Below, in pieces: positions 1 to 60,633 of a DNA stretch of 60,633 nt. Numbering within the stretch: the first letter of the stretch is position 1; each line of letters opens with the position of its first letter. The notes under the pieces are model-generated. The model was not told where the DNA came from, searched no databases, and saw only the letters and a list, made by a program, of their open reading frames with translations. Source of the DNA: Macrostomum lignano (taxonomy: Eukaryota). The stretch covers positions 1 to 60,633 of the forward strand of contig NIVC01002051.1 of assembly GCA_002269645.1 (NCBI GenBank), read 5' to 3'. Position numbers and translations under genes: made by a program.

Positions 1-3000
1 CCGAGGTAGTGAGTTGGCCCGCGTGAAGGCGGGACAGATGCTGACGAAATGCTCAGCGGTTTCGTCACCTGAGTTGCAGAAACTACAGGTGGCGTTGGTG
101 GGTTGCCCTGCAGGTACTGGTGCCTGGAGAAGCAGCCGTGACCAGAGAGGGTCATGGTGGCAGCCCGGATGTCTCTGCGCGAGAGGCGCAAGAGGAGCTT
201 CCGGAGCTGGTGAGAGGGCTGAGGACAGCGCCTCTGGATTGCCTGCAGTTCGTGCGGTTCGCCAAGTCGAGCGGTGCTGAGTCCTGATCCACGCTTTGAT
301 GCGCGAGTCGATGACACAGCCAGGAATCGGGACAAGAGGTTCGGGGCCGAGAGAGGAGCCGGAGGCACCAACTTTTGCAAGGGTGTCAGCCAACTCATTT
401 CCTCGGATCCCCACATGCCCCGGAACCCACTTAAGGGTAATTTTGTTGGCGGAACCCAACACATTGAGGAGTTTGATACAGTCAAGGACTGTAGCAGAGT
501 TGGTGCTGCAGCCACTGATGGCGTGCAAGGCAGCTTGGCTGTCCGAATGGAAAATGATGTTCTTACCAGTAACGCCAGTGGCGAGAAGCTCTGCAGTGCA
601 GGAGCTGATGGCCAGAACTTCATTTTGGAAAACACTGGAGTTGACCCCAGTGTATTGAGCGTGGGTAGCGATGACCCTCCCGTTCAGAAAGATTCCAACA
701 CCAAAGCCGGTGTTGGCTGACTGCTTAGAACCGTCGGTGTAGCAATGAAGCTCACCAGGGTTCCAATGGTCATTGATGTTATCGCGCGAGTCGATAGCTA
801 CGGAGTAGCGCTGTCTCAGGTTGAGCGTTGAGGCAATGCCATCGGTGAAGACGCGATTGGCCTGACACTCGTTGAGAAAGTTGAGGCACAGATCGCTATG
901 CGGGACAAGGTTCCGCTTAGCAGGTGCTCTCATGTAAATGAATTTGACGCCGGCATCAATTAGACGCCGCGTCGTTCTAGCCGCCTCACCCCTGATGAAG
1001 AGGTCAAGAGGCGGAAGATTAAGAAGGCCCCCATGCCAGCAAAGGGCGTGGACCTGGTGGCGTTGCAGATGAGCCTACACGCTCTGCCTTGGATCGTGTT
1101 GAGCAGGTCTGCATGGCTTTTGACCTGGGTAGCGCTAACCCAGACAACAGAGGCGTACGTAATGGCAGGTCTAACTACGGAAGTATAGATCCACCAAAGC
1201 CGCTTTGGGGATAGACCCCAAGAAGTGCCAAGTGCTCGTCGGAGCTGGGCCAGGATGGCTGAGGCACGCTTGGCTTTTGCTTTCACGTGGAAGGACCAGT
1301 TGAGCCGGTGGTCAAGTGTGACCCCGAGACATCTGGTCTGGTGCGCGAAGGCAATATCTCTGCCGTAGAGCTGCAGAGGACGTATGTTCCAGCGTAGTCT
1401 GCTGGTAAACATAATGGCAACGGTTTTGGGCTCAGAGAGTTCCAAACCATTGTCATTGGCCCAGGATTCTGCTTTGCGGATAAAGCTCTGCATCAGATCC
1501 CTGAGCGTGCTGGGAGACGGTCCTGCCACAATGGCCGTGACGTCATCAGCATACCCGACTTTGAAGACGGGGTCGGTCGGGAGTCACTCAAAGAGCGTCC
1601 ATGACCAGGTTCCAGAGCGTCGGGGTGAGGACTCCGCCTTGGGGTCCACCCTTACAGACTCTGGTGGAGGCAGTTTGCCCAAGAAGTTGGGCAGTGACCG
1701 TACGGTTGGAGATCATGTACATGATCCACCGTATGAGGGTAGCATGAGCTTTGCGATTTTGAAGGGCCCTCTGAAACGCTTCAAAGATAACGTTGTCGAA
1801 GGCGCCAACAATGTCAAGAAAGAGAGCCAGGGCGTAACCGTCACCCAGTACCGCCCGTTCAATCTTTCGACAATCGCATGCAGGGCGCTGTCAGTCGACC
1901 TCCCGGTACGGAAGGCGTGCTGATTATTGCTGAGGGGCATCGCTGTCAGCTCGCAGGACAGCAGCCGCCAGAGAATAAGCCTCTCAGTGAGCTTAAGCAT
2001 TGCTGACGTTAAGCTAATGGCCGGAAGGCCTTGACGCTTTGGTAGTCACCCTTCCCAGGTTTGGGAATAAAGACTACCGAGCTTCAGTCCAGCTTTTGGG
2101 AACGTATCCCAGCTGGATAGAGGCCCGCATAAGATTGCGGGTGAGTCTCAGGAACGAGGGTATCTTGGCTGCTTCACGAAGGAGAACAGGGTAGATACCA
2201 TCAGGTCCAGGAGATTTGAAGGGTTTGAAGGTTCTGACCGCACGAGCGATTAGGTCTTCAGTGACAATGCCCGCCGCTAGGGTGGCTCCATCCATCGAAT
2301 GGTTGGGCTCCGGTCTAGCAGTAGGTACCCTCGGGAAGAATGTGCTAAGCATATGCTGAAGCACTTCTTCAGGGTCTTTAGTAAGAGAGCCATCATCTTT
2401 TTTGATCATGGCTAATTTGGACATTTTGTCCATTGTAAGGGCCTTGACAAGCCTAGAAGTAGGTCTGTCTTGATCCAATTCATTGCAGAATTGGCGCCAC
2501 TTACATTCCTTGGCCTTGCGCACTTCAGATTTGAAATTGCGGGAGGCTTGCCGGAAAAGCTCCATGTCCTCCGGGTTTCCGGTCTTCATGGCACGGCGAT
2601 GAAGGCTTTTGGCCTTCCGCCTGAGTTTCCCCAGCTCCGGGTTCCACCACGGCGCCGAGGTCTTGCCTTTGTAGGCGCGAGCAGGACAAGCCGCTTCGTA
2701 GGCTGCAATAATGCAACCTGTCAGCGTCTCAGCCATATGATCCACATCCTCGCAGGTCTCAATCGGACGTAAGTCCGTGAGTTCCTGCAGGTGCAGATCA
2801 AGGGCAGCCTTGTAGGCCGCCCAATCAGTGTTGCGGATATTGCGTCTCCAAGTGATCGGAGACTGGGTTTTAGTGTCCGCGATGTTAAAGGCGATAAAGC
2901 AGTGGTCAGACAGGGAGGGCTCCTCAGACCAGACTCTCCACTCCTCAACTCTGTCAAAGAGTCTTGGGGTAACGAGTGTGGCGTCGAGGACCTCGGTCCA

Positions 3001-3565
3001 TCTGCCATTATTAAAGGTAGGAGTGCTGCCGCGGTTGCAGAGCATGAGGTTTGTGTTAGAGATGAGGGCCAGAAGCTCCTCTCCTCTAGTGTTGGTATCT
3101 TTGCTGCCCCAGTGCTTGTGGTGCGCGTTGAGGTCGCCCCCTAAGCACAGCTCAGCGTTCTGGGACTCGCAGTACTGCGCGAGGCGCAGTAAACTCTCAG
3201 GAGCAGGGTCTCTGTCGCCTGGGATATAAACCGAGGCAACAAGACACGTACGCGGAGAGAAATGATTAGATTGGATGACGCAAAGGTCTCCATCAGAGAG
3301 ATCAGTCCTCAGCCAAGCCTGGAGATGGCTAGCAGCGAGGATAGCCGCTCTAGGCGGCTGTTCCCCGGGCCACACACATAAAAATCAGAGTAGCCAGAGG
3401 AATGTTGGGCAACTTACCGTTGCGCATCCAGGGTTCCTGGATCAGGATGAGGCCTGGCCTGTACAGCTCAGCAATCTTCATCAGATTTACTGACGCAGAT
3501 ACGCAATGCTGTAAATTAATTTGCAGACAGAATGTCGCTCCTTTGGCAGCGTGGAGCTTAGTCAT
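1..3565 (-). CDS. ORF2 polyprotein: apurinic-like endonuclease, reverse transcriptase, RNase H, zinc knuckle (frameshifted as assembled)
   Basis: Manual translation gives LQINLQH..LIQEPW and LGGDLNAHH..WGS..SDH (APE); SPGPDG, LFLDIVGAFDNV, GGPQGGVLTPTLWN, YADD at 1553-1542 and CLGVTLD (RT); YTDGSK at 741-724, FQNEVLAI, SDSQAAL and WVPGHVGIRGNELADTLAK (RNase H); CSFC-x8-H-x4-C at 87-34. Frameshifts occur near 3390, 2077, 2010, 1861, 1590, 1022, ~240 and ~100. Confidence 0.93.
364..750 (-). other. RNase H domain of LINE ORF2
   Basis: One uninterrupted frame: HCYTDGSKQ...SVFQNEVLAI...IIFHSDSQAALHAI...KWVPGHVGIRGNELADTLAKVGA, with all catalytic D/E/D/D positions present. Confidence 0.92.
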
Positions 3566-3603
3566 ACTGTATTAAATGCAATTCTGGCTAGAGCCCAGGG
3601 CCA

Positions 3604-5107
3604 TCAAGGAGACTTGGACAACAGATCGTCCTCGTCCCAGGCCGCTGGGGCTTGACTGGGAGATGGGAGTTGGTCGACGTCCATGGCCTCCTCACCCCCA
3701 CCGGCCCCCCCAGCAGAGTCCTCAGGCTCCGATGACAGGATGGAGGAAGCTTCCTCACCTGCATCTTTACCTTCAGACCCCACCAGGGTGGCCGAGGAGA
3801 GCTCGGATTCCGAAGACCCGGCCTCGTCCTCAACTCCTTCTCCGACTGGCAGGTTTGGTTCCCGGGGCTTGGCCGGAGCCGTTACCGCGGTCGCCGAACT
3901 GCTGCTAGCAGAGGGGCGAGATGCAGCTTTGGCTTTGGGATCGGCTTGCGCCTTTCCTTGGGCCTTAGACTGCGCCCCGCTCTTGCCGGAGATGCCGGGT
4001 TGGCAGTAGCCTTCCCTTTGGCAGACTTTCCTCGGCGCATCTTGAGCTTGAGGGCACCCAGCTGGAAAGAGGATCCATTAGGGTACCGACTCGCCCAAGT
4101 GCTGGAAAGGCCGAGGACAATTGAGTTGCCCGTCTCCCCCCTGCGGACTTTACGGTGATACACCAGTCCACTAGCAGGGAGGTCGGGGTTCAGACGCAGT
4201 AGGACCCGGCGAATAACGTCTGGTCCAGCTGCGGTGCTCTTAGCAGGGACGAAAACCACATAGGGTATCGTCTTTGGACGCTGGCCCTCGCGAAGAAAAA
4301 GAGCTCCGCCAAGGTCAGCATCCAAGGAGACCGTCGGTAGCCGCTGGAGCAGCTGCCGAGCGTCCTCCTCGCTGCTAGGAGCAATAAGAACGAATGTGCT
4401 TCGCAGCACCATCCGCTCAATGCCGATGGAGATTCCCTCCTCGACAGTCAGCTCAATCAGATAGGAGTCAACAGCACTCCACACTTTTTGAAGCTGATCA
4501 GTGGTCCAGTCCTGGTCGCGACCTTGGATGATCACTCCCGGGATTTTGGCCTTGGCCTTCGCCGCAAAGGTAGCTCCCGAAGGAACCTCCTTGTTGGCAG
4601 TGGCCATTTGTTGCGCCGTGGTTTCGGCCTCAGCAGCCGCAGCAGCATCTCCAGGGAGCGCCGCCGCTGAACTACTGGAGCTTCCACCGGCCGGCCCGCC
4701 TGGTTGCCTTGGGACTCCAGTCGCTTCAGCATCCATGGTGGACGCCGCCGCTTTGGCCCCCGCAGCTCCCTTCTTGGCCTGCCTTTTGGCGCGTTGTTTA
4801 GCGCGTTTGCGCTCAAGCCGAGCCCGCTGAGCTTCATCGGATCTGCCAGATTTGGCCGGTCCTTTAGGCTCAGAGCTCGCGGTTCCCTTAGATCCACCAG
4901 CGGAGCTGGCAGGTCTTGGGTATTTTGAGTTTGGTAGCTCTGGTCGGATCTGCCAGCAGAGCCAGCCGGTCCTTCCTTTGCCACAGTTGAATCAGTCGGT
5001 TGGGATCTGCCAGCAGGGCCGGCCGGTCCTTCGGACTGAGGTTGGGGTTTAGAAGGGTCCCCGTCCCTAGAAATAGCTTGTTTATCCATAGTCGGCTCGA
5101 AGGCCAT
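3604..5107 (-). CDS. ORF1 (gag-like nucleic-acid chaperone) of the LINE, with frameshifts
   Basis: Overlapping ORF-track pieces 4532-5164 and 3882-4736, plus an acidic C-terminal frame ending WDEDDLLSKSP* (TGA at 3606-3604), 39 nt upstream of the ORF2 ATG (3565). Position and low-complexity composition are typical of LINE ORF1. The start codon choice (ATG 5107) is uncertain. Confidence 0.7.
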
Positions 5108-6500
5108 GATAAAAGGTTGGTGGGCTACCCTCAAAGGGGCGCGGTACCCACCCGGCCGCTCCACCTGACCGGGCAGTAGGCCAATACACCCTCAAGGCTG
5201 GCCCGACACCAGGAGGGGGACCGCTTGCGACCGGACTACTCCCCGGCCTTCCAGCCCATCGGCACGGTCAACACCTTAGGCATTAGAGAGTACGTTGAGC
5301 AGTACCACGGCCTGCAGGTTGGCGAGCCAGACCCGCATACCCAAATTCGGCCGAAGCCACTGGATAGGGTCGCCAGCGCCGGAGCCCAGTCTGTCCAGCA
5401 GCCCTAGGGACTGCCTTGAACACACGCGGGGACGAGTACCCTGGGTCGACTTGCGAGACAGCGTGGGGGGGGGGTCTGCGGCTGCCAGAGGCAAATAGAG
5501 GGTGCAGACCTCCCACCAGCCTTGACCTGCTGAAGATAGGGGCAGGCGTGAAGCATCGCAGACCTTAGCCCATGGGCCTAGTCTGTCTCATACTTCACTG
5601 GCATGCTGAATACGCCTTCGCGTGCTAGGCGCCGGTCACAGTGGACCAATGGCAAGGCAGTTCTCAGTCGACCAATCTATCAAATCAGTGAGCAAAACTG
5701 CCAGAAGTGCAGAATCGGCGCCAGAGATGTACTTTGTGCACTCTAGGGTAGCCAAGCGGCTCGGGTAAATGAATCATGCGGTCCCTGAAGTTCGAGTTAG
5801 TCTATCATCAGCGCTATGAGAGGCTAGTTGGCGCGTTGAAGGCCAAAAGTACATATCTTCGTATTTAGCAATGTAATAGTACATGCAGCTACCCCATAGA
5901 CTCGCCACCGCAAGAACCCCTGCACAAGTCCCCTCTGTACCTGCATGGCCAATGCGATCTAGTCCCAGCAGTGTCCCCTATCATCGGCTATGACTTCGAG
6001 ATTGACAGCAAAAAGACACTAGTTGGCAGGTAAGTGCAAAGCCCCTTCTAGTCGGAAGCCCGATTTCGAGAGTCCCGGTGTGGTGAGCCAGGGCGCACGG
6101 GCTGGTGGCAGCAAGTTAGTTGATCTGCGGATTAGCTAATTTCTACTTTCAAAATTCTCCCTGCTCGTCTCTCGCTGTCCCTCTCTTAGCTATAGGACCT
6201 AGACTGCTCGCCACACGATCAAGCTACCATGGGGCTGACCATCTGACAGGAGTGGGGGCCAGGTCTCTAATTGATTTATTTCTGAGCCTGAGGCCCGAAG
6301 GCTTCCCTAACAAGGAGCCCGAAGGTCGAAACCCATCATGTACCCTAACCTACATCCTTAACCCACCAAACCTAATCGTTGGTATAGTCGGCTGGCAGTC
6401 AACTTGTCGGTAATAGCTTATTTCAGCAGTTCAGCACAATCTCTGGCGTACTGGCAGGGCGACACGTGGGCTCCCCTGCTCTTCATCATGGTCTTGTAGA

Positions 6501-7175
6501 CAGACGCGTCGCCACCAGGGGGGACAGGAGGGACAGGGGGGACATGTCCCCCCAGTAAAAGCTAGGGCGGGGACATGCCAATGCTTTGTCCCCCACCTTA
6601 CCTTGTGACCCGTATCAATAACCAATTATAATTTTAGCGCCAAATAAATGCCTGCGGCGCCAAAAGAAATGCGCCTGCGATGCTAAAAGGAGTACGAGTG
6701 CCTGCGGCGCCAAAAGGAGTGCCTGCGGCGGCAAATGGAATGCCTGCGGCGCCAAAAGGCTGGCGGCGGCGGCAGCTACGCGGCTTCCGGAGCCACCACA
6801 GTACAGGGCTCGGCAGGGGGCAACAGCCAGGCTGCCGGGCGGGTCAGCATCCAAATGCCTGCAGCCCCAAAAAATGCCTGCGGCGCCAAAAGAAATGCCT
6901 GCGGCGCCAAAAGGAGTGCCTGTGGCGCCAAAAGGAGTGCCTGCGGCGCCAAATGGAGTGCCTGCGGCACCAGAGAAATGCCTGCGGCGCCAAAAGAAAT
7001 GCCTTCGGCGCCAAATGAGAGTGCCTGCGGCGCCAAAATTAGGACCCGCGGCGCAAAAATGAGCGTGACAACACAATTCTCAAAATAATTGAAATGTAGA
7101 AATTTAGTCATGTACATGTACATGTTGAATTCATGGCTTTGTCCCCCCACCATAAAATCAATAGCGACGCCCCTG
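6501..7175. mobile_element. hAT-like non-autonomous DNA transposon (MITE) with an internal minisatellite
   Basis: Left end CAGACGCGTCGC (6501-6512) vs reverse complement of the right end CAGGGGCGTCGC (7164-7175), 10/12 match. Subterminal GTCCCCC motifs at both ends. Flanking 8-mers cttgtaga/gtcgtgga match 5/8 (eroded TSD). Confidence 0.7.
6647..7055. repeat. ~20-21 bp minisatellite (ATGCCTGCGGCGCCAAAAG..)
   Basis: More than a dozen imperfect copies, interrupted at ~6760-6850. Confidence 0.9.
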
Positions 7176-8340
7176 GTCGTGGATTATGGGCTGCGCCGCT
7201 CCCTTCAAGAGGATGACAGCTACAGTACATGCTGGTCCCATGCCGAAGCTCCCGACATATCGTGTTGTTCCACTGCACGACCCCAAAAAAAAGACAGTCG
7301 GAATAGAATCGGATTTCGATCGGATTTCTACGTGCGATGGGAATTACGCCTGCTCTCGCGTATGCCGATGACATCGCGTTCCTTTGTCGGGACCCAGCTG
7401 CTTCCCAACACGCTCTTTCTCGGCTCTGTGATGAGGGCGCCCGCTTGTGGCTGGTTGGTCAACGCTCGCAAAACAAAAAGGTGAAGCGCCTTGGGCACTG
7501 ACACCGCCCCGGCACTTGCGCTGCCCAACGGAGACGCCATGACCGAGTGCAAGGACTTCTGGTACCTCGGATCTTCAACAGGAGGAATCAGGCCTGGCTC
7601 AGGAACGTCTTCAACTCAGCTGCGAGGGACGGCCTGAAGGTGCGCCTCTTCTCCGTGGCCGTGGAGCCGATCCTCCTGTAGTGCCGATGACCGACACACG
7701 AGATTGAGCGCTGGATGCGCTTCAGGTCCCTGATGCGCTTCGCTCTAGGCGTGTACACTAAACCCGAGAGGTTGCCGTCCTGCAGAGACCTAGCTGATGG
7801 CCCACGTCGGGCGTTCCAGACCTGAGCGTCGCCGCCAGAGTCCGCTGCTGGAATTTAGTGGGTTCGAAATCTGTGGGTTTCAACAGCTTGTATTCGTATG
7901 AAACAAAGTATCTCAATCGCATTAAATGATTGATAACATTTCACTGCATATCAAGCGAGTTCTAATAGTCGTCTTAGTGCTCTTTTAAAATTTGTTAGAA
8001 TTCGTTAAATATGTTAGTTTTTTAATATGAACATGAAAATCTCAATCCGAGGGTCAGAAAATTAAGAGGTCTAGAAAATTAATATACTGCGTAATGCAAT
8101 GATCTACACTGTTACCAGCACGAATTGTTTCAAATGGAGAAATTATAGTTAAGACTTGAGGGACATGCACAATGGTCCTCTTTACACCCCAGGAGCTATA
8201 AACAGGCAATAGTAATTAATTGAGAGAGAGAGAGAGAGAGAGGTTAAAAGCTTCACAAGCCAATTAAAGCTGTCTTCAGGAGCAAATGCTTAATCTATAC
8301 GTATTTGGCATAGAGTAACCGTAATCCAAAATTCTTTTTG

Positions 8341-8551
8341 TTTCGTCAAAGTCTGACCAGCAGGGGGCTCCCCAGGGAGCCATTGATCTCATTCACTTCG
8401 TCAACCGACTAATCAGTAATAATACCTCTAAACTTGGTCACTTCGTCAAAGCAAATACCGCTTTGACTATTAACCCCTGCCAAATAAAGATAGTCACTTC
8501 GTCAACGTCAACCATTCGACAAAACGCCAGTTGACGAAGTGAGCAGCACCC
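8341..8551. repeat. CACTTCGTCAA motif cluster (3 direct, 1 inverted, 1 partial), possibly the subterminal array of a small DNA element
   Basis: Direct copies at 8394, 8439 and 8495; inverted TTGACGAAGTG at 8531; partial TTCGTCAA at 8342. Confidence 0.55.
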
Positions 8552-9762
8552 GTGGGCGTGGCCACTGCATATGTCATGTGCGAAAAATATTTTTTTTGGC
8601 TATCTTGGGTGGGCTTAAGCCTATACTTCTATACATTTAGGCCCTATATTGTATAACTTTATCATGTTTAGGCACTCTTTAAAAACACTGTAGCTAAATT
8701 TTTTATAACTATAAACATTTTTTATATAGGCTACTATTACTAACCTATCCTGTTTTTGGATCTATTCTATGTCATTTCTAGGTTTTACTTTAAGGACTTA
8801 GCCTTCTATGGAATAGGCCTTTATCTAGCTAAGGAACAAAATAGAAAACATATGCTAGAATAAAAAACAACTGATCAAAATTATAAGCTCTTATAAATAT
8901 GGCTAGTGATGACAAACCTAATATTATAGTATTTAAAATATATTATATACCAAATATAATGTTTTGGCAAATTTATGCTATTTTTAAATTGCCAACCTAA
9001 TTATAGTAATTTATTTTCTGAAATCTATCGCATACCCACAGACAACTCATTTTTAGTATATAGGATAGGCCCCCTATTGAAAAAAATTGGCATAGGCATA
9101 GGCCTATCCTAGATGATGTTGATGACACATGGCTAGCCTCATATGTTATAGCACCATCTTGTTTTTGTTAATAAAAAAGCAATTTGGCTAGGCTACTTCA
9201 ATCAATATATCCAATGATTTTATAATATAAGTATTGGTCAATTTGGTTGGCCTAATAACATTTTGTATTAATAAAAAAGCTTCAAGATATGGCATTTAAA
9301 ATTAAAGTCATTAATAAGTCTTTAGTTAAGCCTATAATATAATTTAATATATAATACTGGGTACTTATAGAGCTATATACTGTATATAATAAGCATAAAT
9401 CAATGAATGTATTTATGTATTTATTCATTTTGTTTTTTAAAAACAATTTTTATATATAATGTAGTCAATTTTATAAACTTAATGTACTTATAAACTGAAA
9501 AAATAGGTGAGTCAATATTCTCAAATGATAACATCAATAATAGGCTTCAAGCAGTTGCCTAGTGTTTCAAGTGCCTTTTTAATAGTAAAAATATAACTAG
9601 ATAGCGAATAAACTTTAAATGGCATAAATAGAGCTTCTTTATATAGAGCAGTTGTACTAATAAGTCCTTGTAAGTCCTGAGACAACACTTGGACTTGCTC
9701 TGGGTCTTGGTAAGACTATAAGAAGGTGTAAATTATATATTTGTTTTGCTATTGTTTAACAG
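8552..9762 (+). promoter_or_regulatory. Putative promoter and AT-rich 5' intron/outron of the LOTUS gene, ending in a 3' splice acceptor
   Basis: GC-box-like GGGCGTGGC near 8555; very AT-rich tract 8600-9760; pyrimidine tract ttgttttgctattgtttaacAG with AG at 9761-9762, 77 nt upstream of the ATG. Confidence 0.4.
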
Positions 9763-9839
9763 ATTTTGGTGAAAAGTAAAGCATATCATATTGACTAGCA
9801 GGTTCAATCTAATGCCAAACAACACTCCAGCCCGCCGCC

Positions 9840-10487
9840 ATGACATCCAACCCTCTTCTTCGCGCTGTGCTACTCTCTGCTAAGAATGGCGTCCGCCTGT
9901 CCGAGCTTCAGTCGCAGTACCGAGCTTTGGCTGGACACGAGCTGGACCTTCGCGGCCAGAGTCTGCAAAAGTTTATTCAGGATTGTGATGAAGCCTATCT
10001 GAGACTGGTCAATGGAGAGCTGGTTGCTTTCGGCCGGGAGACTGAACAGACTCAGCATATTTGCTCGCTAATTCGGCGACAGAAAACCACAGGCGGAGGC
10101 GGCGGCCGGGGCCACGGTGGGCGCAGGCAGCAGCAGCAGCAGCAGGACCAGCAGCAACAGAAGCGCTATTCAGCTGGTCAAAACCGTCGCTTCAATCGCG
10201 AACGCGAAGAGAATTTTCAACAAGATAATCATCACCGGGCCACTGGGATGCAGCTGCCGCATCGCCGCTACCAGCATCAGCGCCAACAGCAGGCTTTCGA
10301 CTATCGCCGAACTACAGTTCTGTCCATTGTTGATGAGAATACCACTAATGGCGCTGACCGACTGGTGCGACTCGACCACGCCAGCGGCGGTGGCGCCAGC
10401 CTGCGAGTGACCATCTCAAATAACAAAAACTCAGTTGGTCGCAGAGCTGCGTTTCGGCGATGGCCTCTTGCGGAGTGCGATCTGTGA
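9840..10487 (+). CDS. LOTUS (OST-HTH) domain-only protein with a TDRD7/TDRD5-type extended LOTUS and a Q/R/G-rich disordered tail, 215 aa
   Basis: N-terminal LRAVLLSAKNGVRLSELQSQYRALAG closely resembles the first LOTUS of TDRD7 as I recall it (LRAVLQSHKNGV...YRSLTG). It is followed by the eLOTUS C-terminal helix motif ETEQTQHICSLIRRQK. GCCGCCATG start context, intact ORF, AATAAA at 10592. Confidence 0.85.
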   Translation: MTSNPLLRAVLLSAKNGVRLSELQSQYRALAGHELDLRGQSLQKFIQDCDEAYLRLVNGELVAFGRETEQTQHICSLIRRQKTTGGGGGRGHGGRRQQQQQQDQQQQKRYSAGQNRRFNREREENFQQDNHHRATGMQLPHRRYQHQRQQQAFDYRRTTVLSIVDENTTNGADRLVRLDHASGGGASLRVTISNNKNSVGRRAAFRRWPLAECDL

Positions 10488-10591
10488 CTGTGCCCTATGT
10501 GACCCTTGATGTTGACGTGGGGATGCCCGCATGTCTCTGGATTCATTGTCTGTTTCACTATTTTTACCACTAGCTATCATCTCGCTTTTCA

Positions 10592-10597
10592 AATAAA
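10592..10597 (+). terminator. Polyadenylation signal of the LOTUS gene
   Basis: AATAAA 105 nt after the stop codon, followed by T-rich sequence. Confidence 0.55.
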
Positions 10598-10797
10598 TTT
10601 ATACCCAATAGAAGGTTAATACTCGTACGCTTTTAGTTAGCGACTTTTTAAGTTTTTATAGATTTCCTGAATTAACCACTTTCAAGTCGATACTTTAATT
10701 TGAGTTGAAAACTATACAGACAGTAAGTGGGGTGCAGGGCCCAAACGGTAATATTTAAGCCAAAAAACTGGGGGGGGGGCTTGAGTGCAAGATAAGA

Positions 10798-11090
10798 CAG
10801 GCGTGAAGTGCGCGACTGAGGAAAGAGGCGAAAATGGAGAGCCAATCAGAAGGCAGCGAGGGGGGAGAGAATAACAAGATTGAACTAGACAGAGAGGCGT
10901 GAAGTGCGCGACTTGGAAAGAGGCGAAAATGGAGAGCCAATCAGAAGGCAGCGAGGGGGGAGAGAATAACAAGATTGAACTAGACAGAGAGGCGTGAAGT
11001 GCGCGACTTAGGAAAGAGGGGAAAATGGAGAGCCAATCAGAAAGCAGCGAGGGAGAGAGAATAACAAGATTGAACTAGACAGAGGGAGAG
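10798..11090. repeat. 95-96 bp tandem repeat, about 3 copies
   Basis: GCGTGAAGTGCGCGACT recurs at 10801, 10897 and 10992; each unit contains AGCCAATCAG. Confidence 0.9.
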
Positions 11091-12375
11091 AAAACAGTGA
11101 CTAGTGCAGATGAACTAAAAAAGTCGCGACAAATTTCGCCTTTAAGCGCTTTTTATTTTGCATTTTTACTTCTCCATTCAGTGCCAGACTTTCCATATTT
11201 TAATCTTGCCTACTGAATTTTTTACTGGCATGCATCAATGATATTTGATAATTTGGTCAAAACAATAGCAATACATTTATTCAAATCGCTTTGTGTCGCT
11301 GTATCCGACTTGAATGTTGAGTTTGGTTCAATGATTTACTTTGCTTTTATTGTGTTTTATTGTGTTTTTTGTCTTTTTAATCAACACTGCAATCCATCAC
11401 ACAACTTTGACCAAATTAGTGACCCGAACTGACCCCAAGTCAACCAAGGGAGTTGACCCGAACTGACCCCTGGTCAACCAAAAGATTTAATAATCGAAAG
11501 CCATTGATATGCAGTACTTCTGCTGATTTTTTTCGTATTGCTACGAGGCCAAGGACAACTAAAGCAACGTATATACAGGACGCGACACTCACGTTTCATG
11601 CAAAATGTTTTGAAGGCCACAAGAAAAATACACTACGGAGATAGGAAGTTTTCATTTTTTCAGAACGAAAACATTTGTTCTGAAAATTAGGATTCTATGT
11701 TAATTTTTTTCTACGTACATTTCCTGTACCTAAAAATAAAAAAATGCATGGCACTGCTCGAATTTTTGGTTCTATGAATCTATTTTATCATCTCTGTTAC
11801 ACATATTGTTACACAGTCAGCTAAGAATAACAAAATTGATTCATAAAACCAATGAGCTGAGCCGTGCCATTTTAATGATTTTTAGGCACAGGAGACATGC
11901 AAATGAACGTAGAATAAGAATTGAGCATTCAATCCTAATTTTTGAACAAATTCTTTATATTATATGAACATGTGCTGCTTCCAGTTTCCAGTAGTAAACA
12001 AAGAATAAAATAAAATATGACAATAAATCATAAATACTTACACATAGCTCGTACAACATTCCAAGCATGGCAAATGGGCATTTTATATTGCGTCGGCATA
12101 ATGTGAAAGTACTCAAGTACATTAAAACACATGTACTCGTACCAGTGGTCCTTGGCCAAGATTATAGAAGTTTATTGCTAAGAGGAACTGAAAAGCACGA
12201 TCCTGTTTATCTGGCTAATTGCCATATCATTTGATGAGGTGCCATTTCATTTTGCTTCTGAGGTCTCGGTCGGTGATTAAGAACCTGATTATTGCAACGT
12301 ACGCCGAACCCAATATTTTCTACGATTACCAGCTGTAATTATTATAGCTTATATTCTACACATTCTTAGTAAGTA

Positions 12376-12787
12376 CTATACGGTATGAGATGACTTTCTG
12401 TTTTGCTTGAGGTAGGCACAGACTGGGCCTCCGTGTCCGGACCCGGCCTGCAGCTCGTCGGTCTCCTCGCTCACTAGCAGGCACTGCTCACATTGTTGCT
12501 TAAGAGTTTTCGTTGCCCAAAGCAGCTCCCGGCCGCTGATGAAGCCCTCAGAGTCGCGCACAGTCTCCGGCAGCGGCTTGCTTTTGGTCTCGGGCAACAG
12601 CAGGGCGGTGAAGGCGCTGACAATGCTGAGCCCGCCAAATATGAGGCCGGGCAGGAATTGATTGTCGGCGCCAGGATGTTGGCCAGCCCGGTGCCCAGGA
12701 ACAGGCCGTTGTTGCGAATGGAAGTGGGGAACACCTCGGCGGACCAGACTTCCATGATGCAGTAGCCGGCGGTGAGGAGGCACTTGA
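12376..12787 (-). CDS. SLC22-family (MFS organic cation/anion transporter) terminal exon
   Basis: Acceptor ...cgcatccgcAG at 12789-12788. Reads KCLLTAGYCIMEVWSAEVFPTSIRN.G and LPGLIFGGLSIVSAFTALLLPETKSKPLPETV (SAE.FPT..R and LPETK..LP motifs). Frame break near 12660. Confidence 0.85.
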
Positions 12788-12865
12788 CTGCGGATGCGAG
12801 GGGTGGCAACACAAGGAAAGAAAATTTGCCTTGGGGCTCGCACAGTGATCTTGCCGATGAGGTCC

Positions 12866-12976
12866 CCAACATCCAGGCACAGAGTGCGTACTTGTACATG
12901 TCCGATGATTCTAAGAATTAGTCGGGGCCCCTGTACACCCTGAATGAGTGCGTGTGTGCGTTCAGCAGACTGGGCC
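12866..12976 (+). mobile_element. Diverged SINE-body remnant inside the SLC22 intron
   Basis: Aligns by eye to 57370-57470 (ccaac.tcc.aggcacag, gtacatg, ctgtacac.cctg..tgagtg). Confidence 0.45.
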
Positions 12977-13131
12977 AAAGCTGCTTGCCCCTCCTCGCTG
13001 TACAAGCTATGCTGGGTCGACTAGCCTGGCAGCGCCCACAGCCCCCTGCAAACTGCTAGAACTGCTAGATTTCTGATGCGTTTTTGCTCTCTTACCTGGT
13101 ATCTGTCACAGCTAGAGCTTTGCCAACTCAC

Positions 13132-13476
13132 CCGACATGGCGACGGCGAACCGCCTCTCCGGGATGTTCGGCACGGCGATCGCGCAGGCGCCGCTGATGG
13201 CCGTCAGCACCAGGGTGGTGTATTTGCGGCCGAACTTGTCGCTGACCAGCCAGGCCAGGAAGTAGCTGGGAATCTCGACTGCGTTGCTGATGAGCACGCG
13301 ATGACGACGATGCTTGAGCTGATGAAGGTGGTGAACGTAGCCAGGCCGAAGTAGCAGAAGGTGAACATGGTGAGGAAGTTGAATATGACCAGCGTCTTGA
13401 TGCGCATGACCGGGTAGGTGACCATCTCCATCAGGTTGCCCGTGGGCTCGGGCTCGATCTCCACCTTGAGAAAAGC
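13132..13476 (-). CDS. SLC22-family transporter internal exon (TM7-TM10)
   Basis: Acceptor ttcAG at 13478-13477; donor GTGAGT at 13131, phase-compatible with the next exon. Reads NLMEMVTYPVMRIKTL...CYFGLA and VEIPSYFLAWLVSDKFGRK (D.FGR motif). 1-bp frameshift near 13300. Confidence 0.85.
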
Positions 13477-13713
13477 CTGAAGAACAGCTTTAAAAATTGG
13501 ATTTCAGTGCTTTGTACCTACATGTACACCTGCAGACAGCACTAACAAAAACTATTAGTTGGCAATATCCAGCAGAAGTTTAGACATTGCTAGCATATGC
13601 ACACCTGTACCGGCATTTCCTGGGGGTGTCTTCTAAAGAAGAGACAAAAAAGCAACGTGTCTATAGTTTTCTAGTTTAGCTAGAAAAACCTAATATTGAG
13701 TAGCATTATAATG

Positions 13714-14499
13714 TTGGCGCCCCTGTCTCTCGGTTGGCGCTCCTGTCTCTCGGTGGGCGCATCTGTCTCTCGGTGGGCGCATCTGTCTCTCGGTGGGCGC
13801 CCCTGTCTCTCGGTGGGCGCCCCTGTCTCTCGGTGGGGGCTCCTGTCTCTCGGTTGGCGCTCCTGTCTCTCGGTTGGCGCTCCTGTCTCTCGGTTGGCGC
13901 ATCTGTCTCTCGGTGGGCGCCCCTGTCTCTCGGTTGGCGCTCCTGTCTCCCGGTGGGCGCATCTGTCTCTCGGTTGGCGCTCCTGTCTCCCGGTGGGCGC
14001 ATCTGTCTCTCGGTTGGCGCTCCTGTCTCCCGGTGGGCGCATCTGTCTCTCGGTTGGCGCTCCTGTCTCTCGGTGGGCAGTCTGTCTCTCGGTTGGCGCT
14101 CCTGTCTCTCGGTTGGCGCCCCTGTCTCTCGGTGGGTGCCCCTGTCTCTCGGTGGGCGCCCCTGTCTCTCGGTGGGCGCATCTGTCTCTCGGTGGGCGCC
14201 CCTGTCTCTCGGTTGGCGCTCCTGTCTCTCGGTTGGCGCTCCTGTCTCTCGGTTGGCGCCCCTGTCTCTCGGTTGGCGCTCCTGTCTCTCGGTGGGCGCC
14301 CCTGTCTCTCGGTTGGCGCTCCTGTCTCTCGGTGGGCGCCCCTGTCTCTCGGTTGGCGCTCCTGTCTCTCGGTGGGCGCCCCTGTCTCTCGGTGGGCGCC
14401 CCTGTCTCCCGGTGGGCGCATCTGTCTCTCGGTGGGCGCATCTGTCTCTCGGTTGGCGTCCCTGTCTCTCGGTGGGCGCCCCTGTCTCTCAGTGGGCGC
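13714..14499. repeat. 20-bp GC-rich minisatellite (TGGGCGCCCCTGTCTCTCGG and variants), about 39 copies
   Basis: Directly visible period-20 array; it produces the six-frame repetitive ORFs in the track. Confidence 0.97.
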
Positions 14500-15369
14500 G
14501 ATTTTGTCGGGTCGGGTGACTCCTCGCCTTTGATACAGGGTGTGACAACTTCGGACTTCCCAAACGTTCGCAAACTTCAAAGAGTCTTAACTCGCAACAA
14601 ACCAGCGAGGTTGCTAAGCTCATGGATCGTGATTCGCGTTGTAAAGTAAAGCTTGGAACTCGGTGAGCAGTCGGTGGCCTAACCCTAGTCTTGCTAGATC
14701 ATAAAATTATATGCGTAACAGGTATTTATACACTCTGCAGCATTATTGAATACCACCACCCCAGGGCATGGGCAGAACGATTGACTTCAGCTCACAACCT
14801 ACACTGTAAATGACGCAAAAGGCTTTCCAACTCTCTCTGGGGGGGGGAGTTATCACCCCTCTGGTAAATAGTTTTTCGTTTGCCCTCTTTGTAGTTATAT
14901 TGCTTAAAAGTACGCGCATATAAAAATGCGTACAACAGGGGTTGGCAATGTCTCTTCTTTTCTCAGCTTATATCTCTTCTGAGCTCTCTTCTCTCTTCTC
15001 TCTCCTCCTCTCCTCTCACTCTCTCATCTCACTCATACTGTGTATCAGCACTAGCAGTATTCATATTGCACCTACTACCGCCTGGGCATTCACGTTGTCA
15101 CGACAACGAGTTCAAAATTTTAAATCAAATCTCAACGCAACTCAAGCAACATTAAAGACCTTATCAAGTGGGCAACGGAGAATGGACACGCATGCATGTA
15201 TGTTCCATATTTAAAATAACTGCCATAAAGACTTCATGTCTTGCCAATATATCAGACATTATAAAAACATTTAGCATTAACTTTCCGGATTAATGAATTC
15301 CGACCCTGGGAATCCTGAGATCCCGCGATCCCAGAAAAAGCCCTAAATCCCGGGGCTGTGACCCCTGCT

Positions 15370-15490
15370 ACTCTCTCCTCTCCTCTCCTGTCTCGTCTCT
15401 CCTCTTCTCTCTTCTTTCCTCTCCCTTCTCTCCTTTTCTCTCCCCTCATCACCTCTCTTCTCATTTTCCCCTTGCTTCGCCTCCTCACTT
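15370..15490. repeat. CT-rich low-complexity tract (a second tract lies at ~14960-15035)
   Basis: Nearly pure pyrimidine CTC/TCT runs. Confidence 0.8.
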
Positions 15491-15597
15491 TTCTTCAGGA
15501 ACAGTGATGTATTTTTACTCACGCAACAACTTTTATCAGAAAAATATATACAGAACAAACGTTTACTGTACAGTCCAAGGGCATATCAGGGGCAGAA

Positions 15598-16140
15598 TGT
15601 TCAAAGAATGTTCAAATTGTGAGCAAAGTATGGAGATTGCGATTACATTGATCGGGTTTGTGCCTTCACTTAGAATACCTTGAGCAAATGGCCCGCACCA
15701 CTGTGAGAAAGCTGAACATTCAGATTTGGTTTCTGGTTCTTAATGTACATAGCTAGGATTTTATGTGCAAAGGTTAGGGTTTAGGCTAGGGTTTAGGCTA
15801 GGGTTTAGGCTAGGGTTTAGGCTAGGGCTTTGGATAGGGTTTAGGTTAGGGTTTTGGATAGGGTTTAGGTTAGGGTTTTGGATGGGGTTTAGGTTAGGGT
15901 TTTGGATAGAGTTTAGGTTGGGGTTTAGTATGAGGTTTAGGTTAGGGTTTCGGATAGAGTTTAGGTTGGGGTTTAGTATGAGGTTTAGGTTAGGGTTTCG
16001 GATAGAGTTTAGGTTAGGGTTTAGTATGGGGTTTAGGTTAGGGTTTTGGATAGAGTTTAGGTTGGGGTTTAGTATGGGGTTTAGGTTAGGGTTTCGGATA
16101 GGGTTTAGGTTAGGGTTAGGCTTTGAACAGACTTTGAACA
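15598..16140. mobile_element. Inverted-repeat-bounded element carrying a telomere-like array
   Basis: TGTTCAAAGAATGTTCAAA (15598-15616) vs reverse complement of 16122-16140, TGTTCAAAGTCTGTTCAAA: 17/19 match. Confidence 0.5.
15772..16120 (+). repeat. Degenerate interstitial TTAGGG-like array with 12- and 24-bp higher-order units
   Basis: TAGGGTTTAGGC units grade into TAGGGTTTTGGATAGAGTTTAGGT-type units. Confidence 0.85.
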
Positions 16141-17620
16141 GCTAGCTAAAAAGGTTTCACCTAAAATGCATTCTGCGCGATAAATAAGTTTTGGACTCTT
16201 ACTATTCTGTGTGCTGGACTTCTGTGCCCCTGCCAATGACCAATGCTCAACGATTGGTATGAGCTGTGCATTTGTCCCGCTTTTGTGCCGCAACAAGTTG
16301 CAAGAATAATAGTGCATGTTTGTTTGCTTACTATTAGTAGAAATAGTAGATAGTTGGTTGCTACATTCAAGTCACTCAGTTTTTCTTACAGTACAAGTCC
16401 ATATTAACAGAGGGAACTGCCAAAAATCAGCACTATCACCCGTTGAAGGTGCCGACGGCGACGGGATGATGACGGAACGCTTGAAAGATTAGCTGAGGAT
16501 GTCCAGCAGTTGCGGCTTGCCCAATGTCGAGGCTTGGTCAGCAAAACTAGAGAAATTCGCATCAGGGTGTCCCAAGTCACCTGGTGCCACCTGTTGAAGG
16601 TCCAGAAGCTCCGCCTGGGTGAAGGCCAGTGATCAGCAAAGTCAAAGCTTGTGCAGACACATGTGGTCGATGCGCTGCTGGTGAAATTTGGAGGCTTGGC
16701 AAGGCTGCACTGAGGCGAAGTGCTGATTGGCGCACAGGGGTGAACTGAATACACTAGCGCTTATGGCACAATCCGACCTTCTGGCAAAATAGTCGAATAT
16801 CTGGACGGTCCGGAGGGCTTGCGACTTGATTCTTGTTTGAGAAGGTGCGCAACAAGAATTTAGCTCGTGTTATTGAATTTCGTGTGCCTGCGTTGCTCCG
16901 TTCCGGCGCTGCAAAAAATGTCAGGGGGGGGGGGAGAATCGGAGGCTTGGTGTTCTTGCTGTTAATCTTCTTTGTGCAACACATATAGGAGACGATTGCG
17001 ATATCCAGAGCGAACGCGACTCGTAAAAACGAGACAATTTATTAGACTAGCTGCATCAACTATTTCGATAAGTCTAGCAAACAGAACATTCTTGTTGACT
17101 ATTTCTTGAAACTGAGCTCATTTCGTGATGCAGATTGACTTGCTAGGCTGAGTGCAGAAATGACTCGTGACTTCTCTCACCTGTTGAATCTTTAACAGCC
17201 TCAATATCTGTGTCCTCATTAGCGGCTTCACTGAGTCGGAGCATGGACTCCTGACGCTAAGTATCTGGACTGCAGGGGAGCCACATGAAAATTTCAGTCG
17301 TTTTGCAGCTGTCTTAAAGCTTTCTCTGTCAAATCCGGATTCTTAGCTCCCGAAGTCCGCCCACGACAGCTGGATTGAGAGCTGGGATCAGGTGCCGCAA
17401 TTGCTCTCCGCCGGTAGGAAAGGGGAAGTGAAAAGTTGGGACACTGCATGACGAGTCGCCTCCTAAACTGAAAGCCTCATTTCCGCAAAAGGGCCGGATG
17501 AGGCATTTAATAGGATGAAGCTGCCTGATCTCTGATTTCTAAGCTCGAAGGGAAATTGCTGCGGGGTACCAGGTTGCTAATGAGCTCTCAGTCTCATGCT
17601 GGACTGCGAGTGAGTGAGTG

Positions 17621-17925
<305 letters not shown>

Positions 17926-20900
17926 CTCTTACGACTGTCTGTGTGTTTAGCGGGACCTGAGTTATGTTAATGCGTTACGTGGACCACGCAATTCCGGTTA
18001 AAAAATAGAGTCTGTTTTGACAACGCGAAAGGCTAGCTAGGGTTATCTTTTTGTTAACTTGACGGAATAGCCAGTTCGGGGAAACTGTGGTGGTTCACTA
18101 ACTACGTTTTGGGGACCGGGTTAGGTGGACCGCAAAAAAACAGTTGGTTTAGTTAGACCTCTTTCGTTGTAGAAAATTTATTGCTTTAAACTGTTCTTTT
18201 GAACTAATTAAAACAGAAATTCTCAAAAAGAACAGATAAAAGGGTTACGACGTCATTTAATGAAAATATCCCAAGTTCAAACCAATTTATTTAGCATTAC
18301 TAATCGGGTTAATCGGGTTAAACAAATGTACGATCGCATTAGTTAGTTGCGTCGCGTGAATACAAGAAGGTGAATGAAAATAAAGCATTTTGAAAATAAA
18401 TACAGAATCATATCAAATACTAACTGTAAACTCATTAAAACTAATTTAGGTCAAAATGTATGCTTCAAATACATGTTAACAAACGTAAGATTCCATTAGT
18501 TAAAAAGGTCATCCGAGTACGAGCCTACAAGAAGTTGAAGGGCAATTTTAATAACGACAAAAGTTACTAAAACTGAAATTAAATTGATTTGACTACATCG
18601 GTCCTATTATACTGAATGAGTTGGTGAGCAATCATATGATAAGCCAATCATTTTACCGACTTTCATCTTTTCGTTCACGCAGATGATGGCCTTATCTTCT
18701 TATTTTTTCTACGAAATATTCTCCTGGACCTTCCCTGCCTCCGTGGTCCGGGACCGCTTCTGTTATTGATCTGTCATTGCCTCTCTCACGAATTTCAGCT
18801 TACTCAGCCATCGAATCCACTTTCGTCAGCTCAGCTCTATGATGAACCTTTCTATATTTCTCGTCAATTAGTGGTTTAAATCTTCTTTTACAGTTCGTTT
18901 TAACCTTCATCTCGGTGAAACGCAGTCAGTCTCGTCGAGCTCAGGCGAACAAAATCAACCACAGGCTCCTACAAAGGTAGAAAATAAAAATAACTGACAA
19001 TCAAACAGACACAGAAATCTGTTCCAGTTGTGTCTGTAGGTTATGTGAACCACCTCAGATCCAGAGCCTCAAACAGACAGAGAAATCTGTTCGAGTTGTG
19101 TCTGTAGGTGAGGTGAACCACCTTCTGAGAGCCTAAGCCTCAAACAGACTGAGAGAGCTGCTTCAGTTGTGTCTGTAGGTTATGTGGACCACCTAAGAGC
19201 CAGAGCCTCAAACAGACAGAGAAATCTGTTCGAGTTGTGTCTGTAGGTTATGTGGACCACCTAAGAGCCAGAGCCTCAAACAGACAGAGAAATCTGTTCG
19301 AGTTGTGTCTGTAGGTTAGGTGGACCAGCTACTCCACAGCACTTCTAGGCGATAATCTGAGCCAGGAGTCTCCGAGAGACTTTCGTTACACATCCAGATG
19401 TTCTGCCTTGATGCTGGACTAGCTCACTTTCTAGGAATCTGTTCTGATTGCATTCTAACAAACTGAAGCATTCTCGGCACTAAACTTTCTCGGCGGCTCT
19501 GAGAGCCAGAGCCTCAAACAGACAGAGAAATCTGTTCGAGTTGTGTCTGTAGGTTAGGTGGACCAGCTATTCTACAGCACTTCTAGGCGATAATCTGAGC
19601 CAGGAATCTCCGAGAGCCTCTCGTTACACATCCAGATGTTCTGCCTTGATGCTGGACTAGCTCACTTTCTAGGAATCTGTTCTGATTGCATTCTAACAAA
19701 CTGAAGCATTCTCGGCACTAAACTTTCTCGGCGGCTCTGAGATCCAGAGCCTCAAACAGACAGAAATCTGTTCGAGTTGTGTCTGTAGGTTAGGTGGACC
19801 AGCTACTCCACAGCACTTCTAGGCGATAATCTGAGCCAGGAGTCTCCGAGAGACTTTCGTTACACATCCAGATGTTCTGCCTTGATGCTGGACTAGCTCA
19901 CTTTCTAGGAATCTGTTCTGATTGCATTCTAACAAACTGAAGCATTCTCGGCACTAAACTTTCTCGGCGGCTCTGAGAGCCAGAGCCTCAAACAGACAGA
20001 GAAATCTGTTCGAGTTGTGTCTGTAGGTTAGGTGGACCAGCTACTCCACAGCACTTCTAGGCGATAATCTGAGCCAGGAGTCTCCGAGAGACTTTCGTTA
20101 CACATCCAGATGTTCTGCCTTGATGCTGGACTAGCTCACTTTCTAGGAATATGTTCTGATTGCATTCTAACAAACTGAAGCATTTTCTGCACTAAACTTT
20201 CTCGGCGGCTCTGAGAGCCAGAGCCTTAAACAGACAGAGAAATCTGTTCGAGTTGTGTCTGTAGGTTAGGTGGACCAGCTACTGAGAGCCAAAGCCTCAA
20301 ACAGACTGAGAGAGCTGCTTCAGTTGTGTCTGTAGGTTATGTGGACCACCTAAGAGCCAGAGCCCTAAACAGACAGAGAAATCTGTTCGAGTTGTGTCTG
20401 TAGGTTAGGTGGACCAGCTACTCCACAGCACTTCTAGGCGATAATCTGAGCCAGGAGTCTCCGAGAGACTTTCGTTACACATCCAGATGTTCTGCCTTGA
20501 TGCTGGACTAGCTCACTTTCTAGGAATCTGTTCTGATTGCATTCTAACAAACTGAAGCATTTTCTGCACTAAACTTTCTCGGCGGCTCTGAGAGCCAGAG
20601 CCTTAAACAGACAGAGAAATCTGTTCGAGTTGTGTCTGTAGGTTTAGGTGGACCAGCTACTGAGAGCCAAAGCCTCAAACAGACTGAGAGAGCTGCTTCA
20701 GTTGTGTCTGTAGGTTATGTGGACCACCTAAGAGCCAGAGCCCTAAACAGACAGAGAAATCTGTTCGAGTTGTGTCTGTAGGTTAGGTGGACCAGCTACT
20801 CCACAGCACTTCTAGGCGATAATCTGAGCCAGGAGTCTCCGAGAGACTTTCGTTACACATCCAGATGTTCTGCCTTGATGCTGGACTAGCTCACTTTCTA

Positions 20901-23900
20901 GGAATCTGTTCTGATTGCATTCTAACAAACTGAAGCATTCTCGGCACTAAACTTTCTCGGCGGCTCTGAGAGCCAGAGCCTCAAACAGACAGAGAAATCT
21001 GTTCGAGTTGTGTCTGTAGGTTAGGTGGACCAGCTACTCCACAGCACTTCTAGGCGATAATCTGAGCCAGGAATCTCCGAGAGCCTCTCGTTACAATCCA
21101 GATGTTCTGCCTTGATGCTGGACTAGCTCACTTTCTAGGAATCTGTTCTGATTGCATTCTAACAAACTGAAGCATTCTCGGCACTAAACTTTCTCGGCGG
21201 CTCTGAGATCCAGAGCCTCAAACAGACAGAGAAATCTGTTCGAGTTGTGTCTGTAGGTTAGGTGGACCAGCTACTCCACAGCACTTCTAGGCGATAATCT
21301 GAGCCAGGAGTCTCCGAGAGACTTTCGTTACACATCCAGATGTTCTGCCTTGATGCTGGACTAGCTCACTTTCTAGGAATATGTTCTGATTGCATTCTAA
21401 CAAACTGAAGCATTTTCTGCACTAAACTTTCTCGGCGGCTCTGAGAGCCAGAGCCTTAAACAGACAGAGAAATCTGTTCGAGTTGTGTCTGTAGGTTAGG
21501 TGGACCAGCTACTGAGAGCCAAAGCCTCAAACAGACTGAGAGAGCTGCTTCAGTTGTGTCTGTAGGTTATGTGGACCACCTAAGAGCCAGAGCCCTAAAC
21601 AGACAGAGAAATCTGTTCGAGTTGTGTCTGTAGGTTAGGTGGACCAGCTACTCCACAGCACTTCTAGGCGATAATCTGAGCCAGGAATCTCCGAGAGCCT
21701 CTCGTTACACATCCAGATGTTCTGCCTTGATGCTGGACTAGCTCACTTTCTAGGAATATGTTCTGATTGCATTCTAACAAACTGAAGCATTTTCTGCACT
21801 AAACTTTCTCGGCGGCTCTGAGAGCCAGAGCCTCAAACAGACAGAGAAATCTGTTCGAGTTGTGTCTGTAGGTTAGGTGGACCAGCTACTCCACAGCACT
21901 TCTAGGCGATAATCTGAGCCAGGAATCTCCGAGAGCCTCTCGTTACAATCCAGATGTTCTGCCTTGATGCTGGACTAGCTCACTTTCTAGGAATCTGTTC
22001 TGATTGCATTCTAACAAACTGAAGCATTCTCGGCACTAAACTTTCTCGGCGGCTCTGAGATCCAGAGCCTCAAACAGACAGAGAAATCTGTTCGAGTTGT
22101 GTCTGTAGGTTAGGTGGACCAGCTACTCCACAGCACTTCTAGGCGATAATCTGAGCCAGGAGTCTCCGAGAGACTTTCGTTACACATCCAGATGTTCTGC
22201 CTTGATGCTGGACTAGCTCACTTTCTAGGAATCTGTTCTGATTACATTCTAACAAACTGAAGCATTCTCGGCACTAAACTTTCTCGGCGGCTCTGAGAGC
22301 CAGAGCCTCAAACAGACAGAGAAATCTGTTCGAGTTGTGTCTGTAGGTTAGGTGGACCAGCTACTCCACAGCACTTCTAGGCGATAATCTGAGCCAGGAG
22401 TCTCCGAGAGACTTTCGTTACACATCCAGATGTTCTGCCTTGATGCTGGACTAGCTCACTTTCTAGGAATCTGTTCTGATTGCATTCTAACAAACTGAAG
22501 CATTCTCGGCACTAAACTTTCTCGGCGGCTCTGAGAGCCAGAGCCTCAAACAGACAGAGAAATCTGTTCGAGTTGTGTCTGTAGGTTAGGTGGACCAGCT
22601 ATTCTACAGCACTTCTAGGCGATAATCTGAGCCAGGAATCTCCGAGAGCCTCTCGTTACACATCCAGATGTTCTACCTCGATGCTGGACTAGCTCACTTT
22701 CTAGGAATATGTTCTGATTGCATTCTAACAAACTGAAGCATTCTCGGCACTAAACTTTCTCGGCGGCTCTGAGAGCCAGAGCCTCAAACAGACAGAGAAA
22801 TCTGTTCGAGTTGTGTCTGTAGGTTAGGTGGACCAGCTACTGAGAGCCAAAGCCTCAAACAGACTGAGAGAGCTGCTTCAGTTGTGTCTGTAGGTTATGT
22901 GGACCACCTAAGAGCCAGAGTCCTAAACAGACAGAGAAATCTGTTCGAGTTGTGTCTGTAGGTTAGGTGGACCAGCTACTCCACAGCACTTCTAGGCGAT
23001 AATCTGAGCCAGGAATCTCCGAGAGCCTCTCGTTACACATCCAGATGTTCTGCCTTGATGCTGGACTAGCTCACTTTCTAGGAATATGTTCTGATTGCAT
23101 TCTAACAAACTGAAGCATTTTCTGCACTAAACTTTCTCGGCGGCTCTGAGAGCCAGAGCCTCAAACAGACAGAGAAATCTGTTCGAGTTGTGTCTGTAGG
23201 TTAGGTGGACCAGCTACTGAGAGCCAAAGCCTCAAACAGACTGAGAGAGCTGCTTCAGTTGTGTCTGTAGGTTATGTGGACCACCTAAGAGCCAGAGCCC
23301 TAAACAGACAGAGAAATCTGTTCGAGTTGTGTCTGTAGGTTAGGTGGACCAGCTACTCCAAAGCACTTCTAGGCGATAATCTGAGCCAGGAATCTCCGAG
23401 AGCCTCTCGTTACACATCCAGATGTTCTACCTCGATGCTGGACTAGCTCACTTTCTAGGAATATGTTCTGATTGCATTCTAACAAACTGAAGCATTCTCG
23501 GCACTAAACTTTCTCGGCGGCTCTGAGAGCCAGAGCCTCAAACAGACAGAGAAATCTGTTCGAGTTGTGTCTGTAGGTTAGGTGGACCAGCTACTCCACA
23601 GCACTTCTAGGCGATAATCTGAGCCAGGAGTCTCCGAGAGACTTTCGTTACACATCCAGATGTTCTGCCTTGATGCTGGACTAGCTCACTTTCTAGGAAT
23701 CTGTTCTGATTGCATTCTAACAAACTGAAGCATTCTCGGCACTAAACTTTCTCGGCGGCTCTGAGATCCAGAGCCTCAAACAGACAGAGAAATCTGTTCG
23801 AGTTGTGTCTGTAGGTTAGGTGGACCAGCTATTCTACAGCACTTCTAGGCGATAATCTGAGCCAGGAATCTCCGAGAGCCTCTCGTTACACATCCAGATG

Positions 23901-26900
23901 TTCTGCCTTGATGCTGGACTAGCTCACTTTCTAGGAATCTGTTCTGATTGCATTCTAACAAACTGAAGCATTCTCGGCACTAAACTTTCTCGGCGGCTCT
24001 GAGATCCAGAGCCTCAAACAGACAGAGAAATCTGTTCGAGTTGTGTCTGTAGGTTAGGTGGACCAGCTACTCCACAGCACTTCTAGGCGATAATCTGAGC
24101 CAGGAGTCTCCGAGAGACTTTCGTTACACATCCAGATGTTCTGCCTTGATGCTGGACTAGCTCACTTTCTAGGAATCTGTTCTGATTGCATTCTAACAAA
24201 CTGAAGCATTCTCGGCACTAAACTTTCTCGGCGGCTCTGAGAGCCAGAGCCCTAAACAGACAGAGAAATCTGTTCGAGTTGTGTCTGTAGGTTAGGTGGA
24301 CCAGCTACTCCACAGCACTTCTAGGCGATAATCTGAGCCAGGAATCTCCGAGAGCCTCTCGTTACACATCCAGATGTTCTGCCTTGATGCTGGACTAGCT
24401 CACTTTCTAGGAATATGTTCTGATTGCATTCTAACAAACTGAAGCATTTTCTGCACTAAACTTTCTCGGCGGCTCTGAGAGCCAGAGCCTTAAACAGACA
24501 GAGAAATCTGTTCGAGTTGTGTCTGTAGGTTAGGTGGACCAGCTACTGAGAGCCAAAGCCTCAAACAGACTGAGAGAGCTGCTTCAGTTGTGTCTGTAGG
24601 TTATGTGGACCACCTAAGAGCCAGAGCCCTAAACAGACAGAGAAATCTGTTCGAGTTGTGTCTGTAGGTTAGGTGGACCAGCTACTCCAAAGCACTTCTA
24701 GGCGATAATCTGAGCCAGGAATCTCCGAGAGCCTCTCGTTACACATCCAGATGTTCTACCTCGATGCTGGACTAGCTCACTTTCTAGGAATATGTTCTGA
24801 TTGCATTCTAACAAACTGAAGCATTCTCGCACTAAACTTTCTCGGCGGCTCTGAGAGCCAGAGCCTCAAACAGACAGAGAAATCTGTTCGAGTTGTGTCT
24901 GTAGGTTAGGTGGACCAGCTACTCCACAGCACTTCTAGGCGATAATCTGAGCCAGGAGTCTCCGAGAGACTTTCGTTACACATCCAGATGTTCTGCCTTG
25001 ATGCTGGACTAGCTCACTTTCTAGGAATATGTTCTGATTGCATTCTAACAAACTGAAGCATTCTCGGCACTAAACTTTCTCGGCGGCTCTGAGATCCAGA
25101 GCCTCAAACAGACAGAGAAATCTGTTCGAGTTGTGTCTGTAGGTTAGGTGGACCAGCTATTCTACAGCACTTCTAGGCGATAATCTGAGCCAGGAATCTC
25201 CGAGAGCCTCTCGTTACACATCCAGATGTTCTGCCTTGATGCTGGACTAGCTCACTTTCTAGGAATCTGTTCTGATTGCATTCTAACAAACTGAAGCATT
25301 CTCGGCACTAAACTTTCTCGGCGGCTCTGAGATCCAGAGCCTCAAACAGACAGAGAAATCTGTTCGAGTTGTGTCTGTAGGTTAGGTGGACCAGCTACTC
25401 CACAGCACTTTTAGGCGATAATCTGAGCCAGGAGTCTCCGAGAGACTTTCGTTACACATCCAGATGTTCTGCCTTGATGCTGGACTAGCTCACTTTCTAG
25501 GAATCTGTTCTGATTGCATTCTAACAAACTGAAGCATTCTCGCACTAAACTTTCTCGGCGCTCTGAGAGCCAGAGCCTCAAACAGACAGAGAAATCTGTT
25601 CGAGTTGTGTCTGTAGGTTAGGTGGACCAGCTACTCCACAGCACTTCTAGGCGATAATCTGAGCCAGGAGTCTCCGAGAGACTTTCGTTACACATCCAGA
25701 TGTTCTGCCTTGATGCTGGACTAGCTCACTTTCTAGGAATATGTTCTGATTGCATTCTAACAAACTGAAGCATTTTCTGCACTAAACTTTCTCGGCGGCT
25801 CTGAGAGCCAGAGCCTTAAACAGACAGAGAAATCTGTTCGAGTTGTGTCTGTAGGTTAGGTGGACCAGCTACTGAGAGCCAAAGCCTCAAACAGACTGAG
25901 AGAGCTGCTTCAGTTGTGTCTGTAGGTTATGTGGACCACCTAAGAGCCAGAGCCTCAAACAGACAGAGAAATCTGTTCGAGTTGTGTCTGTAGGTTAGGT
26001 GGACCAGCTACTCCACAGCACTTCTAGGCGATAATCTGAGCCAGGAGTCTCCGAGAGACTTTCGTTACACATCCAGATGTTCTGCCTTGATGCTGGACTA
26101 GCTCACTTTCTAGGAATCTGTTCTGATTGCATTCTAACAAACTGAAGCATTCTCGGCACTAAACTTTCTCGGCGGCTCTGAGATCCAGAGCCTCAAACAG
26201 ACAGAGAAATCTGTTCGAGTTGTGTCTGTAGGTTAGGTGGACCAGCTACTCCACAGCACTTCTAGGCGATAATCTGAGCCAGGAGTCTCCGAGAGACTTT
26301 CGTTACACATCCAGATGTTCTGCCTTGATGCTGGACTAGCTCACTTTCTAGGAATCTGTTCTGATTGCATTCTAACAAACTGAAGCATTCTCGGCACTAA
26401 ACTTTCTCGGCGGCTCTGAGAGCCAGAGCCTCAAACAGACAGAGAAATCTGTTCGAGTTGTGTCTGTAGGTTAGGTGGACCAGCTATTCTACAGCACTTC
26501 TAGGCGATAATCTGAGCCAGGAATCTCCGAGAGCCTCTCGTTACACATCCAGATGTTCTACCTCGATGCTGGACTAGCTCACTTTCTAGGAATCTGTTCT
26601 GATTGCATTCTAACAAACTGAAGCATTCTCGGCACTAAACTTTCTCGGCGGCTCTGAGAGCCAGAGCCTCAAACAGACAGAGAAATCTGTTCGAGTTGTG
26701 TCTGTAGGTTAGGTGGACCAGCTACTGAGAGCCAAAGCCTCAAACAGACTGAGAGAGCTGCTTCAGTTGTGTCTGTAGGTTATGTGGACCACCTAAGAGC
26801 CAGAGCCCTAAACAGACAGAGAAATCTGTTCGAGTTGTGTCTGTAGGTTAGGTGGACCAGCTACTCCACAGCACTTCTAGGCGATAATCTGAGCCAGGAA

Positions 26901-29900
26901 TCTCCGAGAGCCTCTCGTTACACATCCAGATGTTCTGCCTTGATGCTGGACTAGCTCACTTTCTAGGAATATGTTCTGATTGCATTCTAACAAACTGAAG
27001 CATTTTCTGCACTAAACTTTCTCGGCGGCTCTGAGAGCCAGAGCCTTAAACAGACAGAGAAATCTGTTCGAGTTGTGTCTGTAGGTTAGGTGGACCAGCT
27101 ACTGAGAGCCAAAGCCTCAAACAGACTGAGAGAGCTGCTTCAGTTGTGTCTGTAGGTTATGTGGACCACCTAAGAGCCAGAGCCCTAAACAGACAGAGAA
27201 ATCTGTTCGAGTTGTGTCTGTAGGTTAGGTGGACCAGCTACTCCACAGCACTTCTAGGCGATAATCTGAGCCAGGAGTCTCCGAGAGACTTTCGTTACAC
27301 ATCCAGATGTTCTGCCTTGATGCTGGACTAGCTCACTTTCTAGGAATCTGTTCTGATTGCATTCTAACAAACTGAAGCATTCTCGGCACTAAACTTTCTC
27401 GGCGGCTCTGAGAGCCAGAGCCTCAAACAGACAGAGAAATCTGTTCGAGTTGTGTCTGTAGGTTAGGTGGACCAGCTATTCTACAGCACTTCTAGGCGAT
27501 AATCTGAGCCAGGAATCTCCGAGAGCCTCTCGTTACACATCCAGATGTTCTACCTCGATGCTGGACTAGCTCACTTTCTAGGAATCTGTTTCTGATTGCA
27601 TTCTAACAAACTGAAGCATTCTCGCACTAAACTTTCTCGGCGGCTCTGAGAGCCAGAGCCTCAAACAGACAGAGAAATCTGTTCGAGTTGTGTCTGTAGG
27701 TTAGGTGGACCAGCTACTGAGAGCCAAAGCCTCAAACAGACTGAGAGAGCTGCTTCAGTTGTGTCTGTAGGTTATGTGGACCACCTAAGAGCCAGAGCCC
27801 TAAACAGACAGAGAAATCTGTTCGAGTTGTGTCTGTAGGTTAGGTGGACCAGCTACTCCACAGCACTTCTAGGCGATAATCTGAGCCAGGAATCTCCGAG
27901 AGCCTCTCGTTACACATCCAGATGTTCTGCCTTGATGCTGGACTAGCTCACTTTCTAGGAATATGTTCTGATTGCATTCTAACAAACTGAAGCATTTTCT
28001 GCACTAAACTTTCTCGGCGGCTCTGAGAGCCAGAGCCTTAAACAGACAGAGAAATCTGTTCGAGTTGTGTCTGTAGGTTAGGTGGACCAGCTACTGAGAG
28101 CCAAAGCCTCAAACAGACTGAGAGAGCTGCTTCAGTTGTGTCTGTAGGTTATGTGGACCACCTAAGAGCCAGAGCCCTAAACAGACAGAGAAATCTGTTC
28201 GAGTTGTGTCTGTAGGTTAGGTGGACCAGCTACTCCAAAGCACTTCTAGGCGATAATCTGAGCCAGGAATCTCCGAGAGCCTCTCGTTACACATCCAGAT
28301 GTTCTACCTCGATGCTGGACTAGCTCACTTTCTAGGAATATGTTCTGATTGCATTCTAACAAACTGAAGCATTCTCGGCACTAAACTTTCTCGGCGGCTC
28401 TGAGAGCCAGAGCCTCAAACAGACAGAGAAATCTGTTCGAGTTGTGTCTGTAGGTTAGGTGGACCAGCTACTCCACAGCACTTCTAGGCGATAATCTGAG
28501 CCAGGAGTCTCCGAGAGACTTTCGTTACACATCCAGATGTTCTGCCTTGATGCTGGACTAGCTCACTTTCTAGGAATCTGTTCTGATTGCATTCTAACAA
28601 ACTGAAGCATTCTCGGCACTAAACTTTCTCGGCGGCTCTGAGATCCAGAGCCTCAAACAGACAGAGAAATCTGTTCGAGTTGTGTCTGTAGGTTAGGTGG
28701 ACCAGCTATTCTACAGCACTTCTAGGCGATAATCTGAGCCAGGAATCTCCGAGAGCCTCTCGTTACACATCCAGATGTTCTGCCTTGATGCTGGACTAGC
28801 TCACTTTCTAGGAATCTGTTCTGATTGCATTCTAACAAACTGAAGCATTCTCGGCACTAAACTTTCTCGGCGGCTCTGAGATCCAGAGCCTCAAACAGAC
28901 AGAGAAATCTGTTCGAGTTGTGTCTGTAGGTTAGGTGGACCAGCTACTCCACAGCACTTCTAGGCGATAATCTGAGCCAGGAGTCTCCGAGAGACTTTCG
29001 TTACACATCCAGATGTTCTGCCTTGATGCTGGACTAGCTCACTTTCTAGGAATCTGTTCTGATTGCATTCTAACAAACTGAAGCATTCTCGGCACTAAAC
29101 TTTCTCGGCGGCTCTGAGAGCCAGAGCCTCAAACAGACAGAGAAATCTGTTCGAGTTGTGTCTGTAGGTTAGGTGGACCAGCTATTCTACAGCACTTCTA
29201 GGCGATAATCTGAGCCAGGAATCTCCGAGAGCCTCTCGTTACACATCCAGATGTTCTACCTCGATGCTGGACTAGCTCACTTTCTAGGAATCTGTTCTGA
29301 TTGCATTCTAACAAACTGAAGCATTCTCGCACTAAACTTTCTCGGCGGCTCTGAGAGCCAGAGCCTCAAACAGACAGAGAAATCTGTTCGAGTTGTGTCT
29401 GTAGGTTAGGTGGACCAGCTACTGAGAGCCAAAGCCTCAAACAGACTGAGAGAGCTGCTTCAGTTGTGTCTGTAGGTTATGTGGACCACCTAAGAGCCAG
29501 AGCCCTAAACAGACAGAGAAATCTGTTCGAGTTGTGTCTGTAGGTTAGGTGGACCAGCTACTCCACAGCACTTCTAGGCGATAATCTGAGCCAGGAATCT
29601 CCGAGAGCCTCTCGTTACACATCCAGATGTTCTGCCTTGATGCTGGACTAGCTCACTTTCTAGGAATATGTTCTGATTGCATTCTAACAAACTGAAGCAT
29701 TTTCTGCACTAAACTTTCTCGGCGGCTCTGAGAGCCAGAGCCTTAAACAGACAGAGAAATCTGTTCGAGTTGTGTCTGTAGGTTAGGTGGACCAGCTACT
29801 GAGAGCCAAAGCCTCAAACAGACTGAGAGAGCTGATTCAGTTGTGTCTGTAGGTTAGGTGGACCAGCTTCTCTACAGCAATTGAGTTGCAGGCCCTGCAG

Positions 29901-31612
29901 CTAGCTACTTTGAGATCATCAAACGAAACTCACTTTTCTGGACTCGGTGTCGACGGATTTGCGAGCAGACTGATGATTTTCACCAGGCGATGCGGCTTCT
30001 TCGATTTCGCAGTGGCTTTTTGCGACGGTGTTTTTTAGTTTTTATTTTAGGCTTGGCGTCCTTTTTTGCGGGTTATCATATCTTGGTTGTAGATTACAGT
30101 TTTTGGCACAATAAATTTATATGTGGATGAAACTTGGAGTAAGGATTAACATTAGACCTATTAAGTATAAAAAAGCGTTCTAATCTATACAATTGCAATC
30201 CTTTAGAGTTGTATAGTATGGATTATAAGTACTTTCTTTTAAACTGTCTGTGTCTGGTCTCACTACGCCATGGTTTACGTGGACCACCCGCTTAGACATT
30301 ATATATCCCTCTCTCCACTGTCTTACCTTCAGAACGCTTGCGGGTTTCCTATTGGCTGCGGTCGGTCCCATTGTTGGGGTGGATCTATCCTCCTAAGTGT
30401 TAACCAGCCAATTATAGAAAGGGAGGTCTGTCTGTCTGTCTGTCCCAACCCTATACTCCTGCACATGTGTTTACGTGGACCAAACAGACAGTGAGTGTTA
30501 GGCTGACTGTTAATGCGTTCTTAGTTTTACTGGGACCGCAATCAAGTCGACCTTTTGCTAGAGAGTCAGAGACCCGATCGCTAGCTAAAAGGCCCTTCTT
30601 AATTGCGTCCTCTTGATCAAATCTTTTGCATGTACATGTATGAATTGTCCTTTTCAATTAGGTAAATTGCATCTTCAACTTTGCACTTGAAAGGCTGCAG
30701 CTTAGGATCTTCTTCTTCCAACATTGGAGGAGGATAGAACAGGATATCCCATAGTGTTTAGGATAGAATTGGCAAGCACTTAATTCATGAAGTTGCTATT
30801 TTCTTCTTGTGTAATGGTAGAGCCTCAGAAATTCGCATTTACACAGTGTGGCTATCAAGGACCACTGGGAGTTCTTGAGAAGTCATTGAAGAATACTATT
30901 TAAGCTTCACTTAAATATCTTTCTTGTCTCGGAGTCTTTATCGTTTGATCTGGTTAGCGAATTGGATTTCTTTACGTTGGTGTCTTACTCTGTGAGTCTG
31001 TGCTCAGAGTACGATACCGGAATTGCTGGAACTGAGCTAATTAAATGGAGTTTAAAGTTTACTGTATCAAATTCATTTCGCATACGAGGTTTCAGAATTT
31101 TTAATTAACCTGCGCACCTACTTGAATGTCAAAGAACTGAACGCATATTGTTTTAAAGCCAGTAGCGGTCATAATATGATGCCAACATAGCCCTTTGTTC
31201 GTAAGGTAATGATCTGTAAAAAATTCAGTTTTGCATTGAATCTATGCTTAATAACTGCTATACACAAACAGACACAAACAGACACAAACAGACACAAACA
31301 GACGATTTCGAAAAATTTTCTGAAATTTTTCGGTTTACGTGGACCAGACTCGCTCGGTTTAGGTAGACCAGGCTGGAGGTCCAGCTAAACTGAAATGCAA
31401 ATAACTTTGGCAAAATCCATGCTAGACATCCCAAAATTGCTTAAGCCTTTCTTGACCCGCCTGACATTAATGTGAGATCCTCATCAACGTCTTAACCCCA
31501 CCAGAGACAAAATTATTTGGTGGTCCACCTAAGTGGTCTACCTACACCGGTTGGTCCAGCTAACGAGGCTACTGAACTTCCAAAAAGTCCACGTAAACAC
31601 ACAGACAGTAGA
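17926..31612. mobile_element. Satellite-carrying element with terminal inverted repeats, copy 1 (13,676 bp TIR to TIR)
   Basis: Left ACTGTCTGTGTGTTTA (17934-17949) and right TAAACACACAGACAGT (31594-31609) are perfect 16-bp inverted repeats, extending to 20/23. Layout is ~1.07 kb unique arm A, satellite, ~1.73 kb unique arm B. No transposase recognised. Confidence 0.75.
19001..29878. repeat. Satellite array: 238-bp monomers interspersed with 71+68 bp short-unit cassettes (copy 1)
   Basis: Period 238 (19501 to 19739; 22141 to 22379). Short units at 20213, 20284 and 20352. All units share the core AAACAGACAGAGAAATCTGTTCGAGTTGTGTCTGTAGGTTAGGTGGACC or a variant of it. Confidence 0.98.
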
Positions 31613-35557
<3,945 letters not shown>

Positions 35558-38500
35558 CTCTTACGACTGTCTGTGTGTTTAGCGGGACCTGAGTTATGTT
35601 AATGCGTTACGTGGACCACGCAATTCCGGTTAAAAAATAGAGTCTGTTTTGACAACGCGAAAGGCTAGCTAGGGTTATCTTTTTGTTAACTTGACGGAAT
35701 AGCCAGTTCGGGGAAACTGTGGTGGTTCACTAACTACGTTTTGGGGACCGGGTTAGGTGGACCGCAAAAAACAGTTGGTTTAGTTAGACCTCTTTCGTTG
35801 TAGAAAATTTATTGCTTTAAACTGTTCTTTTGAACTAATTAAAACAGAAATTCTCAAAAAGAACAGATAAAAGGGTTACGACGTCATTTAATGAAAATAT
35901 CCCAAGTTCAAACCAATTTATTTAGCATTACTAATCGGGTTAATCGGGTTAAACAAATGTACGATCGCATTAGTTAGTTGCGTCGCGTGAATACAAGAAG
36001 GTGAATGAAAATAAAGCATTTTGAAAATAAATACAGAATCATATCAAATACTAACTGTAAACTCATTAAAACTAATTTAGGTCAAAATGTATGCTTCAAA
36101 TACATGTTAACAAACGTAAGATTCCATTAGTTAAAAAGGTCATCCGAGTACGAGCCTACAAGAAGTTGAAGGGCAATTTTAATAACGACAAAAGTTACTA
36201 AAACTGAAATTAAATTGATTTGACTACATCGGTCCTATTATACTGAATGAGTTGGTGAGCAATCATATGATAAGCCAATCATTTTACCGACTTTCATCTT
36301 TTCGTTCACGCAGATGATGGCCTTATCTTCTTATTTTTTCTACGAAATATTCTCCTGGACCTTCCCTGCCTCCGTGGTCCGGGACCGCTTCTGTTATTGA
36401 TCTGTCATTGCCTCTCTCACGAATTTCAGCTTACTCAGCCATCGAATCCACTTTCGTCAGCTCAGCTCTATGATGAACCTTTCTATATTTCTCGTCAATT
36501 AGTGGTTTAAATCTTCTTTTACAGTTCGTTTTAACCTTCATCTCGGTGAAACGCAGTCAGTCTCGTCGAGCTCAGGCGAACAAAATCAACCACAGGCTCC
36601 TACAAAGGTAGAAAATAAAAATAACTGACAATCAAACAGACACAGAAATCTGTTCCAGTTGTGTCTGTAGGTTATGTGAACCACCTCAGATCCAGAGCCT
36701 CAAACAGACAGAGAAATCTGTTCGAGTTGTGTCTGTAGGTGAGGTGAACCACCTTCTGAGAGCCAAAGCCTCAAACAGACTGAGAGAGCTGCTTCAGTTG
36801 TGTCTATAGGTTATGTGGACCACCTAAGAGCCAGAGCCTCAAACAGACAGAGAAATCTGTTCGAGTTGTGTCTGTAGGTTATGTGGACCACCTAAGAGCC
36901 AGAGCCTCAAACAGACAGAGAAATCTGTTCGAGTTGTGTCTGTAGGTTAGGTGGACCAGCTACTCCACAGCACTTCTAGGCGATAATCTGAGCCAGGAGT
37001 CTCCGAGAGACTTTCGTTACACATCCAGATGTTCTGCCTTGATGCTGGACTAGCTCACTTTCTAGGAATCTGTTCTGATTGCATTCTAACAAACTGAAGC
37101 ATTCTCGGCACTAAACTTTCTCGGCGGCTCTGAGAGCCAGAGCCTCAAACAGACAGAGAAATCTGTTCGAGTTGTGTCTGTAGGTTAGGTGGACCAGCTA
37201 TTCTACAGCACTTCTAGGCGATAATCTGAGCCAGGAATCTCCGAGAGCCTCTCGTTACACATCCAGATGTTCTGCCTTGATGCTGGACTAGCTCACTTTC
37301 TAGGAATCTGTTCTGATTGCATTCTAACAAACTGAAGCATTCTCGGCACTAAACTTTCTCGGCGGCTCTGAGATCCAGAGCCTCAAACAGACAGAAATCT
37401 GTTCGAGTTGTGTCTGTAGGTTAGGTGGACCAGCTACTCCACAGCACTTCTAGGCGATAATCTGAGCCAGGAGTCTCCGAGAGACTTTCGTTACACATCC
37501 AGATGTTCTGCCTTGATGCTGGACTAGCTCACTTTCTAGGAATCTGTTCTGATTGCATTCTAACAAACTGAAGCATTCTCGGCACTAAACTTTCTCGGCG
37601 GCTCTGAGAGCCAGAGCCTCAAACAGACAGAGAAATCTGTTCGAGTTGTGTCTGTAGGTTAGGTGGACCAGCTACTCCACAGCACTTCTAGGCGATAATC
37701 TGAGCCAGGAGTCTCCGAGAGACTTTCGTTACACATCCAGATGTTCTGCCTTGATGCTGGACTAGCTCACTTTCTAGGAATATGTTCTGATTGCATTCTA
37801 ACAAACTGAAGCATTTTCTGCACTAAACTTTCTCGGCGGCTCTGAGAGCCAGAGCCTTAAACAGACAGAGAAATCTGTTCGAGTTGTGTCTGTAGGTTAG
37901 GTGGACCAGCTACTGAGAGCCAAAGCCTCAAACAGACTGAGAGAGCTGCTTCAGTTGTGTCTGTAGGTTATGTGGACCACCTAAGAGCCAGAGCCCTAAA
38001 CAGACAGAGAAATCTGTTCGAGTTGTGTCTGTAGGTTAGGTGGACCAGCTACTCCACAGCACTTCTAGGCGATAATCTGAGCCAGGAGTCTCCGAGAGAC
38101 TTTCGTTACACATCCAGATGTTCTGCCTTGATGCTGGACTAGCTCACTTTCTAGGAATCTGTTCTGATTGCATTCTAACAAACTGAAGCATTTTCTGCAC
38201 TAAACTTTCTCGGCGGCTCTGAGAGCCAGAGCCTTAAACAGACAGAGAAATCTGTTCGAGTTGTGTCTGTAGGTTTAGGTGGACCAGCTACTGAGAGCCA
38301 AAGCCTCAAACAGACTGAGAGAGCTGCTTCAGTTGTGTCTGTAGGTTATGTGGACCACCTAAGAGCCAGAGCCCTAAACAGACAGAGAAATCTGTTCGAG
38401 TTGTGTCTGTAGGTTAGGTGGACCAGCTACTCCACAGCACTTCTAGGCGATAATCTGAGCCAGGAGTCTCCGAGAGACTTTCGTTACACATCCAGATGTT

Positions 38501-41500
38501 CTGCCTTGATGCTGGACTAGCTCACTTTCTAGGAATCTGTTCTGATTGCATTCTAACAAACTGAAGCATTCTCGGCACTAAACTTTCTCGGCGGCTCTGA
38601 GAGCCAGAGCCTCAAACAGACAGAGAAATCTGTTCGAGTTGTGTCTGTAGGTTAGGTGGACCAGCTACTCCACAGCACTTCTAGGCGATAATCTGAGCCA
38701 GGAATCTCCGAGAGCCTCTCGTTACAATCCAGATGTTCTGCCTTGATGCTGGACTAGCTCACTTTCTAGGAATCTGTTCTGATTGCATTCTAACAAACTG
38801 AAGCATTCTCGGCACTAAACTTTCTCGGCGGCTCTGAGATCCAGAGCCTCAAACAGACAGAGAAATCTGTTCGAGTTGTGTCTGTAGGTTAGGTGGACCA
38901 GCTACTCCACAGCACTTCTAGGCGATAATCTGAGCCAGGAGTCTCCGAGAGACTTTCGTTACACATCCAGATGTTCTGCCTTGATGCTGGACTAGCTCAC
39001 TTTCTAGGAATCTGTTCTGATTGCATTCTAACAAACTGAAGCATTCTCGGCACTAAACTTTCTCGGCGGCTCTGAGAGCCAGAGCCTCAAACAGACAGAG
39101 AAATCTGTTCGAGTTGTGTCTGTAGGTTAGGTGGACCAGCTATTCTACAGCACTTCTAGGCGATAATCTGAGCCAGGAATCTCCGAGAGCCTCTCGTTAC
39201 ACATCCAGATGTTCTGCCTTGATGCTGGACTAGCTCACTTTCTAGGAATCTGTTCTGATTGCATTCTAACAAACTGAAGCATTCTCGGCACTAAACTTTC
39301 TCGGCGGCTCTAAGAGCCAGAGCCTCAAACAGACAGAGAAATCTGTTCGAGTTGTGTCTGTAGGTTAGGTGGACCAGCTACTCCACAGCACTTCTAGGCG
39401 ATAATCTGAGCCAGGAGTCTCCGAGAGACTTTCGTTACACATCCAGATGTTCTGCCTTGATGCTGGACTAGCTCACTTTCTAGGAATATGTTCTGATTGC
39501 ATTCTAACAAACTGAAGCATTTTCTGCACTAAACTTTCTCGGCGGCTCTGAGAGCCAGAGCCTTAAACAGACAGAGAAATCTGTTCGAGTTGTGTCTGTA
39601 GGTTAGGTGGACCAGCTACTGAGAGCCAAAGCCTCAAACAGACTGAGAGAGCTGCTTCAGTTGTGTCTGTAGGTTATGTGGACCACCTAAGAGCCAGAGC
39701 CCTAAACAGACAGAGAAATCTGTTCGAGTTGTGTCTGTAGGTTAGGTGGACCAGCTACTCCACAGCACTTCTAGGCGATAATCTGAGCCAGGAATCTCCG
39801 AGAGCCTCTCGTTACACATCCAGATGTTCTGCCTGATGCTGGACTAGCTCACTTTCTAGGAATATGTTCTGATTGCATTCTAACAAACTAAAGCATTTTC
39901 TGCACTAAACTTTCTCGGCGGCTCTGAGAGCCAGAGCCTCAAACAGACAGAGAAATCTGTTCGAGTTGTGTCTGTAGGTTAGGTGGACCAGCTACTCCAC
40001 AGCACTTCTAGGCGATAATCTGAGCCAGGAATCTCGAGAGCCTCTCGTTACAATCAGATGTTCTGCCTTGATGCTGGACTAGCTCACTTTCTAGGAATCT
40101 GTTCTGATTGCATTCTAACAAACTGAAGCATTCTCGGCACTAAACTTTCTCGGCGGCTCTGAGATCCAGAGCTCAAACAGACAGAGAAATCTGTTCGAGT
40201 TGTGTCTGTAGGTTAGGTGGACCAGCTACTCCACAGCACTTCTAGGCGATAATCTGAGCCAGGAGTCTCCGAGAGACTTTCGTTACACATCCAGATGTTC
40301 TGCCTTGATGCTGGACTAGCTCACTTTCTAGGAATCTGTTCTGATTACATTCTAACAAACTGAAGCATTCTCGGCACTAAACTTTCTCGGCGGCTCTGAG
40401 AGCCAGAGCCTCAAACAGACAGAGAAATCTGTTCGAGTTGTGTCTGTAGGTTAGGTGGACCAGCTACTCCACAGCACTTCTAGGCGATAATCTGAGCCAG
40501 GAGTCTCCGAGAGACTTTCGTTACACATCCAGATGTTCTGCCTTGATGCTGGACTAGCTCACTTTCTAGGAATCTGTTCTGATTGCATTCTAACAAACTG
40601 AAGCATTCTCGGCACTAAACTTTCTCGGCGGCTCTGAGAGCCAGAGCCTCAAACAGACAGAGAAATCTGTTCGAGTTGTGTCTGTAGGTTAGGTGGACCA
40701 GCTATTCTACAGCACTTCTAGGCGATAATCTGAGCCAGGAATCTCCGAGAGCCTCTCGTTACACATCCAGATGTTCTACCTCGATGCTGGACTAGCTCAC
40801 TTTCTAGGAATATGTTCTGATTGCATTCTAACAAACTGAAGCATTCTCGCACTAAACTTTCTCGGCGGCTCTGAGAGCCAGAGCCTCAAACAGACAGAGA
40901 AATCTGTTCGATTGTGTCTGTAGGTTAGGTGGACCAGCTACTGAGAGCCGCCTCAAACAGGAGAGCTGCTTCAGTTGTGTCTGTAGGTTATGTGACCACC
41001 TAAGAGCCAGAGTCCTAAACAGACAGAGAAATCTGTTCGAGTTGTGTCTGTAGGTTAGGTGGACTACTCCACAGCACTTCTAGGCGATAATCTGAGCCAG
41101 GAATCTCCGAGAGCCTCTCGTTACACATCCAGATGTTCTGCCTTGATGCTGGACTAGCTCACTTTCTAGGAATATGTTCTGATTGCATTCTAACAAACTG
41201 AAGCATTTTCTGCACTAAACTTTCTCGGCGGCTCTGAGAGCCAGAGCCTTAACAGACAGAGAAATCTGTTCGAGTTGTGTCTGTAGGTTAGGTGGACCAG
41301 CTACTGAGAGCCAAAGCCTCAAACAGACTGAGAGAGCTGCTTCAGTTGTGTCTGTAGGTTATGTGGACCACATAAGAGCCAGAGCCCTAAACAGACAGAG
41401 AAATCTGTTCGAGTTGTGTCTGTAGGTTAGGTTGGACCAGCTACTCCAAAGCACTTCTAGGCGATAATCTGAGCCAGGAATCTTCCGAGAGCCTCTCGTT

Positions 41501-44500
41501 ACACATCCAGATGTTCTACCTCGATGCTGGACTAGCTCACTTTCTAGGAATATGTTCTGATTGCATTCTAACAAACTGAAGCATTCTCGGCACTAAACTT
41601 TCTCGGCGGCTCTGAGAGCCAGAGCCTCAAACAGACAGAGAAATCTGTTCGAGTTGTGTCTGTAGGTTAGGTGGACCAGCTACTCCACAGCACTTCTAGG
41701 CGATAATCTGAGCCAGGAGTCTCCGAGAGACTTTCGTTACACATCCAGATGTTCTGCTTGATGCTGGACTAGCTCACTTTCTAGGAATCTGTTCTGATTG
41801 CATTCTAACAAACTGAAGCATTCTCGACTAAACTTTCTCGGCGGCTCTGAGATCCAGAGCCTCAAACAGAACAGAGAAATCTGTTCGAGTTGTGTCTGTA
41901 GGTTAGGTGGACCAGCTATTCTACAGCACTTCTAGGCGATAATCTGAGCCAGGAATCTCCGAGAGCCTCTCGTTACACATCCAGATGTTCTGCCTTGATG
42001 CATGGACTAGCTCACTTTCTAGGAATCTGTTCTGATTGCATTCTAACAAACTGAAGCATTCTCGGCACTAAACTTTCTCGGCGGCTCTGAGATCCAGAGC
42101 CTCAAACAGACAGAGAAATCTGTTCGAGTTGTGTCTGTAGGTTAGGTGGACGGAGCTACTCCACAGCACTTCTAGGCGATAATCTGAGCCAGGAGTCTCC
42201 GAGAGACTTTCGTTACACATCCAGAATGTTCTGCCTTGATGCTGGACTAGCTCACTTTCTAGGAATCTGTTCTGATTGCATTCTAACAAACTGAAGCATT
42301 CTCGGCACTAAACTTTCTCGGCGGCTCTGAGAGCCAGAGCCCTAAACAGACAGAGAAATCTGTTCGAGTTGTGTCTGTAGTTAGGTGGACCAGCTACTCC
42401 ACAGCACTTCTAGGCGATAATCTGAGCCAGGAATCTCCGAGAGCCTCTCGTTACACATCCAGATGTTCTGCCTTGATGCTGGACTAGCTCACTTTCTAGA
42501 ATATGTTCTGATTGCATTCTAACAAACTGAAGCATTTTCTGCACTAAACTTTCTCGGCGGCTCTGAGAGCCAGAGCCTTAAACAGACAGAGAAATCTGTT
42601 CGAGTTGTGTCTGTAGGTTAGGTGGACCAGCTACTGAGAGCCAAAGCCTCAAACAGACTGAGAGAGCTGCTTCAGTTGTGTCTGTAGGTTATGTGGACCA
42701 CCTAAGAGCCAGAGCCCTAAACAGACAGAGAAATCTGTTCGAGTTGTGTCTGTAGGTTAGGTGGACAGCTACTCCAAAGCACTTCTAGGCGATAATCTGA
42801 GCCAGGAATCTCCGAGAGCCTCTCGTTACACATCCAGATGTTCTACCTCGATGCTGGACTAGCTCACTTTCTAGGAATATGTTCTGATTGCATTCTAACA
42901 AACTGAAGCATTCTCGGCACTAAACTTTCTCGGCGGCTCTGAGAGCCAGAGCCTCAAACAGACAGAGAAATCTGTTCGAGTTGTGTCTGTAGGTTAGGTG
43001 GACCAGCTACTCCACAGCACTTCTAGGCGATAATCTGAGCCAGGAGTCTTCCGAGAGACTTTGCGTTACACATCCAGATGTTCTGCCTTGATGCTGGACT
43101 AGCTCACTTTCTAGGAATCTGTTCTGATTGCATTCTAACAAACTGAAGCATTCTCGCACTAAACTTTCTCGGCGGCTCTGAGATCCAGAGCCTCAAACAG
43201 ACAGAGAAATCTGTTCGAGTTGTGTCTGTAGGTTAGGTGGACCAGCTATTCTACAGCACTTCTAGGCGATAATCTGAGCCAGGAATCTCCGAGAGCCTCT
43301 CGTTACACATCCAGATGTTCTGCCTTGATGCTGGACTAGCTCACTTTCTAGGAATCTGTTCTGATTGCATTCTAACAAACTGAAGCATTCTCGGCACTAA
43401 ACTTTCTCGGCGGCTCTGAGATCCAGAGCCTCAAACAGACAGAGAAATCTGTTCGAGTTGTGTCTGTAGGTTAGGTGGACCAGCTACTCCACAGCACTTT
43501 TAGGCGATAATCTGAGCCAGGAGTCTCCGAGAGACTTTCGTTACACATCCAGATGTTCTGCCTTGATGCTGGACTAGCTCACTTTCTAGGAATCTGTTCT
43601 GATTGCATTCTAACAAACTGAAGCATTCTCGGCACTAAACTTTCTCGGCGGCTCTGAGAGCCAGAGCCTCAAACAGACAGAGAAATCTGTTCGAGTTGTG
43701 TCTGTAGGTTAGGTGGACCAGCTACTCCACAGCACTCTAGGCGATAATCTGAGCCAGGAGTCTCGAGAGACTTTCGTTACACATCCAGATGTTCTGCCTT
43801 GATGCTGGACTAGCTCACTTTCTAGGAATATGTTCTGATTGCATTCTAACAAACTGAAGCATTTTCTGCACTAAACTTTCTCGGCGGCTCTGAGAGCCAG
43901 AGCCTTAAACAGACAGAGAAATCTGTTCGAGTTGTGTCTGTAGGTTAGGTGGACCAGCTACTGAGAGCCAAAGCCTCAAACAGACTGAGAGAGCTGCTTC
44001 AGTTGTGTCTGTAGGTTATGTGGACCACCTAAGAGCCAGAGCCTCAAACAGACAGAGAAATCTGTTCGAGTTGTGTCTGTAGGTTAGGTGGACCAGCTAC
44101 TCCACAGCACTTCTAGGCGATAATCTGAGCCAGGAGTCTCCGAGAGACTTTCGTTACACATCCAGATGTTCTGCCTTGATGCTGGACTAGCTCACTTTCT
44201 AGGAATCTGTTCTGATTGCATTCTAACAAACTGAAGCATTCTCGGCACTAAACTTTCTCGGCGGCTCTGAGATCCAGAGCCTCAAACAGACAGAGAAATC
44301 TGTTCGAGTTGTGTCTGTAGGTTAGGTGGACCAGCTACTCCACAGCACTTCTAGGCGATAATCTGAGCCAGGAGTCTCCGAGAGACTTTCGTTACACATC
44401 CAGATGTTCTGCCTTGATGCTGGACTAGCTCACTTTCTAGGAATCTGTTCTGATTGCATTCTAACAAACTGAAGCATTCTCGGCACTAAACTTTCTCGGC

Positions 44501-47500
44501 GGCTCTGAGAGCCAGAGCCTCAAACAGACAGAGAAATCTGTTCGAGTTGTGTCTGTAGGTTAGGTGGACCAGCTATTCTACAGCACTTCTAGGCGATAAT
44601 CTGAGCCAGGAATCTCCGAGAGCCTCTCGTTACACATCCAGATGTTCTACCTCGATGCTGGACTAGCTCACTTTCTAGGAATCTGTTCTGATTGCATTCT
44701 AACAAACTGAAGCATTCTCGGCACTAAACTTTCTCGGCGGCTCTGAGAGCCAGAGCCTCAAACAGACAGAGAAATCTGTTCGAGTTGTGTCTGTAGGTTA
44801 GGTGGACCAGCTACTGAGAGCCAAAGCCTCAAACAGACTGAGAGAGCTGCTTCAGTTGTGTCTGTAGGTTATGTGGACCACCTAAGAGCCAGAGCCCTAA
44901 ACAGACAGAGAAATCTGTTCGAGTTGTGTCTGTAGGTTAGGTGGACCAGCTACTCCACAGCACTTCTAGGCGATAATCTGAGCCAGGAATCTCCGAGAGC
45001 CTCTCGTTACACATCCAGATGTTCTGCCTTGATGCTGGACTAGCTCACTTTCTAGGAATATGTTCTGATTGCATTCTAACAAACTGAAGCATTTTCTGCA
45101 CTAAACTTTCTCGGCGGCTCTGAGAGCCAGAGCCTTAAACAGACAGAGAAATCTGTTCGAGTTGTGTCTGTAGGTTAGGTGGACCAGCTACTGAGAGCCA
45201 AAGCCTCAAACAGACTGAGAGAGCTGCTTCAGTTGTGTCTGTAGGTTATGTGGACCACCTAAGAGCCAGAGCCCTAAACAGACAGAGAAATCTGTTCGAG
45301 TTGTGTCTGTAGGTTAGGTGGACCAGCTACTCCACAGCACTTCTAGGCGATAATCTGAGCCAGGAGTCTCCGAGAGACTTTCGTTACACATCCAGATGTT
45401 CTGCCTTGATGCTGGACTAGCTCACTTTCTAGGAATCTGTTCTGATTGCATTCTAACAAACTGAAGCATTCTCGGCACTAAACTTTCTCGGCGGCTCTGA
45501 GAGCCAGAGCCTCAAACAGACAGAGAAATCTGTTCGAGTTGTGTCTGTAGGTTAGGTGGACCAGCTATTCTACAGCACTTCTAGGCGATAATCTGAGCCA
45601 GGAATCTCCGAGAGCCTCTCGTTACACATCCAGATGTTCTACCTCGATGCTGGACTAGCTCACTTTCTAGGAATCTGTTCTGATTGCATTCTAACAAACT
45701 GAAGCATTCTCGGCACTAAACTTTCTCGGCGGCTCTGAGAGCCAGAGCCTCAAACAGACAGAGAAATCTGTTCGAGTTGTGTCTGTAGGTTAGGTGGACC
45801 AGCTACTGAGAGCCAAAGCCTCAAACAGACTGAGAGAGCTGCTTCAGTTGTGTCTGTAGGTTATGTGGACCACCTAAGAGCCAGAGCCCTAAACAGACAG
45901 AGAAATCTGTTCGAGTTGTGTCTGTAGGTTAGGTGGACCAGCTACTCCACAGCACTTCTAGGCGATAATCTGAGCCAGGAATCTCCGAGAGCCTCTCGTT
46001 ACACATCCAGATGTTCTGCCTTGATGCTGGACTAGCTCACTTTCTAGGAATATGTTCTGATTGCATTCTAACAAACTGAAGCATTTTCTGCACTAAACTT
46101 TCTCGGCGGCTCTGAGAGCCAGAGCCTTAAACAGACAGAGAAATCTGTTCGAGTTGTGTCTGTAGGTTAGGTGGACCAGCTACTGAGAGCCAAAGCCTCA
46201 AACAGACTGAGAGAGCTGCTTCAGTTGTGTCTGTAGGTTATGTGGACCACCTAAGAGCCAGAGCCCTAAACAGACAGAGAAATCTGTTCGAGTTGTGTCT
46301 GTAGGTTAGGTGGACCAGCTACTCCAAAGCACTTCTAGGCGATAATCTGAGCCAGGAATCTCCGAGAGCCTCTCGTTACACATCCAGATGTTCTACCTCG
46401 ATGCTGGACTAGCTCACTTTCTAGGAATATGTTCTGATTGCATTCTAACAAACTGAAGCATTCTCGGCACTAAACTTTCTCGGCGGCTCTGAGAGCCAGA
46501 GCCTCAAACAGACAGAGAAATCTGTTCGAGTTGTGTCTGTAGGTTAGGTGGACCAGCTACTCCACAGCACTTCTAGGCGATAATCTGAGCCAGGAGTCTC
46601 CGAGAGACTTTCGTTACACATCCAGATGTTCTGCCTTGATGCTGGACTAGCTCACTTTCTAGGAATCTGTTCTGATTGCATTCTAACAAACTGAAGCATT
46701 CTCGGCACTAAACTTTCTCGGCGGCTCTGAGATCCAGAGCCTCAAACAGACAGAGAAATCTGTTCGAGTTGTGTCTGTAGGTTAGGTGGACCAGCTATTC
46801 TACAGCACTTCTAGGCGATAATCTGAGCCAGGAATCTCGAGAGCCTCTCGTTACACATCCAGATGTTCTGCCTTGATGCTGGACTAGCTCACTTTCTAGG
46901 AATCTGTTCTGATTGCATTCTAACAAACTGAAGCATTCTCGGCACTAAACTTTCTCGGCGGCTCTGAGATCCAGAGCCTCAAACAGACAGAGAAATCTGT
47001 TCGAGTTGTGTCTGTAGGTTAGGTGGACCAGCTACTCCACAGCACTTCTAGGCGATAATCTGAGCCAGGAGTCTCCGAGAGACTTTCGTTACACATCCAG
47101 ATGTTCTGCCTTGATGCTGGACTAGCTCACTTTCTAGGAATCTGTTCTGATTGCATTCTAACAAACTGAAGCATTCTCGGCACTAAACTTTCTCGGCGGC
47201 TCTGAGAGCCAGAGCCTCAAACAGACAGAGAAATCTGTTCGAGTTGTGTCTGTAGGTTAGGTGGACCAGCTACTCCACAGCACTTCTAGGCGATAATCTG
47301 AGCCAGGAGTCTCCGAGAGACTTTCGTTACACATCCAGATGTTCTGCCTTGATGCTGGACTAGCTCACTTTCTAGGAATATGTTCTGATTGCATTCTAAC
47401 AAACTGAAGCATTTTCTGCACTAAACTTTCTCGGCGGCTCTGAGAGCCAGAGCCTTAAACAGACAGAGAAATCTGTTCGAGTTGTGTCTGTAGGTTAGGT

Positions 47501-50500
47501 GGACCAGCTACTGAGAGCCAAAGCCTCAAACAGACTGAGAGAGCTGCTTCAGTTGTGTCTGTAGGTTATGTGGACCACCTAAGAGCCAGAGCCTCAAACA
47601 GACAGAGAAATCTGTTCGAGTTGTGTCTGTAGGTTAGGTGGACCAGCTACTCCACAGCACTTCTAGGCGATAATCTGAGCCAGGAGTCTCCGAGAGACTT
47701 TCGTTACACATCCAGATGTTCTGCCTTGATGCTGGACTAGCTCACTTTCTAGGAATCTGTTCTGATTGCATTCTAACAAACTGAAGCATTCTCGGCACTA
47801 AACTTTCTCGGCGGCTCTGAGATCCAGAGCCTCAAACAGACAGAGAAATCTGTTCGAGTTGTGTCTGTAGGTTAGGTGGACCAGCTACTCCACAGCACTT
47901 CTAGGCGATAATCTGAGCCAGGAGTCTCCGAGAGACTTTCGTTACACATCCAGATGTTCTGCCTTGATGCTGGACTAGCTCACTTTCTAGGAATCTGTTC
48001 TGATTGCATTCTAACAAACTGAAGCATTCTCGGCACTAAACTTTCTCGGCGGCTCTGAGAGCCAGAGCCTCAAACAGACAGAGAAATCTGTTCGAGTTGT
48101 GTCTGTAGGTTAGGTGGACCAGCTATTCTACAGCACTTCTAGGCGATAATCTGAGCCAGGAATCTCCGAGAGCCTCTCGTTACACATCCAGATGTTCTAC
48201 CTCGATGCTGGACTAGCTCACTTTCTAGGAATCTGTTCTGATTGCATTCTAACAAACTGAAGCATTCTCGGCACTAAACTTTCTCGGCGGCTCTGAGAGC
48301 CAGAGCCTCAAACAGACAGAGAAATCTGTTCGAGTTGTGTCTGTAGGTTAGGTGGACCAGCTACTGAGAGCCAAAGCCTCAAACAGACTGAGAGAGCTGC
48401 TTCAGTTGTGTCTGTAGGTTATGTGGACCACCTAAGAGCCAGAGCCCTAAACAGACAGAGAAATCTGTTCGAGTTGTGTCTGTAGGTTAGGTGGACCAGC
48501 TACTCCACAGCACTTCTAGGCGATAATCTGAGCCAGGAATCTCCGAGAGCCTCTCGTTACACATCCAGATGTTCTGCCTTGATGCTGGACTAGCTCACTT
48601 TCTAGGAATATGTTCTGATTGCATTCTAACAAACTGAAGCATTTTCTGCACTAAACTTTCTCGGCGGCTCTGAGAGCCAGAGCCTTAAACAGACAGAGAA
48701 ATCTGTTCGAGTTGTGTCTGTAGGTTAGGTGGACCAGCTACTGAGAGCCAAAGCCTCAAACAGACTGAGAGAGCTGATTCAGTTGTGTCTGTAGGTTAGG
48801 TGGACCAGCTTCTCTACAGCAATTGAGTTGCAGGCCCTGCAGCTAGCTACTTTGAGATCATCAAACGAAACTCACTTTTCTGGACTCGGTGTCGACGGAT
48901 TTGCGAGCAGACTGATGATTTTCACCAGGCGATGCGGCTTCTTCGATTTCGCAGTGGCTTTTTGCGACGGTGTTTTTTTAGTTTTTATTTTAGGCTTGGC
49001 GTCCTTTTTTGCGGGTTATCATATCTTGGTTGTAGATTACAGTTTTTGGCACAATAAATTTATATGTGGATGAAACTTGGAGTAAGGATTAACATTAGAC
49101 CTATTAAGTATAAAAAAGCGTTCTAATCTATACAATTGCAATCCTTTAGAGTTGTATAGTATGGATTATAAGTACTTTCTTTTAAACTGTCTGTGTCTGG
49201 TCTCACTACGCCATGGTTTACGTGGACCACCCGCTTAGACATTATATATCCCTCTCTCCACTGTCTTACCTTCAGAACGCTTGCGGGTTTCCTATTGGCT
49301 GCGGTCGGTCCCATTGTTGGGGTGGATCTATCCTCCTAAGTGTTAACCAGCCAATTATAGAAAGGGAGGTCTGTCTGTCTGTCTGTCCCAACCCTATACT
49401 CCTGCACATGTGTTTACGTGGACCAAACAGACAGTGAGTGTTAGGCTGACTGTTAATGCGTTCTTAGTTTTACTGGGACCGCAATCAAGTCGACCTTTTG
49501 CTAGAGAGTCAGAGACCCGATCGCTAGCTAAAAGGCCCTTCTTAATTGCGTCCTCTTGATCAAATCTTTTGCATGTACATGTATGAATTGTCCTTTTCAA
49601 TTAGGTAAATTGCATCTTCAACTTTGCACTTGAAAGGCTGCAGCTTAGGATCTTCTTCTTCCAACATTGGAGGAGGATAGAACAGGATATCCCATAGTGT
49701 TTAGGATAGAATTGGCAAGCACTTAATTCATGAAGTTGCTATTTTCTTCTTGTGTAATGGTAGAGCCTCAGAAATTCGCATTTACACAGTGTGGCTATCA
49801 AGGACCACTGGGAGTTCTTGAGAAGTCATTGAAGAATACTATTTAAGCTTCACTTAAATATCTTTCTTGTCTCGGAGTCTTTATCGTTTGATCTGGTTAG
49901 CGAATTGGATTTCTTTACGTTGGTGTCTTACTCTGTGAGTCTGTGCTCAGAGTACGATACCGGAATTGCTGGAACTGAGCTAATTAAATGGAGTTTAAAG
50001 TTTACTGTATCAAATTCATTTCGCATACGAGGTTTCAGAATTTTTAATTAACCTGCGCACCTACTTGAATGTCAAAGAACTGAACGCATATTGTTTTAAA
50101 GCCAGTAGCGGTCATAATATGATGCCAACATAGCCCTTTGTTCGTAAGGTAATGATCTGTAAAAAATTCAGTTTTGCATTGAATCTATGCTTAATAACTG
50201 CTATACACAAACAGACACAAACAGACACAAACAGACACAAACAGACGATTTCGAAAAATTTTCTGAAATTTTTCGGTTTACGTGGACCAGACTCGCTCGG
50301 TTTAGGTAGACCAGGCTGGAGGTCCAGCTAAACTGAAATGCAAATAACTTTGGCAAAATCCATGCTAGACATCCCAAAATTGCTTAAGCCTTTCTTGACC
50401 CGCCTGACATTAATGTGAGATCCTCATCAACGTCTTAACCCCACCAGAGACAAAATTATTTGGTGGTCCACCTAAGTGGTCTACCTACACCGGTTGGTCC

Positions 50501-50555
50501 AGCTAACGAGGCTACTGAACTTCCAAAAAGTCCACGTAAACACACAGACAGTAGA
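35558..50555. mobile_element. Satellite-carrying TIR element, copy 2 (14,987 bp TIR to TIR)
   Basis: TIRs at 35566-35581 and 50537-50552. Arms A and B are virtually identical to copy 1 (offsets 17,632 and 18,943; identical ORF-track entries 30180/49123, 30270/49213, 30451/49394). Confidence 0.75.
36632..48820. repeat. 238-bp satellite array (copy 2), about 1.3 kb longer than copy 1
   Basis: Same monomer and short cassettes. Shares private variants with copy 1 (GA deletion at ~19760/37390, GGTTTAGG at ~20641/38272, TTACAATCC at ~21091/38722). Confidence 0.98.
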
Positions 50556-51870
<1,315 letters not shown>

Positions 51871-52425
51871 GTCTCCAATTTCCATCTCGCCGGGCCGGGC
51901 GCAGCTGCGCTCGGTGCGACAGTAATGAAGGCTGCCTAATGCAATAAAACCAGCATTTCAGCCGCTCCCTGACAACCCCAGCTCGAGCCCGCTCCCCTCC
52001 CCGCCCCGTCCCCCATCCGTCCGGGCCATTGGGACGGAGGTTCTGTGCTCGACACAGAAAATAATTAGAACTCCAAGATGAGTTGTGCAGAGGCAATAAG
52101 GCCTGGCCAAGAGCGGGCTGCATAGCGAAGGAGTGGGCGCGCATCGAATCTCCGCAAAGGTCGCGCAAAGACAGCAACCAAAAAGGGATGGAAGAAATAA
52201 TTCCTCACATTTTATTTTATCTTTTTTAAGAAAAGAATTTATTCCAAAGAGACGGTCGGGGATGAACTTCAAGTTGGCGACTTTCCGGGTAATCTCACAG
52301 GATTATCTGCGGGTACTTGGTACTTTGAGATTCGTGAAATTGCCAAATTATCAGAACAGAGATTTAGTTAACTGTCTGGATAGTCTTCAATTTTGGTTCG
52401 CTAATTAAAGCCACGTAAAGAGAAC

Positions 52426-53174
52426 TCCCCTTAGTGTCCTTCAGTAGCCCTGCTACCCGAACCCGGAATTCCCCTTAGTGTCCTTCAGTAGCCCTGCTAC
52501 CCGAACCCGAAATTCCCCTTAGTGTCCTTCAGTAGCCCTGCTACCCGAACCCGAAATTCCCCTTAGTGTCCTTCAGTAGCCCTGCTACCCGAACCCGAAA
52601 TTCCCCTTAGTGTCCTTCAGTAGCCCTGCTACCCGAACCCGGAATTCCCCTTTAGTGTCCTTCAGTAGCCCTGCTACCCGAACCCGGAATTCCCCTTAGT
52701 GTCCTTCAGTAGCCCTGCTACCCGAACCCGGAATTCCCCTTAGTGTCCTTCAGTAGCCCTGCTACCCGAACCCGGAATTCCCCTTAGTGTCCTTCAGTAG
52801 CCCTGCTACCCGAACCCGAAATTCCCCTTTAGTGTCCTTCAGTAGCCCTGCTACCCGAACCCGGAATTCCCCTTAGTGTCCTTCAGTAGCCCTGCTACCC
52901 GAACCCGGAATTCCCCTTAGTGTCCTTCAGTAGCCCTGCTACCCGAACCCGGAATTCCCCTTAGTGTCCTTCAGTAGCCCTGCTACCCGAACCCGGAATT
53001 CCCCTTAGTGTCCTTCAGTAGCCCTGCTACCCGAACCCGGAATTCCCCTTAGTGTCCTTCAGTAGCCCTGCTACCCGAACCCGGAATTCCCCTTAGTGTC
53101 CTTCAGTAGCCCTGCTACCCGAACCCGGAATTCCCCTTAGTGTCCTTCAGTAGCCCTGCTACCCGAACCCGGAA
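52426..53174. repeat. 44-bp minisatellite, about 17 near-identical copies
   Basis: TTCCCCTTAGTGTCCTTCAGTAGCCCTGCTACCCGAACCCGGAA. Confidence 0.97.
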
Positions 53175-53466
53175 GTCCCGCTCCCAAAGTCATTTAATGT
53201 TACCTCCAGGACGACTATTTATTTCTGAATATAAAATTTTAAATAACCTCAACAATGCTTAAATAAATACAAGTAATTCCATTTTACATCTGTTGCAATA
53301 TATTTCAAGCAATATTCGAATTTTTAGATAGTTCTAAATCTTTAATCTAAATCTAAATTTTTAGATAGTTCCCGCCTCTCACCGACGGGAGAAAAACGAC
53401 TGTTGCTTAACAATGTTATATTGCATCCATGATATTACAGCATTATAGGGATGTTATATCCCTGCA

Positions 53467-53997
53467 CTGTGAGGCGCCTCTCACCCCCACCCCTCTTCTG
53501 TGAGGCGCCTCTCACCCCCACCCCTCTTCTGTGAGGCGCCTCTCACCCCCACCCCTCTTCTGTGAGGCGCCTCTCACCCCCACCCCTCTTCTGTGAGGCG
53601 CCTCTCACCCCACCCCTCTTCTGTGAGGCGCCTCTCACCCCCACCCCTCTTCTGTGAGGCGCCTCTCACCCCACCCCTCTTCTGTGAGGCGCCTCTCACC
53701 CCCACCCCTCTTCTGTGAGGCGCCTCTCACCCCCACCCCTCTTCTGTGAGGCGCCTCTCACCCCACCCCTCTTCTGTGAGGCGCCTCTCACCCCACCCCT
53801 CTTCTGTGAGGCGCCTCTCACCCCCACCCCTGTTCTGTGAGGCGCCTCTCACCCCCACCTCTGTTCTGTGCGGCGCCTCTCACCCTCACCCCTATTCTGT
53901 GAGGCGCCTCTCACCCCCACCCATATTCTGTGAGGCGCCTCTCACCCCCACCTCTGTTCTGTGCGGCGCCTCTCACCCTCACCCCTGTTCTGTGATG
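53467..53997. repeat. 30-31 bp minisatellite, about 17 copies, degenerating rightward
   Basis: CTGTGAGGCGCCTCTCACCCCCACCCCTCTT. Confidence 0.96.
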
Positions 53998-54487
53998 CGC
54001 TTCTTACTAAAGACTGGGTCAAAAAACAGTTACAGGATAAGAAGAGTTTGCGAGACAATGCAGCACTATAGGGGCGCCTTCCATTTCTAGACTGCCATAA
54101 ACAGACCTGGCTGCTGGGCCCTTGGGGAACGCATTAATAATTTAAGCGGTTGCTCCATTACGGGCAATGATAAGGTGCGCTAAGTTCAGCTTCCTTGATC
54201 CGACGATTCGCTGGATTAGACTTCCGGACAGCAGAAGCATTTCGCTGCAAAATGCATTAGCGAGATAGCAAATATTCCAGCTTGCTATTTCTATCGTTTT
54301 TGAATGCTGCTAAATTGGTTTTTGCCATGGACAAGCTCGGTCCAGAAAAAATACACAAAACTTTGCCCTGTTTTGCTGGCCTGTTTTAGCATTCTTTCAT
54401 CTTTAATTTGAGAAACTCTGAGAATCTCCATTACTTGCTTCAGTGTACGAGGTGATTGCAAGTGATTCGTAAGTCCATAAGATAAGA

Positions 54488-55212
54488 CAGGGGTCGGCAA
54501 ACTGTTTATCTCAAGGGGGGTCAGGTAGAGGGTCTGGATAATTGCTGCTGGCGAGATGAGAGAGGAAGAGGGAAAACAAGAGAGAAGAGGAAAGAGGAGA
54601 GGAGAGAGATGAGAAGAGAGGAGAGAGATGAGAAGAGAGGAGAGAGATGAGAAGAGAGGAGAGAGATGAGAAGAGAGGAGAGAGGAGAGGAGAAAGAGGA
54701 AAGGAGAGATATTAGAAGAAAGAAGAGAGAGGGGAGAGGAGAAGAGAAATATGAGAGGAGAGGGGAGAGATGAGATGAGAGGAGATCGGAGAGAGATGAG
54801 AAGAGAAAGATAAGAGGAGAGGAGAGATGAGAGGAGAGAGAGGAGAGGAGAGAAATGAGAGGAGAGAGACGAGAGGAGAGGAGAGAGGAGAGGAGAGGAG
54901 AAATATGAGAGAGAGAGAGATTAGAGGAAAGAGGAGGGAAAATGAGAGAGATGAGAGTAGATGAGAGAAATTAGAGGAAAGAGAAAAGAGGAGAGGAGAG
55001 AAATGAGAGTAGAGCAGGGAGATAAAGGAGATGAGAGAGGAGAGAGATTAGAGGAAAGAGGAGAGGTTAGAGGAGAGAGATGAGAGAAGAGAGGAGAGAA
55101 GAGGGCTGAAAAGAGACACAAATCCTGAGCGGGCCGGATTGCTATTGTGAAGTTTCAAAGGACCCGAAGGCCGGATAGAGAGGCTTCACGGGCCGGAGTT
55201 GGCCGACCCCTG
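54488..55212. mobile_element. hAT-family MITE with GA-rich interior
   Basis: TIRs CAGGGGTCGGCAAAC (54488-54502) and GTTGGCCGACCCCTG (55198-55212), 14/15 match. 8-bp flanks AGATAAGA/AGGAAAGA (6/8). GGGCCGG subterminal repeats. Purine-rich GAGAG tract at ~54556-55120. Confidence 0.85.
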
Positions 55213-55276
55213 AGGAAAGATATCATAAATTTCCTATGAGCGTCCTTCCGCTGTAGAAGCTGGTGGTTGTTCGCTG

Positions 55277-55843
55277 TCAGACCGCGGACTCGCCCTCCAT
55301 CAGCGGTCGGGCGGCTCTCTCGGGCCCGCTGGCACCGGGTTGCAACCCGGACTGGCCCAGCTTTGAGTGCGGCTGCACGCAGCGCAGCTGCACCGCCGTG
55401 TCCGCGGCCGCCTCCGCCGCTGTCCCCATCAGCCGGGCGGCCCGGCGGCGTCGTTTTGCGGCTACGCCGGGCAGAAATATTCGGAGAAACGCGTCGCGAA
55501 ACTGAGAGCTCATGCCGTAGAGCCAGAAGAAGTTGCTAGCGGAGCTGATCAGCACCAGCAGGTCCATGAGGTTGCCCAGCTGCCGGTAGACTGTCTCCAG
55601 GACGCAGATGTCCGCTGCGGCCGCCAGGTTGAGGCAGCCCTGAGGAAATTCCGTGACGGTGAAGGTGGCCACCACAGCAACCAGCAGGACGGTGGTGCGA
55701 GTGTGCTCACGGAACCGGTGCGCTTCTCGGCTGCTGACCGGCTGCTGCTGCTTATTGTTCGACTTCAGCCGTCTGCGGCGGTTCGCGATCTGTTGGGGGT
55801 TGGGGTGGGATAGGCCGGGCATCAAGCCAGCATCCTGCATCGC
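55277..55843 (-). CDS. Class A peptide GPCR (Srw / myosuppressin-receptor-like), terminal exon with ICL3, TM6, TM7 and tail
   Basis: Acceptor ccacAG at 55845-55844. Reads RRRRL...EHTRTTVLLVAVVATFTVTEFPQG (TM6) and GNLMDLLVLISSASNFFWLYGMSSQFRDAF (TM7/helix 8), matching the family pattern RTT.ML.......EFPQG / MD.L.L.N...NF..Y..MS.QFR..F. Confidence 0.85.
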   Translation of the reverse strand, partial: AMQDAGLMPGLSHPNPQQIANRRRRLKSNNKQQQPVSSREAHRFREHTRTTVLLVAVVATFTVTEFPQGCLNLAAAADICVLETVYRQLGNLMDLLVLISSASNFFWLYGMSSQFRDAFLRIFLPGVAAKRRRRAARLMGTAAEAAADTAVQLRCVQPHSKLGQSGLQPGASGPERAARPLMEGESAV

Positions 55844-55888
55844 CTGTGGATTCCCTCAGGTGTGAGAAAGCAGTCTCCCAGTCACCTT

Positions 55889-56534
55889 ACACAAATCCCA
55901 CACTGAATCTCCCAGCTCCCTTCTACAGGATCCCACACTGAATCTCCCAGCTCCCTTCTACAGGATCCCACACCGAATCTCCCAGTTCCCTTCTACAGGA
56001 TCCCACACCGAATCTCCCAGCTCCCTTCTACAGGATCCCACACTGAATCTCCCAGCTCCCTTCTACAGGATCCCACACTGAATCTCCCAGCTCCCTTCTA
56101 CAGGATCCCACACCGAATCTCCCAGCTCCCTTCTACAGGATCCCACACCGAATCTCCCAGTTCCCTTCTACAGGATCCCACACCGAATCTCCCAGCTCCC
56201 TTCTACAGGATCCCACACCGAATCTCCCAGTTCCCTTCTACAGGATCCCACACCGAATCTCCCAGCTCCCTTCTACAGGATCCCACACCGAATCTCCCAG
56301 CTCCCTTCTACAGGATCCCACACCGAATCTCCCAGTTCCCTTCTACAGGATCCCACACCGAATCTCCCAGCTCCCTTCTACAGGATCCCACACTGAATCT
56401 CCCAGCTCCCTTCTACAGGATCCCACACCGAATCTCCCAGCTCCCTTCTACAGGATCCCACACTGAATCTCCCAGCTCCCTTCTACAGGATCCCACACTG
56501 AATCTCCCAGCTCCCTTCTACAGGATCCCACACT
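55889..56534. repeat. 35-bp minisatellite, about 18 copies, in the GPCR intron
   Basis: ACAGGATCCCACACYGAATCTCCCAGYTCCCTTCT. Confidence 0.97.
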
Positions 56535-57228
56535 TTAAGTTAACTTGCAGGATTGCCTCCCCGGCAGAAGTTAAACAAATTTTAAAAGTACTTTAGCCTG
56601 TAGTTTGATTTCTGTCGCGTTAAACTTAGCCAAAAGAAGGAATTCGCAGTCCCAGCTCTGCCCGGCAATAAAAAATTAGTTTGTCATTTTTCCACTGGCA
56701 TTCCATTTTTTATGCTTCCAGTCGCACCCCTCCCCCTCAGCCGGTTGCTTCGGATTCCCGACAGTCCGCTTCAATCTGCGTCAGGCCGCACGGACAGCCG
56801 GGCCTCCTCCATCGATCCTGCTGCAGCCTCGCCAGTTCCTTTTCCCGTGTCGCTGGGCCGGGGAGCCCCAACCCCCCGCCTAAAAAACCCAGGAGCCTCA
56901 GTAAGCGATTGCAACCTGCTTAACTTGGTTGCGCACGGGTAGAGTGATGAAATTATCAAGTCAGTGCCTGCTGATAGCCAGCTGAATGCTTTGATCTCCC
57001 ACACTTTTCCGGCGGAAACACGTTTGCTGCGCTAAGTTGCCGACACCTAAAACCTGCTTGCTAATCTTTCTAATTTTTTATCAATTTCTTCTTTTGCTTC
57101 TTTGTAATCCTTGATTACATCTTTTATATTTTTCCTATTCAATCTTTGTCAGCTAGTTCGCAAAGACCATTTACTGCCGAACCTTAACGCTAATCCCTAA
57201 CCCTAAATTCAACATAGCCTAAACCTTA

Positions 57229-57540
57229 GGGGAGCCCGTAGCCCAGTGGCCGAGCGCGGCGCTCTGGTGTACCAGCAACCCAGGCTCGATTCCAAGTGCA
57301 GTCGCATTAATTTGGGGCTGAATTGGAATCTCGGCTTGGCTCTGCTCTTGCAATTAACGGCCTTGAGAGCCAACCTCCCAAGGCACAGTGAAGTGTACAT
57401 GCCTAACGATAAATAAAGTTAGGGCCGCTGTACACTCCTGTGTGAGTGTGTGCCTGCTCAGAGGAGTCGGCGGAATGGGCAGTAATGCCTCTCGCCGGTT
57501 GTGTGACAATGTCGCTTAAAGTGCGCCAGGGTGCACACAA
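57229..57540 (+). mobile_element. tRNA-derived SINE
   Basis: Pol III A box TAGCCCAGTGG (57239-57249) and B-box-like GGCTCGATTCC (57283-57293), followed by a non-tRNA body. Flanked on both sides by degenerate CCTAAC-like repeats. Confidence 0.65.
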
Positions 57541-58069
57541 CCCCCCTGCCTCTAATCAAAGAATAACTGAAACCCCAACCTAAACATATAACCTAAGCCA
57601 TATCCTGGACCCTAATCCAAAATGAAAGTGGCTGCCCTCGCAAATTTCGGTTATCTCTCTGCTTTTAATAATTTATCCATTCCTGCGTGATCCTTTACTT
57701 GGCCCATTAAGCTAATAAAAGAGTCAGTGCCAACTCATATTTCCCGAACTTAAGCTGGAGGGGTGTCGAGCCGGTCTTCCCAGCCCTTCTTTCAAAGCCA
57801 GTCTCAGCCTCTTTTGCACATTTCTGAGTCCTATAACTCCCACTCAAGCAAAAGTTTTTTTTGAGTCCGCATTTCGTGCGACTCCGACTTTTAGACTAGT
57901 TGGTCTGGCTGCTATTCTCATTCCAGCTCAGAGAGATGTCTTCAGTCTCCTCTCAACTGCTGCCGTGTGCATCCCCTAGGGGATCCAGTTTCAAAAGAAT
58001 TGATTCAAGTATCACGATATGCCCTTCCCGTCTTCTAGTAGGCGTTCCAGTCGGGCTCGCTAAACTCAA

Positions 58070-59042
58070 GGCTGAGACACCTCTGCAATGTGCAGGAGGG
58101 GCTGAGACACCTCGCAATGTGCTGAGACACCTCTGCAAGGGGCTGAGACACCACTGCAATGTGCGGGAGGGCTGAGACACCTCTGCAATGTGCGGGAGGG
58201 GCTGAGACACCTCTGCAATGTGCAGGAGGGGCTGAGACACCTCTGCAATGTGCGGGAGGGGCTGAGACACCTCTGCAATGTGCGGAGGGGCTGAGACACC
58301 TCTGCAATGTGCGGGAGGGGCTGAGACACCTCTGCAATGTGCGGGAGGGGCTGAGACACCTCTGCAATGTGCAGGAGGGGCTGAGACACCTCTGCAATGT
58401 GCGGGAGGGCTGAGACACCACTGCAATGTGCGGGGGGGCTGAGACACCTCTGCAATGTGGCAGGAGGGCTGAGACACCTCTGCAATCTGCGGGAGGGCTG
58501 AGACACCTCTGCAATCTGCGGGAGGGGCTGAGACACCACTGCAATGCTTGGGAAGGGGCTGAGACACCTCTGCAATGTGCGGGAGGGGCTGAGACACCTC
58601 TGCAATGTGCGGGAGGGCTGAGACACCTCTGCAATGTGCGGGAGGGGCTGAGACACCTCTGCAATGTGCAGGAGGGGCTGAGAACATCTGCAATCTGCGG
58701 GAGGGGCTGAGACACCACTGCAATGCTTGGAGGGGCTGAGACACCTCTGCAATGTGCGGGAGGGGCTGAGACACCTCTGCAATGTGCGGGAGGGCTGAGA
58801 CACCACTGCAATGCTTGGGAGGGGCTGAGACACCACTGCAATGCTTGGGAGGGCTGAGACACCTCTGCAATGTGCGGGAGGGGCTGAGACACCTCTGCAA
58901 TGTGCGGGAGGGGCTGAGACACCTCTGCAATGTGCGGGAGGGGCTGAGAACACCTCTGCAATGTGCGGGAGGGGCTGAGACACCTCTGCAATGTGCGGGA
59001 GGGCTGAGACACCTCTGCAATGTGGGAGGGGCTGAGACACCC
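58070..59042. repeat. 30-31 bp minisatellite, about 31 copies
   Basis: GCTGAGACACCTCTGCAATGTGCGGGAGGG(G). Confidence 0.97.
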
Positions 59043-59749
59043 AATGTCGGAAATCGCGCAGTTCAACTGTTAAATTGCGGTGGCCATTTTGCTCTGTCGG
59101 TCAGCGCTATCGGCGGTACAGCAGCATTGACGCGCGAGGCTGAGTCCCTGTGTCCCGTCCTGCGCTTCCCTCGAGCCTCGAGCTCCAGTTTTCCCTGGGG
59201 AAATTGAGAATTCCTCTCTTCCTGTCAAGCCTCCGGACAGTCGAAAACTTATTTTCTGAGCTGCGGAATATTTTAAAATGGGCTCTCAACGTCGAATGCT
59301 GCAACTGCCGACAGGGATTTGGGATTCCCAGATTTGCTGCGGCTGCTGCTGTAGCCAGCTGCCTGGCGGGATGAGATAGCGTGAGCGACCCCGCTTATCA
59401 TATAGGGCATCAATAGGCGAGCCGATGAAGTGCGCCGCACCCTTGCGGGAGGCTGGGGGCAATCGGGGGGGGTCAACGGCCAGGTGAGAGCGTCAGCTGG
59501 GACGATGAATTTCCGTCTCCTTGTTTTGGGGGCCGCCCATTTGCTGTCAATCTTTTTGAAACAGTCTGGCATGCCAGAGAGGATTAGCTAAATATGTGGA
59601 TTAACGAATTGATGAAAAATATGCACAGGTGTGCACAGCGGGCCCGGCTGTCTGCACAACAAATTTATTTTGGGGCCGGGCGGGGCAGCTGAAATCGAAA
59701 GGGCAAGGCTGAGGAAAGAAAATTCAGATGAGAATGATTGGTGAAAACC

Positions 59750-60633
59750 TGAAAATGATAGATCAGAGAGAAAAGACAGAGGGTACGAATTAGATCAGGA
59801 GAGGTGACGGGTGAGAAAGACAAGAGAGAAGAAGACAGAGTACGAATAGATCAGGCAGAGGGGGTGACGGGGTGAGAATCAAAGAAGAATACAGAGGGTA
59901 GAATAGATCAGGCAGAGGGGTACGTGGTGAGAATAGATCAAGAGAAGCAGTACGTAATAGATCAGGCAGAGGGGTGACGGTGAGAATAGATCAGAGAGAA
60001 GTAGACAGAGGTACGAATAGATCAGGCAGAGGGGTGACGGGGTGAGAATAGATCAGAGAAAGAAGACAGAGGGTACGAATAGATCAGGCAGAGGGGTGAC
60101 GGTGAGAATAGATCAGAGAGAAGAAGACAGAGGGTACGAATAGATCAGCAGAGGGGTGACAGGGTGAGAATAGATCAGAGAGAAGTAGACAGAGGGTACG
60201 AATAGATCAGGCAGAGGGTTGACGGGTGTGAGAATAGATCAGAGAGAAGTAGACAGAGGGTACGAATAGATCAGGAGAGGGTGACAGGTGAGAATAGATC
60301 AGAGAGAAAGACAGAGTACGAATAGATCAGCAGAGGGTGACGGGTGAGAATAGATCAGAGAGAAAGACAGAGGTACAAATAAGACAGGCAGAGGGTGACA
60401 GGGTGAGAATAATCAGAGAGAAGAAGACAGAGGTACGAATAGATCAGCAGAGGTGACAGGGGTGAGAATAGATCAGAGAGAAAAGACAGAGTACGAATAG
60501 ATCAGCAGAGGGGTGACGGGGTGAGAATAGATCAGAGAGAAGTAGACAGAGGGTACGAATAGATCAGGCAGAGGGGTGACGGGTGAGAATAGATCAGAGA
60601 GAAGAAGACAGGTACGAATAGATCAGCAGAGGG
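59750..60633. repeat. ~60-62 bp purine-rich tandem repeat (two AATAGATCAG sub-units per monomer), continuing past the window end
   Basis: GTACGAATAG at 60011, 60073 and 60134; many small indels. Confidence 0.93.

What the first reader, a model, noticed from the sequence alone, without database searches (positions are those of the whole stretch)
9763..10597. Stand-alone eLOTUS protein: TDRD7-like Vasa-binding module plus condensate-type tail, no Tudor domains
Seen: an intact, single-coding-exon 215-aa ORF with one LOTUS domain (aa ~3-83) including the C-terminal extension T.HI.SLI.RQK. It is followed by poly-G, RGHGGRR, poly-Q and R-rich low-complexity sequence, a stop, and AATAAA 105 nt later; I see no strong splice donor that would continue the protein. 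Established: extended LOTUS domains of Oskar, TDRD5 and TDRD7 bind and stimulate the Vasa DEAD-box helicase in germ granules and piRNA nuage, and in TDRD5/7 they are normally coupled to Tudor domains. Inference: a minimal Vasa activator or granule scaffold, possibly lineage-specific (germline or stem-cell chromatoid bodies). It may have arisen by truncation or retroposition of TDRD7 and could act as a competitor or a short-Oskar-like nucleator.
Basis: partly seen in the sequence, partly recalled or inferred. Interest (0 to 1): 0.78.

Follow-up and report, generated by a model that had tools for sequence, protein, structure and literature searches.

The report
Small flatworm eLOTUS-only germ-granule-type protein
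The window (a Macrostomum lignano contig) carries a real single-exon gene for a 215-residue protein: one Oskar/TDRD5/TDRD7-type extended LOTUS domain followed by a disordered basic tail, with no Tudor domain. It is an uncharacterised small member of a known family of Vasa-helicase partners, and its function is untested.

Summary
ORF 9840..10487 (+) encodes 215 aa, and AATAAA lies 105 nt after the stop. The organism is the flatworm Macrostomum lignano. GenBank already lists this ORF and a 97%-identical second copy as unnamed hypothetical proteins.

The N-terminal 83 residues are an extended LOTUS (eLOTUS) domain:
- Pfam is sub-threshold (20.3 vs 23.8 bits).
- An exhaustive phmmer search returns 18 LOTUS proteins or fragments plus the second copy (best E 2e-9); one further hit is a low-complexity match to the tail.
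- AlphaFold gives pLDDT ~90. The best Foldseek match is the Oskar eLOTUS from its complex with Vasa.
- The alpha5 extension and the known Vasa-contact positions are conserved (A9, I74, K82).

Residues 86-215 are predicted disordered (G/R/Q-rich, pI ~11) and have no homologues. No Tudor or OSK sequence occurs anywhere in the contig.

- The 5' end is most likely a spliced-leader acceptor at 9830/9831, not 9762.
- "TDRD7-like" is not resolved against TDRD5 or Oskar.
- Nothing supports retroposition.
- The short basic stretch that eLOTUS needs to stimulate Vasa is depleted.

Vasa binding is inferred, not shown. Verdict: a new member of a known kind, of moderate interest.

The parts
9825..9830 (+). 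Probable spliced-leader trans-splice acceptor, CTCCAG
   Evidence: It is the only match to the M. lignano SL-acceptor motif [T/C]TNCAG in 9601-9845. The deposited 5'-partial CDS of this contig (P0032, PAAMTS...) begins at the next base, 9831. Gene models in that annotation are cut at mapped SL sites. This is inferred; I saw no reads.
9831..9839 (+). Nine-nt leader (CCC GCC GCC), in frame with the ORF
   Evidence: The 35-nt SL ends in ATG. Joined at 9831 it reads ATG CCC GCC GCC ATG..., so an SL-donated AUG would give MPAAMTS... in frame. Use of that AUG is untested.
9840..10487 (+). Coding sequence, 215 aa plus stop, one exon
   Evidence: The ORF was listed. A 97%-identical protein, PAA55180.1 (Mlig017850g3), is encoded in locus L001 as one continuous stretch ending at the same stop. 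No GTRAG donor lies inside it.
9852..10088 (+). eLOTUS domain (aa 5-83), a winged helix
   Evidence: AlphaFold2 gives pLDDT 88-92 over aa 11-80, with H5-13, H20-31, H42-48, E52-57, E60-65 and H72-80. The 26 best Foldseek matches in the PDB are all LOTUS domains, led by 5nt7_A, the Oskar eLOTUS bound to Vasa (80 columns, rmsd 1.7). Phmmer hits are LOTUS proteins. There are zero differences from the second copy over 84 codons.
10053..10085 (+). C-terminal extension helix alpha5 (aa 72-82, QHICSLIRRQK), which defines eLOTUS
   Evidence: A helix is predicted at aa 72-80. H73, I74 and Q81 are invariant in 20 aligned relatives. I74 is equivalent to Oskar L228 and the TDRD5/7 Ile. K82 is equivalent to Tejas K93 and Oskar K236.
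10089..10295 (+). Disordered G/R/H then Q/R-rich segment (aa 84-152)
   Evidence: pLDDT is below 50. For aa 85-152 the pI is 11.7, with 19 Q, 12 R, 10 G and GRAVY -2.43. There are 0 K/R in the 7 residues after K82 and 3 in the next 14. The second copy has an in-frame CAG indel and most of the substitutions here.
10296..10484 (+). C-terminal 63 residues (aa 153-215), an orphan sequence with no recognised domain
   Evidence: No Pfam hit at E<=10. No homologue other than the second copy appears in the exhaustive search. pLDDT is below 50, but only two sequences cover it.
10488..10597 (+). 3' UTR up to the polyadenylation signal AATAAA (10592-10597)
   Evidence: It is the only AATAAA/ATTAAA in 10488-11200. 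The cleavage site itself was not seen.

Best explanation
This is a genuine single-exon gene of Macrostomum lignano whose models in the RNA-seq-based annotation imply transcription. Its mRNA is most likely capped by spliced-leader trans-splicing at 9830/9831 and polyadenylated shortly after 10597.

It encodes a ~25-kDa, very basic protein made of one extended LOTUS domain (aa ~5-83) followed by ~130 residues predicted to be disordered.

[quoted passage not shown] It would do so through its first core helix (A9) and the alpha5 extension (I74, K82), as in Oskar, Tejas/TDRD5, Tapas/TDRD7 and C. elegans EGGD-1/MIP-1. The G/R/Q-rich tail would contribute RNA contacts and multivalent, condensate-prone interactions. 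The protein would then recruit or tune Vasa in germ-cell or neoblast RNP granules.

Shown here: the ORF, its conservation in a second copy, the LOTUS homology, the predicted fold with alpha5, conservation of the contact positions, and the absence of Tudor and OSK. Inferred: expression pattern, trans-splicing, Vasa binding, stimulation and granule localisation.
For: Identity and copies
- The ORF and its signals are present.
- The organism is identified, and both copies carry deposited CDS models. They come from an RNA-seq-based annotation that cuts genes at SL and poly(A) sites.
- One CDS starts at the base after the single YTNCAG motif and the other 3 nt further on.

LOTUS homology
- PDB phmmer finds TDRD7 at E 1.7e-3, TDRD5 over aa 7-83, and Oskar.
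- The exhaustive phmmer search gives 20 hits. Eighteen are LOTUS proteins or fragments (best 2.1e-9), one is the second copy, and one (P0004) is a low-complexity match to the tail. The LOTUS hits include TDRD7A, LOTUS+Tudor proteins and a LOTUS+OSK protein.

Fold
- AlphaFold2 pLDDT is ~90 for aa 11-80, with a C-terminal helix at 72-80.
- The top Foldseek hit is 5nt7_A, the Oskar eLOTUS-Vasa complex (E 8.9e-5, TM 0.75 on the target). The next 25 are all LOTUS domains.

Contact residues
- Oskar A162 (small residue) aligns with A9. Oskar L228 and the TDRD Ile align with I74. The conserved K/R aligns with K82.

Constraint
- There are 0 differences in the 84 LOTUS codons between copies whose flanks differ by 2.8-3.0% (about 7 expected). 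All 8 substitutions and the one in-frame indel lie in the tail.

Precedent for the mechanism
- eLOTUS binds and stimulates Vasa (PMC5458760; preprint 10.64898/2026.03.28.715021; PMC12803171).
Against: - No expression, localisation or interaction data for this gene were found. Five supplement searches held no entry for Mlig017850, and one stored table was truncated.
- Pfam OST-HTH is below the gathering score and covers only aa 7-38. The alpha2-alpha3 loop and the 'IPDV' region are atypical.
- The basic stretch directly after the conserved K/R is required for Vasa stimulation in Tejas. Here it is TTGGGGG, with 0 K/R in 7 residues against a median of 3 in relatives.
- No orthologue outside M. 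lignano was detected.
- The tail gives pN/pS ~0.47 from only 6 non-synonymous and 4 synonymous changes, so it shows no clear constraint.
- The identical tract runs from 9758 to 10120 and so includes ~80 nt of non-coding sequence. Gene conversion could explain it instead of selection.
- The gene sits in a repeat- and transposon-rich contig.
Confidence: 0.55

Rival explanations
1. It binds Vasa but activates it poorly. The protein docks on Vasa through an intact eLOTUS interface. Because the stimulation-specific basic stretch after alpha5 is depleted, it acts as a competitor or buffer against the longer M. lignano eLOTUS protein (Mlig011525/Mlig016662) rather than as an activator.
For: Deleting or mutating the basic stretch of Tejas keeps binding but abolishes ATPase and unwinding stimulation. 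The window protein has 0 K/R in the 7 residues after K82. The M. lignano paralogue P0029 has 5 there (RSKKKKRP) and relatives have a median of 3. The contact residues A9, I74 and K82 are kept.
Against: Three Arg and one His follow within 14 residues (RGHGGRR), and the whole tail is strongly basic (pI 11.7), so RNA contact may simply be displaced. Some LOTUS+Tudor relatives (P0011, P0008) are similarly poor in adjacent K/R. The requirement was shown only for Drosophila Tejas, in a preprint.
Confidence: 0.15
2. It is a LOTUS protein with a different partner. The domain binds RNA (G-rich or G-quadruplex) or another protein, and the protein is a general basic RNA-binding or RNP component unrelated to Vasa.
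For: LOTUS domains were reported as G-rich/G4 RNA binders (PMC7498356). The protein is very basic with an RG/Q-rich tail. The domain is divergent, with a sub-threshold Pfam score and an altered alpha2-alpha3 loop.
Against: The alpha5 extension and the two interface positions that separate Vasa-binding eLOTUS from mLOTUS are present. The best structural match is the Vasa-bound Oskar eLOTUS, including alpha5. Oskar and Tejas eLOTUS alone did not bind RNA.
Confidence: 0.15
3. It is a transcribed but functionless young gene or decaying duplicate: a lineage-restricted fragment of an eLOTUS gene fused to random low-complexity sequence, kept intact in both copies only because the copies are recent.
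For: No orthologue was found outside M. lignano, and the tail has no homologues. Tail substitutions are mostly non-synonymous (6 vs 4), with an indel in the Q run. The surroundings are rich in repeats and transposons, and the 261 bp immediately upstream differ completely between the copies. The assembly is known to be redundant after a recent genome duplication.
Against: The ORF is intact in both copies despite ~3% flank divergence, and the only indel is in frame. The LOTUS part has no change where about 7 are expected. The domain keeps a confident fold and the family-invariant H73, I74 and Q81 despite only 24-37% identity to any relative (40% locally to P0029), which implies long-term constraint. 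CDS GC is twice that of the flanks.
Confidence: 0.15

Closest known systems
eLOTUS domains of TDRD5/Tejas and TDRD7/Tapas (PDB 3s93, 3rco, 2lh9, 8wxs)
   Same: They share the N-terminal winged-helix LOTUS with the alpha5 extension motif HI..L..Q[KR]. The small residue at the Oskar-A162 position and the Ile at the L228 position are the same. The domain sits at the extreme N-terminus, as in these proteins.
   Different: There is no Tudor domain in the protein or the contig. The protein is 215 aa rather than roughly 500-1100. The alpha2-alpha3 loop is shorter, the IPY..LGY and IPDV motifs are replaced, and the adjacent basic stretch is depleted.
Short Oskar (eLOTUS + OSK), PDB 5nt7
   Same: It is the best structural match, aligned over 80 columns including alpha5. 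It combines an eLOTUS with a non-Tudor remainder. A LOTUS+OSK protein (P0014) is among the sequence hits.
   Different: There is no OSK/SGNH-like domain. No evidence bears on LOTUS dimerisation. Oskar is restricted to insects (my own knowledge).
C. elegans MIP-1/EGGD-1 and MIP-2/EGGD-2
   Same: They are Tudor-less proteins built from eLOTUS plus disordered regions that bind and recruit the Vasa homologue GLH-1 (PMC8331183; PMC12803171). This is the closest architecture and the model for how the window protein may work.
   Different: The MIPs have two LOTUS domains and long disordered regions. The window protein has one LOTUS and is much smaller. No sequence relationship beyond the LOTUS fold was tested.
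M. lignano eLOTUS paralogue Mlig011525g2 / Mlig016662g2 (PAA75115.1, PAA82620.1)
   Same: It is from the same species and has an N-terminal eLOTUS that is 40% identical. It shares a shortened loop with the motif [DE]LDL[QR]G, is followed by an RG-rich disordered region, and has no Pfam Tudor.
   Different: It is 652 aa, with a further C-terminal region of unknown fold and a strongly basic stretch after alpha5. The tails are unrelated. The tree does not pair the two domains.

Membership tests
LOTUS / OST-HTH domain (Pfam PF12872) | Score at or above the Pfam gathering threshold | tested here: not met
   The score is 20.3 bits against a cut-off of 23.8, E 5.2e-4, over aa 7-38 only.
LOTUS / OST-HTH domain (Pfam PF12872) | Significant sequence homology to established LOTUS domains over the whole domain | tested here: met
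   The exhaustive phmmer search gives 18 LOTUS proteins or fragments aligned over about aa 4-98, best E 2.1e-9. Of those scanned with Pfam, most pass on their own and P0014 (LOTUS+OSK) scores 22.1 bits, just under the cut-off. PDB hits are TDRD7, TDRD5 and Oskar.
LOTUS / OST-HTH domain (Pfam PF12872) | Winged helix-turn-helix fold (three-helix bundle plus beta hairpin) | tested here: met
   The AlphaFold2 model has pLDDT ~90. The Foldseek top 26 are all LOTUS structures, with rmsd 1.4-2.8 and TM on the target 0.58-0.77. This is a prediction, not a solved structure.
Extended LOTUS (eLOTUS) subclass | C-terminal extension forming helix alpha5 | tested here: met
   A helix is predicted at aa 72-80. 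The match to Vasa-bound Oskar eLOTUS (5nt7_A) extends to 80 columns, against 62-69 for the other LOTUS entries in the list, several of which lack alpha5. H73, I74 and Q81 are invariant across relatives. The definition is from PMC5458760.
Extended LOTUS (eLOTUS) subclass | Vasa-contact residues: a small residue at Oskar A162, Leu/Ile at Oskar L228, and K/R at Oskar K236 / Tejas K93 | tested here: met
   A9 (LRAVL), I74 (HICSL) and K82 (RRQK) occupy these positions by alignment.
Extended LOTUS (eLOTUS) subclass | Basic disordered stretch after alpha5, needed for stimulation | tested here: inconclusive
   There are 0 K/R in the 7 residues after K82 and 3 in 14. Relatives have 0-5 in 7, median 3.
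Extended LOTUS (eLOTUS) subclass | Direct binding to, and ATPase stimulation of, Vasa/DDX4 | not testable with these tools
   This needs pull-down and ATPase assays, or a complex prediction, which was not available here.
TDRD5 / TDRD7 (Tejas / Tapas) | One or more (extended) Tudor domains C-terminal to the LOTUS domain | tested here: not met
   There is no Pfam Tudor at E<=10. The tail is predicted disordered. Tblastn and a Tudor HMM against all six frames of the contig find nothing (best E 2.4). The deposited CDS ends at the same stop.
Oskar | C-terminal OSK (SGNH-hydrolase-like) domain | tested here: not met
   There is no OSK or GDSL hit in the protein or in its last 67 residues at E<=10.
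MIP-1/EGGD-1-type LOTUS hub proteins | Two LOTUS domains separated and flanked by long disordered regions | tested here: not met
   There is a single LOTUS domain. The LOTUS profile hits only 9855-10073 in the contig. The disordered tail is present.
MARF1 / limkain-b1 | NYN and/or RRM domains plus tandem minimal LOTUS domains | tested here: not met
   No such Pfam hits were found. The single LOTUS carries alpha5.

The most novel reading that the evidence does not exclude
A minimal protein of one eLOTUS plus a disordered tail, about 25 kDa, is a Macrostomum-lineage-specific regulator of Vasa in neoblast or germ-cell chromatoid-body-type granules. It could be a self-sufficient nucleator, functionally like Short Oskar or EGGD-1 but far smaller. 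Or, because its stimulation stretch is depleted, it could be a natural binding-competent, activation-poor antagonist of the longer eLOTUS protein.
Probability: 0.25. Interest if true: 0.6.

Novelty: new member of a known kind. Interest (0 to 1): 0.4.

Why it matters
eLOTUS domains are the known cofactors that localise and switch on the germline helicase Vasa. In the well-studied cases they come attached to Tudor, OSK or a second LOTUS domain.

A naturally minimal protein of one eLOTUS plus a disordered tail sits here in a transgenesis-capable regenerative flatworm. It would be a compact system for asking what an eLOTUS needs beyond Vasa docking to build or regulate RNP granules. Its altered post-alpha5 stretch is also a natural test of the recently proposed separation between binding and stimulation.

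If it proves non-functional, it is an ordinary lineage-specific duplicate. The practical gain is then an annotation: these hypothetical proteins carry a LOTUS domain that Pfam misses.

Tried and rejected
- Word-indexed protein searches found only the second copy or five short unnamed LOTUS fragments. They gave no inventory of M. lignano LOTUS proteins.
- Searches for Mlig017850, Mlig016662 and Mlig011525 in full texts and in the supplements of five M. lignano papers found nothing. One stored table was truncated, so absence is not informative.
- A neighbour-joining bootstrap on about 90 LOTUS columns left the position unresolved (best sister 21%), so I do not call the domain TDRD7-like. A first attempt timed out.
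- Retroposition test: intronlessness is not diagnostic, because the paralogue's LOTUS and disordered region also lie in a single 1.7-kb exon. I saw no poly(A) run after the AATAAA in the sequence read, and no repeats convincingly flank the gene.
- I considered a transposon-captured gene. There are no convincing terminal repeats around 9.4-11.3 kb; only a 21-nt, 86% inverted pair in AT-rich DNA.
- Downstream Tudor exons: none in six frames of the whole contig.
- The paralogue's C-terminal region has no PDB sequence hit and no Pfam Tudor.
- Minus-strand ORFs at 12376-13005 looked transporter-like by eye but gave no Pfam hit, so I make no claim about a convergent gene.
- dN/dS between the copies rests on too few changes (10) to separate constraint from neutrality in the tail.

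Full report
**1. Observation**

The ORF is real. It runs from ATG at 9840 to TGA at 10485-10487 on the + strand and encodes 215 aa.
- the N-terminal LLRAVLLSAKNGVRLSELQSQYRAL... sequence;
- TQHICSLIRRQK at aa 71-82;
- TTGGGGGRGHGGRR, then a Q run and an R-rich tail.

Further checks on the exon:
- The only AATAAA/ATTAAA in 10488-11200 is at 10592-10597, 105 nt after the stop.
- No M. lignano-type donor (GT[G/A]AG) occurs in 9831-10700.
- The coding part has GC 0.57, against 0.28 upstream and about 0.35 downstream.

**2. Source and annotation status**

The nearest protein is PAA55180.1, 'hypothetical protein BOX15_Mlig017850g3, partial', from Macrostomum lignano. It is 97% identical.

Its locus (L001, NIVC01002792.1) is colinear with the window at 96-97% nucleotide identity, apart from a 32.6-kb satellite block present only in the window.

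The same 90% cluster holds a second NCBI protein that sits on a contig of exactly 60,633 bases, which is this window. That protein reads PAAMTSNP... and is 218 aa. Both copies are therefore already deposited as unnamed, 5'-partial hypothetical proteins.

The Mlig_3_7 annotation derives from RNA-seq. It cuts gene models at mapped spliced-leader and poly(A) sites and calls ORFs with TransDecoder.

**3. 5' end**

A transcript containing them would have produced a complete CDS, not a 5'-partial one.

The window's deposited CDS starts at 9831. That is the base after CTCCAG (9825-9830), the only match in 9601-9845 to the published SL-acceptor motif [T/C]TNCAG. The other copy's CDS starts 3 nt later.

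The 35-nt SL ends in ATG. Joined at 9831, that ATG is in frame, giving MPAAMTS....

I conclude that SL trans-splicing at 9830/9831 is the likely 5' end. This is an inference from the annotation and the motif. I saw no reads.

**4. The domain**

Sequence evidence:
- Pfam OST-HTH is sub-threshold: 20.3 against 23.8 bits, covering aa 7-38 only.
- PDB phmmer finds TDRD7 (E 1.7e-3), TDRD5 (aligned over aa 7-83) and Oskar.
- The exhaustive phmmer search over 1.84 billion representatives returns 20 proteins at E<=1e-3. One is the second copy and one (P0004) is a low-complexity match to the tail. The other 18 align over about aa 4-98, typically with the N-terminus of the hit.
- The named or scanned hits are LOTUS proteins: spider multi-LOTUS proteins, fish TDRD7A, LOTUS+Tudor proteins, a LOTUS+OSK protein, and a M. 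lignano paralogue family, Mlig016662g2/Mlig011525g2.

Structure prediction:
- AlphaFold2 with these relatives gives pLDDT 88-92 for aa 11-80. The secondary structure is H5-13, H20-31, H42-48, E52-57, E60-65 and H72-80.
- Foldseek against the PDB puts 5nt7_A first. That entry is the Oskar eLOTUS bound to the Vasa C-terminal domain (80 columns, rmsd 1.7 Å, TM 0.75 on the target). TDRD7, more Oskar and TDRD5 entries follow, and the first 26 matches are all LOTUS domains.

**5. eLOTUS criteria**

Jeske et al. define eLOTUS by the C-terminal extension that forms alpha5. They show that Oskar A162 (Ala or Ser in the family) and L228 (Leu or Ile) are needed for Vasa binding. In the alignments these positions are A9 and I74.

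H73, I74 and Q81 are invariant among 20 relatives.

The conserved K/R at the end of alpha5 (Tejas K93, Oskar K236) is K82.

A 2026 preprint reports that the next few basic residues are dispensable for binding but required for stimulation. Here those seven residues are TTGGGGG, with 0 K/R. Relatives have 0-5, median 3, and the M. lignano paralogue has 5. Three Arg follow within 14 residues. Binding is therefore plausible, while stimulation is uncertain.

**6. The rest of the protein**

- Residues 86-215 have pLDDT below 50, although only two sequences inform that region.
- Residues 85-152 have pI 11.7, with 19 Q, 12 R and 10 G.
- The last 63 residues have no Pfam hit.
- Nothing in the exhaustive search matches the tail except one low-complexity hit.
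- The paralogue P0029 resembles the protein only in the LOTUS domain.

**7. No Tudor**

- There is no Tudor or OSK hit in the protein.
- Tblastn with LOTUS+Tudor relatives hits only 9855-10073.
- A Tudor HMM against 1,694 stop-free six-frame pieces of the contig gives nothing better than E 2.4, whereas a LOTUS profile finds only this ORF.
- The protein therefore fails the TDRD5/7 and Oskar membership tests, although its domain belongs to their eLOTUS class.

**8. Constraint**

- Between the two copies the 84 LOTUS codons show no difference. The flanks differ by 56/1861 and 50/1800 sites (2.8-3.0%), so about 7 differences are expected there.
- All 8 substitutions and one in-frame CAG indel lie in the tail. 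There pN is 0.020 and pS 0.043, from 10 inferred codon changes.
- The identical tract also covers about 80 nt of non-coding sequence, so gene conversion is an alternative to selection.
- Longer-term constraint is implied by the retained fold and invariant residues at only 24-37% identity to any relative (40% locally to P0029).

**9. Origin**

- The domain is about equidistant from all eLOTUS relatives, and the tree is unresolved, with a best sister at 21% bootstrap.
- The domain shares with the M. lignano paralogue a shortened alpha2-alpha3 loop bearing [DE]LDL[QR]G. This hints at a duplication within the lineage but is not conclusive.
- The paralogue's gene has its LOTUS and disordered region in one 1.7-kb exon, so a single-exon CDS is not evidence of retroposition.
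- I saw no poly(A) run after the AATAAA in the sequence read, and no repeats convincingly flank the gene.

**10. Comparison and verdict**

The closest architecture and working model is C. elegans MIP-1/EGGD-1. It is a Tudor-less eLOTUS plus disordered-region protein that recruits and activates the Vasa homologue. The window protein differs in having one LOTUS domain and being much smaller.

The finding is a correct reading of a real gene. It adds a small, divergent, currently unannotated member to a known class. Function, expression and Vasa binding remain to be tested.

Noticed in passing
window 960-3375 (- strand): A non-LTR retrotransposon. The ORF at 2074-3375 has an endonuclease/reverse-transcriptase-type EEP domain (Pfam Exo_endo_phos_2, E 2.7e-21). 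By eye, RT-like ORF fragments lie at 960-2000, and an ORF at 3882-4736 with no Pfam hit lies further along the + strand.
   Followed up: partly
window 17927-50540: A 32.6-kb block that is absent from the otherwise colinear second copy (L001). It holds two ~11-12-kb arrays of a 238-bp satellite (19.0-29.9 kb and 36.6-48.8 kb), near-duplicates offset by 17,631 bp. Long (ACAG)n arrays lie at 31.6-35.6 kb and 50.5-51.9 kb. In L001 the flanking (AGAC)n joins directly.
   Followed up: partly
window 9449-9709 vs L001 9739-9879: The 261 bp immediately upstream of the gene's outron are not homologous to the 141 bp at the same place in the second copy. Everything further out aligns at ~97%. This may be an insertion or replacement in the putative promoter region.
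   Followed up: no
window 10795-11084: Three 95-bp tandem units lie about 200 nt 3' of the poly(A) signal. Each contains GAGCCAATCAGAAGG, which looks like a CCAAT box. The second copy also carries the repeat.
   Followed up: no
window 13716-14499: A 20-bp unit repeated 39 times produces ORFs of 250-317 aa in several frames on both strands. These are repeat artefacts, not genes. Similar arrays lie at 15771-16117, 52422-53179, 53467-54004, 55895-56533, 58138-59041 and 59758-60633.
   Followed up: no
L002 3001-6167 (NIVC01000903.1), proteins P0029/P0012: A second M. lignano eLOTUS protein (652 aa) has an RGG-rich disordered region and a ~200-aa C-terminal region with no Pfam or PDB sequence match. 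No Tudor was detected, so M. lignano may have more than one Tudor-less eLOTUS protein. Its gene has two exons and lies downstream of a proteasome Rpn3/PSMD3 gene.
   Followed up: partly
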